Source: Eubacteriales bacterium
Lineage (GTDB): Bacteria > Bacillota > Clostridia > Oscillospirales > CAG-272
Direction of reading: 5' to 3'
NCBI GenBank assembly: GCA_045632105.1
Contig: JAZQVZ010000009.1
Span: 1 to 35,677 of the forward strand
DNA: 35,677 bases
Part shown: positions 1 to 35,677 of the stretch, one piece after another
Numbering within the stretch: the first letter of the stretch is position 1
Layout: each line of letters starts with the position of its first letter
Position numbers and translations under genes: made by a program
The notes under the pieces: model-generated
What the model was told of the DNA's origin: nothing
Database searches by the model: none
Seen by the model: only the letters and a program-made list of their open reading frames with translations

Positions 1-2
1 AC

Positions 3-1295
3 AATATCACAATAACCGACGGAGCAATACGCGAGGCGGTGCGCCTGTCGGTAAGATATATCCACGATAGATTTTTACCCGACAAGGCAATAGACCTGAT
101 AGACGAAGCGGCGGCAAAGCTCAAGCTTTCAGCCATAGAGGGGCCCGACTCGACCGACGATGCAGAGGCGAGGATAGAAGCCGCCGTAAAGGAGGGCGAC
201 CTTTGCTCTGCGGCGCTGATCGCCGAGGAGGAACGAGCCCTTCGCACCTCGTCACCCTTGGCAGTTCTCGATAAAGCTCCCCGCGCACTTCCCTCGCTTA
301 CCGCCGACCATATAGCCTCGGTAGTCAGCGAGCAGACGGGTATCCCCTGCAACAGCCTTATGCTGTCGGACGCCAAAAAGCTTTCCGAGCTTGATGCCAT
401 TCTTAACTCGAAAATAATCGGTCAGGAGAAGGCCGTACGCGCCCTTACCTCGGCTATAAGGCGAGGCAGAGCGGGCTTTGGAAGCACTAAGCGCCCTACG
501 GGCTCATTTCTATTTCTCGGTAGCACGGGAGTGGGAAAGACCGCTCTTTGCAAGGCTCTCGCCAATACCCTCTTTGATTCAAAGGAAGCTCTTATACGGC
601 TTGATATGTCGGAATATATGGAAAAGCACAGCGTATCAAAGCTTATCGGCGCGCCTCCCGGATACGTTGGCTACGGCGAGGGCGGTCTGCTCACAGAAAA
701 GGTGCGACGCCGTCCCTACTCGGTAGTACTTTTTGACGAGATAGAAAAGGCGCATCCCGACATTTTTCATATTCTGCTCCAGATACTTGAGGACGGCACG
801 CTTACCGACTCCTCGGGTCGCGTTACCGACTTTTCAAGCACGGTAATAGTTATGACCTCAAATCTTTTAAGCTCCGACGAGGCGGTCAGCCGCCCTCTCG
901 GCTTTGGAGATAGGCAGGACAGCGCTGTGGATATACGAAGAAGTCAAAAGCTTCTTGACACCTTCCGCCCCGAATTCCTCGGTAGAATAGACGAGATCAT
1001 CCTCTTCTCTGCCCTTGGTGAGCAGGAGCTTTCCAAAATAGCAGATCTAATGCTCCGTGACCTCTGTACGCAGATCGAAGAAATGGGAATTATCCTTGAC
1101 GTCGACACTTCGGTGCCCGCCGCTCTTGCGAGAAAATGTCTGCGCTACCACAGAGGACTTGGCGCAAGACCTCTGCGACGTGAGATAACCGAGCTTATCG
1201 AGGATCCCCTCGCCGAGCGAATGCTGAAAAACGGCAACACGGGAGAGCCTATCCGTATTCAGACAGATGGCGAGGATATCTGCTTCTCAATATAA
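3..1295 (+). CDS. clpC: ATP-dependent Clp protease ATP-binding subunit (ClpC type), 5'-truncated by the window edge
   Basis: Frame is open from base 3 (NITITDGAIREAVRLSVRYIHDRFLPDKAIDLIDEA). NBD2 Walker A GSTGVGKT, RLDMSEYMEKHSVSKLIGAPPGYVGY, Walker B VVLFDEIEKAH, ClpP-docking loop LGF, GARPLRR. Confidence 0.92.
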   Translation, partial: NITITDGAIREAVRLSVRYIHDRFLPDKAIDLIDEAAAKLKLSAIEGPDSTDDAEARIEAAVKEGDLCSAALIAEEERALRTSSPLAVLDKAPRALPSLTADHIASVVSEQTGIPCNSLMLSDAKKLSELDAILNSKIIGQEKAVRALTSAIRRGRAGFGSTKRPTGSFLFLGSTGVGKTALCKALANTLFDSKEALIRLDMSEYMEKHSVSKLIGAPPGYVGYGEGGLLTEKVRRRPYSVVLFDEIEKAHPDIFHILLQILEDGTLTDSSGRVTDFSSTVIVMTSNLLSSDEAVSRPLGFGDRQDSAVDIRRSQKLLDTFRPEFLGRIDEIILFSALGEQELSKIADLMLRDLCTQIEEMGIILDVDTSVPAALARKCLRYHRGLGARPLRREITELIEDPLAERMLKNGNTGEPIRIQTDGEDICFSI

Positions 1296-1303
1296 TTAAA
1301 ATG

Positions 1304-1335
1304 AAAGAATAGGGCTTAGGCTCTATTCTTTTTTT
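1304..1335 (+). terminator. Rho-independent terminator after clpC
   Basis: AAAGAATAGGGC-ttag-GCTCTATTCTTT followed by a T run. Confidence 0.75.
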
Positions 1336-1414
1336 ACCTAAACCCCTTTTTGTTTACAACACGTTCAAAATTATGGTATATAATATACATAATTGTAAAA
1401 ATCACGGAGGACCT

Positions 1415-2224
1415 ATGAGATACCTCAAAAGCCATAAAGCGCTTATTTCCATCGCGGCTACGGCAACCTGCCTTATTACCGCGGTTCTTCATACGATATC
1501 TATGCTTTCATTCTGCGACGAGTGGGGATATTTTGTAAGCGGAGCTATTCTCCCCATAATATCCTGCGCCCTCGTGGCATTCTCTGTAGTAGCATTTGCC
1601 GCAAGCGCATATTTGTGCTCTGACAAGGGTGAGCAGATAGGCGCTCCAAAGGAAGCGGTGGGATATACGTCTCTCCTTCCTGCACTTGCAATGCTGTTCC
1701 ACACCGCGGGGCTTATTCCCTCGGTTCTGGCAGATGCCGATATCTTCAGCATCGCACTTCTCATTTCTGCTCTTGCATCCGGCGTATTCTTCGTTATGAT
1801 TCCCTTTTCAAAGGAATACGGAAGCATCACGGCTCTCTGCGGTATAGGATTTATCGTTTGGTTAGGACTTTCCTGGATGAGCTCGTACAACGACCTTTAT
1901 ATTCCTATGAATTCACCCGAAAAGCTCTTCTTCCATTTCGGCTGCATAGGAGCGGCTCTGCTGACGGTAGCCGAGCTTCGAGCTATGTTCGGCATCTCAA
2001 AGCCCGCACTTTTCCGCTTCTCGCTATGGAGCGCACAGCTCCTGCTGCTTACGGCGGCTCTGCCTACGGCAGTGAAATTCATTCTCGAAAACGCTAAGAC
2101 CTCGATGTTCTCAGAGCATCTGGTCCTTCTCTGCCTTGCCGTCTATGCGATATCAAGAGGCATATCAATTACAGCCGCAGACATTCGAGCAAAAAAGCAA
2201 AGCTCTGACAACGAAGAAAATTGA
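1415..2224 (+). CDS. Hypothetical multi-pass membrane protein
   Basis: About 8 hydrophobic segments. GGAGG lies 4 nt before the ATG at 1415, which is preferred over the ORF-track start at 1373. Confidence 0.75.
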   Translation: MRYLKSHKALISIAATATCLITAVLHTISMLSFCDEWGYFVSGAILPIISCALVAFSVVAFAASAYLCSDKGEQIGAPKEAVGYTSLLPALAMLFHTAGLIPSVLADADIFSIALLISALASGVFFVMIPFSKEYGSITALCGIGFIVWLGLSWMSSYNDLYIPMNSPEKLFFHFGCIGAALLTVAELRAMFGISKPALFRFSLWSAQLLLLTAALPTAVKFILENAKTSMFSEHLVLLCLAVYAISRGISITAADIRAKKQSSDNEEN

Positions 2225-2236
2225 CAGGAGATAACT

Positions 2237-2797
2237 ATGAGCGCCAATGAACGCATACAATGGCTTCACAAAATGATATCCGAGAAATGCTATCCCAACG
2301 CCGCTCATCTTTCGGACAAGTTCTCGATCTCGCACCGACAGGCACAGCGCGACGTAGACTTTTTGCGTAAGGAGCTGAAGGCTCCCATGTCCTACTCGGC
2401 TATGCACAAGGGATATTTCTATACCGAGCCCTACTCTATCCCCCTTCTGCTGGAAAACGAGAACGACGCGGATTTCAGCGACGTTCTGCGTGGAATGAAG
2501 GAGTTTGACGACCGCAACGCCGAGCGCTCGGTCATTCAGCTTCAGTTCCCCTACACCGCGACACTACAGATAACCGACCGAATCACAGTGCTCAATCTCC
2601 GCAGCTTTATCGTAGCCGACGAGCCCAACCACTGCTACCGCTGTGAATTTCCAAGCGTTGAGCTCTTCCTTGGAATAATCATGGCCACGGGCGCTGACAT
2701 CAAGATAATCAAGCCTCTCTGGCTTCGCGAGCGTCTGGTAGACTTTGCCCACAGAGTACTCAAAAACAATCCTCCCGATGAGGACGAGGACGAATAA
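2237..2797 (+). CDS. WYL-family-like transcription regulator with N-terminal winged HTH and C-terminal WCX-like domain, apparently lacking the WYL domain
   Basis: N-terminus ERIQWLHKMI..YPNAAHLSDKFSISHRQAQRDVDFLR..LKAPMSY...KGYFY matches the HTH of WYL regulators. C-terminus GIIMATGADIKIIKPLWLRERL is WCX-like. Only 186 aa. SD AGGAG. Confidence 0.7.
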   Translation: MSANERIQWLHKMISEKCYPNAAHLSDKFSISHRQAQRDVDFLRKELKAPMSYSAMHKGYFYTEPYSIPLLLENENDADFSDVLRGMKEFDDRNAERSVIQLQFPYTATLQITDRITVLNLRSFIVADEPNHCYRCEFPSVELFLGIIMATGADIKIIKPLWLRERLVDFAHRVLKNNPPDEDEDE

Positions 2798-2830
2798 ATA
2801 AAAAATTTTTAAAAAAATTATAAAAAACTC

Positions 2831-2858
2831 TTGACAAAGAGAAATTTTATGATATAAT
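2831..2858 (+). promoter_or_regulatory. Sigma-A promoter for rplJ-rplL
   Basis: TTGACA-16 nt-TATAAT with an extended -10 TG and an AT-rich UP-like tract upstream. Confidence 0.8.
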
Positions 2859-2867
2859 ACTTGTGTT

Positions 2868-2990
2868 ATCCAAAGACAGCAGGTTCCCGTAAAGGCGCAA
2901 GCTTCCCTGCCGAGGAGATTTTGATCGCGAATATTTTTTCTGATCTTTCTTCTCGGGGTGCTATGCCTTTGGGAAGAAAGTTTTTTTATT
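2868..2990 (+). promoter_or_regulatory. Ribosomal protein L10 leader (autogenous attenuator)
   Basis: AAGACAGCAGG...CCTGCCGAGG core typical of the L10 leader, then a terminator-like hairpin CTTTCTTCTC...GGGAAGAAAG-T7 (2945-2987) upstream of rplJ. Confidence 0.8.
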
Positions 2991-3027
2991 TCCCGCTGTC
3001 AAGCAATTCTTATAGGAGGTAAGAACT

Positions 3028-3573
3028 ATGCCCAGCAATTCCATTCTCGAACAAAAGCAGGCGATCGTTGCTGACCTTGCCGAGCAGTTGAAGAATTCTC
3101 CCGCAGGCGTTGTAGTCAACTACCAGGGTATCACCGTTGATGCTGACACTAAGATGCGTAAGGCTCTCCGTGAGGCAGGCGTTAAGTACATGGTTATGAA
3201 GAATTCTCTCACCGGCAGAGCTTGTGACGAAGTCGGCCTTGGCGATATGAAGCAGTACCTCACCGGTATGACCGCTATCGCTATCGGAACAACAGATCCT
3301 GTTGCTCCCGCGAAGGTTCTCAAGGAGTACGCAGAGAAGATCGAGTCTTTCCAGATCCTCGCTGGTTACCTTGATGGCGCAGTAGTTGACGCAAACACCG
3401 TTAACACTCTCGCTGACATTCCTTCCAAAGAAGTTCTCATTGCAAAGCTCCTCGGAAGCATCAAGAGCCCCCTTTACGGCTTCGCTTATGCTATCCAGGC
3501 AATCGTCGACAAGGACGGAGAGGCTGCTCCCGCAGCAGAGGAAGCACCCGCAGCAGAGGCTGCAGCAGAATAA
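3028..3573 (+). CDS. rplJ: 50S ribosomal protein L10
   Basis: VVVNYQGITV..LRKALREAGVKYMVMKNSL, LTGMTAIA, LADIPSKEVLIAKLLG. SD AGGAGGT. Confidence 0.97.
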   Translation: MPSNSILEQKQAIVADLAEQLKNSPAGVVVNYQGITVDADTKMRKALREAGVKYMVMKNSLTGRACDEVGLGDMKQYLTGMTAIAIGTTDPVAPAKVLKEYAEKIESFQILAGYLDGAVVDANTVNTLADIPSKEVLIAKLLGSIKSPLYGFAYAIQAIVDKDGEAAPAAEEAPAAEAAAE

Positions 3574-3681
3574 TTTCTGCAAACACTTACCGACAAAGAT
3601 CGGTAGCTTAATTTCAGCGTGAAACACGCAAACAAAAAACAAAAAAATTTAATTTAATTCCGTTTAAGGAGGAATACGAAA

Positions 3682-4056
3682 ATGGCATCCGAAAAGATTA
3701 CAAACATTCTTGAAGAGATCAAGTCTCTTACTATTATCGAGCTCGCTGACCTTGTAAAGGCAGTTGAGGAGGAATTTGGCGTATCCGCAGCAGCTCCCGT
3801 AGGTGTAGTTGCAGCAGCAGCTCCCGCAGCAGCAGCTGAGGAGAAGACCGAGTTCGACGTTATTCTTAAGTCCGCTGGCGCAAGCAAGCTCAACGTTATC
3901 AAGGTAGTTCGTGAGCTTACCGGTCTTGGTCTTAAGGACGCTAAGGACCTCGTTGAGAGTGCTCCTAAGGCTCTTAAGGAAGGCGTTGCTAAGGACGAGG
4001 CTGAGGCTGTTAAGAAGGCTCTCGAAGAGGCTGGCGCTGAGGTTGAGGTTAAGTAA
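3682..4056 (+). CDS. rplL: 50S ribosomal protein L7/L12
   Basis: [45 protein letters not shown]. Confidence 0.98.
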
Positions 4057-4078
4057 TTTAACCCCAATTGCACAAAGC

Positions 4079-4118
4079 AAAAAAATAGGACTGCTCAATC
4101 GAGCAGTCCTATTTTTTT
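4079..4118. terminator. Bidirectional terminator between rplL and the V-ATPase operon
   Basis: A-run, TAGGACTGCTC-aatc-GAGCAGTCCTA, T-run, lying between convergent genes. Confidence 0.9.
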
Positions 4119-4794
4119 ATTCTTCTTCGGCTTCTTCTCTGCCGTTCTGTCTTTGCGCCTTGAGCATCATATCCTTGACCTTCATAAGTCGAGTGGTATT
4201 TCCTCGCTCGTTCTCGTCAAGCTTCATCTTTATGCTCTTTATTGCCGCAAGGTACTGGGGCATCATAATATACTCCAGAGCGTTTACGCGTCTGCGGGTC
4301 TTTTCGATCTCCTCAGCCAAAAGCTGAGCCTTTTTTTCAAGCTCTGCCATTCGCAACAGATCCTCAAGAATTCCGTTAAGCTCCCTGAGTGAATTGTCAA
4401 GCTCACCCGAGGTAAAGGCAAGACCGTAGTTGAAGCTTTCAGCCACAGCTCCTCCCTCACCCGAAGCTACGCTGCAAAATTCAGGAACGGTAACGCTCAT
4501 CATATTTTTATAAGAAACCTCAAGCTTGCCCTCCTTCTTGGGAGATATCAAAGCTTCCTCTATCATTGCAGGATTTCCCGACGCGCTTGCCACCGAAAAA
4601 CCGCGGTAGTACGCGTCAAGAGCCGCCTCAACTCTCTGTCGAAGCGCCTTGTCCTCGCGCACCACCTCAAGAAACTGCTTCATAAGCTCGTCGCGCTTAT
4701 CCTTCAGCAGCTTGTGTCCTCGGCGAGCGGTGGTATATCTGCCCTGAAGCTTTTTCATCTCCATTCGGGTAGGATTTACTCTTATCTCTGCCAT
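4117..4794 (-). CDS. ntpD: V/A-type ATPase subunit D
   Basis: VNPTRME, RRGHKLLKDKRDELM, IEKTRRRVNALEY, KMKLDENER. Confidence 0.96.
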   Translation of the reverse strand: MAEIRVNPTRMEMKKLQGRYTTARRGHKLLKDKRDELMKQFLEVVREDKALRQRVEAALDAYYRGFSVASASGNPAMIEEALISPKKEGKLEVSYKNMMSVTVPEFCSVASGEGGAVAESFNYGLAFTSGELDNSLRELNGILEDLLRMAELEKKAQLLAEEIEKTRRRVNALEYIMMPQYLAAIKSIKMKLDENERGNTTRLMKVKDMMLKAQRQNGREEAEEE

Positions 4795-4824
4795 CTTATC
4801 CGACCTTTCGTTTCATAGTACGGA

Positions 4825-6198
4825 TCAATTTCCGCGCCAGTACTTTTCTATAAGCTCGGGCTTGATACGCTTCATCTCGCTCTTGGGGAGTATTCCAAGA
4901 AGCTCCCAACCAAGGTCAAGGGTCTCCTCGATGCTACGGTTATCGTAGAATCCCTGATTGATATATCTTGCCTCAAACTCGTCGGCAAACTTCGCGTAAA
5001 GTCTGTCCATAGGCGTAAGAGCCGCCTCACCGAGAACCACCATAAGCTCCTTCGCTTCTTTTCCACGAGCGTAGCTGGAGAATATCTGGTTCATAGTTCC
5101 CGCGTGGTCCTCACGGGTCTTGCCGTCGCCAATGCCCTTATCCTTAAGTCTTGACAGCGAAGGAAGAACGTCTACTGGAGGCATATATCCCTTTCTGTAC
5201 ATCTCACGGGAGAGAATTATCTGTCCCTCCGTGATGTATCCCGTAAGGTCGGGAATGGGGTGGGTCTTGTCGTCCTCGGGCATAGTCAGTATCGGAATCA
5301 TAGTGATGGAGCCCTCGGATCCCATCTTTCTTCCCGCTCTTTCATACATAGTCGCAAGGTCGGTGTAAAGGTAGCCGGGATATCCGCGTCTGCCGGGAAC
5401 CTCCTTACGAGCCGCCGATACCTCACGAAGAGCCTCGGCATAGTTCGTAATGTCGGTCATAATGACCAGAACGTGCATATCGCACTCAAATGCCAGATAC
5501 TCCGCCGCTGTCAGCGCCATACGGGGAGTGGATATTCTCTCGATAGCGGGGTCGGATGCAAGGTTTACGAACATTACGGTTCGGTCGATAGCACCCGTCT
5601 TCTTGAAGTCGGATATAAAGAAATCCGCCTCCTCAAAGGTGATACCGATAGCGGCAAATACGACCGCAAACTTGGAATCCGAATTGCGGACCTTTGCCTG
5701 TCTTGCTATCTGCGAAGCAAGATTAGCGTGAGGAAGTCCCGAGCCCGAAAAGATGGGCAGCTTCTGTCCTCTTACCAGCGTGTTAAGTCCGTCTATGGTG
5801 GACACTCCCGTCTGAATAAACTCAGAGGGATAGTAGCGCGCCGCGGGATTTATGGGAGTTCCGTTTATATCAAGGCTCTTTTCGGGAATAAGCTTTGCGC
5901 CGTCATCAATGGGCTCGCCCATTCCGTTAAATACTCGACCGAGCATATTCTCGGATACGGGAAGCTCAACACCGTGACCGGTAAAGCGCACCTTACTGTG
6001 AGCAAGATTAAGACCTGCGCTGGACTCGAAAAGCTGCACCAGCACGTCTCTGCCGTTTACCTCAAGCACACGGCAACGGCGCACGTCGCCGTTTGGAAGC
6101 TCTATCTCGCCAAGCTCGTCGTACTTAACGCCCTCGACCTGCTTTACAAGCATAAGAGGACCTGCAACCTCTTCGATAGTTCTGTATTCTCTTATCAT
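4825..6198 (-). CDS. ntpB: V/A-type ATPase subunit B
   Basis: [52 protein letters not shown]. Confidence 0.97.
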
Positions 6199-6212
6199 TT
6201 TGCAGTCCTCCT

Positions 6213-7982
6213 TTAAGCCTTAGCCGCCGCAACCAGAGCGTCAAGCTCTGCCGACAGCTGCTCGTCTATCTCACGGTATACTCTCTTGTAATCTGCAAAG
6301 GGCACCGATTTTGCGCGTCCTATTCTCTCTCTTACGGGAAGCGTGGATATCTTTTCAATATCCGCGCCCTCGGATACGGCCTTGCTCGCCTTGTCACCGA
6401 AGGAGAATATCAGCTCGATAAGAGCCGCCTGCTTCTCAAGCTCGGTGTAGCTGTCGTTTTCGTCAAAGGCTATCTGCTGCAGGAAGTCCTCACGAATAGA
6501 CTGCGCAAGCTCAAGCTTCATTCTGTCCTCAGCCGAAAGAGCATCCATACCTACGAGCTTCACGATCTCCTGAAGGTCGTTCTCCTCCTGAAGAATCTTG
6601 AGAAGTCTTGCGGTGTTTTCCATCCAGCTCTTGGATACGTTCTGGGAGAACCAATCACTAAGTCTGTCGCGGTAGAGCGAATAGGAATTAAGCCAGTTTA
6701 TTGCAGGGAAATGACGTCTGTAAGCAAGCGACGCGTCAAGTCCCCAGAATACCTTTACTATGCGGAGAGTAGCCTGAGTAACAGGCTCGGAAATATCTCC
6801 ACCCTGAGGAGATACAGCGCCGATAGCCGACAGCGCTCCCTGACGCTCATCGGAGCCAAGGCATACTACCTTACCCGCTCTCTCGTAGAACTGAGCAAGA
6901 CGGCTGGTAAGATATGCGGGATATCCCTCTTCACCGGGCATTTCCTCAAGACGACCCGACATCTCACGAAGAGCCTCTGCCCAACGGGAGGTGGAGTCTG
7001 CAATTACCGCCACCGAGTAACCCATATCACGGTAGTATTCCGCAATGGTGATACCCGTGTATATAGAAGCCTCACGCGCCGCAACAGGCATATCAGAGGT
7101 GTTTGCGATAAGCACGGTCCTCTCCATCAGCGACTTACCCGTACGGGGGTCGATAAGCTCGGGGAACTCACGAAGAACGTCGGTCATCTCGTTTCCACGC
7201 TCTCCGCAGCCGATATATACCACAAGGTCAACGTCACTCCACTTAGCCAGCTGATGCTGTACAACGGTCTTACCCGAGCCGAAGGGGCCGGGAACACAGG
7301 CTGTACCGCCCTTTGCTATGGGGAACAGAGCGTCGATAACTCTCTGACCCGATATCATAGGCTCGGCGGGAGGAAGCTTGCGAGCATAGGGACGGGATAC
7401 ACGAACAGGCCACTTCTGGATAAGCGTGATATCCTCCATAGTGCCGTCGTCAAGCTTTATCTTACCTATACGCTCGGTAACCTTAAAGTCACCCGAGCGA
7501 AGCTCTACTACGGTTCCCGACATACCGGGAGCCACCATTATTTTATGGGTAATTACCTCGGTCTCCTGAACCGTACCCAAAACGTCGCCTGCCTTGACTC
7601 TGTCGCCAAACTCATGCGCCGCCTCAAAATGCCATACCTTCTCTCTGTCAAGAGCGGGCTCGTCGATGCCCTTGGTTATGTTAGCGCCGCAACGCAATCT
7701 CATCGCCTCAAGAGGACGCTGAATTCCGTCGTATATATTAGTAAGAAGTCCGGGGCCAAGCTCTACCGAAAGAGGCGCTCCCGTGGACACTACCCTGTCG
7801 CCTCTTCCAAGTCCCGCAGTTTCCTCGTAGACCTGAATAGACGCCTTGTCACCGTGCATCTCGATTATCTCTCCGATAAGACGCTTTTCTCCAACTCTTA
7901 CCACGTCAAACATATTGGCTTCGCGCATACCCTCTGCAATTACCAGAGGCCCCGAAACCTTCAGTATCTTTCCTTCAACCAT
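6213..7982 (-). CDS. ntpA: V/A-type ATPase catalytic subunit A
   Basis: Walker [43 protein letters not shown]. Start moved to the ATG at 7982, which has GGAGG upstream. Confidence 0.97.
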
Positions 7983-8015
7983 TTTTTCCTCCAAACGCCG
8001 TCGGCGTTATTAGAT

Positions 8016-8342
8016 TTATTCTTCGTTCTTGAACAGTATATCCGCGCCTACCGCACGCTCGACTGCGCTCTTGATATTCGCCATTCCGTAGCCCGTGCTG
8101 CCCTTAGCGCCGGGGATAACGGTGATAGCAGGAAGGGGCGCGTCCTTATATCGCGCTATATCCTCCTCTATCGAAAGAGCCAGATCCTCAGTTATAAATA
8201 GCGCCGCATACTCGCCCGACGCCACGAGGGTATGCAGCTTCTCCGCCGCATCCGCGCTCTCGTTTGCCTCGTGTACGGCAAAGCCGAGTGCCATAAACCC
8301 AAGGACGCTGTCGCGGTCACCGATAATTCCTATCTTATACAT
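8016..8342 (-). CDS. ntpG: V/A-type ATPase subunit F (NtpG in Enterococcus hirae nomenclature)
   Basis: MYKIGIIGDRDSVLGFMALG ... VERAVGADIL; operon position. Confidence 0.93.
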   Translation of the reverse strand: MYKIGIIGDRDSVLGFMALGFAVHEANESADAAEKLHTLVASGEYAALFITEDLALSIEEDIARYKDAPLPAITVIPGAKGSTGYGMANIKSAVERAVGADILFKNEE

Positions 8343-9336
8343 AGCATTCCCTCAACCTTTCGCGAATAATCTCCGAGGAAAGCCCGGCTTCCTTACCTGC
8401 AAGAAGAATTCTTACGTTCTTTACCTGATACTCAAGAGCCGATATATAACCGATAGCCACCTCTGCGCCAAAGGGAGCGAAGCGCGCATTACGGGCAATG
8501 CCCATCCATATATCCTCTGCTCTCTTCTCAATATCCCCAAGAGAAGCCTCCTCGGCTACAAGCGGGGACAATGACGAGTAAGCACCGTATTCGATCAGCT
8601 TAGCAAGACTCTCCGAGCCCTCTCCAAGTGTGCGAACAAGCTCTGCCTTATCAATAGAGCCGCCCTTGATATACGCCTCGTCAAGCAACGCGCCTCCGCG
8701 AGCGCCAAGCTTCATACGGATAAGACGGGCGGTAACCGTTATATTGACCAGATCTATTTTTGCAGATACGAGCTGAAGCGCCAGCGGAATTCCGCCTCTC
8801 TTAGCCGAATCAAGCATATCTGCAAAAGCCGCTCTGTCTATAATAAAATCTATCTTCTGAGGGTCTGCAGTAGCCGCGAACGCCTCCTCGGCGTCGGGTA
8901 TTGCCTCTGCCATATTTTCTGGAAAGACCGAATAATCCTTACTCTCATAAGCTCTTCGAGCCTGCTCTACGCTTACGCTTCCAAGCTCCAATAGCATTCT
9001 GTCAGCAGATATTCCACGAGCTGTGCACTTTATCAGCGACTTTATATTGTTTGCGTCGTAACCGAATCTAAGAAAGCGTATCGCATCGGCGCATTCCATC
9101 GCCGAAAGCTCCTCAAATCCAAGTTTAAGAGCAGACATAAGAGTTTCCTCACGCTGAAAGTGACCGTCACGCCATACCGCCTCGAAGCCAAGCTCGGAAA
9201 GCTGAGCCACCACGCTCTCGATGCTCTGGGCGTCTGCCATTCTCGCTATCTGCTCTCTTGACGCTATCCTTGTTTCAAAAGCGCGTATCCTCGCCGAGCT
9301 GTACATATATTCGGTTGGATTGTAGCCTTTAGCCAT
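8335..9336 (-). CDS. ntpC: V/A-type ATPase subunit C
   Basis: YMYSSARIRAFE, YDANNIKSLIK, EYQVKNVRILLAGK..L..EIIRERLRECYV. Confidence 0.92.
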   Translation of the reverse strand: MAKGYNPTEYMYSSARIRAFETRIASREQIARMADAQSIESVVAQLSELGFEAVWRDGHFQREETLMSALKLGFEELSAMECADAIRFLRFGYDANNIKSLIKCTARGISADRMLLELGSVSVEQARRAYESKDYSVFPENMAEAIPDAEEAFAATADPQKIDFIIDRAAFADMLDSAKRGGIPLALQLVSAKIDLVNITVTARLIRMKLGARGGALLDEAYIKGGSIDKAELVRTLGEGSESLAKLIEYGAYSSLSPLVAEEASLGDIEKRAEDIWMGIARNARFAPFGAEVAIGYISALEYQVKNVRILLAGKEAGLSSEIIRERLRECYV

Positions 9337-9356
9337 CTTTGTCCGTCAACCTTTCT

Positions 9357-10025
9357 TCAGGAAAATAAAATTTTTGCCACCTGCGCTTCAAGACGGGGAC
9401 GAAGAGCGCCCACAATGGCGCTGATGGAGTTATTGATCTCCACACTTCCCACTCTTATCACAAGACCGCCTTCAATGTTTGCGGTATCCTTACAAAGCAC
9501 CACACGAGAGGGCAGATCGCCAAGATCCTTACCCACTATTCTGCGCTTGAAGTTGTCGATTACCGCCTCACCCAGACGCTCCCTGTCCTTAGCGTTGAGC
9601 ATTACCTCGTATACTCTCTGCTCTGCGACCGCCTCGTCGCCGTATATCTCCCCTCTGCTCTGCTCTGCCTCCCACTCGGAGGTAAGAGAAGCAGCAAGAA
9701 GACCGCCGAGAAGCTCGAGCTTCTCGTTTTGAGGAAGAGCTACAAGCTCGTTTTCTGCTATCTCAAAGGCTCTGTCGATCATATCGCCCTGCGACTTCAT
9801 CATAATGTTCTTGCGCGCCGATGCCTCGCCCGAGCGAGTACGCAGGATCATTTCCTCTGCACGAGCCTTTGCCTGCGCGTTTGCTTCTGCCGTAAGAGCA
9901 TCTGCCTTTTCCTTATATTCAGCCGATATTCTCTGGCACTCAGCATCCGCCTCAGCAAGCCTCTCGGCTACCTCGCGTCTTGCCTCATCCAGAATCTTAT
10001 CGGTTATTTTGCTGAGTCCTGTCAT
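9357..10025 (-). CDS. ntpE: V/A-type ATPase subunit E
   Basis: MTGLSKITDKILDEA, N-terminal coiled coil, IEGGLVI..GSVEINNS, VAKILF; operon position. Confidence 0.88.
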   Translation of the reverse strand: MTGLSKITDKILDEARREVAERLAEADAECQRISAEYKEKADALTAEANAQAKARAEEMILRTRSGEASARKNIMMKSQGDMIDRAFEIAENELVALPQNEKLELLGGLLAASLTSEWEAEQSRGEIYGDEAVAEQRVYEVMLNAKDRERLGEAVIDNFKRRIVGKDLGDLPSRVVLCKDTANIEGGLVIRVGSVEINNSISAIVGALRPRLEAQVAKILFS

Positions 10026-10067
10026 TACGCCTCCCTGCCGTAGATTACGGCATCACAAATTACTTTA

Positions 10068-12560
<2,493 letters not shown>

Positions 12561-12570
<10 letters not shown>

Positions 12571-12881
12571 TGATCGTTTACTCCTGCTATAATAAGTCTT
12601 ACTGCCTCGCGCATATTAAAATCTGCAGACGAGCGCATAGCCTGCGCCTCGTCATAGGCGCTCTGCTGCGCCGCCGCAAGAGCCGAGTCGGCTCTCTCCT
12701 TCGCTATCGCCAGCTTTTCGCCATTTGTACGCGCAGCATCACTCTCTGCTTTCTCACAAAGCCGTTTACCCTCAGCCTCGGCTCTGCGGATTCGAGCCTT
12801 TGCCTCTTCGTAGCCGTCGCTCTTTATTTTACGCGCATCGGCCTCGGCTTCTCTTATCTTTTGAATAATTTCCTTTGACAA
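12561..12881 (-). CDS. ntpF: V/A-type ATPase peripheral-stalk subunit H/G (NtpF in E. hirae nomenclature)
   Basis: 106-aa charged coiled coil (IIQKIREAEADA), first gene of the operon, TTG start with GGAGG. Confidence 0.8.
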
Positions 12882-12941
12882 GATCCTTTGCCTCCGTTTT
12901 TGAACATTCTGACCAAAATTTGACAGAAATTATTATTTTTA

Positions 12942-12970
12942 ATTATACCATATATATTATAATTCTTCAA
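12942..12970 (-). promoter_or_regulatory. Sigma-A promoter of the V-ATPase operon
   Basis: TTGAAG-17 nt-TATAAT with extended TG on the minus strand. Confidence 0.7.
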
Positions 12971-13017
12971 GTATATTTACAAAAAACCAGAGAATTTTTT
13001 ACAGCTTATCTTGATTT

Positions 13018-13434
13018 TCACACGCTCTGAATAGCGCCGTCTATCAAGATAATATTCCCCTTTTTCGGGTATTTGACTCCCCTCTTCCCAAACCTGCGAA
13101 CAATAAGCCTCGGCGGCATCATAAGCTCGGTTTTTGTGTCAAAGATCACCCCTCGCACAAAGGTCATTCTGTCCTCGTTTTTCGCAATCTCGGCGCGTAT
13201 AAGGAGCGACAGCGCGCCGTTCCCGTGATGTGTTACCTTGATCTTCATTTCATAGACTCTTCGCCCTTCTCCCGAAAAAAGCGTTTCTTTGCAATACTCC
13301 TCGCAGTTGTCGGCGACCTTCTTAAGCAGAGCGCTTATTTGGGGATATTCACTAAACACGGGATATTCCATCCTGTACCGAAGGACCTCGTTGCCTCCCT
13401 GATAAAGCCTGTTTTTTCTGACAGCATATTCCAT
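13018..13434 (-). CDS. Hypothetical protein, possibly DUF4163 (PdaC/SigV-type)-like
   Basis: ATG at 13434 with GGAGG. The pattern EYPVF..IS....YEMKIKVT...GALSLLI...FDTKT resembles DUF4163-like domains, judged by eye only. Confidence 0.55.
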   Translation of the reverse strand: MEYAVRKNRLYQGGNEVLRYRMEYPVFSEYPQISALLKKVADNCEEYCKETLFSGEGRRVYEMKIKVTHHGNGALSLLIRAEIAKNEDRMTFVRGVIFDTKTELMMPPRLIVRRFGKRGVKYPKKGNIILIDGAIQSV

Positions 13435-13477
13435 AAAAAACCTCCGACGATACTCTCTTTTAAGCATATCGTCGGAG
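13435..13477 (-). terminator. Terminator after recG, overlapping the SD of the next gene
   Basis: Minus strand: CTCCGACGATA-14 nt-TATCGTCGGAG-GTTTTTT-ATG. Confidence 0.6.
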
Positions 13478-13494
13478 ATATAAAAATATTACGT

Positions 13495-15660
13495 TTAATT
13501 AACAGACGTAGTGTCAGGAGAGAACATTCTTCCAACTCGGCTCTTCAGCGCAGGATGCTTCTCAAGTCGGGGATCCTCGGCTATAAGGCTCTTTGCCTCG
13601 GCAAACGCCGCGCTCATAAGTCCTGTATCGTCGCAAAGCTCGGCAAGCTTGAAACGGACGCCGCCGCTCTGCCTCATTCTACCCTCCCCCGCAGAGCGAA
13701 GAAAGTCACCGGGTCCGCGCATCGCAAGATCCTTTTCGGCAATGCTGTAACCGTCGTAGGAGCCCTTGATAGTCATAAGCCTCTCCTTTGCGCCACCCTC
13801 CTCGTTTATAAGCTCGGACACCAGAACACAGTAGGATTTACGGTTGCCGCGTCCTACTCGCCCGCGAAGCTGGTGAAGCTGAGAAAGACCGAATCTCTCG
13901 GCATTTTCAACTATCATAAGCGACGCCGCAGGCACGTTAACACCAACCTCGATAACCGTAGTTGATACAAGCACGTCGGTCTTACCCGAAGCAAAATCCT
14001 GCATCTTCTTTTCTTTTTCTCGGCTCTTCAGCTTTCCGTGAAGGAAGTCCACGTTAAGCTCAGGCAGAGCCGCTGAAAGCTCCTCGGAGAATTTTACAGC
14101 CGACTTCAGTCGAGGCCTCTGACGCTTTTCCTCTCTTATGTCGAGAAGATCAGCGCCCGTAACGATGCTCTCCATAAGAAGATCAGCGCCGTCCTCCTCG
14201 CTCTCCTCGCTTTCCTCAACCGCAGGGCAGACCACGTAGACCTGACCCCCCTCGGCTACCTGCTTGCGAATAAAGCCGTTAAGTCTTTCACGATAGCTCT
14301 CGTCCACCACAAAGGTGTCCACTCTCTGACGTCCGGGAGGTATCTCGTCGATAGTAGATATATCAAGGTCACCGTAAAGAGCCAACGCCAGGGAACGCGG
14401 AATAGGGGTCGCGCTCATTACCAAAACGTGCGCCATAGCGTTCTTTTTAGCAAGAGCCGCCCTCTGGTCAACGCCAAATCGGTGCTGCTCGTCAACCACG
14501 GCAAGTCCCAGAGAATAGAAATCCACTCCCTCGGATATCAGCGCCTGCGTACCAACCACCACGTCTATCCTGTCCTCGCCCTCGGATGAAAGCGCAGCAT
14601 ATATTTTTCTCTTTTCTGTGGCAGAGGTCGCTCCTATCAGCAAAGCAGAGCGAAGCCCAAGGGCAGAAAATATTCCCTCAAGAGTTTCATAGTGCTGTCG
14701 CGCAAGTATTTCGGTAGGCGCCATAAGAGCCGCCTGATGTCCGCTCTGCACGGCAAAAAGCATTGCCGCCGCGGCGCAGACAGTCTTTCCGCTTCCAACG
14801 TCGCCCACTACCATTCGGCTCATAGCTCTGTCACGCGCCATATCGCTTCTTATCTCTTCTATTACCCTGCTCTGAGCCCCCGTAAGCTTATAAGGCAGGA
14901 TGCGCTCAAGAGGAGCCGCATCGCCCTCGGTACAAGGAAATGCAGGGGCGCGTCGGCTCTCGGCTCCCGCCATTGAAAGCCCCAACGCGAACTCAAAAAA
15001 TTCATCAAATATCAGTCTCTTCTTCGCCGATGCAAGAGCCACAAAGTTCTCGGGAAAATGTATATTTCTCAAGGCGTAAGAGCGCAAACAAAGGGTATAT
15101 TTCCTACGGATATCCTCGGGCAGAGGATCCTCACCCTCGCCTCCTATAGAAGCGAGTACCATAGCCGAGCGCATATCCTTGGCTATCTGCTTCTGGCTTA
15201 TCCCCTCGGTCAGGGGATACACGGGCATCAACGAAGGAAGCTCTGTCTCCTCGCTCCACGGCTCAAAGGCAGGTGAGCTCATACAGTATTTGCCCGCCTT
15301 CTTCTCTATTCTACCGTAAAATCTAAATGTGCTTCCGAGGGTAAAAACGTCTCTCAGATACTCCTGATTGAAAAATGTTATCTCACAGGTAGCGCTATCG
15401 TCATAGGCGCGAAGCTTTGTAAGGGTCATTCTGCCCTTTATTCTTACGCTCTTGGGCTGAGTGCCCACCGTAAGTATGTAAGCCGCCTTGGATATGCCGT
15501 CGCTCTCCTCGATAAGCTTGATATTTCCTCTGTCCTCGTAGCCACGGGGATAGTGGCAGAGCAGATCTTCCACGTTTTCCACGCCCATAGCCGCATAACG
15601 CGCCGCTCTCGCCGCGCCCACACCATATAGCTTTTTAATATCTGTGCTATGCGTCCTCAT
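13495..15660 (-). CDS. recG: ATP-dependent DNA helicase RecG
   Basis: DLLCHYPRGYEDR wedge region, GDVGSGKT, MAPTEILARQH, DEQHRFG, MSATPIPR, TTVIEVGVNVP, RFGLSQLHQLRGRVGRG, DLAMRGPGDF. ATG at 15660 with GGAGG. Confidence 0.97.
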   Translation of the reverse strand: MRTHSTDIKKLYGVGAARAARYAAMGVENVEDLLCHYPRGYEDRGNIKLIEESDGISKAAYILTVGTQPKSVRIKGRMTLTKLRAYDDSATCEITFFNQEYLRDVFTLGSTFRFYGRIEKKAGKYCMSSPAFEPWSEETELPSLMPVYPLTEGISQKQIAKDMRSAMVLASIGGEGEDPLPEDIRRKYTLCLRSYALRNIHFPENFVALASAKKRLIFDEFFEFALGLSMAGAESRRAPAFPCTEGDAAPLERILPYKLTGAQSRVIEEIRSDMARDRAMSRMVVGDVGSGKTVCAAAAMLFAVQSGHQAALMAPTEILARQHYETLEGIFSALGLRSALLIGATSATEKRKIYAALSSEGEDRIDVVVGTQALISEGVDFYSLGLAVVDEQHRFGVDQRAALAKKNAMAHVLVMSATPIPRSLALALYGDLDISTIDEIPPGRQRVDTFVVDESYRERLNGFIRKQVAEGGQVYVVCPAVEESEESEEDGADLLMESIVTGADLLDIREEKRQRPRLKSAVKFSEELSAALPELNVDFLHGKLKSREKEKKMQDFASGKTDVLVSTTVIEVGVNVPAASLMIVENAERFGLSQLHQLRGRVGRGNRKSYCVLVSELINEEGGAKERLMTIKGSYDGYSIAEKDLAMRGPGDFLRSAGEGRMRQSGGVRFKLAELCDDTGLMSAAFAEAKSLIAEDPRLEKHPALKSRVGRMFSPDTTSVN

Positions 15661-15687
15661 TCTGCCCTCCCGTAAAATCTTTTTTAT

Positions 15688-15717
15688 ATTATACACCACA
15701 TAAACAAGCTATGTCAA
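15688..15717 (-). promoter_or_regulatory. Sigma-A promoter of recG
   Basis: TTGACA-18 nt-TATAAT on the minus strand. Confidence 0.65.
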
Positions 15718-15792
15718 GGAGATTTACTCACAAATAGCCCTATCTCGCCTTTGTTATATTTTACGAAAAATCATATTCGACGCTTTTTGTTC

Positions 15793-15821
15793 TTGACAAG
15801 AGCGGCTATGTGTTGTATAAT
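15793..15821 (+). promoter_or_regulatory. Sigma-A promoter of the LRR lipoprotein gene
   Basis: Perfect TTGACA-17 nt-TATAAT. Confidence 0.8.
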
Positions 15822-15863
15822 GTAGAATAGGATAAATATTATTATGCGAACCGGAGGTTAGCA

Positions 15864-17000
15864 ATGAAAAAGATATTAGCACTTATGTTGGCGGCACTTT
15901 TGATATTCTGTATGTTCGCCTGCTCAGATCGTGATACTACCGAAATCGACGAAGAAGAAGAGGTAGGCAACGAAAACTCGATAACCGTTAAGAGCGGAAA
16001 ATTCGTATACGAGTCCAACGCCGACGGTGATTATGAAATAGTTGAATACATTCCCGCAAGCGTAGATGTGATCGACCTCCTTGAGCTTCCCACGGCTACC
16101 GAGGACGGAAGAGAGATAATCGGAATTGCCGACGAGGCATTTAAGGCAAACCTTACTATAAAGGCTGTAAAGATTCCCGAAACCTATGTAAACATTGGAA
16201 ACTATGCATTCTATGGATGCGAGAACCTTGTAAGCGTTACTATGACCGATAGCGTTAAGACGATCGGTGCGTACTGCTTCGCAGAATGTGGCAAGCTTTC
16301 CGGCGTTACACTTTCCAAGTCTGTCACCAAGATAGACGAAGGAACCTTCAAGAACTGTGCTTCTCTCGCTACTCTCGCTCTTTCCAACAAGACCGAGCAG
16401 ATCTGCGACGGCGCATTCTTCGGCTGCAAAAAGCTTGCGGCTCTCGAGCTTACCGAAAACCTCAAGAAGATAACCAAGAACGCATTCTACGGCTGTGACG
16501 CTCTTACCTACACGGTAGACGGCAACGCTAAGTATCTTGGAAACGCTGAGAACCCCTACCTTGTTCTCGTAAGCGCACTTGACCTCAACATTGAGGAATG
16601 CACTGTTAACGAGGCTACCGTTGTTGTCGCAGACAACGCTTTTGCTAACTGCATCTATCTTGAATCTCTCACTCTTGGCGCAAAGGTAAAGAACATTACC
16701 AATGCTGCAATATCGAACTGCGAGGCTCTCGAGCTTAACGAATATGAGAACGCTCTCTATCTCGGAACTGCTGAGAACCCCTATATGGTTCTCGTATCCG
16801 TTATCAACGTTTCTCATGAGAACCTCAAGCTCCACGCTGACACAGCTATCATAACCGCAGGAGCATTTGAGCACTGCCTTAAGCTGAAGGCTATCAGCTA
16901 CGAAAAGTCCACCGAGGACTGGAACAACATCATCAAGGCTGAGAGCTGGGCACACAAGCTTAACATAACCGTTGTATGCCACGGCGACGATGCAGAATAA
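15864..17000 (+). CDS. BspA-type leucine-rich-repeat (LRR_5) surface lipoprotein
   Basis: Signal peptide with lipobox MFAC (Cys20); repeated IGxxAFxxCxxLxxVxxxxxV units. Confidence 0.88.
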   Translation: MKKILALMLAALLIFCMFACSDRDTTEIDEEEEVGNENSITVKSGKFVYESNADGDYEIVEYIPASVDVIDLLELPTATEDGREIIGIADEAFKANLTIKAVKIPETYVNIGNYAFYGCENLVSVTMTDSVKTIGAYCFAECGKLSGVTLSKSVTKIDEGTFKNCASLATLALSNKTEQICDGAFFGCKKLAALELTENLKKITKNAFYGCDALTYTVDGNAKYLGNAENPYLVLVSALDLNIEECTVNEATVVVADNAFANCIYLESLTLGAKVKNITNAAISNCEALELNEYENALYLGTAENPYMVLVSVINVSHENLKLHADTAIITAGAFEHCLKLKAISYEKSTEDWNNIIKAESWAHKLNITVVCHGDDAE

Positions 17001-17013
17001 TTAAACAAAAAAC

Positions 17014-17038
17014 AAGGCGCACGTAAAACGTGCGCCTT
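17014..17038. terminator. Bidirectional terminator between convergent genes
   Basis: AAGGCGCACG-taaaa-CGTGCGCCTT with A-rich and T-rich flanks. Confidence 0.75.
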
Positions 17039-17042
17039 AATT

Positions 17043-17936
17043 TTATTTTAAAAATACAAGCTCGCTCTGCTTGATGCCAAGTATTGCCGAAAGATCGTAT
17101 CTGTGAGGATGAAATTCCACGCTCACAGCTCCGTTCTCCTCGGTGGTATGCAGGGACATATATCTGTCAGCGGCGATTCCCTCCCACTCTATCATCTCCT
17201 TGGAGATGCAGACAGGCAGATGGCAATTAAAGCCGACGTTCACAAGCGCCGACCCGGCTCTTGAGCTTATATAAATTCTCGCCTCTCTGTCGGGGGCGTT
17301 TTTTCTTGCCGATGAAAGCATCGTAAACAGAAATGCGGTAAGCAATGGCAGATCGGTGTTACTATATTCACCCTCGGCTATCTCGACCTCCACAGGACAA
17401 CCGGTGAAAAGTGACACCCTGTGGCATTGCTCCAGGATCACCCTGCTCTGCTCCTCGGCGCTCTTTGCTCTCTTAAGCCTATCCATACCGTAAAAGCAAC
17501 GCTTGATATCTCTGCAAAATCTCGAGAAGGGCTCCTCAAGGAGCATTATCTCCCTTGATATACGAGCGCGCTTTACGTCGGCATAGCAGGAGCATTCAAA
17601 CATTTCCTGGGCGCCGCAAAGCTTTATAAGTCTGTACAGCGAGCGTGCGCTCATATCGAACATGAACACCGCGCAAAGCGATGACGAGGGAAATATCGAC
17701 GGAGATATCACTATACTCCGCTCGCCGTCATCAACCACCAAAAGCTTGTCGGTGTAGCTTCTTGCAAACTCGTATATTTCCACTCTCTTGCATAAGGGCA
17801 GAGCCAGAAGATCTCTGTCCTCACCGCCAAAGCATTCACTATTTATTATAACCGAAGGCGAGGAGCGGAAGGATATCAATCCCTGTGAGCAGATAAACCT
17901 TCTGCCCATCGCCTTCTGACGTGAATAAGCACTCAC
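17043..17936 (-). CDS. Hypothetical protein; C-terminal part resembles a degenerate HATPase_c (GHKL) fold
   Basis: GTG start with AAGGAG, directly downstream of the ABC transporter gene. The fold resemblance is by eye only. Confidence 0.65.
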   Translation of the reverse strand: MSAYSRQKAMGRRFICSQGLISFRSSPSVIINSECFGGEDRDLLALPLCKRVEIYEFARSYTDKLLVVDDGERSIVISPSIFPSSSLCAVFMFDMSARSLYRLIKLCGAQEMFECSCYADVKRARISREIMLLEEPFSRFCRDIKRCFYGMDRLKRAKSAEEQSRVILEQCHRVSLFTGCPVEVEIAEGEYSNTDLPLLTAFLFTMLSSARKNAPDREARIYISSRAGSALVNVGFNCHLPVCISKEMIEWEGIAADRYMSLHTTEENGAVSVEFHPHRYDLSAILGIKQSELVFLK

Positions 17937-17948
17937 TTCTAACTCCTT

Positions 17949-19724
17949 TTATAAGCTTGAATACATTTTGTAAAGCTCGCTGTAAATTCCACCCTTTTCA
18001 AGAAGCTCACCATGCTTACCCTCCTCGGCTATGCCGTTCTCGGTTATAACAAGTATGCGGTCGGCATTTCTTATGGTGGTAAGTCTGTGAGCAATAGTAA
18101 AGGTGGTTCTTCCCTTTGCCAACGCTTCAAGCGACTGCTGAACTATACGCTCGCTCTCGTTGTCAAGAGCGCTGGTCGCTTCGTCAAGAATAAGTATGGG
18201 GGGGTTCTTAAGAAATACTCGAGCAATAGAAATTCTCTGCTTCTGACCGCCCGACAGCTTCATTCCACGCTCACCAACGTAGGTGTCATATCCCTCGGGA
18301 AGAGCCTCGATAAATTCAGCCGCGCCCGCAAGACGAGCCGCCTCTCTTATCTCCTCGTCGGTAGCTCCTATCCTTCCGTAGGCAATATTTTCACGAATGC
18401 TGCCCGAGAAAAGGTAAACGTCCTGAGCAACCACGCCGATATTTCCTCTGAGCGAGTCAAGAGTAACTCTCTTTATATCCTTACCGTCGATAAATATACT
18501 ACCCTCGGTAGCGTCATAAAATCTCGGTATAAGCGAGCAAAGAGTAGTCTTTCCGCCGCCCGATGGGCCCACAAGAGCAATATTCTCACCGGGTCTTACG
18601 TGAAGATCCATGTTCTCGATGATATTTTTGCCGTTGCTTTCATAATGGAAGGAAACACCTTCAAATCTGATCTCACCGCGAACCTCGGTCAGCTCCTCGG
18701 CATCAATGCAATTCTCGATATCGGGCTCCATATCCATTACCTCACAGAAGCGCTCGATACCCGTAATTCCACGCTGGAACTGCTCGGTAAACTCAACTAT
18801 ACGTCGAACCGAGGTTATAAGAGTGCCCACGAACAAGAGATACGCCGCATAGTCGGCAACGCTGATGCCCGAGGTAACGCCTCCGTCACCGTAAAGCAGG
18901 AAGAGCGCGCCCACAACAACCACCACGATATACATAAAGCCTTCGCAAAGTCGAGTAGATGACTGGAAGCTTGCCATTATGTAATATACCGTGCTCTTAA
19001 TAGACAGGAATTTTTTATTGCCCTTATCGAACTTCTCCTCCTCTACCTTCTCGTTGGCAAAGGATTTGACCACGCGAATACCAAGCAAGCTATCCTCTAT
19101 CTGGGAATTAAGCTCACCTACCTGCTTTCGCGACTCGCGGAAGCCAAGCTTCATCTTATTTCTAAAGATACCGAGAACCGCTATCATAGGAGGAACACAA
19201 GCAAATACTATAAGCGTCAGCCAAGGATTTATGCCGCAAAGCAATATGAACGAGCAGATTATTTTGATACCCGCAATAAAGAACTCCTCGGGACAGTGGT
19301 GAGCAAATTCGGTAACGTCGAAAAGGTCGCTTGTTATTCTCGACATCAGCGTACCCACCTTAGTGTTGTCATAATAGGAAAAGGACAGCTTCTGCAAGTG
19401 TGCAAAAAAGTCTCTTCGCATATCGGTCTCAAGACGGGTTCCCATTATGTGACCCATAGACGCCATATAATAATTCGCCAGAGTGTCTATGATCCTCAGT
19501 ACCAGATAAAGAATTCCGCAACGGAGTATCAGCTCAAGGGTCAACGACATAGGCTCCGCCATTGCGGCTCCGGTTATCTCTCTTACTATCATAGGAAGCA
19601 CCAGCTCGCAAACGGTAGTCAGCGCCGCGCAAAACAGATCGAGAATAAGTATTCCCTTGTATTTCTTATAATAAGGCAAAAATCTTCTTAAAAAATAAGA
19701 TTTGCCCTTTTTGTTTTCCTTCAT
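17949..19724 (-). CDS. ABC exporter, fused permease/ATPase (MsbA/multidrug type)
   Basis: N-terminal TM domain; Walker A GPSGGGKTT, signature LSGGQKQR, Walker B ILILDEATSALD, IAHRL. Confidence 0.95.
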   Translation of the reverse strand: MKENKKGKSYFLRRFLPYYKKYKGILILDLFCAALTTVCELVLPMIVREITGAAMAEPMSLTLELILRCGILYLVLRIIDTLANYYMASMGHIMGTRLETDMRRDFFAHLQKLSFSYYDNTKVGTLMSRITSDLFDVTEFAHHCPEEFFIAGIKIICSFILLCGINPWLTLIVFACVPPMIAVLGIFRNKMKLGFRESRKQVGELNSQIEDSLLGIRVVKSFANEKVEEEKFDKGNKKFLSIKSTVYYIMASFQSSTRLCEGFMYIVVVVVGALFLLYGDGGVTSGISVADYAAYLLFVGTLITSVRRIVEFTEQFQRGITGIERFCEVMDMEPDIENCIDAEELTEVRGEIRFEGVSFHYESNGKNIIENMDLHVRPGENIALVGPSGGGKTTLCSLIPRFYDATEGSIFIDGKDIKRVTLDSLRGNIGVVAQDVYLFSGSIRENIAYGRIGATDEEIREAARLAGAAEFIEALPEGYDTYVGERGMKLSGGQKQRISIARVFLKNPPILILDEATSALDNESERIVQQSLEALAKGRTTFTIAHRLTTIRNADRILVITENGIAEEGKHGELLEKGGIYSELYKMYSSL

Positions 19725-19744
19725 TAAAAACCTCTCTTATAATA

Positions 19745-19781
19745 GAAAATTATCCGACGAAACATAATTCCGTCGGATAAT
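19745..19781 (-). terminator. Terminator-like hairpin after the metallophosphoesterase gene
   Basis: ATTATCCGACG...CGTCGGATAAT followed by a short T run on the minus strand. Confidence 0.6.
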
Positions 19782-19789
19782 CATTTTTA

Positions 19790-20905
19790 TTAGTCAACTA
19801 TCTCGTCGGTAAGAATATTACCCTCGTTATCATTAAAGATAACTCTCTTCCTGCCACCATCGCTAAGAACCAATCCGCAACCGATGAACTTGTTGCCGTT
19901 CTCCTTGTCAAAGATAGGCTCAGAGCCTACTATGGCAGTACAGGGCTGACCCAGATGGTCAAAGGTCGAGCCTACGGGCTGTATGCTCATTTTGTGGTGA
20001 TGACCGTGGAGCATAAGATCGGGTTTTACGTACTCGCGAAGCAATCTTGCCCACTCGCCGTATATCTCCTGCTCGATATTAAAGGGTTCTCTGTCTATAC
20101 GGGTAAAGTTGATATGTGTTATGATAAGCTTATGCTTTACGCCCTCTGCCGCATATTCCTTATCGGCATTGTCAATAAGCTCCTTGATATACTCGGTCTC
20201 TTCCTCTCTGAACTGATGGAAGCAGATAGTTCCGCCGTACTCCTCGTGCTCGTCGACCTTGTCCTCGCCGCAGTCAAGAAGCAGACCCCAGACACAGCCA
20301 ACACGGAAGGAATAATAGGTCTTTCCGTTGAGAGTGGGAATGTAGTTGGGCATATCCTCGGCGTGGATTCCACGGGTGTCGTGGTTTCCTCTGCCGAAAA
20401 CAACAGGACACTGACCGCCTGTGATACCTGCCGAGATCTCACAGATAGCGTTGAAGTTCTTTATATCTCCGCTGTGGTTGGGAATATCTCCGTTAAGGAT
20501 AAGGAGATCTATCTCCTCACCGAAAATGCTGCCAGCCGCTACGGGCTCTGCCACCATATTGTGAGCATCCGCCACGTGATATACCTTTATATCTCCACCG
20601 TCCTTAACAGGTCTGAACTTAACGGTCAGCTCTCTTTCAGCCTCGCTCTTGGGGAAATAGGGGCAGCGCTCTATCATCTTCTTGTAGACGACGGTGTACT
20701 CTCCTGCCGCATCAAGAACGCTCATGGGAAGCTCTACCTTGTGCATATTGGTGTTGGAGCGAAGAATACCGTTGCAATGATCGTAATAGGTCTTATCGCC
20801 TACCTTGACCCACATTATTACCTCTGCAGAAAAGGGTACGAAAATGTTGTACTTATTGCCAACGGCAAAGACCGTGGGGTATGTCAGCATATATTCGGGA
20901 AGCAT
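19790..20905 (-). CDS. Calcineurin-like metallophosphoesterase (purple-acid-phosphatase-like architecture), cytoplasmic
   Basis: Motifs DAH, NGD, GNHD, TH, GHHH; no signal peptide. Confidence 0.88.
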   Translation of the reverse strand: MLPEYMLTYPTVFAVGNKYNIFVPFSAEVIMWVKVGDKTYYDHCNGILRSNTNMHKVELPMSVLDAAGEYTVVYKKMIERCPYFPKSEAERELTVKFRPVKDGGDIKVYHVADAHNMVAEPVAAGSIFGEEIDLLILNGDIPNHSGDIKNFNAICEISAGITGGQCPVVFGRGNHDTRGIHAEDMPNYIPTLNGKTYYSFRVGCVWGLLLDCGEDKVDEHEEYGGTICFHQFREEETEYIKELIDNADKEYAAEGVKHKLIITHINFTRIDREPFNIEQEIYGEWARLLREYVKPDLMLHGHHHKMSIQPVGSTFDHLGQPCTAIVGSEPIFDKENGNKFIGCGLVLSDGGRKRVIFNDNEGNILTDEIVD

Positions 20906-20935
20906 AGTTCACCCTCCTTATAATTTACTGTTTTT

Positions 20936-20964
20936 ATTATAGCACATATTTCTGCGCTTTTCAA
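20936..20964 (-). promoter_or_regulatory. Sigma-A promoter
   Basis: TTGAAA-17 nt-TATAAT with extended TG. Confidence 0.7.
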
Positions 20965-20977
20965 TGATTTTATAAAT

Positions 20978-21009
20978 AAAAAGGCTGTTTTACAAGGAAA
21001 ACAGCCTTT
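20978..21009 (-). terminator. Terminator after the cation:proton antiporter gene
   Basis: AAAGGCTGTTTT...AAAACAGCCTTT, followed by Ts on the minus strand. Confidence 0.7.
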
Positions 21010-21013
21010 AAAA

Positions 21014-22321
21014 TTACATATTTTCTTCTTTCTTTCTGCTCTTGTGTACCAAAAGCTTCCACGCCTCGTCTCTTGCGCTGACCTTCTCTTCGGGCTTGAT
21101 CTCTCCTGCCTTCTCCAAGGCTATCTTAGTGAGAAGAGGACCAACGATCTCGTAGATAAGAACTGCAAAGAGGGTGATGTTTGCGACTATTCCGCCAACC
21201 ACGCCAAGCGCCTTTGCCTTGATAGCCATACCAAGAGCAACACCTGCCTGAGGAAGAAGGGTTATTCCGAGATACTTTACGATATTCTTGTCGCATCCGG
21301 TTGCCTTTGCGCTGACGCAAGATCCGCTGTACTTACCGAGAGAACGGAAAAGAATATAAACCACACCGATAAGAACTATTGTCCAGTCGGTGAATACCGA
21401 AAGCTTAAGCTCCGCGCCGCTGAGCACGAAGAACAGAACCAACAGGGGCGCCGACCATCTCTCTACTCTCTCCATAAGCTCCTCGGAGAAATCGCACTCG
21501 TTGCAAAATACGGTTCCCAGCATCATACAAACCAGAAGCGAGGAGAATGCTACGTGAACTCCAAATATCTCGAACTTCATCATAGAAAGCGCTACGGTCA
21601 CGAAAATAAACGCAACCGACATGGAAAGACGCTTGGAGCGAGAATGGAAGAACTTCTCAGAAAAGGTGTAAAGGAAGCCCATAAGTGCGCCAAGACCCAG
21701 CGAGAGGATAACCTCAAGCAGAGGCTCTACAACAATAGAAAGAACGTCTGCTCTGCCCGATATGAGCGCCTTGGATATACCGAAGGATATTGCAAAGATA
21801 ACCAGACCCACAGCGTCGTCAAGAGCAACTATGGGAAGAAGGATGTCGGTCAGAGGTCCCTTAGCCTTGTACTGACGAACGACCATCAGGGTTGCCGCAG
21901 GAGCGGTTGCCGATGCTACTGCTCCGAGGACGATCGCCGAAGGGAGAGGAAGCTTGTCGGGCATAAGAAAATGAAGTCCGATAAGAGCCGCGTCAACCAG
22001 AAGGGTTGCAACTACTGCCTGGAAGATACCGATAATAGTCGCCTGCTTACCGGTCTTCTTAAGCTGACTGAGTCTGAACTCGTTTCCTATGGAAAACGCG
22101 ATAAATCCAAGAGCAACGTCTGCGATAAGCGAGAAGCTCTCGACGTGCTCCATGCTGTTAAACCCAACACCCTCTATTCCGAGAGCGCCCAGCACGTAGG
22201 GTCCCACCAGAATTCCCGCAACAAGATAAGCGGTAACGGCAGGAAGCTTTAAAACCTTTGCAAGTCTTGAGAGCATAAGGCCCGCAAATATTGCAATGGA
22301 TAATGTAAGTAAGATCTGCAT
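21014..22321 (-). CDS. Cation:proton antiporter (CPA2 / Na+/H+ exchanger family)
   Basis: LPAVTAYLVAGILVGP, FIAFSIGNEF, ATAPAAT, VALDDAVG, FFVLSGAEL, RSLGKY, LLPQAGVALG. Confidence 0.92.
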   Translation of the reverse strand: MQILLTLSIAIFAGLMLSRLAKVLKLPAVTAYLVAGILVGPYVLGALGIEGVGFNSMEHVESFSLIADVALGFIAFSIGNEFRLSQLKKTGKQATIIGIFQAVVATLLVDAALIGLHFLMPDKLPLPSAIVLGAVASATAPAATLMVVRQYKAKGPLTDILLPIVALDDAVGLVIFAISFGISKALISGRADVLSIVVEPLLEVILSLGLGALMGFLYTFSEKFFHSRSKRLSMSVAFIFVTVALSMMKFEIFGVHVAFSSLLVCMMLGTVFCNECDFSEELMERVERWSAPLLVLFFVLSGAELKLSVFTDWTIVLIGVVYILFRSLGKYSGSCVSAKATGCDKNIVKYLGITLLPQAGVALGMAIKAKALGVVGGIVANITLFAVLIYEIVGPLLTKIALEKAGEIKPEEKVSARDEAWKLLVHKSRKKEENM

Positions 22322-22363
22322 TATTTTTCTCCTATTATATAATCAAAAAATCCAACGGAAAAG

Positions 22364-22392
22364 ATTATAGCACTATCTATCCATAAAGTCAA
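22364..22392 (-). promoter_or_regulatory. Sigma-A promoter of the antiporter gene
   Basis: TTGACT-17 nt-TATAAT with extended TG. Confidence 0.75.
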
Positions 22393-22420
22393 TACTATTT
22401 ATAAAAAAGTAAAAATTCTC

Positions 22421-22449
22421 TTGCATAAAGAAAAAGTTTGTGGTATAAT
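22421..22449 (+). promoter_or_regulatory. Sigma-A promoter of the ClC gene
   Basis: TTGCAT-17 nt-TATAAT with extended TG. Confidence 0.75.
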
Positions 22450-22482
22450 CATCCCGTTATAATAGAAAAGGAGGATAAGGCA

Positions 22483-24069
22483 ATGCGCGTTCAAAGAGCA
22501 AATTATATAACGAATTTCCTTTTTCCCTGTATTTATTTCTCACTTATCACAGGTGCGGTCACCGCCCTTATCGCATTTGCGCTGAAGATATTGGCTAACG
22601 TCGTAATATCTCTTTCGGGCAACGTATATTCGGCAGTTCGCATCTCCCCTATATATCTCCCTCTGTTAGTAGCCGGCGCGGCGCTTCTTGGACTTTTAGC
22701 CGCTCTTCTACTCACCTTCGCTCCCGAATGTAAGGGCGGAGGAATTCCCGCCGCCGTTGCTGCTCTTCGTGGAATTACGGTATTCAACTGGCTGAAGACG
22801 TTGATAGTTCTTCCCATATCCGCTCTTATCACCTTCCTTTGCGGGGTGCCTCTCGGTAATGAGGGACCCACCGTGCAGATAGGTACTGCAGTAGGACTTG
22901 GAACGGTAAGAACTCTCGGTAGCCGAAACAAGAGAGGCTGGAGCAGATATATTATGACAGGAGGCGCCAGCGCAGGCTTTGCCTGTGCTACGGGAGCACC
23001 GCTGTCGGGTATTCTCTTCGCACTTGAGGAGGCTCACAAAAAACTTTCTCCCCTTTTCTTTACCGTGGCTTCTCTGTCTGTGCTGTCGAGCGCAGTAACA
23101 ACGAGAATTCTTTCGAGTCTTACCCATATCTCCCCCAAGCTCTTCCATATACCCACAATACCCACCCTCGGCCTTGAATCGATATGGGCTGCCGCAATAG
23201 TAGGACTTGTATGCGGTCTTTGCGCTCTTCTCTTCACCAAAACATATTTACGGTGCAATGAAATTATAAATCAAAAGCTCAAAAAGCTTCCCTTTATGGT
23301 CAAGCTCCCCGTAATATTTGCCGCTACGTCGGTGGTCGGATTCCTCTGCGCAGAAATGCTGGGCTCGGGACATTTGCTAATAGAGGAGCTTATCGAGGGT
23401 CACGGAGTATGGTATATGCTCATTATCATATTCATTGTAAGAGCTATATTTATGATGATCGCCAACACCGCAGGTGTTACGGGAGGTATCTTCCTTCCCA
23501 CCATCTCCTTCGGAGCAATTCTCGGTACCCTTTGCGCAGACGGTCTGATAGCCCTTGGTGCTATCGGCGCTGAGCACAGAGTATTTCTTATCATAGCAGG
23601 TATGGCAGCCTTCCTGGGAGCTGCATCCAAGGTGCCGATAACCGCCTGTATCTTCGCAATCGAGGCGCTCTGCGGAATAAGCAACATTCTTCCCATTATG
23701 ATCGCCGTAACCACGGGATTCCTTGTAATAGAAGCATCGAGAATGGACGACTTCAGCGCGACCGTTATCCACACCATAAAGAAAAGAGCCACCGCAGGAA
23801 AGACGCTTTACACTATCGAAGTGCCGCTTACCGTACACAAGGGCGTATTTATCGTAGGCAAGGAGCCCCGCGACGTTCTGTGGCCTCAGAACTGTGTGGT
23901 AGTTTCCACCGAGAAGATCGATTCCCACTCAAAGCTTGCAGGCTTTAACCCGGGCGACGTTCTCCACGTTCACTATACCACCTATGACCCAATAGTCACC
24001 GCCGACGAGCTTGAAGCTCTGGTAGGCGACCAAAGCGAGGATATCGATAAGATAATGCGTCCTCAGTAA
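22483..24069 (+). CDS. ClC-family chloride channel/transporter with C-terminal TrkA_C (RCK_C)-like domain
   Basis: GGGIP, GNEGP, APLSGILFALEE, GGIFLP; C-terminal IVGKEPRDVLWPQNCVVVS...GDVL. ATG at 22483 after AAGGAGG. Confidence 0.9.
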   Translation: MRVQRANYITNFLFPCIYFSLITGAVTALIAFALKILANVVISLSGNVYSAVRISPIYLPLLVAGAALLGLLAALLLTFAPECKGGGIPAAVAALRGITVFNWLKTLIVLPISALITFLCGVPLGNEGPTVQIGTAVGLGTVRTLGSRNKRGWSRYIMTGGASAGFACATGAPLSGILFALEEAHKKLSPLFFTVASLSVLSSAVTTRILSSLTHISPKLFHIPTIPTLGLESIWAAAIVGLVCGLCALLFTKTYLRCNEIINQKLKKLPFMVKLPVIFAATSVVGFLCAEMLGSGHLLIEELIEGHGVWYMLIIIFIVRAIFMMIANTAGVTGGIFLPTISFGAILGTLCADGLIALGAIGAEHRVFLIIAGMAAFLGAASKVPITACIFAIEALCGISNILPIMIAVTTGFLVIEASRMDDFSATVIHTIKKRATAGKTLYTIEVPLTVHKGVFIVGKEPRDVLWPQNCVVVSTEKIDSHSKLAGFNPGDVLHVHYTTYDPIVTADELEALVGDQSEDIDKIMRPQ

Positions 24070-24081
24070 ATAATAATAATC

Positions 24082-24108
24082 GTAGAGGTCGACATCCTCT
24101 GCGACCCG
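24082..24108 (+). repeat. Solitary GTAG-type REP-like palindrome
   Basis: GTAG followed by GGTCG-10 nt-CGACC in the intergenic space after the ClC stop codon. Confidence 0.4.
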
Positions 24109-24121
24109 AAATATCATAAAC

Positions 24122-24162
24122 AAAAATCCCACAGACCAATAAAATGGTCTGTGGGATTTTTT
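24122..24162. terminator. Bidirectional terminator between ClC and the EF-G paralogue
   Basis: AAAAATCCCACAGACCA...TGGTCTGTGGGATTTTTT. Confidence 0.9.
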
Positions 24163-24165
24163 ATT

Positions 24166-26223
24166 TTAAGCGTTTTCCTTCTTGTATGCTTCAACTATCT
24201 TTGCAGCAATGTTTCCGGGAACTGTGTCGTAACCGGTAACGTTGAACTCAAAGCTTCCTCTGCCCTGAGTCATTGCGCGAAGAGCGATAGGATACTCAAC
24301 AAGCTCTGCCTTGGGAGCAACAGCGTGAACTACGGTGTAGCCCTTCTTTGCAGCGGGATCCATACCCATAACCGCGCCGCGGCGCTTGTTAAGGTCACCC
24401 ATAACGTCACCAACGAGAGAATCGGGAACGGTAATGTCCATATCTCCAACAGGCTCAAGAAGAACGGGAGCAGCCTGCTCAAGGCACTTCTTGTAAGCGA
24501 TGCTTGCAGCGGTCTTGAAGGAGATTTCATCCGAGTCAACGTCGTGGTAGGAGCCGTCGTAAAGATCAGCCGCAAGACCAACCATGGGGAATCCTGCAAC
24601 GCCCTTTGTCATAGCGTCCTGAAGACCCTTTTCAACTGCGGGATAGAAGTTCTTGGGAACGGTTCCGCCAACAACGGATACGCTGAACTCAAGTCCCTCG
24701 CTCTCTGCGGGAGCAAAGCGGATCTTAACGTGACCGTACTGACCCGAGCCACCGTTCTGCTTCTTGTGCTTACCTTCAACGTCAACTCTCTTGGTTATCT
24801 TCTCACGATAAGCCATCTTGGGAACGTCGAAGTTTACGTTTACGCCGAAGCGGTTCTTAAGCTTTGCGCTAAGAACTGCAAGGTGCATATCTCCAAGTCC
24901 CGAGATAAGCATCTGCTTGGTTTCGGGATTGTTCTCATACTTAAGTGTCAGATCCTCCTCGAGCATCTTTGCAATACTCTGGGAGATCTTGCCCTCGTCC
25001 TTTGCAGTAGCGGGAGCCATTGCTCTGGTATAGTAGGGGTTGGGGTAGGAAACGGGAGCGTACTTGAACTCCTTGTTCCATGTAAGAGTATCGTTGGTGT
25101 TGGTGCTCGAAAGCTTTGCTACCATACCGATATCTCCACAAGCCAGCTCGTCGACCTCGGTCTGCTTCTTGCCGCTCATTACGTAGATGTGCGCAAGCTT
25201 CTCGCCGTCGCCGGTGGTGTTGTTCTTCATCATAATATCGCGCTTAACGGTACCGCTCATTACCTTGAAGTAGGACATCTTTCCTACGAAGGGGTCAGCA
25301 ACAGTCTTGAACACGAACAGAGAGGGCTCGCCCTCAACGTTGATCTCAAGGTCGCTTCCGTCCTCAAGCATTTCAACCTTCTTAGCGGTGTGTCTGGGGA
25401 AGGATTCGGTAATTTTGTCGAGCATAGTCCATACGCCCCAGAGCTTAGTAGCAGCTCCGCAGAATACGGGAACGATGTCACCGTGAATGATACCCTCGTG
25501 AACAGCGTTGATAGCCTCCATATGAGTTATATCCTCGCCGCCGAAGTACTTCTCCATAAGATCCTCATCGGTACTTGCAACCGCTTCCATAAGCATATCA
25601 CGGAACTTTGCAACCGCTTCCTTGGATTCCTCGGGAATAAGCTCTACGCTGTGTCTTCCGTTGTCGTCGAATACGTGAGCGGTCTGGTCGATAAGGTCGA
25701 TACAACCGGTAACCTCACCGTTCTTTACCATAGGAATGGTAAGAGGACAGATGTGCTTACCAAAGGTAGCGTGCAGATCGTCAAGCACGCGTGCGAAACG
25801 CGCGTCGTTATCGTCGAACTTGTTGATAAAGAATGCTCTGGGCAGACCTGCAGCCTCAGCGTAGTTCCACGCCAGCTCAGTTCCTATCTCGATTCCTGCC
25901 TTACCGTCAACAACAATGATAGCGCTGTCGGCAACGCGGAGAGCCTGCTTTACCTCACCCACGAAATCAAGGTATCCGGGGGTGTCAAGAAGATTTATCT
26001 TTGTGTCCTTCCATGTCATATTGAGAAGCGAGGTGGAAAGAGAGAAGCCTCTCTTGGTCTCCTCAGCGTCATAGTCCGAAACGGTGTTTCCGTCAGCTAC
26101 CTTACCAAGACGGTCGGTTCCTCCTGTAATATATATCATCGCTTCAGCAAGCGAGGTCTTTCCGCAACCTCCGTGTCCGAGCAATGCAACGTTTCTGATT
26201 TGTTTGGTGTCTACAAAAGCCAT
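24166..26223 (-). CDS. fusA2: Elongation factor G paralogue (EF-G2 type)
   Basis: IRNVALLGHGGCGKTS, RGFSL, DTPGYLDF, NKFD, KKQNGGSGQYG, DGSYHDVDS, LLEP, MTQGRGSF. ATG at 26223 after GGAGGAAGGA. Confidence 0.9.
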   Translation of the reverse strand: MAFVDTKQIRNVALLGHGGCGKTSLAEAMIYITGGTDRLGKVADGNTVSDYDAEETKRGFSLSTSLLNMTWKDTKINLLDTPGYLDFVGEVKQALRVADSAIIVVDGKAGIEIGTELAWNYAEAAGLPRAFFINKFDDNDARFARVLDDLHATFGKHICPLTIPMVKNGEVTGCIDLIDQTAHVFDDNGRHSVELIPEESKEAVAKFRDMLMEAVASTDEDLMEKYFGGEDITHMEAINAVHEGIIHGDIVPVFCGAATKLWGVWTMLDKITESFPRHTAKKVEMLEDGSDLEINVEGEPSLFVFKTVADPFVGKMSYFKVMSGTVKRDIMMKNNTTGDGEKLAHIYVMSGKKQTEVDELACGDIGMVAKLSSTNTNDTLTWNKEFKYAPVSYPNPYYTRAMAPATAKDEGKISQSIAKMLEEDLTLKYENNPETKQMLISGLGDMHLAVLSAKLKNRFGVNVNFDVPKMAYREKITKRVDVEGKHKKQNGGSGQYGHVKIRFAPAESEGLEFSVSVVGGTVPKNFYPAVEKGLQDAMTKGVAGFPMVGLAADLYDGSYHDVDSDEISFKTAASIAYKKCLEQAAPVLLEPVGDMDITVPDSLVGDVMGDLNKRRGAVMGMDPAAKKGYTVVHAVAPKAELVEYPIALRAMTQGRGSFEFNVTGYDTVPGNIAAKIVEAYKKENA

Positions 26224-26342
26224 GGGATGTTCCTTCCTCCCCCCGCTCCTGCGGAAGGATAATAAAATTATTTTTAACAAGTTATCCAATTTTTATTGGA
26301 TAAAACCCGTTTTATTGGTTCTTTTTAACAAACCTTTCCTTT

Positions 26343-26371
26343 ATTATACAACATCTCTTTAGTTTTTTCAA
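26343..26371 (-). promoter_or_regulatory. Sigma-A promoter of the EF-G paralogue
   Basis: TTGAAA-17 nt-TATAAT. Confidence 0.65.
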
Positions 26372-26438
26372 GGGCTTTTTCTCTTTTTTTGCCGCTCTAA
26401 ACATAGAAATACACCCACCCTTTTTGTTTATTTGTAAC

Positions 26439-26475
26439 AAAAAAGAGCCGTCGCGCAAGGCAACGGCTCTTTTTT
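26439..26475 (-). terminator. Terminator at the end of the mgtE-metG-tatD-phosphatase run
   Basis: AAAAAAGAGCCGT...ACGGCTCTTTTTT. Confidence 0.8.
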
Positions 26476-27178
26476 ATATTTTCACGTCGTTATCGTGAGT
26501 CATATCAAGTCCTTCTGCGAAGAGATGGGACATATCCGAGAAGCATCTACATCTGGGAGCTGTAAATCCGTTTTTATTGTTAGCGAATTCGATCACCGTT
26601 ACACCCGTATGAGTGTAGGCAAAGGACGACCACATAATATGCAGAGGAATATGCAGAAGAGTGGATATCCACGCGCGACCCATGGCAGCATGGCAGAAAA
26701 GAGCCACTTTATCGTCATTTTCACGAAGTATTCGGTAAACTCCGTTCTCTTCCCTGTATCCAAGTCGCTCAAGAAAATCACGTCCTCCCGCTTCAATGCG
26801 CTCAACCGCCGTTTTCATATCCGACTGGTTGATTCCCTGACACTCATAGGAACGCTCGTAGGGCAGATCAACATTCCCATTCTCACGAAAATATGTATTC
26901 TGAAGCATCGTAATAGACTTCATTTTCCCGTCGGGAAAGGGGGTCAGGCGCTCACCCTGTATTTCGTGGGACCAATCTTCAATAGTATACTCAAGTCCCA
27001 AAAGCTTACATGTAGGCTCTGCGGTCATTCTTGCGCGCCCCATAGGCGATGAGAATATCCTATTCACACCTGCATCTGCAAGGCGCTTTGCCACCGCCTC
27101 GGCCTGCTTCTGGCCTCTTTCGGTCAGCGAATCGGTAGAATATATGGGATCTCCGTGTCTTACTATATAAAGTAACAT
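26474..27178 (-). CDS. Histidine phosphatase family protein (phosphoglycerate-mutase-like)
   Basis: YIVRHGDP, LTERGQKQA, SSPMGRARMTA, ALFCH. Confidence 0.9.
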   Translation of the reverse strand: MLLYIVRHGDPIYSTDSLTERGQKQAEAVAKRLADAGVNRIFSSPMGRARMTAEPTCKLLGLEYTIEDWSHEIQGERLTPFPDGKMKSITMLQNTYFRENGNVDLPYERSYECQGINQSDMKTAVERIEAGGRDFLERLGYREENGVYRILRENDDKVALFCHAAMGRAWISTLLHIPLHIMWSSFAYTHTGVTVIEFANNKNGFTAPRCRCFSDMSHLFAEGLDMTHDNDVKI

Positions 27179-27188
27179 TGTCTTCTCC

Positions 27189-27992
27189 TTAAATACCGAA
27201 AAGCGTTCTTGCGTTCGCTCGAGTAAGCTCGGCTATCTTCCCAAGCTCACAGCCCCTCGCATCTGCAAGAGCCTGCGCCGTATAAAGCAATCTTCCCGAA
27301 TGATTTATCTTACCTCTGAAGGGGTGAGGCGCAAGATAGGGCGCGTCGGTCTCAATGAGTATTCTGTCATCGGGTACCACAGCCGCTACCTCTTTTATCT
27401 TACTTGCATTCTTAAAGGACACCACGCCCGAGAATGAGATATACCAGCCACGCTTGACGAGCTCCTTCGCCATCTCAGCGCTTCCGCTGTAGCTGTGGAA
27501 TACTCCTCGCACCTCGGGGTATTTCAGCACGGTGTCAAAGCTGTCGCCGTGAGCCTCGCGGTCGTGGATTATCACGGGCATATCAAGCTCGCGCGCCAAG
27601 GAAAGCTGAGCCTCGAAGCAGGACATTTGAGCCTCCTTGTCATAGGGCTCCCAATAGTAATCAAGCCCTATCTCACCGATAGCCACAATCTTGTTCTCTT
27701 CTCTCTTCTCAAGCAAAGCTCTAAGACCTGCTATCATCTCCTCAAGGGTCATATTGACGTTCGCCATATCGGTAGGATGTATTCCCACAGCGGCGTATAT
27801 AAGAGGAAATTTCTTTGCCTGCTCAACTGCAAGCAGATTGCTCGACGGGTTCGTTCCTATATTTATTACACCCAAAAGCCCGTCAGAGAAAAGCTCCGCA
27901 AGGAGCTTTTCTGCTCCCTGCGGATTTTCCTCGGAATAAAATCTATCATCGTAATAATGGGCGTGAGAATCGAAAAATCTTATCTCTTCCAT
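27189..27992 (-). CDS. tatD: TatD family nuclease
   Basis: FDSHAH, AVGIHP, IGEIGLDYY, IIHDREAH, VFHSYSG, ETDAPYLAP; sits directly after metG as in many Bacillota. Confidence 0.93.
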   Translation of the reverse strand: MEEIRFFDSHAHYYDDRFYSEENPQGAEKLLAELFSDGLLGVINIGTNPSSNLLAVEQAKKFPLIYAAVGIHPTDMANVNMTLEEMIAGLRALLEKREENKIVAIGEIGLDYYWEPYDKEAQMSCFEAQLSLARELDMPVIIHDREAHGDSFDTVLKYPEVRGVFHSYSGSAEMAKELVKRGWYISFSGVVSFKNASKIKEVAAVVPDDRILIETDAPYLAPHPFRGKINHSGRLLYTAQALADARGCELGKIAELTRANARTLFGI

Positions 27993-27994
27993 TA

Positions 27995-29956
27995 TTATCT
28001 TACGCGCTCGCCAAGAGGCGTGTCGTCAGCCAAAAATACAACTCTTACCTGCTCCTCGCCGCTTGCAAGTATCATTCCCTCGGAATCGATACCGCAAAGC
28101 TTTGCGGGCTTAAGGTTAGCCACGATAATGACCTTCTTGCCGATAAGATCCTCGGGAGCGTAGAACTTAGCAATTCCCGATACTACCTGACGCTTCTCAT
28201 AGCCGAGGTCGAGCTGCAGACAAAGAAGCTTCTTTGCCTTGGGAACTCTCTCACAAGCGATTATCTTCGCGGTGCGGAGCTCAACGCCCATAAAGTCCTC
28301 GATACCGATAAGAGCGCAGCCCTCGGGCTTCTCCTGAGCCTTCTCAGCAGCCTCAGCAGCGGCTCTCTGAGCCTCCATCTCTGCCTCAAGCTCTGCCAGA
28401 AGCTTTGCCTCGTCGATTCTTGCGAACATTACGCGGGAATCTCCAACAACGCTTCCTGCCTTGATAGCGCCGAAGCACTCAGCAGTGCCGATAGTGTCAA
28501 ATCCGCAAGCGTCGGTAGAAAGCTTTTCAAGTATCTCTGCCGAGGTCTCGGGAATGATGGGCTGAAGCATTACAGCGCCCCAACGGATAGCCTCAAGCAG
28601 GTTATAAAGAACGGTGCCGAGTCTTTCCTTCTTATCCTCGTCCTTAGCAAGGGTCCAAGGTGTGGTTTCATCAATGTACTTGTTTGCTCTGATGAACATC
28701 TCGAAGATGCACTCGATAGCGTCTGCTATGCGGAAGCTGTCCATATTGGAGGTCATTCCGTTGTAAGCCGCAACGCAAGCTGCCTTCAGCTCGTCGTCAA
28801 GAGCCTCGGGAGCGGTGGGAGCCTGAACTACCTTATCGAAATACTTCTTCTGCATATCAAGGGTTCTCTTTACGAGGTTACCCATATTGTTTACAAGGTC
28901 GGTATTGAATCTCTTGATTACCGACTCGTAGGTAATGCTTCCGTCGGAGTTATAGGGCATCTCGGAGAGAGCGTAATATCTCACGCCATCAACGCCAAAT
29001 CTCTCTGCAAGAGCGTCGGCATAAATAACGTTTCCGCGGGACTTGGACATCTTCTCAACGCCGAAGTTGAACCAGGGGTGACCGAACACCTTCTTGGGAA
29101 GCGGAATATCAAGCGCCATAAGGAATATAGGCCAATAAATAGTATGGAAACGAAGAATATCCTTGCCGATAACGTGAACGTCGCAGGGCCAATATTTCTT
29201 GAAGTGCTCGGACTGCTCCTCGAAGCTCTTGTCGGGATCGTAGCCGATAGCTGTGATATAGTTGGTCAGCGCGTCAAGCCAAACGTAGGTAACGTGTCTG
29301 TCGTCGAAATCAACGGGAATACCCCACTTGAAGGAGGTTCTGGATACGCAAAGATCCTGAAGACCTGCCTTGAGGAAGTTGTTTACCATCTCCTTCTTAC
29401 GGGACTCGGGCTCGATGAACTCGGGATGATCTTCGATGTACTGCATCAGCTGATCGGCATACTTGCTCATCTTGAAGAAATACGCTTCCTCACTTGCCTT
29501 CTGTACGGGTCTGCCACAGTCGGGACACTTGCCCTCTGCCGCCTGAGTTTCGGTAAAGAAGGACTCACAGGGAGTACAGTACCAGCCCTCGTACTTGCCC
29601 TTGTATATGTCGCCCTTATCGTAGAATTTCTTGAATATCTTCTGCACTGCCTTCTCGTGGTAGTCGTCGGTGGTGCGGATAAAGTAATCGTAGCTGGTAT
29701 TCATCTTGTCCCAGATACCCTTTATCTCTCCCGCAACGCCGTCAACGTACTGCTTGGGGGTAATGCCCGCAGCATTAGCAAGGTCCTCGATCTTCTGACC
29801 GTGCTCGTCGGTACCCGTGCAGAAATATACGTCGTAGCCTCTGGCTCTCTTGTATCTTGCAACCGCGTCGGTCATAATGACCTCATAGGTATTGCCGAAG
29901 TGAGGCTTTCTCGACGCATAGGCTATCGCCGTTGTAATATAAAATTTCTCGTTCAT
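27995..29956 (-). CDS. metG: Methionine--tRNA ligase with C-terminal tRNA-binding domain
   Basis: FYITTAIAY, HIGH variant HFGN, GTDEHGQKI, Zn knuckle CTPC...CPDC, YVWLDAL, KMSKS, OB-fold RQVVSGIA. ATG at 29956. Confidence 0.97.
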   Translation of the reverse strand: MNEKFYITTAIAYASRKPHFGNTYEVIMTDAVARYKRARGYDVYFCTGTDEHGQKIEDLANAAGITPKQYVDGVAGEIKGIWDKMNTSYDYFIRTTDDYHEKAVQKIFKKFYDKGDIYKGKYEGWYCTPCESFFTETQAAEGKCPDCGRPVQKASEEAYFFKMSKYADQLMQYIEDHPEFIEPESRKKEMVNNFLKAGLQDLCVSRTSFKWGIPVDFDDRHVTYVWLDALTNYITAIGYDPDKSFEEQSEHFKKYWPCDVHVIGKDILRFHTIYWPIFLMALDIPLPKKVFGHPWFNFGVEKMSKSRGNVIYADALAERFGVDGVRYYALSEMPYNSDGSITYESVIKRFNTDLVNNMGNLVKRTLDMQKKYFDKVVQAPTAPEALDDELKAACVAAYNGMTSNMDSFRIADAIECIFEMFIRANKYIDETTPWTLAKDEDKKERLGTVLYNLLEAIRWGAVMLQPIIPETSAEILEKLSTDACGFDTIGTAECFGAIKAGSVVGDSRVMFARIDEAKLLAELEAEMEAQRAAAEAAEKAQEKPEGCALIGIEDFMGVELRTAKIIACERVPKAKKLLCLQLDLGYEKRQVVSGIAKFYAPEDLIGKKVIIVANLKPAKLCGIDSEGMILASGEEQVRVVFLADDTPLGERVR

Positions 29957-29991
29957 TTTATCACCTTCCAAAGTTTTTCACGTATTTAAGA

Positions 29992-31392
29992 TCAGCTCAC
30001 ACCGAAGCCCAGAAGAAGTCCCCAGGCAAGGCCGTAGTAGCTGAATACCGCCACCAGATCGTTCACCGTTGTTATCAGCGGTCCCGAAGCAATAGCAGGG
30101 TCTATTCCAAGTCGGTAGAAGCACATAGGTATTGCCGCTCCCGTAAAGCCCGATATCATCATAGCAAAGCAAAGAGCCGCGCCTACGCAGGTTGCCGTAG
30201 TAAAGGCAAGAGCCACGGGATGACCGCCTACCAACCACAGATATGCGCCAACTATAAGCAAAGAGAAAAGTCCGATAAGGAAGCCGTTGATAAGAGCAAC
30301 TCGGGTCTCCTTAAAGATAAGTCCCGCCTGCTTTCTCATGCTCATCTCCTCACCGCCAAGAGCGCGTACAGTCACCGCAAGTGACTGAGTTCCTACGTTA
30401 CCCGCCATTCCGAGTATCAGCGACTGGAATGAAACGATAATGGGAAGCTCACGTACCACACCCTCGAAAAGACCGACCACGGCAGAAACCGCAAGGCCAA
30501 GGAAAAGAAGGATAACAAGCCAAGGAATACGCTTGCTCATACTCTTGAGCATAGGCTCCTCTGCCTCCTCCTCGGAGGACAGCGCCGCCAGCTTCGCGTA
30601 ATCGTCACCGCGCTCGGCATCGACGATCTCGATGATATCCTTAGAGGTAATAACACCCAGAAGCTCGTTGTTATCAACAGACAAAACGGGGATCAAATCC
30701 TCGGAATATCCGCGCAGACGCTCGATGTTGTCGGATATGCTCTCGTTATCGTAAACGTAGGGGAACGTGGTGTAGATCAGCTCCTCAAGAGGCTTGTCGC
30801 TTCTCGCGATTATCAGCTCCTTAAGGTCGATAGTACCGTAAAATCCACCCTTTTCGTCCACTACGAACAGTGTGTATATATTGTCGTTGTCGGGAGCCTC
30901 GGATATGAGCGCTCTCATAGCCTGCTTTACCGACAGATCCTTCTTAATCGCTATGAAATTGGTGCTCATCACGCTACCAAATTCATCGTCGTCATAGGAG
31001 CGGATAAGCTCTATCTCCTCCTTGACCTCGTCCTCGATAAGCTCGAAGACCTCCTGTCTGACCTCCTCGTCAAGCTCCTCAAGGACCTCAGCCGCCTCGT
31101 CAGCATCCATCTGCTCGATAATGTCCGCAGCCTCGTCAGCGTCCATTTCCGAAAGGATCTCACCCGCATCGTCAGCGAAGGTGATGACGTCGGACATCGC
31201 CTCACTACCGAGAACTCTGTGAAGTCTGTCAAGCTCCTCGGGAGAAAGCTCCTCAAGGACTGCCGCAATATCGTTGTCGTGATAATCGGCGAGTATCTCG
31301 CGAAGGATCTCGTCGGTGTTATCACCTCTTATAGCAGAAAGTATGGCGGCTCTATAATTTCTGTCTTCAAGCTCGTAAATGTTGTTTTCCAT
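29992..31392 (-). CDS. mgtE: Magnesium transporter MgtE
   Basis: Acidic N domain, CBS pair, KRIPWLVILL, GMAGNVGTQS, GIDPAIASGPLITTVND. Confidence 0.96.
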   Translation of the reverse strand: MENNIYELEDRNYRAAILSAIRGDNTDEILREILADYHDNDIAAVLEELSPEELDRLHRVLGSEAMSDVITFADDAGEILSEMDADEAADIIEQMDADEAAEVLEELDEEVRQEVFELIEDEVKEEIELIRSYDDDEFGSVMSTNFIAIKKDLSVKQAMRALISEAPDNDNIYTLFVVDEKGGFYGTIDLKELIIARSDKPLEELIYTTFPYVYDNESISDNIERLRGYSEDLIPVLSVDNNELLGVITSKDIIEIVDAERGDDYAKLAALSSEEEAEEPMLKSMSKRIPWLVILLFLGLAVSAVVGLFEGVVRELPIIVSFQSLILGMAGNVGTQSLAVTVRALGGEEMSMRKQAGLIFKETRVALINGFLIGLFSLLIVGAYLWLVGGHPVALAFTTATCVGAALCFAMMISGFTGAAIPMCFYRLGIDPAIASGPLITTVNDLVAVFSYYGLAWGLLLGFGVS

Positions 31393-31441
31393 AAAAAATA
31401 ACCTCCCATCACACAGAAAGGAGGCGGAAAACCGTCAAGGG

Positions 31442-31549
31442 TCAGAGTAAACGACCCAAAGCAAGCATAACTCCGATAAACGCTCCGTTTCTATGTATTA
31501 AATTCGTATTCATAGTACACATATGACTACTACACCCGTCCGCGTTCAT
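31442..31549 (-). CDS. Putative mgtE leader peptide (35 aa, MNADGCSSHMCTMNTNLIHRNGAFIGVMLALGRLL)
   Basis: Translated by hand. SD GAGGTG lies 5 nt before the ATG at 31549; TGA at 31444-31442; located between the promoter and mgtE. Confidence 0.55.
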   Translation of the reverse strand: MNADGCSSHMCTMNTNLIHRNGAFIGVMLALGRLL

Positions 31550-31595
31550 CTCGTCACCTCGCTTTACAAAATAGTTAAAAATATCCTACCTTATC

Positions 31596-31624
31596 ATTAT
31601 ACCACAGCGTTTCCCACTTTTCAA
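31596..31624 (-). promoter_or_regulatory. Sigma-A promoter of the mgtE operon
   Basis: TTGAAA-17 nt-TATAAT with extended TG, about 200 nt upstream of mgtE. Confidence 0.75.
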
Positions 31625-31657
31625 CCAAAAGATGAAATATTTTTAACTTTTTATCAC

Positions 31658-31690
31658 AAAAAACAACGCTCCGCGTATCCGCAGAGCGTT
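31658..31690 (-). terminator. Terminator after rubredoxin
   Basis: Minus strand: AACGCTCTGCG-gata-CGCGGAGCGTT-GTTTTTT. Confidence 0.8.
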
Positions 31691-31704
31691 CTTGCTATTT
31701 GTAT

Positions 31705-31863
31705 TTAAGCCTCGCTGAAATGGTCCTTGTCAACGTGGCAGATAGGACAGACGAAAGTCTCGGGAAGCTCGGAAAATTTCGTTCCCACCGCTATGCCGTG
31801 ATCGAGGTCCCCCTTTGCTTCGTCGTATTCCCAACCGCAAACGTCACACACGTATTTTTTCAT
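31705..31863 (-). CDS. Rubredoxin (52 aa; not in the ORF track)
   Basis: MKKYVCDVCGWEYDEAKGDLDHGIAVGTKFSELPETFVCPICHVDKDHFSEA; two CxxC knuckles; SD GGAGGA. Confidence 0.95.
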   Translation of the reverse strand: MKKYVCDVCGWEYDEAKGDLDHGIAVGTKFSELPETFVCPICHVDKDHFSEA

Positions 31864-31891
31864 AACCTATTCTCCTCCAAAATATATTTTC

Positions 31892-32884
31892 TCAACGGCG
31901 GATCTCGTTGGGGCTCTCGCCACCGCTCAGGATCTCCCGTATATTGTTTACCGTAGTTTCGGCAATGTTTGACAGAGCCTCCTCGGTCAAAAAAGCCTGA
32001 TGAGAGCTGACTATCACGTTAGGCATTGAAATAAGCCGTGCCAGCACGTCGTCCTCGATTATATGACCCGAAAGATCCTCGAAGAAAAGCTCGGATTCCT
32101 CCTCGTATACGTCAAGGCACGCCGCCCCCACCTTGCGCGTTTTTATGCCCGAAAGCAGTGCTTCTGCATCCACCAGAGCTCCACGCGAGGTGTTCAGTAT
32201 CACCACTCCGACCTTGCACTTCTCTATTGCGCTCCCGTCTATCATATGGTAGGTCTCTTCGGTCAGAGGACAATGCAAGGATATAATATCACTCCCCGCC
32301 AAAAGCTCGTCAAGCTCTACGTAGCGCACGTTATCGCCGCCCTCAAGCCCCTCGCACCTAAATTTATCGTAAGCCAACACCTTCATTCCAAAGCCTCGAC
32401 AGATGTCGATAAACACCCTGCCGATGCGCCCCGTTCCCACAACTCCAACCGTTTTTCCGTGGAGGTCAAAGCCGGTCATTCCCGCAAGACTGAAATTGAA
32501 ATCTCTGGTGCGGATATATGCCTTGTGTATGCGACGTATTGATGTTAAAAGCATAGCCATAGTGTGCTCAGCCACAGCGTAAGGAGAATAGGCAGGAACT
32601 CTGACGACCCGTACCCTGTCTGCCGCGTGCTTCAGGTCAACGTTGTTAAATCCCGCACAGCGCAGAGCCACAAGCCTCACACCCATATCCGAAAGCTTAT
32701 CAATGACCGAGGAGTTTACAGTATCATTGACAAAAACACACACTCCGTCAAAGCCCCTTGCAAGCTCTGCGGTGTCCTCGTTAAACTTCGCCTCAAAATA
32801 TTTAAACTCTACACCGCCCTCTCTGCCGTATTTTTCAAAGGCAGGGCGGTCATAGGGCTTAGTGTCGAAAAATGCAATTCTCAT
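31892..32884 (-). CDS. ldhA: D-lactate dehydrogenase (D-2-hydroxyacid dehydrogenase family)
   Basis: ALRCAGFNNVD, RVPAYSPYAVAEH, GVVGTGRIG, SLHCPL, NTSRG, DVYEEE, HQAFLT. Confidence 0.9.
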   Translation of the reverse strand: MRIAFFDTKPYDRPAFEKYGREGGVEFKYFEAKFNEDTAELARGFDGVCVFVNDTVNSSVIDKLSDMGVRLVALRCAGFNNVDLKHAADRVRVVRVPAYSPYAVAEHTMAMLLTSIRRIHKAYIRTRDFNFSLAGMTGFDLHGKTVGVVGTGRIGRVFIDICRGFGMKVLAYDKFRCEGLEGGDNVRYVELDELLAGSDIISLHCPLTEETYHMIDGSAIEKCKVGVVILNTSRGALVDAEALLSGIKTRKVGAACLDVYEEESELFFEDLSGHIIEDDVLARLISMPNVIVSSHQAFLTEEALSNIAETTVNNIREILSGGESPNEIRR

Positions 32885-32964
32885 TTATCCTCTCCTTGAT
32901 CTCCGCATATAAATATATTATGGCTCAAAAACCATAATTTTTTCATTCTAAGAACTACAATCTA

Positions 32965-32993
32965 TTGACAAGATACGACTATTTTTGTATAAT
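32965..32993 (+). promoter_or_regulatory. Sigma-A promoter of the GNAT gene
   Basis: Perfect TTGACA-17 nt-TATAAT. Confidence 0.8.
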
Positions 32994-33023
32994 GAATATG
33001 ATAAATGTAGAAAGGTGCGCCAA

Positions 33024-34157
33024 ATGAAAGACGTCAGCATCAAAGAAGTACTTACAAAAAAAGAGAGAAAGCTTTTCGCCGACCTTCCCAACAAGCTTTA
33101 TAAGGACCAGCCCAACTACGTTCCGAGCTTCTTCTCGGACGACGTTGACGATTGGGATAAAAGCAAGAACCCCGCATTCGAGTATTGCGAGGCAAGATGC
33201 TTTTTAGCTTATCGAGACAAGGAGATAGTCGGCAGGATAGGGGCTATTCTCAGCCATCGCTCTAATGAAAAATGGAATACTAAAAGAATGAGATTTTCTC
33301 AGGTGGACTTTATAGACGACCCCGAGGTGTCAAAGGCGCTCTTCGGCGCAGTTGAGAGCTGGGCAAAGGAAAAGGGGTGCGATCAGGTTCACGGTCCTCT
33401 CGGCTTTTGCGACCTCGACCGCGAAGGAATGCTTATCGAGGGATTTGACCGTCAGAGTATGTTCATTACGTACTATAACGCTCCCTATTATAAGGATCAC
33501 CTCGAAAGCCTTGGCTACCTCAAGGACACCGACTGGGTAGAATACAGAATAAACATTCCCAGCCCCGATTCAAGAGCGGCTCAGATGATAGAAAGAGCAG
33601 CCGCAAGACTTAAAAGACAGGGACAGTACCACGTGGCAAACACCAAAAAGCGCTCGGACTACCGCCCCTACATAAAGCAGATATTCTCCTTGGTAAACGA
33701 GGCATACTCACCTCTCTACGGAGTTGTGGAGCTGACCGACAAGCAGATAGAGCGATATGCAAACAAATTCATTCCCCTTATACACCCCGACTATACCTGC
33801 TTTATCCTTGACGAAAACGAGCAGCTGGTAGCCTTTGGCGTTACCGTTCCCTCTCTGGCGAACGCCCTGACCAAGAGCAGAGGCCGCCTCTTCCCCTTCG
33901 GCTGGATGGGACTGCTGAAGGCAATGAAGAAAAACGATACCGTCGATCTTCTCCTTATAGCCATCAAGCCCGAGCTTCAGGGAGGCTCCATTATCGCAAT
34001 GATATTCGATCACTTCATTAAGAGCACCGCCAAAAACGGCATAAAATATGCCGAAACAGGCCCTCAGCTCGAAACCAATACAAAGATCCAGGCTCAGTGG
34101 AAATTCTTCGAGAAGGAACAGCACAAGCGTCGCCGTTGCTTCGTGAAGGATATATAA
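33024..34157 (+). CDS. GNAT-fold N-acyltransferase family protein (YghO-like)
   Basis: FLAYRDKEIVGRIGAI, DFIDDPEVSKALF..VE.WAK..G...HGPLGF, YNAPYY, LLLIAIKPELQG. ATG at 33024 after AAAGGTG. Confidence 0.8.
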   Translation: MKDVSIKEVLTKKERKLFADLPNKLYKDQPNYVPSFFSDDVDDWDKSKNPAFEYCEARCFLAYRDKEIVGRIGAILSHRSNEKWNTKRMRFSQVDFIDDPEVSKALFGAVESWAKEKGCDQVHGPLGFCDLDREGMLIEGFDRQSMFITYYNAPYYKDHLESLGYLKDTDWVEYRINIPSPDSRAAQMIERAAARLKRQGQYHVANTKKRSDYRPYIKQIFSLVNEAYSPLYGVVELTDKQIERYANKFIPLIHPDYTCFILDENEQLVAFGVTVPSLANALTKSRGRLFPFGWMGLLKAMKKNDTVDLLLIAIKPELQGGSIIAMIFDHFIKSTAKNGIKYAETGPQLETNTKIQAQWKFFEKEQHKRRRCFVKDI

Positions 34158-34167
34158 AAAGTTAGTG

Positions 34168-34405
34168 CGCTCCGCCTTCAAATCCTTGCGCAGAACTAAA
34201 AAATAACCGGCACCCTCACGGATGCCGGTTATTTTTGGCCTGCCCGACAGGATTTGGTCTCGCCTGCGGGCTCGGTCCCTCCGCGTTCTGACAGCCCACC
34301 GGGCTGTCATTCATTACGCTCCGCCTTCAAATCCTTGCGCAGAACTGAAAAAGCAACAGACCGCTTTTGCGGTCTGTTGCTTTTTGGCCTGCCCGACAGG
34401 ATTTG
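34168..34405. repeat. 149-nt-period tandem module downstream of tRNA-Arg that duplicates the tRNA 3' end
   Basis: Exact 30-nt repeat at 34168-34197 and 34317-34346; exact 25-nt repeat at 34232-34256 and 34381-34405, the second copy overlapping the tRNA 3' end. Confidence 0.9.
34347..34385 (-). terminator. Terminator after tRNA-Arg
   Basis: 12-bp stem GCAACAGACCGC/GCGGTCTGTTGC flanked by A5 and T5. Confidence 0.8.
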
Positions 34406-34461
34406 AACCTGCGACCTCAAGAGTCGGAGTCTTGCGCGCTATCCAGCTGTGCCACGGGCAG
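34385..34461 (-). tRNA. tRNA-Arg(CCG)
   Basis: Acceptor stem CTGCCCG/CGGGCAG, anticodon arm CAAGA-CT-CCG-AC-TCTTG, T-arm GGTTCAAATCC, encoded CCA. Confidence 0.97.
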
Positions 34462-34472
34462 ATGTCCCGTAT

Positions 34473-34501
34473 ATTATAACATACCACCCTGATATTTTCA
34501 A
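34473..34501 (-). promoter_or_regulatory. Sigma-A promoter of tRNA-Arg
   Basis: TTGAAA-17 nt-TATAAT. Confidence 0.75.
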
Positions 34502-34604
34502 TCACATTTTGACGAAAATCAAAAAAACAAAAGGAATAAAAACATCCATAAAGGGGACAATATTTAAGACAAATAAAATAGATGAAAAAATTTCAAAAAA
34601 AGGG

Positions 34605-34633
34605 TTGACAAAGCAATTTCTTTGTGATATAAT
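34605..34633 (+). promoter_or_regulatory. Sigma-A promoter of tRNA-Gln
   Basis: TTGACA-17 nt-TATAAT with extended TG and upstream A-tracts. Confidence 0.85.
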
Positions 34634-34644
34634 AGCCAAGTCAA

Positions 34645-34720
34645 TGGGGCATCGCCAAGCGGTAAGGCAACGGACTCTGACTCCGTCATTACCTAGGTTC
34701 GAATCCTAGTGCCCCAGCCA
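34645..34720 (+). tRNA. tRNA-Gln(CTG)
   Basis: Acceptor stem TGGGGCA/TGCCCCA, anticodon arm ACGGA-CT-CTG-AC-TCCGT, T-arm GGTTCGAATCC, encoded CCA. Confidence 0.97.
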
Positions 34721-34726
34721 AACAAC

Positions 34727-34752
34727 AAGCCACCCAATCGGGTGGCTTTTTT
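34727..34752 (+). terminator. Terminator after tRNA-Gln
   Basis: AAGCCACCC-aatc-GGGTGGCTT followed by a T run. Confidence 0.8.
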
Positions 34753-34760
34753 GTTGTTTG

Positions 34761-34906
34761 ACTGGGGCACTCGTCGCTTCGAATCTCGCTCTGCGAGCGA
34801 AGCGACGCAGAATTAGGTTCGCATTCGAGCCGAAAGCCGACGGGAGCTCGCTCACGGGAGGCTCGGCGAAGAATCCTCGCCGCAGGCGAGTACCCTAGTG
34901 CCCGCC
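34761..34906 (+). repeat. GC-rich multi-hairpin element downstream of tRNA-Gln carrying antisense and sense copies of the tRNA 3' end
   Basis: CTGGGGCACT (34762-34771) is the reverse complement of the tRNA 3' strand; CGTCGCTTCG...CGAAGCGACG hairpin; CTCGCC-gca-GGCGAG hairpin; CCTAGTGCCC (34894-34903) is identical to tRNA 34705-34714. Confidence 0.7.
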
Positions 34907-34924
34907 GCAATTTGCCGAAAATCC

Positions 34925-34953
34925 TTGCAATCCTCGCGCTCTTATGCTACAAT
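34925..34953 (+). promoter_or_regulatory. Sigma-A-like promoter heading the AT-rich gene array
   Basis: TTGCAA-17 nt-TACAAT with extended TG. Confidence 0.7.
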
Positions 34954-34965
34954 AAACTCACCGAT

Positions 34966-34984
34966 AAATAAGAATTTGCAGGTG
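34966..34984 (+). repeat. Cassette-boundary direct repeat, copy 1
   Basis: AAATAAGAATTTGCAGGTG, 18/19 identical to 35537-35555. Confidence 0.75.
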
Positions 34985-34989
34985 AGATA

Positions 34990-35508
34990 ATGATTATTTT
35001 AATTACAGGAGCATCGCACACGGGCAAAACTGCACTTGCACAAAAACTGCTCGAAAAATATAAATATCCATATCTTTCAGTAGACCATCTAAAAATGGGG
35101 CTGATTCGTAGCGGTAATACAGAACTTACTCCTATGAGTGATGATACGGATCTGACCGCTTACTTATGGCCCATTGTTCGTGAAATGATAAAAACTGCTA
35201 TTGAGAATAATCAGAACCTAATTGTCGAAGGTTGCTATGTTCCATTCGATTGGCAGAAAGACTTTGACTCCGAACATCTTGAAAAAATCAAATATTACTG
35301 TCTGGTAATGAGTGAGGAATATATCAGAAACCACTTTGCCGACATTAAGAAATATGCAAGAGTCATTGAAAATCGTTTGGATGATGAATGGTGTACAATG
35401 GAGAGTGTATTGGCAGATAATGCAGAAGTATTGGCGCTTGCGAAAAGACATAATTCAAACTATATTCTTATTGATGACCAATACGAGATTAATATTGATT
35501 TAGATTGA
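34990..35508 (+). CDS. P-loop NTPase / nucleotide-kinase-like protein (AT-rich accessory gene)
   Basis: MIILITGASHTGKT Walker A, LSVDHLKMGL, LIVEG. Confidence 0.85.
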   Translation: MIILITGASHTGKTALAQKLLEKYKYPYLSVDHLKMGLIRSGNTELTPMSDDTDLTAYLWPIVREMIKTAIENNQNLIVEGCYVPFDWQKDFDSEHLEKIKYYCLVMSEEYIRNHFADIKKYARVIENRLDDEWCTMESVLADNAEVLALAKRHNSNYILIDDQYEINIDLD

Positions 35509-35509
35509 T

Positions 35510-35555
35510 AAATTCTAATATGTCGAACAGTTAGGAAAATAAGAATTTGTAGGTG
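35510..35555 (+). repeat. Inter-gene imperfect inverted repeat containing direct repeat copy 2
   Basis: AAATTCTAATAT (35510-35521) pairs with AAATAAGAATTT (35537-35548) at 10/12 positions; 15-nt spacer. Confidence 0.7.
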
Positions 35556-35558
35556 TGA

Positions 35559-35677
35559 ATGATGAAAACTTTATATATGATTGGTGGCACTATGGGAGTT
35601 GGAAAAACAACTGTGTGCCAACAGCTCAAACAGGATTTACCGAATAGTGTATTTCTTGACGGAGATTGGTGTTGGGA
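35559..35677 (+). CDS. P-loop NTPase / nucleotide-kinase-like protein, 3'-truncated by the window edge (not in the ORF track)
   Basis: MMKTLYMIGGTMGVGKTTVCQQLKQDLPNSVFLDGDWCW; Walker A GTMGVGKT. The alternative start ATG at 35562 fits the AGGTG spacing better. Confidence 0.85.
   Translation, partial: MMKTLYMIGGTMGVGKTTVCQQLKQDLPNSVFLDGDWCW

Follow-up and report, generated by a model that had tools for sequence, protein, structure and literature searches.

The mgtE leader in the window

The window, by which we mean the whole stretch of 35,677 nucleotides analysed here, encodes on its minus strand a Mg2+ channel of 466 aa, mgtE (29992..31392), identified by Pfam MgtE, MgtE_N and CBS domains. 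It is the sole MgtE match in the assembly, and no CorA was found in this assembly, which is 83% complete. The terminator of an upstream rubredoxin gene (31665..31690, minus strand) separates that gene from the mgtE leader. The leader starts from a sigma70-type promoter with an extended -10 element (TTGAAA, 17 nt, TG, TATAAT; 31596..31624, minus strand) that has 11 of 12 consensus matches. This promoter sets the leader length at about 200 nt, in agreement with the preliminary description of the locus. A similar promoter site lies at most 130 nt upstream of the corresponding reading frame in 19 of 24 leaders from the genus.

Within the leader is a short upstream open reading frame (uORF; 31442..31549, minus strand) of 35 codons, with its ATG at 31549 and its TGA at 31444-31442. 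Counterparts were identified before mgtE genes of the family and genus. The uORF is preceded by its own Shine-Dalgarno sequence (SD), GAGGTG (31555..31560, minus strand), confirmed by sequence check and kept in relatives. The predicted peptide contains a single acidic residue (Asp), no Pro and four Met codons, and the frame lacks the in-frame CGA codon that most relatives have. Codons 2-8 (31526..31546, minus strand), in which Asp4 stands amid small residues, form the proposed sensing segment. Their mean residue volume is 94, compared with a genome mean of 139, and is smaller than that of 99.7% of 878 gene starts.

Three predicted helices compete within the leader, all on the minus strand. Helix A (31401..31425), supported by folding, a terminator flag and the partner test described below, pairs 31425-31419 with 31407-31401 and masks the mgtE SD. 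Helix B joins a purine tract in uORF codons 18-23 (31481..31496), which acts as an anti-anti-SD, to the anti-SD tract at 31411..31426 over 15 bp with two bulges; the anti-SD tract thus serves both as the 3' strand of helix B and as the 5' arm of helix A. The uORF, its SD and these two helices had been proposed from inspection of the letters, and every coordinate agrees with the sequence. Absent from that first reading were helix C and a U-run after helix A. The 5' strand of helix C (31542..31564) consists of the uORF SD, the AUG and codons 2-3, and its 3' strand (31459..31483) of codons 23-31, overlapping the 5' strand of helix B. Six U residues (31393..31398) lie between helix A and the mgtE AUG, so that helix A is also flagged as a terminator-like hairpin.

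The leader is more stable than shuffled versions of itself (z -3.4; 1 of 200 shuffles as stable), and the fold of the naked RNA is dominated by helix C, which masks the uORF SD and AUG. The Rfam comparison suggested in the preliminary description found no family at gathering score over the window leader, the enterobacterial mgtA leader included. The description had also noted the lack of an M-box, and there is no covariance-model match to one in the window. Nor was an M-box found in any of 101 genomes of the window's family, in a search whose controls matched B. subtilis and L. lactis.

Conservation of the uORF, its codons and its helices

A direct BLAST-type search with the leader DNA in 151 family genomes returned promoter-region or chance matches only, and mgtE was therefore used as the anchor for collecting leaders. 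We examined 70 family loci (30 + 40) out of 125 mgtE matches listed. Under a loose rule (an SD-led short ORF with an early Asp), 41 of the 70 mgtE genes qualified, as against 36 of 940 upstream regions in the window genome. Removal of one weak 12-codon match (L016) and addition of two leaders with Glu2 (L020 and L049) brought the family set to 42. The conservation called for in the preliminary description is thus seen in 42/70 family loci and 24/27 genus loci, although relatives in these counts are not independent samples. A strict rule kept 34 of the 42 family uORFs and 3 of the 940 control regions of the window genome. A third strict match, on contig C104 of that genome (around 1414, minus strand), was rejected due to a promoter-like site between ORF and gene; the genes there are two in tandem that resemble MgtC/SapB, as judged by eye from translation. 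The MgtE proteins themselves fall into two distant clades, with roughly 45-85% and 25-30% identity to the window protein, and the uORF occurs in 17/23 and 25/47 of their respective loci.

The conserved part of the uORF is its start, where an Asp at codon 2 or 4 lies among Gly, Ser, Ala, Asn, Thr and Cys. In the genus Asp is at codon 4 in 21 of 23 uORFs and at codon 2 in the remaining 2; Glu replaces Asp in three leaders. The motif M-N-x-D-x-x-S-S that had been expected to recur does not; kept instead are the early Asp, the small residues, AGT-encoded Ser and an in-frame CGA. Residues 2-8 fall below the 5th percentile of window-genome gene starts in volume in 93% of 101 uORFs, and Pro accounts for only 5 of 252 residues in codons 2-7 of the 42 family uORFs. 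Constraint is confined to the first 8-14 residues; length (16-55 codons) and C-terminus vary freely, and no conserved core was identified in the leaders past the SD and first codons.

Codon choice is strongly biased. Among family uORFs, Ser is encoded by AGT in 60 of 81 cases, against 7.3% genome-wide, and 30 of 40 Arg-bearing uORFs use CGA for their first Arg, against 9.7% of Arg codons genome-wide. CGA triplets in these uORFs are in frame 37 times and in the other two frames 4 and 12 times. The position of the codon ranges from 4 to 15 with the frame kept, and 19 of 24 genus uORFs contain it. An early CGA goes with a downstream anti-anti-SD in 8/8 leaders, and a late CGA with an upstream or overlapping one in 35/37. 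The bases of CGA show about the same frequency of pairing as those next to them (0.65, 0.57, 0.42). A frameshift site at CGA was considered and rejected, as the preceding codon varies. Matches to tRNA-Arg(ACG) were present in five of five relatives (three confirmed as tRNA-Arg(ACG) by ARAGORN), and no TCG tRNA was seen with the same pattern among the relatives examined. CGA is probably read by tRNA-Arg(ACG) through I:A wobble. This mode of decoding is slow, and with tRNA-Arg(ACG) apparently the sole reader in relatives, slow decoding of CGA in these uORFs is plausible.

The helices were evaluated by comparing the duplex formed by each strand with its own partner with those formed with partners from other leaders; this test was chosen because a MAFFT alignment of the clade leaders was out of register for pair counting. 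In the window clade (near-duplicates L224, L226, L230 and L243 left out), the leader's own partner was better in 16/16 cases for helix A, 16/16 for helix B and 14/16 for helix C. The covariation anticipated for helices A and B is thus borne out, and it extends to helix C. In a commoner importer subtype the anti-anti-SD lies within codons 3-12, rather than in a purine tract at about codons 18-23 as in the window clade, and the own partner was better in 81/84 and 75/82 comparisons. There, the synonymous third position of the Gly4 codon varies with the anti-SD base (30/37 versus 6/30). Since codons 3-12 pair with the anti-SD in this subtype, the peptide bias may in part follow from pairing. The steadiest element among 99 leaders is the helix hiding the uORF start, with z below -1 in 85. 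Near-duplicates L121, L169, L160 and L176 were dropped from the leader summary, and L037 (83 codons) was left out of folding. In the window clade, helix A begins 12-41 nt past the uORF stop in 20/20 leaders, and at least five of the last 8 nt are T in 20/20, compared with 60 of 1165 SD-led ORFs of the window genome.

Folding with parts of the leader masked by assumed ribosome footprints (nested folding, run without a shuffled-leader null) indicates which states are available. The naked window leader adopts the C + A fold, with P(A)=1. With the region from the SD to codon 5-12 covered, helix B forms (P(B)=0.6-0.9), and with the whole ORF covered P(A) returns to 1. A lone footprint at codons 4-10 produces no switch (P(A) at least 0.99). 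The earlier proposal that full translation means OFF and a ribosome held at the 5' end means ON therefore agrees with the models for the window and its clade where the whole 5' part is covered, and fails for a single ribosome at codons 4-10. For the window leader to be ON, helix C has to be broken, which requires continued cover of the uORF SD. Masking the start opens the mgtE ribosome binding site (RBS) in 16 of 20 leaders of the clade and closes it in one; in several of these the RBS is still costly to open in the modelled ON state. The same treatment opens the RBS in 6/6 compact genus leaders. These compact leaders (L231 and L233-L237) have 23-26 codons and a 32-46 nt spacer, and lack the terminator-like hairpin.

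The commoner subtype behaves differently. With no ribosome present its RNA is already relatively open; placing a footprint at CGA shuts the RBS in 68 of 84 leaders and frees it in 4, and covering the ORF shuts it in 66/84. When 41 family leaders were pooled, no single rule linking a stall to ON emerged (codon 5 versus naked: 19 open, 15 closed), because the two wirings were mixed.

Taken with its gene association, this pattern of conservation suggests that the mgtE leader is a real, conserved leader-peptide switch for Mg2+ homeostasis in Clostridia, and apparently an undescribed one. No description of it was found in the full-text literature searched, mostly open-access papers. One paper that covers C. 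difficile holds eight uORF candidates that may bear on novelty (PMC11109978).

Other genes that carry the uORF

A second uORF of this type was found in the window genome itself by the control scan. It lies on contig C21 (5109-5300, minus strand) before a CNNM-CBS-CorC gene, whose product has PDB 7M1T as its best match. This uORF has a GTG start, 20 codons, three Asp and CGA at codon 11, and a terminator starts at its stop. A genus pattern search, written with one codon too many, matched this CNNM copy only. Among CNNM loci, 20 of 62 carry the uORF (11/30 + 1/3 in the family, 8/29 in other clostridial families); among further fragments, 3/7 CNNM and 8/11 mgtE genes could be anchored. No Rfam family covers any of the 14 CNNM leaders scanned.

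The layout of the CNNM leaders is different. An intrinsic terminator starts inside the uORF or at most 12 nt past its stop in 18 of 20, and in the remaining two the uORF stop codon and the start of the gene overlap. With a terminator over the uORF end in CNNM leaders and helix A past the stop in the window clade, read-through should turn CNNM genes ON and mgtE OFF. An export function of CNNM-like MpfA in S. aureus has been described (PMC6711546), and by analogy the uORF-bearing CNNM proteins are putative Mg2+ exporters. Their wiring would then be inverted relative to that of the importers, as expected for an exporter. The contrast is not absolute, since a U-run hairpin close to the uORF stop is likewise present in 11 of 97 importer leaders, and 3/3 further mgtE leaders have one in or near the uORF. 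Acidic content also differs: codons 2-11 hold 2-5 Asp/Glu in CNNM uORFs and 1-2 in 61/63 mgtE uORFs. The CNNM uORF has the more Asp/Glu in 5/5 same-genome pairs, a count that leaves out L043/L265, which do not come from one genome. If correct, inverse wiring would show a way in which a Mg2+ exporter could be induced and would hint, independently, at the direction of CNNM transport; the opposite wiring of importers and putative exporters has the first claim to testing.

A motif scan of GTDB genomes (an SD followed by codons for M-D-[AT]-G-S) matched at least 120 stretches. Of the 120 listed, 40 had too little flanking sequence and 80 were classified. Among these listed matches, 64 of the 80 lie before mgtE (45), the Mg2+ P-type ATPase MgtA (15) or corA (4); 15, mostly non-clostridial, lack such a gene arrangement, and one is a family-type uORF whose downstream gene is unreadable. 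Because the scan pattern derives from mgtE leaders, its mgtE count carries some circularity, which the mgtA and corA counts do not; of the four listed corA matches, three have nearly the same sequence and the actinobacterial one may be unrelated. Hosts named in the scan include Oscillospiraceae, Lachnospiraceae, Acutalibacteraceae, Ruminococcus, C. difficile, Selenomonadaceae and Trichococcus. In the 64 transporter-associated leaders listed, found without requiring CGA, the triplet occurs 52, 13 and 8 times by frame, and 49 of the 64 have it in frame. The pattern does not match the window's own subtype, and the link between the two rests on shared position, SD, composition, CGA/AGT use, helix C and intermediate peptides.

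Among the listed matches, 20 loci were tested for an M-box, and 9 of them, including 7/7 mgtA leaders, have one just ahead of the uORF. Rfam searches of 40 related loci found only such upstream M-boxes or unrelated RNAs elsewhere in the locus. Tandem M-box and uORF arrangements before mgtA, mgtE or corA were observed in L141 (OX246690.1), L105, L107, L118, L123, L128, L136, L143 and L159, a set that includes a C. difficile chromosome. These tandem leaders would constitute two-sensor switches for one ion. For gut Clostridia in which no M-box was detected, such as the 101 family genomes searched, the uORF could account for the control of Mg2+ uptake.

Several individual loci have unusual features. 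The Mg2+ P-type ATPase of L105 has an N-terminal extension of about 165 residues that opens with Asn-Arg/Gly repeats. In L129 and L140 the uORF precedes a short MgtE without the N-terminal domain (match from near profile position 130). Similar 19-codon ORFs starting M-D-T-G-S-P-C occur in L175 (Pseudonocardiaceae), where the ORF lies before corA, and in L219. These are possibly a separate actinobacterial corA leader peptide.

A probable ribosome-read attenuator, its alternatives and its relatives

Every regulated gene identified belongs to a Mg2+-transport family (MgtE, MgtA, CorA or CNNM), and this gene context points to Mg2+ as the signal. Very probably, the leader is an attenuator of Mg2+ transport that is read by the ribosome. 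We lean, by a small measure, towards a version in which the ribosome drops off. The uORF would present the ribosome with Asp amid very small residues and, in most relatives, also with a slow CGA codon, which could pause the ribosome and so put it to the test. When Mg2+ is sufficient, the ribosome would clear the first 10-15 codons; at low Mg2+ it would abort early through intrinsic ribosome destabilisation (IRD), as for MgtL, and then re-initiate. In the window, repeated initiation and abort would hold helix C open, allowing codons 18-23 to capture the anti-SD in helix B and switch mgtE ON. Read-through would melt helix B, and helix A would then mask the mgtE SD, and probably also terminate transcription, switching mgtE OFF. 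In the commoner importer subtype, with its anti-anti-SD in codons 3-12, the gene would be ON once the ribosome is gone, and CNNM/CorB genes, with a terminator over the uORF end, would be ON only after read-through. A single rule fits all three wirings: passage of the first 10-15 codons signals high Mg2+, and early failure signals low Mg2+.

The preliminary description had proposed that the ribosome instead stalls in the first codons. A stable stall at low Mg2+, there or at CGA, would make the same attenuator work in the window clade, where the RBS opens in 16/20 leaders with the 5' part covered and in 11/17 with a footprint at CGA; it also suits the CNNM leaders, and slow reading of CGA by its apparently sole tRNA makes such a halt plausible. 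The sign is wrong, however, in the commoner subtype, in which a ribosome parked at CGA closes the importer RBS in 68/84 leaders, and the window leader fails to switch with a single ribosome placed at codons 4-10. Since ON in the commoner subtype needs the ribosome gone and a stalled one would switch it OFF, drop-off is favoured over stalling, which we consider unlikely. In the models, drop-off with re-initiation fits all three wirings, and stalling fits those of the window and CNNM leaders only.

Precedents for drop-off exist among enterobacterial leaders. Acidic and small N-terminal residues are reported to cause a Mg2+-sensitive abort in MgtL (bioRxiv 2021.02.02.429294; PMC11282234). The MgtL/mgtA leader of E. 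coli and Salmonella, as well as CorL/corA, resembles the window in that a short SD-led uORF with early acidic residues stands before a Mg2+ importer, helices compete and efficient translation is the OFF condition, the last predicted in silico for the window (PMC11552253, PMC11282234). The N-terminal EPDP/Pro-rich motif of MgtL and CorL is absent from the window peptide. The preliminary description took the lack of Pro as a difference from MgtL, a distinction that loses force given that MgtL sensing also rests on early acidic residues. Further differences lie in output, which here is a predicted SD-hiding, terminator-like hairpin and in MgtL, as described, Rho loading, and in the selected CGA and AGT codons, the clostridial hosts and the inverse CNNM wiring. 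Similar in logic is MgtQ, from the Salmonella mgtC-mgtB spacer, for which an Asp2/Glu5-dependent abortive uORF and a three-helix switch have been described: 1:2, 2:3 and 3:4 stem-loops free the transporter RBS, a three-state arrangement nearly the same as that in the window (PMC8092293). MgtQ differs in its 8 codons, intergenic position and enterobacterial host. The clostridial device would work like MgtL, CorL and MgtQ and falls outside them on motif and sequence.

Against the drop-off version are the lack of an in-frame CGA in the window uORF and the composition of its peptide, which falls well short of the four D/E/P in six N-terminal residues set by the published IRD rule (bioRxiv 2021.02.02.429294). 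The small residues associated with IRD in that source are seen in 93% of the 101 uORFs; the window peptide has one D/E/P residue, and Asp/Glu number 2-5 in codons 2-11 of CNNM uORFs. The peptides encoded before CNNM genes are very similar in composition to the Asp- and Ser-rich start of E. coli ybeX/corC, at which IRD has been proposed to let Mg2+ raise efflux-related expression (bioRxiv 2021.02.02.429294). As presented there, the ybeX segment is the start of the protein itself, whereas in Clostridia such a segment belongs to an independent uORF linked to a terminator or RBS switch.

Whether the output is translational, as originally proposed, or also transcriptional bears on how helix A is used. 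Masking of the mgtE SD by helix A supports the former, and the U-run in 20/20 clade leaders suggests that the output may also include termination. In B. subtilis, RNA polymerase is reported to outrun the ribosome (PMC9226507), so that control through a terminator needs a pause. The same work describes the vmlR leader, in which, as proposed here, a uORF drives attenuation through a terminator and SD masking; it differs in sensing antibiotics and in its dependence on NusG pausing (PMC9226507). In the window, metG starts about 20-35 nt after the mgtE stop (mgtE and metG together span 27995-31392, minus strand), an order also seen in G037, L229 and L230, and no promoter for metG was found in the last 700 nt of mgtE. 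This arrangement argues against strong termination in the window leader. Helix A may thus act mainly on translation in this lineage, and the essential synthetase gene metG may share the regulated mgtE transcript.

More tentatively, and with rather less than even confidence, we propose that one family of Asp/small-residue leader peptides forms a ribosomal Mg2+ gauge in many Clostridia, including C. difficile. It would be wired in three ways, with MgtE, MgtA and CorA importers, alone or behind an M-box, turned OFF on read-through and CNNM/CorB exporters turned ON. The number of Asp would set the threshold, and an in-frame CGA would act as a kinetic checkpoint at which a loosely held ribosome either stays intact or comes apart. 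On this proposal, exporters would open only at higher Mg2+ than that at which importers close, and graded Asp content would constitute a quantitative prediction. If it is true, ribosome-based Mg2+ sensing extends beyond enterobacterial MgtL, CorL and MgtQ.

We regard as improbable that the RNA itself senses Mg2+, in the manner of a riboswitch or a pseudoknot between the competing helices, with the uORF tuning the response or being a by-product of SD-mimicking purine tracts. The strong helix covariation speaks for such a sensor, the AGT and GGN codon bias suits the needs of pairing, and the strand order permits crossing helices, which nested folding does not score. However, there is no conserved core beyond the uORF start, CGA moves between codons 4 and 15 yet keeps its frame, Glu stands in for Asp in three leaders, and the anti-anti-SD moves while the peptide bias stays. 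The CNNM leaders, moreover, keep the peptide despite a different RNA layout. Other RNA elements are known before the same genes. The M-box (ykoK) riboswitch, RF00380, controls the same gene classes as an RNA-only sensor and is not present in the window. In mycobacteria, the M-box uORF rv1805A resembles the window in pairing SD, anti-SD and anti-anti-SD before Mg2+-uptake genes, and differs, as described, in being mycobacteria-specific, with a conserved Pro7, Rho-dependent termination and control by an aptamer (PMC12810186). With neither an M-box nor a Pro, the window leader belongs to neither type. A riboswitch candidate before mgtE, motif SRC-65-1, places the SD and AUG in a stem; its 32 representatives, described without mention of a uORF, are all from Thioalkalivibrio, a taxon that the window does not fit (PMC11109978).

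About as improbable is a ribosome-read attenuator that responds to another signal, such as tRNA supply (Arg-CGA or Ser-AGT), translation stress, pH or another cation. The strong selection of rare codons (CGA in 30/40 and AGT in 60/81, against 9.7% and 7.3%) is what such a signal would leave. All regulated genes identified, on the other hand, are Mg2+ transporters by family, and the element stands in tandem with the M-box. A route through TrmD and m1G37 at CGA was rejected, as the tRNA-Arg(ACG) matches in 5/5 relatives have A37 (by eye).

It is very unlikely that the peptide works in trans as a small membrane regulator of the transporter. In its favour, some C-termini are hydrophobic, and an exact look-up placed one of five peptides in a protein collection, where this corA-preceding member is called as a 35-aa hypothetical protein. 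Constraint on only the first 8-14 residues, with length and C-terminus free, speaks against such a role, and helix C explains the 3' half of the uORF. A methionine attenuator for metG can practically be dismissed: metG follows mgtE here and in three other genus genomes among the loci examined, and the window uORF has four Met codons, but Met codons are not conserved among genus uORFs, the same leader type precedes mgtE without metG behind it (L013, L014 and L017), and no T-box or S-box match was found.

Also present in the window are a match to the Rfam L10_leader (2852-2995, plus strand) and a tRNA-Arg(CCG) (34388-34461, minus strand) that has A at position 37, where G is expected in other bacteria.

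Follow-up and report, generated by a model that had tools for sequence, protein, structure and literature searches.

Short inversely related brackets flank exchangeable single-gene cassettes in gut Clostridia: a possible cassette pool outside integrons

Introduction

The textbook means of stacking and trading single genes among bacteria is the integron. Integron attC sites, one on the 3' side of each cassette, span 50-140 nt in an R''/L''...L'/R' arrangement, with RYYYAAC and GTTRRRY cores at their ends. The MICs of the Bacillus cereus group (e.g., MIC231) end instead in the terminal repeats of known IS elements, giving target duplications. In T4-type phages, PeSL modules have been linked to gene shuffling and mini-circles, as one report describes (PMC2839356). 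For Firmicutes, a genome survey records no complete integrons (PMC4889954).

Here we analyze the window, a stretch of 35,677 nt that is an entire contig (C9) of an Eubacteriales bacterium, whose right-hand end had been proposed in an initial annotation to start an integron-like gene-cassette array. The units found there and in related loci, which we call bracketed cassettes, resemble integron cassettes in their build (promoterless units, most with one gene, lined up in one orientation behind a promoter and separated by imperfect inverted repeats), in the recurrence of the same cassettes in many arrays, and in their cargo (acetyltransferases, CAT, small kinases, and unknowns). They differ in having no IntI, no attC fold, and no attC cores, in using a ~47-nt split site with a half-site at each cassette end, and in being hosted by Gram-positive anaerobes; moreover, the units are mostly solitary behind promoters of their own and are therefore a poor fit to the classical integron platform. 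As in MICs, transposase-free passenger genes are dispersed between short inverted repeats and are presumably moved in trans, but here no parent IS is known, target duplications are unsupported, and the units stand at a fixed distance from a promoter. By analogy, they may also be compared with the pdif (XerC/XerD) modules of Acinetobacter plasmids, in which gene modules bounded by short, inversely oriented sites are reassorted among replicons with no dedicated recombinase nearby, although the bracket sites show no evident likeness to dif sites (11 + 6 + 11 nt). REP/REPIN-RAYT systems come to mind because GTAG-headed palindromes and RAYT-like Y1 HUH genes are both present in the window's genus and tied to one cassette platform; here, however, the RAYT-like genes are multi-copy, contain REP-like palindromes within the ORF, and are only partially linked to brackets. 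The likeness to PeSL modules lies in short conserved expression modules around small variable genes at insertion, deletion, and replacement breakpoints, and one platform found here (platform #2) is likewise a terminator-promoter composite at gene-replacement breakpoints; PeSL modules, however, lie in phage hyperplastic regions and bracketed cassettes on bacterial chromosomes, and the conserved unit here adds a 5' UTR with a Shine-Dalgarno sequence (SD) and an inversely symmetric 3' bracket (PMC2839356).

Results

The features of the right-hand end of the window are as follows.

34645..34720, + strand: tRNA-Gln(CTG), a conserved chromosomal anchor before the variable region (ARAGORN; Rfam tRNA, 58.7 bits)
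34727..34748, + strand: terminator-like hairpin, 3' of the tRNA
34734..34906, + strand: GC-rich element of ~170 nt, with degenerate copies of the tRNA 3' end inside
34925..34953, + strand: promoter-like site, TTGCAA-17 nt-TACAAT with TG before the -10 box (9/12 positions match)
34962..34978, + strand: IR-L copy 1 (CGATAAATAAGAATTTG), 5' bracket of cassette 1 (alignment; profile of 161 instances)
34966..34984, + strand: 19-mer copy 1 (AAATAAGAATTTGCAGGTG), the IR-L core plus the SD AGGTG (read from the sequence)
34990..35508, + strand: cargo of cassette 1, a predicted 172-aa P-loop kinase-like protein (kinase 1; Pfam AAA_33, E 5e-6)
35510..35530, + strand: IR-R of cassette 1 (AAATTCTAATATGTCG + AACAG), its 3' bracket
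35510..35555, + strand: full inter-cassette junction (IR-R, AACAG, TTAGGA, IR-L core, SD; ~47 nt)
35537..35555, + strand: 19-mer copy 2 (AAATAAGAATTTGTAGGTG; read from the sequence)
35559..35677, + strand: cargo of cassette 2, a P-loop protein (kinase 2; Pfam AAA_18) cut by the contig end

The GC-rich element is the last stretch that the window has in common with its relatives: homology to eight of them stops at 34902-34906 (in one case at 34955), and in relatives the ~170-nt element is tandemly repeated, with variable genes between the copies. The initial annotation had noted a sharp fall in GC near 34950, a promoter 12 nt before the first of two 19-mer copies, and a spacing of 571 nt between these copies, and all three hold. 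GC content is 0.573 at 34650-34949, 0.373 at 34950-35249, and 0.327 at 35250-35549, with a cargo GC of 0.33-0.37 compared with 0.49 for the contig; the promoter-like site ends 12 nt 5' of copy 1; and the copies are followed after 5 nt by the ATG of the 172-aa ORF and after 3 nt by the ATG of the 3'-open ORF, respectively. With up to three mismatches allowed, these two are the only 19-mer matches in the window, against a chance expectation of 0.01, and none of 100 shuffles gave two or more. The whole assembly (1.36 Mb) holds five matches at up to four mismatches, including the window's two; of the other three, one has 2 mismatches and falls within GC-rich coding sequence on C60, and two have 4 mismatches. 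The last 20-55 nt of the contig were found in no other contig of the assembly and, since the window is itself a whole contig, it cannot be extended rightwards in this assembly. Neither the motifs nor the P-platform leader had a match in Rfam, and a structured-RNA reading was therefore rejected.

The 19-mer combines IR-L, which brackets a family of cassettes on the 5' side, with a Shine-Dalgarno sequence; IR-L copy 1 is the point at which similarity to homologous loci begins. The general 3' bracket, IR-R (CAAATTCCAATTTATCG + AACAG), is an imperfect inverse of IR-L, with 15/17 positions in agreement between IR-L and the reverse complement of IR-R, and each core is nearly palindromic (AAAT-nnn-AATTT). 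An IR-R-like word lies within 40 nt of the stop codon in 41 of 58 complete cargos, compared with 64 of 2000 random windows, the offset from IR-R to IR-L is 27 nt in all 20 junctions found, and terminal cassettes retain IR-R alone. The half-site defined initially is indeed conserved, but its limits shift: the true 5' element is CGAT+AAATAAGAATTTG, the 3' element reaches ...TCGAACAG, and TAGGTG is a common, non-universal SD on the cargo side. Collecting instances by the exact 19-mer inflates both the conservation of TAGGTG and the proportion of cargos that are kinase 1 or kinase 2. Among five loci, similarity runs from CGAT to just past ...TCGAACAG, and a few bases 5' of the core the information content, taken over 112 non-junction instances, has fallen from ~2 bits to 0.2-0.8 bits. 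The 5' boundary of similarity is not the same everywhere, being CGAT... alone, ATCGRACAGnnCGAT..., or the full junction. Hybrid junctions also occur, joining an IR-R core to an SD (twice in L043, and in L049 and L071) or an IR-L core to an IR-R tail (L208, a candidate cargo-less hybrid, with L238:3002 and L078:1973 as possible further candidates). A search for target-site duplications found a direct repeat of at least 6 nt in 12 of 54 units, compared with a mean of 5.9 and a maximum of 11 in shuffled sets, and none was convincing.

An imperfect inverted repeat had been described between the two genes. Its left arm (AAATTCTAAT) does start at 35510, 1 nt past the TGA stop codon (35506-35508), and could form a hairpin with AGAATTT in copy 2, albeit a weak one (DNA -2.1 kcal/mol, z -0.4; RNA -6.8 kcal/mol, z -0.6), and a hairpin or attC-like fold of the common junction, being no better than in shuffles, was rejected. 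A rarer, fully palindromic variant of the junction folds well (DNA -8.1 kcal/mol, z -3.9).

Overall, the exact 19-mer is present in more than 123 contigs, and the matches listed are nearly all from Clostridia gut MAGs; three listed matches outside Clostridia, in Flavobacterium, Syntrophobacterales, and Bacteroidetes records, have no ORF after them and look like chance. IR-L matches number 179, compared with 14 for the control, in 72 genomes of the window's genus, and 52, compared with 16, in 401 genomes of the class. Among the matches listed, the ORF starts 3-8 nt past the 19-mer in 112/122 distinct instances, and the word directly precedes ~25 unrelated small genes. The ORFs behind it form 27 clusters, including kinase 1, kinase 2, GNATs, CAT, GrpB, methyltransferases, CDP-alcohol phosphatidyltransferase, EamA, and DUFs. 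In 64 of the 112 non-junction, non-P instances elsewhere, the 19-mer is preceded by a -10-like box whose end lies 9, 12, or 13 nt away. Most units are solitary, each behind its own promoter at a fixed distance, but related loci (L085, L088, L043, and L054) contain arrays, of three or four units or more, in which, as in the window, co-oriented promoterless ORFs follow a common promoter. The unit drawn in the initial annotation (half-site, SD, promoterless ORF, inverted half-site) recurs beside many different neighbors, both window genes have homologues with these flanks, and equivalent loci differ in gene content. The outcome that the initial annotation named as its refutation thus did not come about, copies elsewhere being plentiful.

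Cargo and context are reassorted. The kinase-2 cassette follows at least eight different upstream cassettes, each of five upstream context classes holds 5-9 cargo families, and both window genes occur in all six classes when "other" is counted as one. The same 150-nt 5' platform and 3' tail enclose one cassette in L042 and L087 and three in L088. Platform #2, the 150-nt terminator-promoter composite, is found in 11 contexts, and platforms composed of promoter, leader, and terminator are likewise dispersed repeats. An empty P/T platform was sought as a hypothetical joined sequence; 72 genomes gave no exact match, and the matches with 1-2 mismatches are ambiguous.

Turning to the cargos themselves, kinase 1 was found in 18 of the 101 relatives, its context varying, and reaches up to 85% amino acid identity in another family. 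Its homologues, annotated as "adenylate kinase" or "AAA family ATPase," occur on Clostridium plasmids at ~70% nucleotide identity, but the 10 matching PLSDB records cover the kinase-1 coding part only (69-71% identity) and have no brackets, and plasmids were rejected as carriers. Viral contigs gave four matches, three of which belong to a single phage lineage carrying one kinase-2 cassette and the fourth of which is attributable to chance, so phages are not the main carrier either. The product of cassette 2 is 165 aa long in full-length relatives; it bears a weak likeness to Gar/GrdA (E 1e-8), but 35 bits is far below the cut-off of 170, and it is thus not a member of that family.

We compared Logan contigs (not raw reads) of four metagenome runs, out of 24, from four studies. 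Summed k-mer depth in the bin with 19-mer copy 1 is 395-934 compared with 8-16 just before it, and in the bin with the junction and copy 2 it is 1672-3388 compared with 0-63 in the preceding bin; in all four metagenomes the depth of junction words exceeds that of their flanks 10- to 100-fold. Several alternative sequences continue from 34982 and from 35549-35555. The contigs of these four runs contain neither a back-joint nor a 571-nt skip, an absence that, in contigs, is uninformative about circles. One Logan contig has an unrelated skip of 95 nt.

As for an exchange enzyme, no recombinase cluster is common to the 120 loci, and none is conserved beside the cassettes. The integron integrase profile TIGR02249 exceeded its cut-off in none of five genomes (G000, which is 83% complete, G116, G060, G014, and G016); the best score, 48.9 bits against a cut-off of 265, is the same as in control genomes. 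With neither a recombinase beside the loci nor an integrase, we infer, rather than observe, the recombinase-driven capture put forward in the initial annotation, although the cassette-like units that it invoked are real. A RAYT-like Y1 HUH gene (NCBIfam REP_Tyr_transpos, E 2.7e-17, 63 bits compared with a curated cut-off of 80; PDB 4er8, E 1.4e-8) lies immediately 5' of cassettes in three loci only. These genes reach 11 matches per genome, variable cargo follows the genes, and 4 of 30 copies examined are linked to a bracket. IR-L is present in 44/53 genomes with and 13/19 without a RAYT-like gene, and RAYT was rejected as the exchange enzyme for want of a clear co-occurrence. XRE-type HTH genes stand just 5' of cassettes at several loci (cluster 3 comprises six). 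No bracketed unit carrying a transposase was seen in the loci examined, a non-exhaustive set.

Discussion

We tentatively favor, at a probability of roughly 0.45, the reading that a promoter in the window precedes two bracketed cassettes belonging to a large pool that gut Clostridia exchange horizontally, with the cores as the points of exchange. Each module consists, in order, of IR-L, its own SD, the ORF, and IR-R, and cargos would be swapped by recombination within the invariant cores (left, AAATAAGAATTTG; right, AAATTCCAAT), such that the bases flanking the cores (CGAT or AGGA; TTTA or AGG) remain with the context and not with the cargo. The cores would then be crossover sites on which, we infer, a dedicated enzyme acts, most likely a sequence-specific, trans-acting recombinase or transposase that recognizes them. 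The brackets would double as a ready-made 5' UTR/SD and 3' UTR, so that a newly placed gene could be expressed from any promoter upstream. It should be noted that most units are solitary and at a fixed promoter distance, and selection on expression could yield the same pattern. A more ambitious version, which we consider doubtful, is that gut Clostridia possess an integron-independent exchange system of their own, composed of a two-part, near-palindromic site (IR-R, a 7-nt AACAGTT-type spacer, and IR-L) and a putative trans-acting enzyme, possibly of HUH/RAYT type and acting on single-stranded DNA, that plugs single genes (CAT and other resistance-type enzymes among them) behind promoters on chromosomes, hairpin-ended micro-elements, and phages across many families.

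A real possibility is that no dedicated enzyme is involved and that genes are shuffled, as in PeSL systems, through conserved regulatory modules, the brackets being first of all expression signals (a 5' UTR/SD, and a 3' UTR followed by a terminator). Since identical brackets occur at many places, the genes between them could be swapped, deleted, and stacked by slippage or by ordinary recombination, homologous or short-homology, and frequent exchange would keep the modules uniform. IR-L always lies in the transcribed leader, in 64 of 112 cases 9-13 nt past a -10-like box, and IR-R sits between stop codon and terminator; the dispersed whole platforms offer longer homology, the hybrid junctions resemble deletions between AATTTG direct repeats, and both the variable 5' boundary of similarity and the failure to find a recombinase accord with such shuffling, for which the phage report provides a documented precedent, mini-circles included (PMC2839356). 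The identity shared between loci is, however, often just 13-23 nt, short for RecA-dependent exchange, and this model has no need of the inverse symmetry between IR-L and IR-R. Moreover, the cores are identical across hosts of different families despite cargos that have diverged to 64-90% amino acid identity, which points to sequence-specific recognition.

That the brackets are a regulatory or translational motif only, selected as part of a regulon and playing no role in movement, seems improbable to us. IR-L would then be an operator or standard leader and IR-R its partner, for example in pairing of mRNA 5' and 3' ends, while other vehicles (ICEs, phages, or IS elements) moved the genes. The near-palindromic core overlaps the expected start of transcription, XRE-type genes neighbor cassettes at several loci, an RNA duplex of IR-L with IR-R is predicted at -12.5 kcal/mol, and in one genome 19 dispersed IR-L-like sites stand 5' of genes (0.4-4 kb), multi-gene units among them. 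A motif of this kind would not, however, be expected to mark exactly where inter-locus similarity starts and stops, to let one platform hold either one or three cassettes, or to form hubs with many alternative continuations in four metagenomes, and operators are usually far less conserved than this word, which is identical at 19/19 positions before ~25 gene families in many host families.

A classical integron or CALIN, with attI/attC cassettes moved by IntI, can be set aside with near certainty. The cassette logic that suggested it stands, as do the promoter followed by co-oriented promoterless ORFs with imperfect inverted repeats between them and a cargo spectrum (GNAT, CAT, small kinases, DUFs) like that of integron cassettes, and the junction even contains back-to-back near-cores, GTCGAAC (6/7 to RYYYAAC) and GTTAGGA (6/7 to GTTRRRY). 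Membership among integrons fails on the integrase results and on the site, which is not of attC type: the near-cores are adjacent rather than at the ends of a 50-140-nt folded structure, half-sites flank both cassette ends in place of a single 3' attC, and the genome survey found no complete integrons in Firmicutes (PMC4889954). Chance or local similarity between initiation regions of neighboring paralogues, suggested by two small P-loop genes and by the presence of only two copies in the assembly, is refuted by the shuffles and by the occurrence of the word before ~25 unrelated families in more than 120 contigs.

The pool of bracketed cassettes is apparently undescribed; in the non-subscription literature searched, we found neither the IR-L/IR-R motifs nor such a system. 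A separate cassette pool in the dominant anaerobes of animal guts would help to explain the sharing of small accessory and resistance-type genes, and IR-L/IR-R would provide a simple sequence tag with which to mine it from metagenomes. If a dedicated enzyme exists, it would represent a new recombination system; if not, the pool would be to bacteria what PeSL shuffling is to phages, at a far larger scale. The pool would also account for recurrent assembly breaks: the window's contig ends 140 nt past the start of 19-mer copy 2, and in 18 of 80 other instances of the 19-mer the contig ends 100-165 nt past the word.

Results

Two cassettes at the right end of the window

The source assembly comprises 1.36 Mb in 116 contigs and is 83% complete, the window being the whole of contig C9. 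At its right end the GC content drops from 0.57 to 0.33–0.37, and the following features are found:

Window right end, minus strand: tRNA-Arg
34645–34720, plus strand: tRNA-Gln
After tRNA-Gln: terminator-like hairpin
To about 34906: GC-rich stretch
34925–34953: promoter-like site
34966–34984: first copy of the 19-mer (5' bracket core plus SD)
34990–35508: P-loop ORF, 172 aa (kinase 1)
Between the kinase 1 ORF and the second 19-mer: intergenic element
35537–35555: second copy of the 19-mer
After the second 19-mer: second P-loop ORF (kinase 2), first 39 codons, running off the contig

These coordinates, repeats, and ORFs agree to the base with the initial annotation; the inverted repeat described there is real, its sole weak point being that it folds no better than shuffled sequence. 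At ≤3 mismatches the window contains no match besides the two 19-mer copies, and two matches appeared in 0/100 shuffles of the window, which makes chance similarity exceedingly improbable. The remainder of the source assembly yielded no good additional copy; a 2-mismatch copy at C60:8986, within a GC-rich coding region, was judged to be chance.

The sequence from tRNA-Arg to about 34906 is kept in eight relatives, beyond which each genome carries a different promoter and small gene (in one, G038, homology continues past the promoter and diverges at 34955), so the cassettes occupy a variable spot adjoining tRNA-Gln. The GC-rich 170 nt ahead of this spot are repeated as well, with tandem copies in relatives. 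This element (34734–34906, ∼170 nt, after tRNA-Gln) holds degenerate copies of the tRNA 3' end and is found two to three times in G032:C34, G038:C73, G030:C1, and G022:C20, ∼0.7–4 kb apart with differing genes between; the repeats could represent another modular array, unrelated to the cassettes, or integrated elements that have stacked up at this tRNA.

A patchily distributed family of bracketed genes

The cassette modules show a patchy, cross-family spread and a foreign base composition. Homologues of kinase 1 occur in 18/101 related genomes and in 6 of the 60 other genomes of the same genus, and those in other genera and families reach 85–91% identity at the amino acid level and lie in unrelated surroundings. 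When five kinase 1 loci are aligned, similarity begins at CGATAAATAAGAATTTG and ends past the stop codon at ...AAATTCCAATnnnTCGAACAG.

A scan for the exact 19-mer, with each species represented by one genome, gave at least 123 stretches; selecting on the exact word makes TAGGTG look more invariant than it is and overstates how large a part of the cargos (the genes between brackets) the two kinases make up. Among the matches listed, nearly all stretches come from gut MAGs (animal and human) of Oscillospiraceae, Acutalibacteraceae, Christensenellaceae, and other Clostridia; three listed matches in other phyla are followed by no ORF and are probably fortuitous. An ORF starts 3–8 nt downstream in 112/122 distinct instances, and the word AAATTCCAAT lies within 40 nt after 41/58 complete cargos as against 3% of random windows, again among the matches listed. 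With ≤3 mismatches allowed, the downstream ORFs form 27 clusters, whose Pfam names include GNAT, CAT (E 1e-62), GrpB, several methyltransferases, CDP-alcohol phosphatidyltransferase, EamA, Rce1-like, flavodoxin, cyclase, and a series of DUFs.

The 5' bracket, IR-L, is enriched well beyond this sample: 179 matches (≤1 mismatch) versus 14 for the reversed control in 72 genomes of the window's genus, 52 versus 16 for the exact pattern in 401 genomes across the class (39 genomes positive), and 19 versus 0 in one Acutalibacteraceae genome, where the matches are dispersed ahead of 0.4–4 kb units. Among viral contigs, one phage lineage alone has a cassette; this lineage (IMG/VR contigs L245, L246, and L247) carries one kinase 2 cassette, complete with a promoter of its own and both brackets (IR-L and IR-R).

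Brackets and junctions

The modules form a large family with conserved, inversely symmetric brackets. IR-L is the 5' element CGATAAATAAGAATTTG and IR-R the 3' element CAAATTCCAATTTATCG, after which AACAG usually comes; 15/17 positions of IR-L match the reverse complement of IR-R. Both cores are near-palindromes (AAAT-nnn-AATTT) and are therefore also alike as direct repeats. The 19-mer that the initial annotation took as the conserved site holds up as far as ...AATTTG: its TAGGTG end is a common SD that is replaced in many units by others (ACGAAAGGAG, GAGG..., and more), so the conserved 5' boundary lies at ...AATTTG.

The geometry between neighboring cassettes is fixed, with an IR-R to IR-L offset of 27 nt in 20/20 junctions between adjoining cassettes among the matches listed, and the junction sequence is near-constant, as 35510–35555 exemplifies. 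In a less frequent variant (L069, L092) the junction forms a clean palindrome, ...TTTRTnG AACAGTT CGAYAAA...; as DNA this variant folds well (−8.1 kcal/mol, z −3.9), unlike the common junction. Hybrids also occur, with the IR-R core joined straight to an SD (L043, twice; L049; L071) or, once, an IR-L core with an IR-R tail (L208).

With no integron integrase in the five genomes tested and no attC site found, a true integron is exceedingly improbable. The sequence GTCGAAC-A-GTTAGGA at 35522–35537 matches the two attC core consensus words back to back, each at 6/7 positions, which probably just follows from the AAC-N-GTT palindrome. Searches revealed no recombinase or other neighbor common to the 120 loci, no target duplications above control, and no matching Rfam family. 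Neither the motifs nor the system was found described in the searchable literature, beyond which papers may exist.

Cargos and contexts combine freely

Upstream contexts comprise the junction itself, the "P" platform (the 3' end of a RAYT-like gene), and at least three promoter families, in which a −10-like box ends 9, 12, or 13 nt before the 19-mer in 64/112 non-junction, non-P instances among the matches listed. Each context class has 5–9 cargo families, both window genes occur in every class, and kinase 2 follows at least eight different upstream cassettes via the same junction. Three to four or more units are arrayed in L085, L088, and L043.

A 150-nt platform (hairpin, terminator, promoter) is present in 11 different surroundings; this module, with hairpin GTACTCTAAAGGACAGTAC, precedes IR-L in L053, L059, L076, L087, L088, L112, L115, L119, L120, L125, and L042. 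With a shared 3' tail ending in the inverse of the platform hairpin, it frames a single cassette at L042 and L087 but three at L088: cassettes are gained and lost between fixed ends, the cassette-precise difference that the initial annotation suggested looking for. At L042 and L088 the unit ends in the matching inverted hairpin.

The bases flanking the cores (left, CGAT versus AGGA; right, TTTA/TTTG versus AGG) track context, not cargo, so the points of exchange would fall within the invariant cores. We suggest that cargo exchange would take place in the cores and that its catalyst would be a dedicated, trans-acting, sequence-specific enzyme, a tentative reading to which we assign a probability of roughly 0.45. 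Enzyme-independent shuffling via conserved expression modules, as with the promoter/stem-loop modules (PeSLs) of T4-type phages (PMC2839356), is a credible if doubtful alternative, and a purely regulatory role for the bracket motif seems unlikely.

Assembly breaks and metagenome depth

Among the matches listed, 18/80 instances have a contig end 100–165 nt after the 19-mer, most such contigs having "k141" in their names, and the window ends 140 nt after its second copy, as de Bruijn assembly does where the sequence onward has several contexts. Logan contigs from four gut-metagenome runs (four studies) were placed on the window. In the four runs, summed depth was 395–934 in the bin with the first 19-mer versus 8–16 in the preceding bin, and 1672–3388 in the junction bin versus 0–63. 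Several different continuations diverge at 34982 and 35549–35555, two of them matching other collected cassettes, and several different upstream sequences merge at 35503–35543. The circle joint was absent from the Logan contigs of these runs, such contigs being blind to rare forms.

Larger units, RAYT-like genes, and neighbors

In genome G060 the kinase 1 cassette is preceded by a sequence that is dispersed as a repeat in the window's genus. The full larger unit runs from an end of ∼50 nt with a GTAG-headed palindrome through a palindrome with an extended −10 box, a structured leader, IR-L, a variable cargo, IR-R, and a terminator to the inverse of the first end. Its end motif occurs 5–17 times per genome in five genomes, versus 1–2 for the reversed control, often as inverted pairs 0.7–1.4 kb apart. 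In G060 a larger unit lies between glnA and a cysteine desulfurase gene, a spacer of about 1260 nt there versus only about 380 nt in G015. Units of 0.7–1.4 kb dispersed in the genus (L016 9575–10470 and about 14400–15200 [G060:C44]; L162–L181) have inverted ends of ∼50 nt, between which a promoter of their own and a structured leader precede one variable gene and a terminator.

In L090/L182, L106, and L051, the promoter drives a 183-residue RAYT-like Y1 HUH gene (NCBIfam E 2.7e-17, 63 bits versus a cut-off of 80; PDB: 4er8, E 1.4e-8) whose 3' flank leads into IR-L. Those at L090 (= L182, G014:C37; 4087–4635, minus strand) and L106 (3400–3930) contain in-frame REP-like GTAG-headed palindromes. 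Unlike the RAYTs of Proteobacteria, described as single-copy and domesticated, these genes are multi-copy (up to 11 matches per genome); they are present in 53/72 genomes. IR-L does not track them, occurring in 44/53 genomes with the gene versus 13/19 without; it follows only 4 of the 30 copies examined, about 13 being followed by a conserved 3' element and some cargo.

Just upstream of some cassettes (L036 1766–2527, L075 3059–3883, L066 698–1378, L052 4334–5305, L029, L082) lie genes for XRE-type HTH proteins, several of which have a C-terminal part rich in Cys; these proteins may act as regulators by binding the near-palindromic IR-L. A Y-family DNA polymerase gene (∼507 aa) directly upstream of two arrays (L085 611–2134; L043 1859–3379) hints at conjugative or integrative elements as carriers of some arrays.
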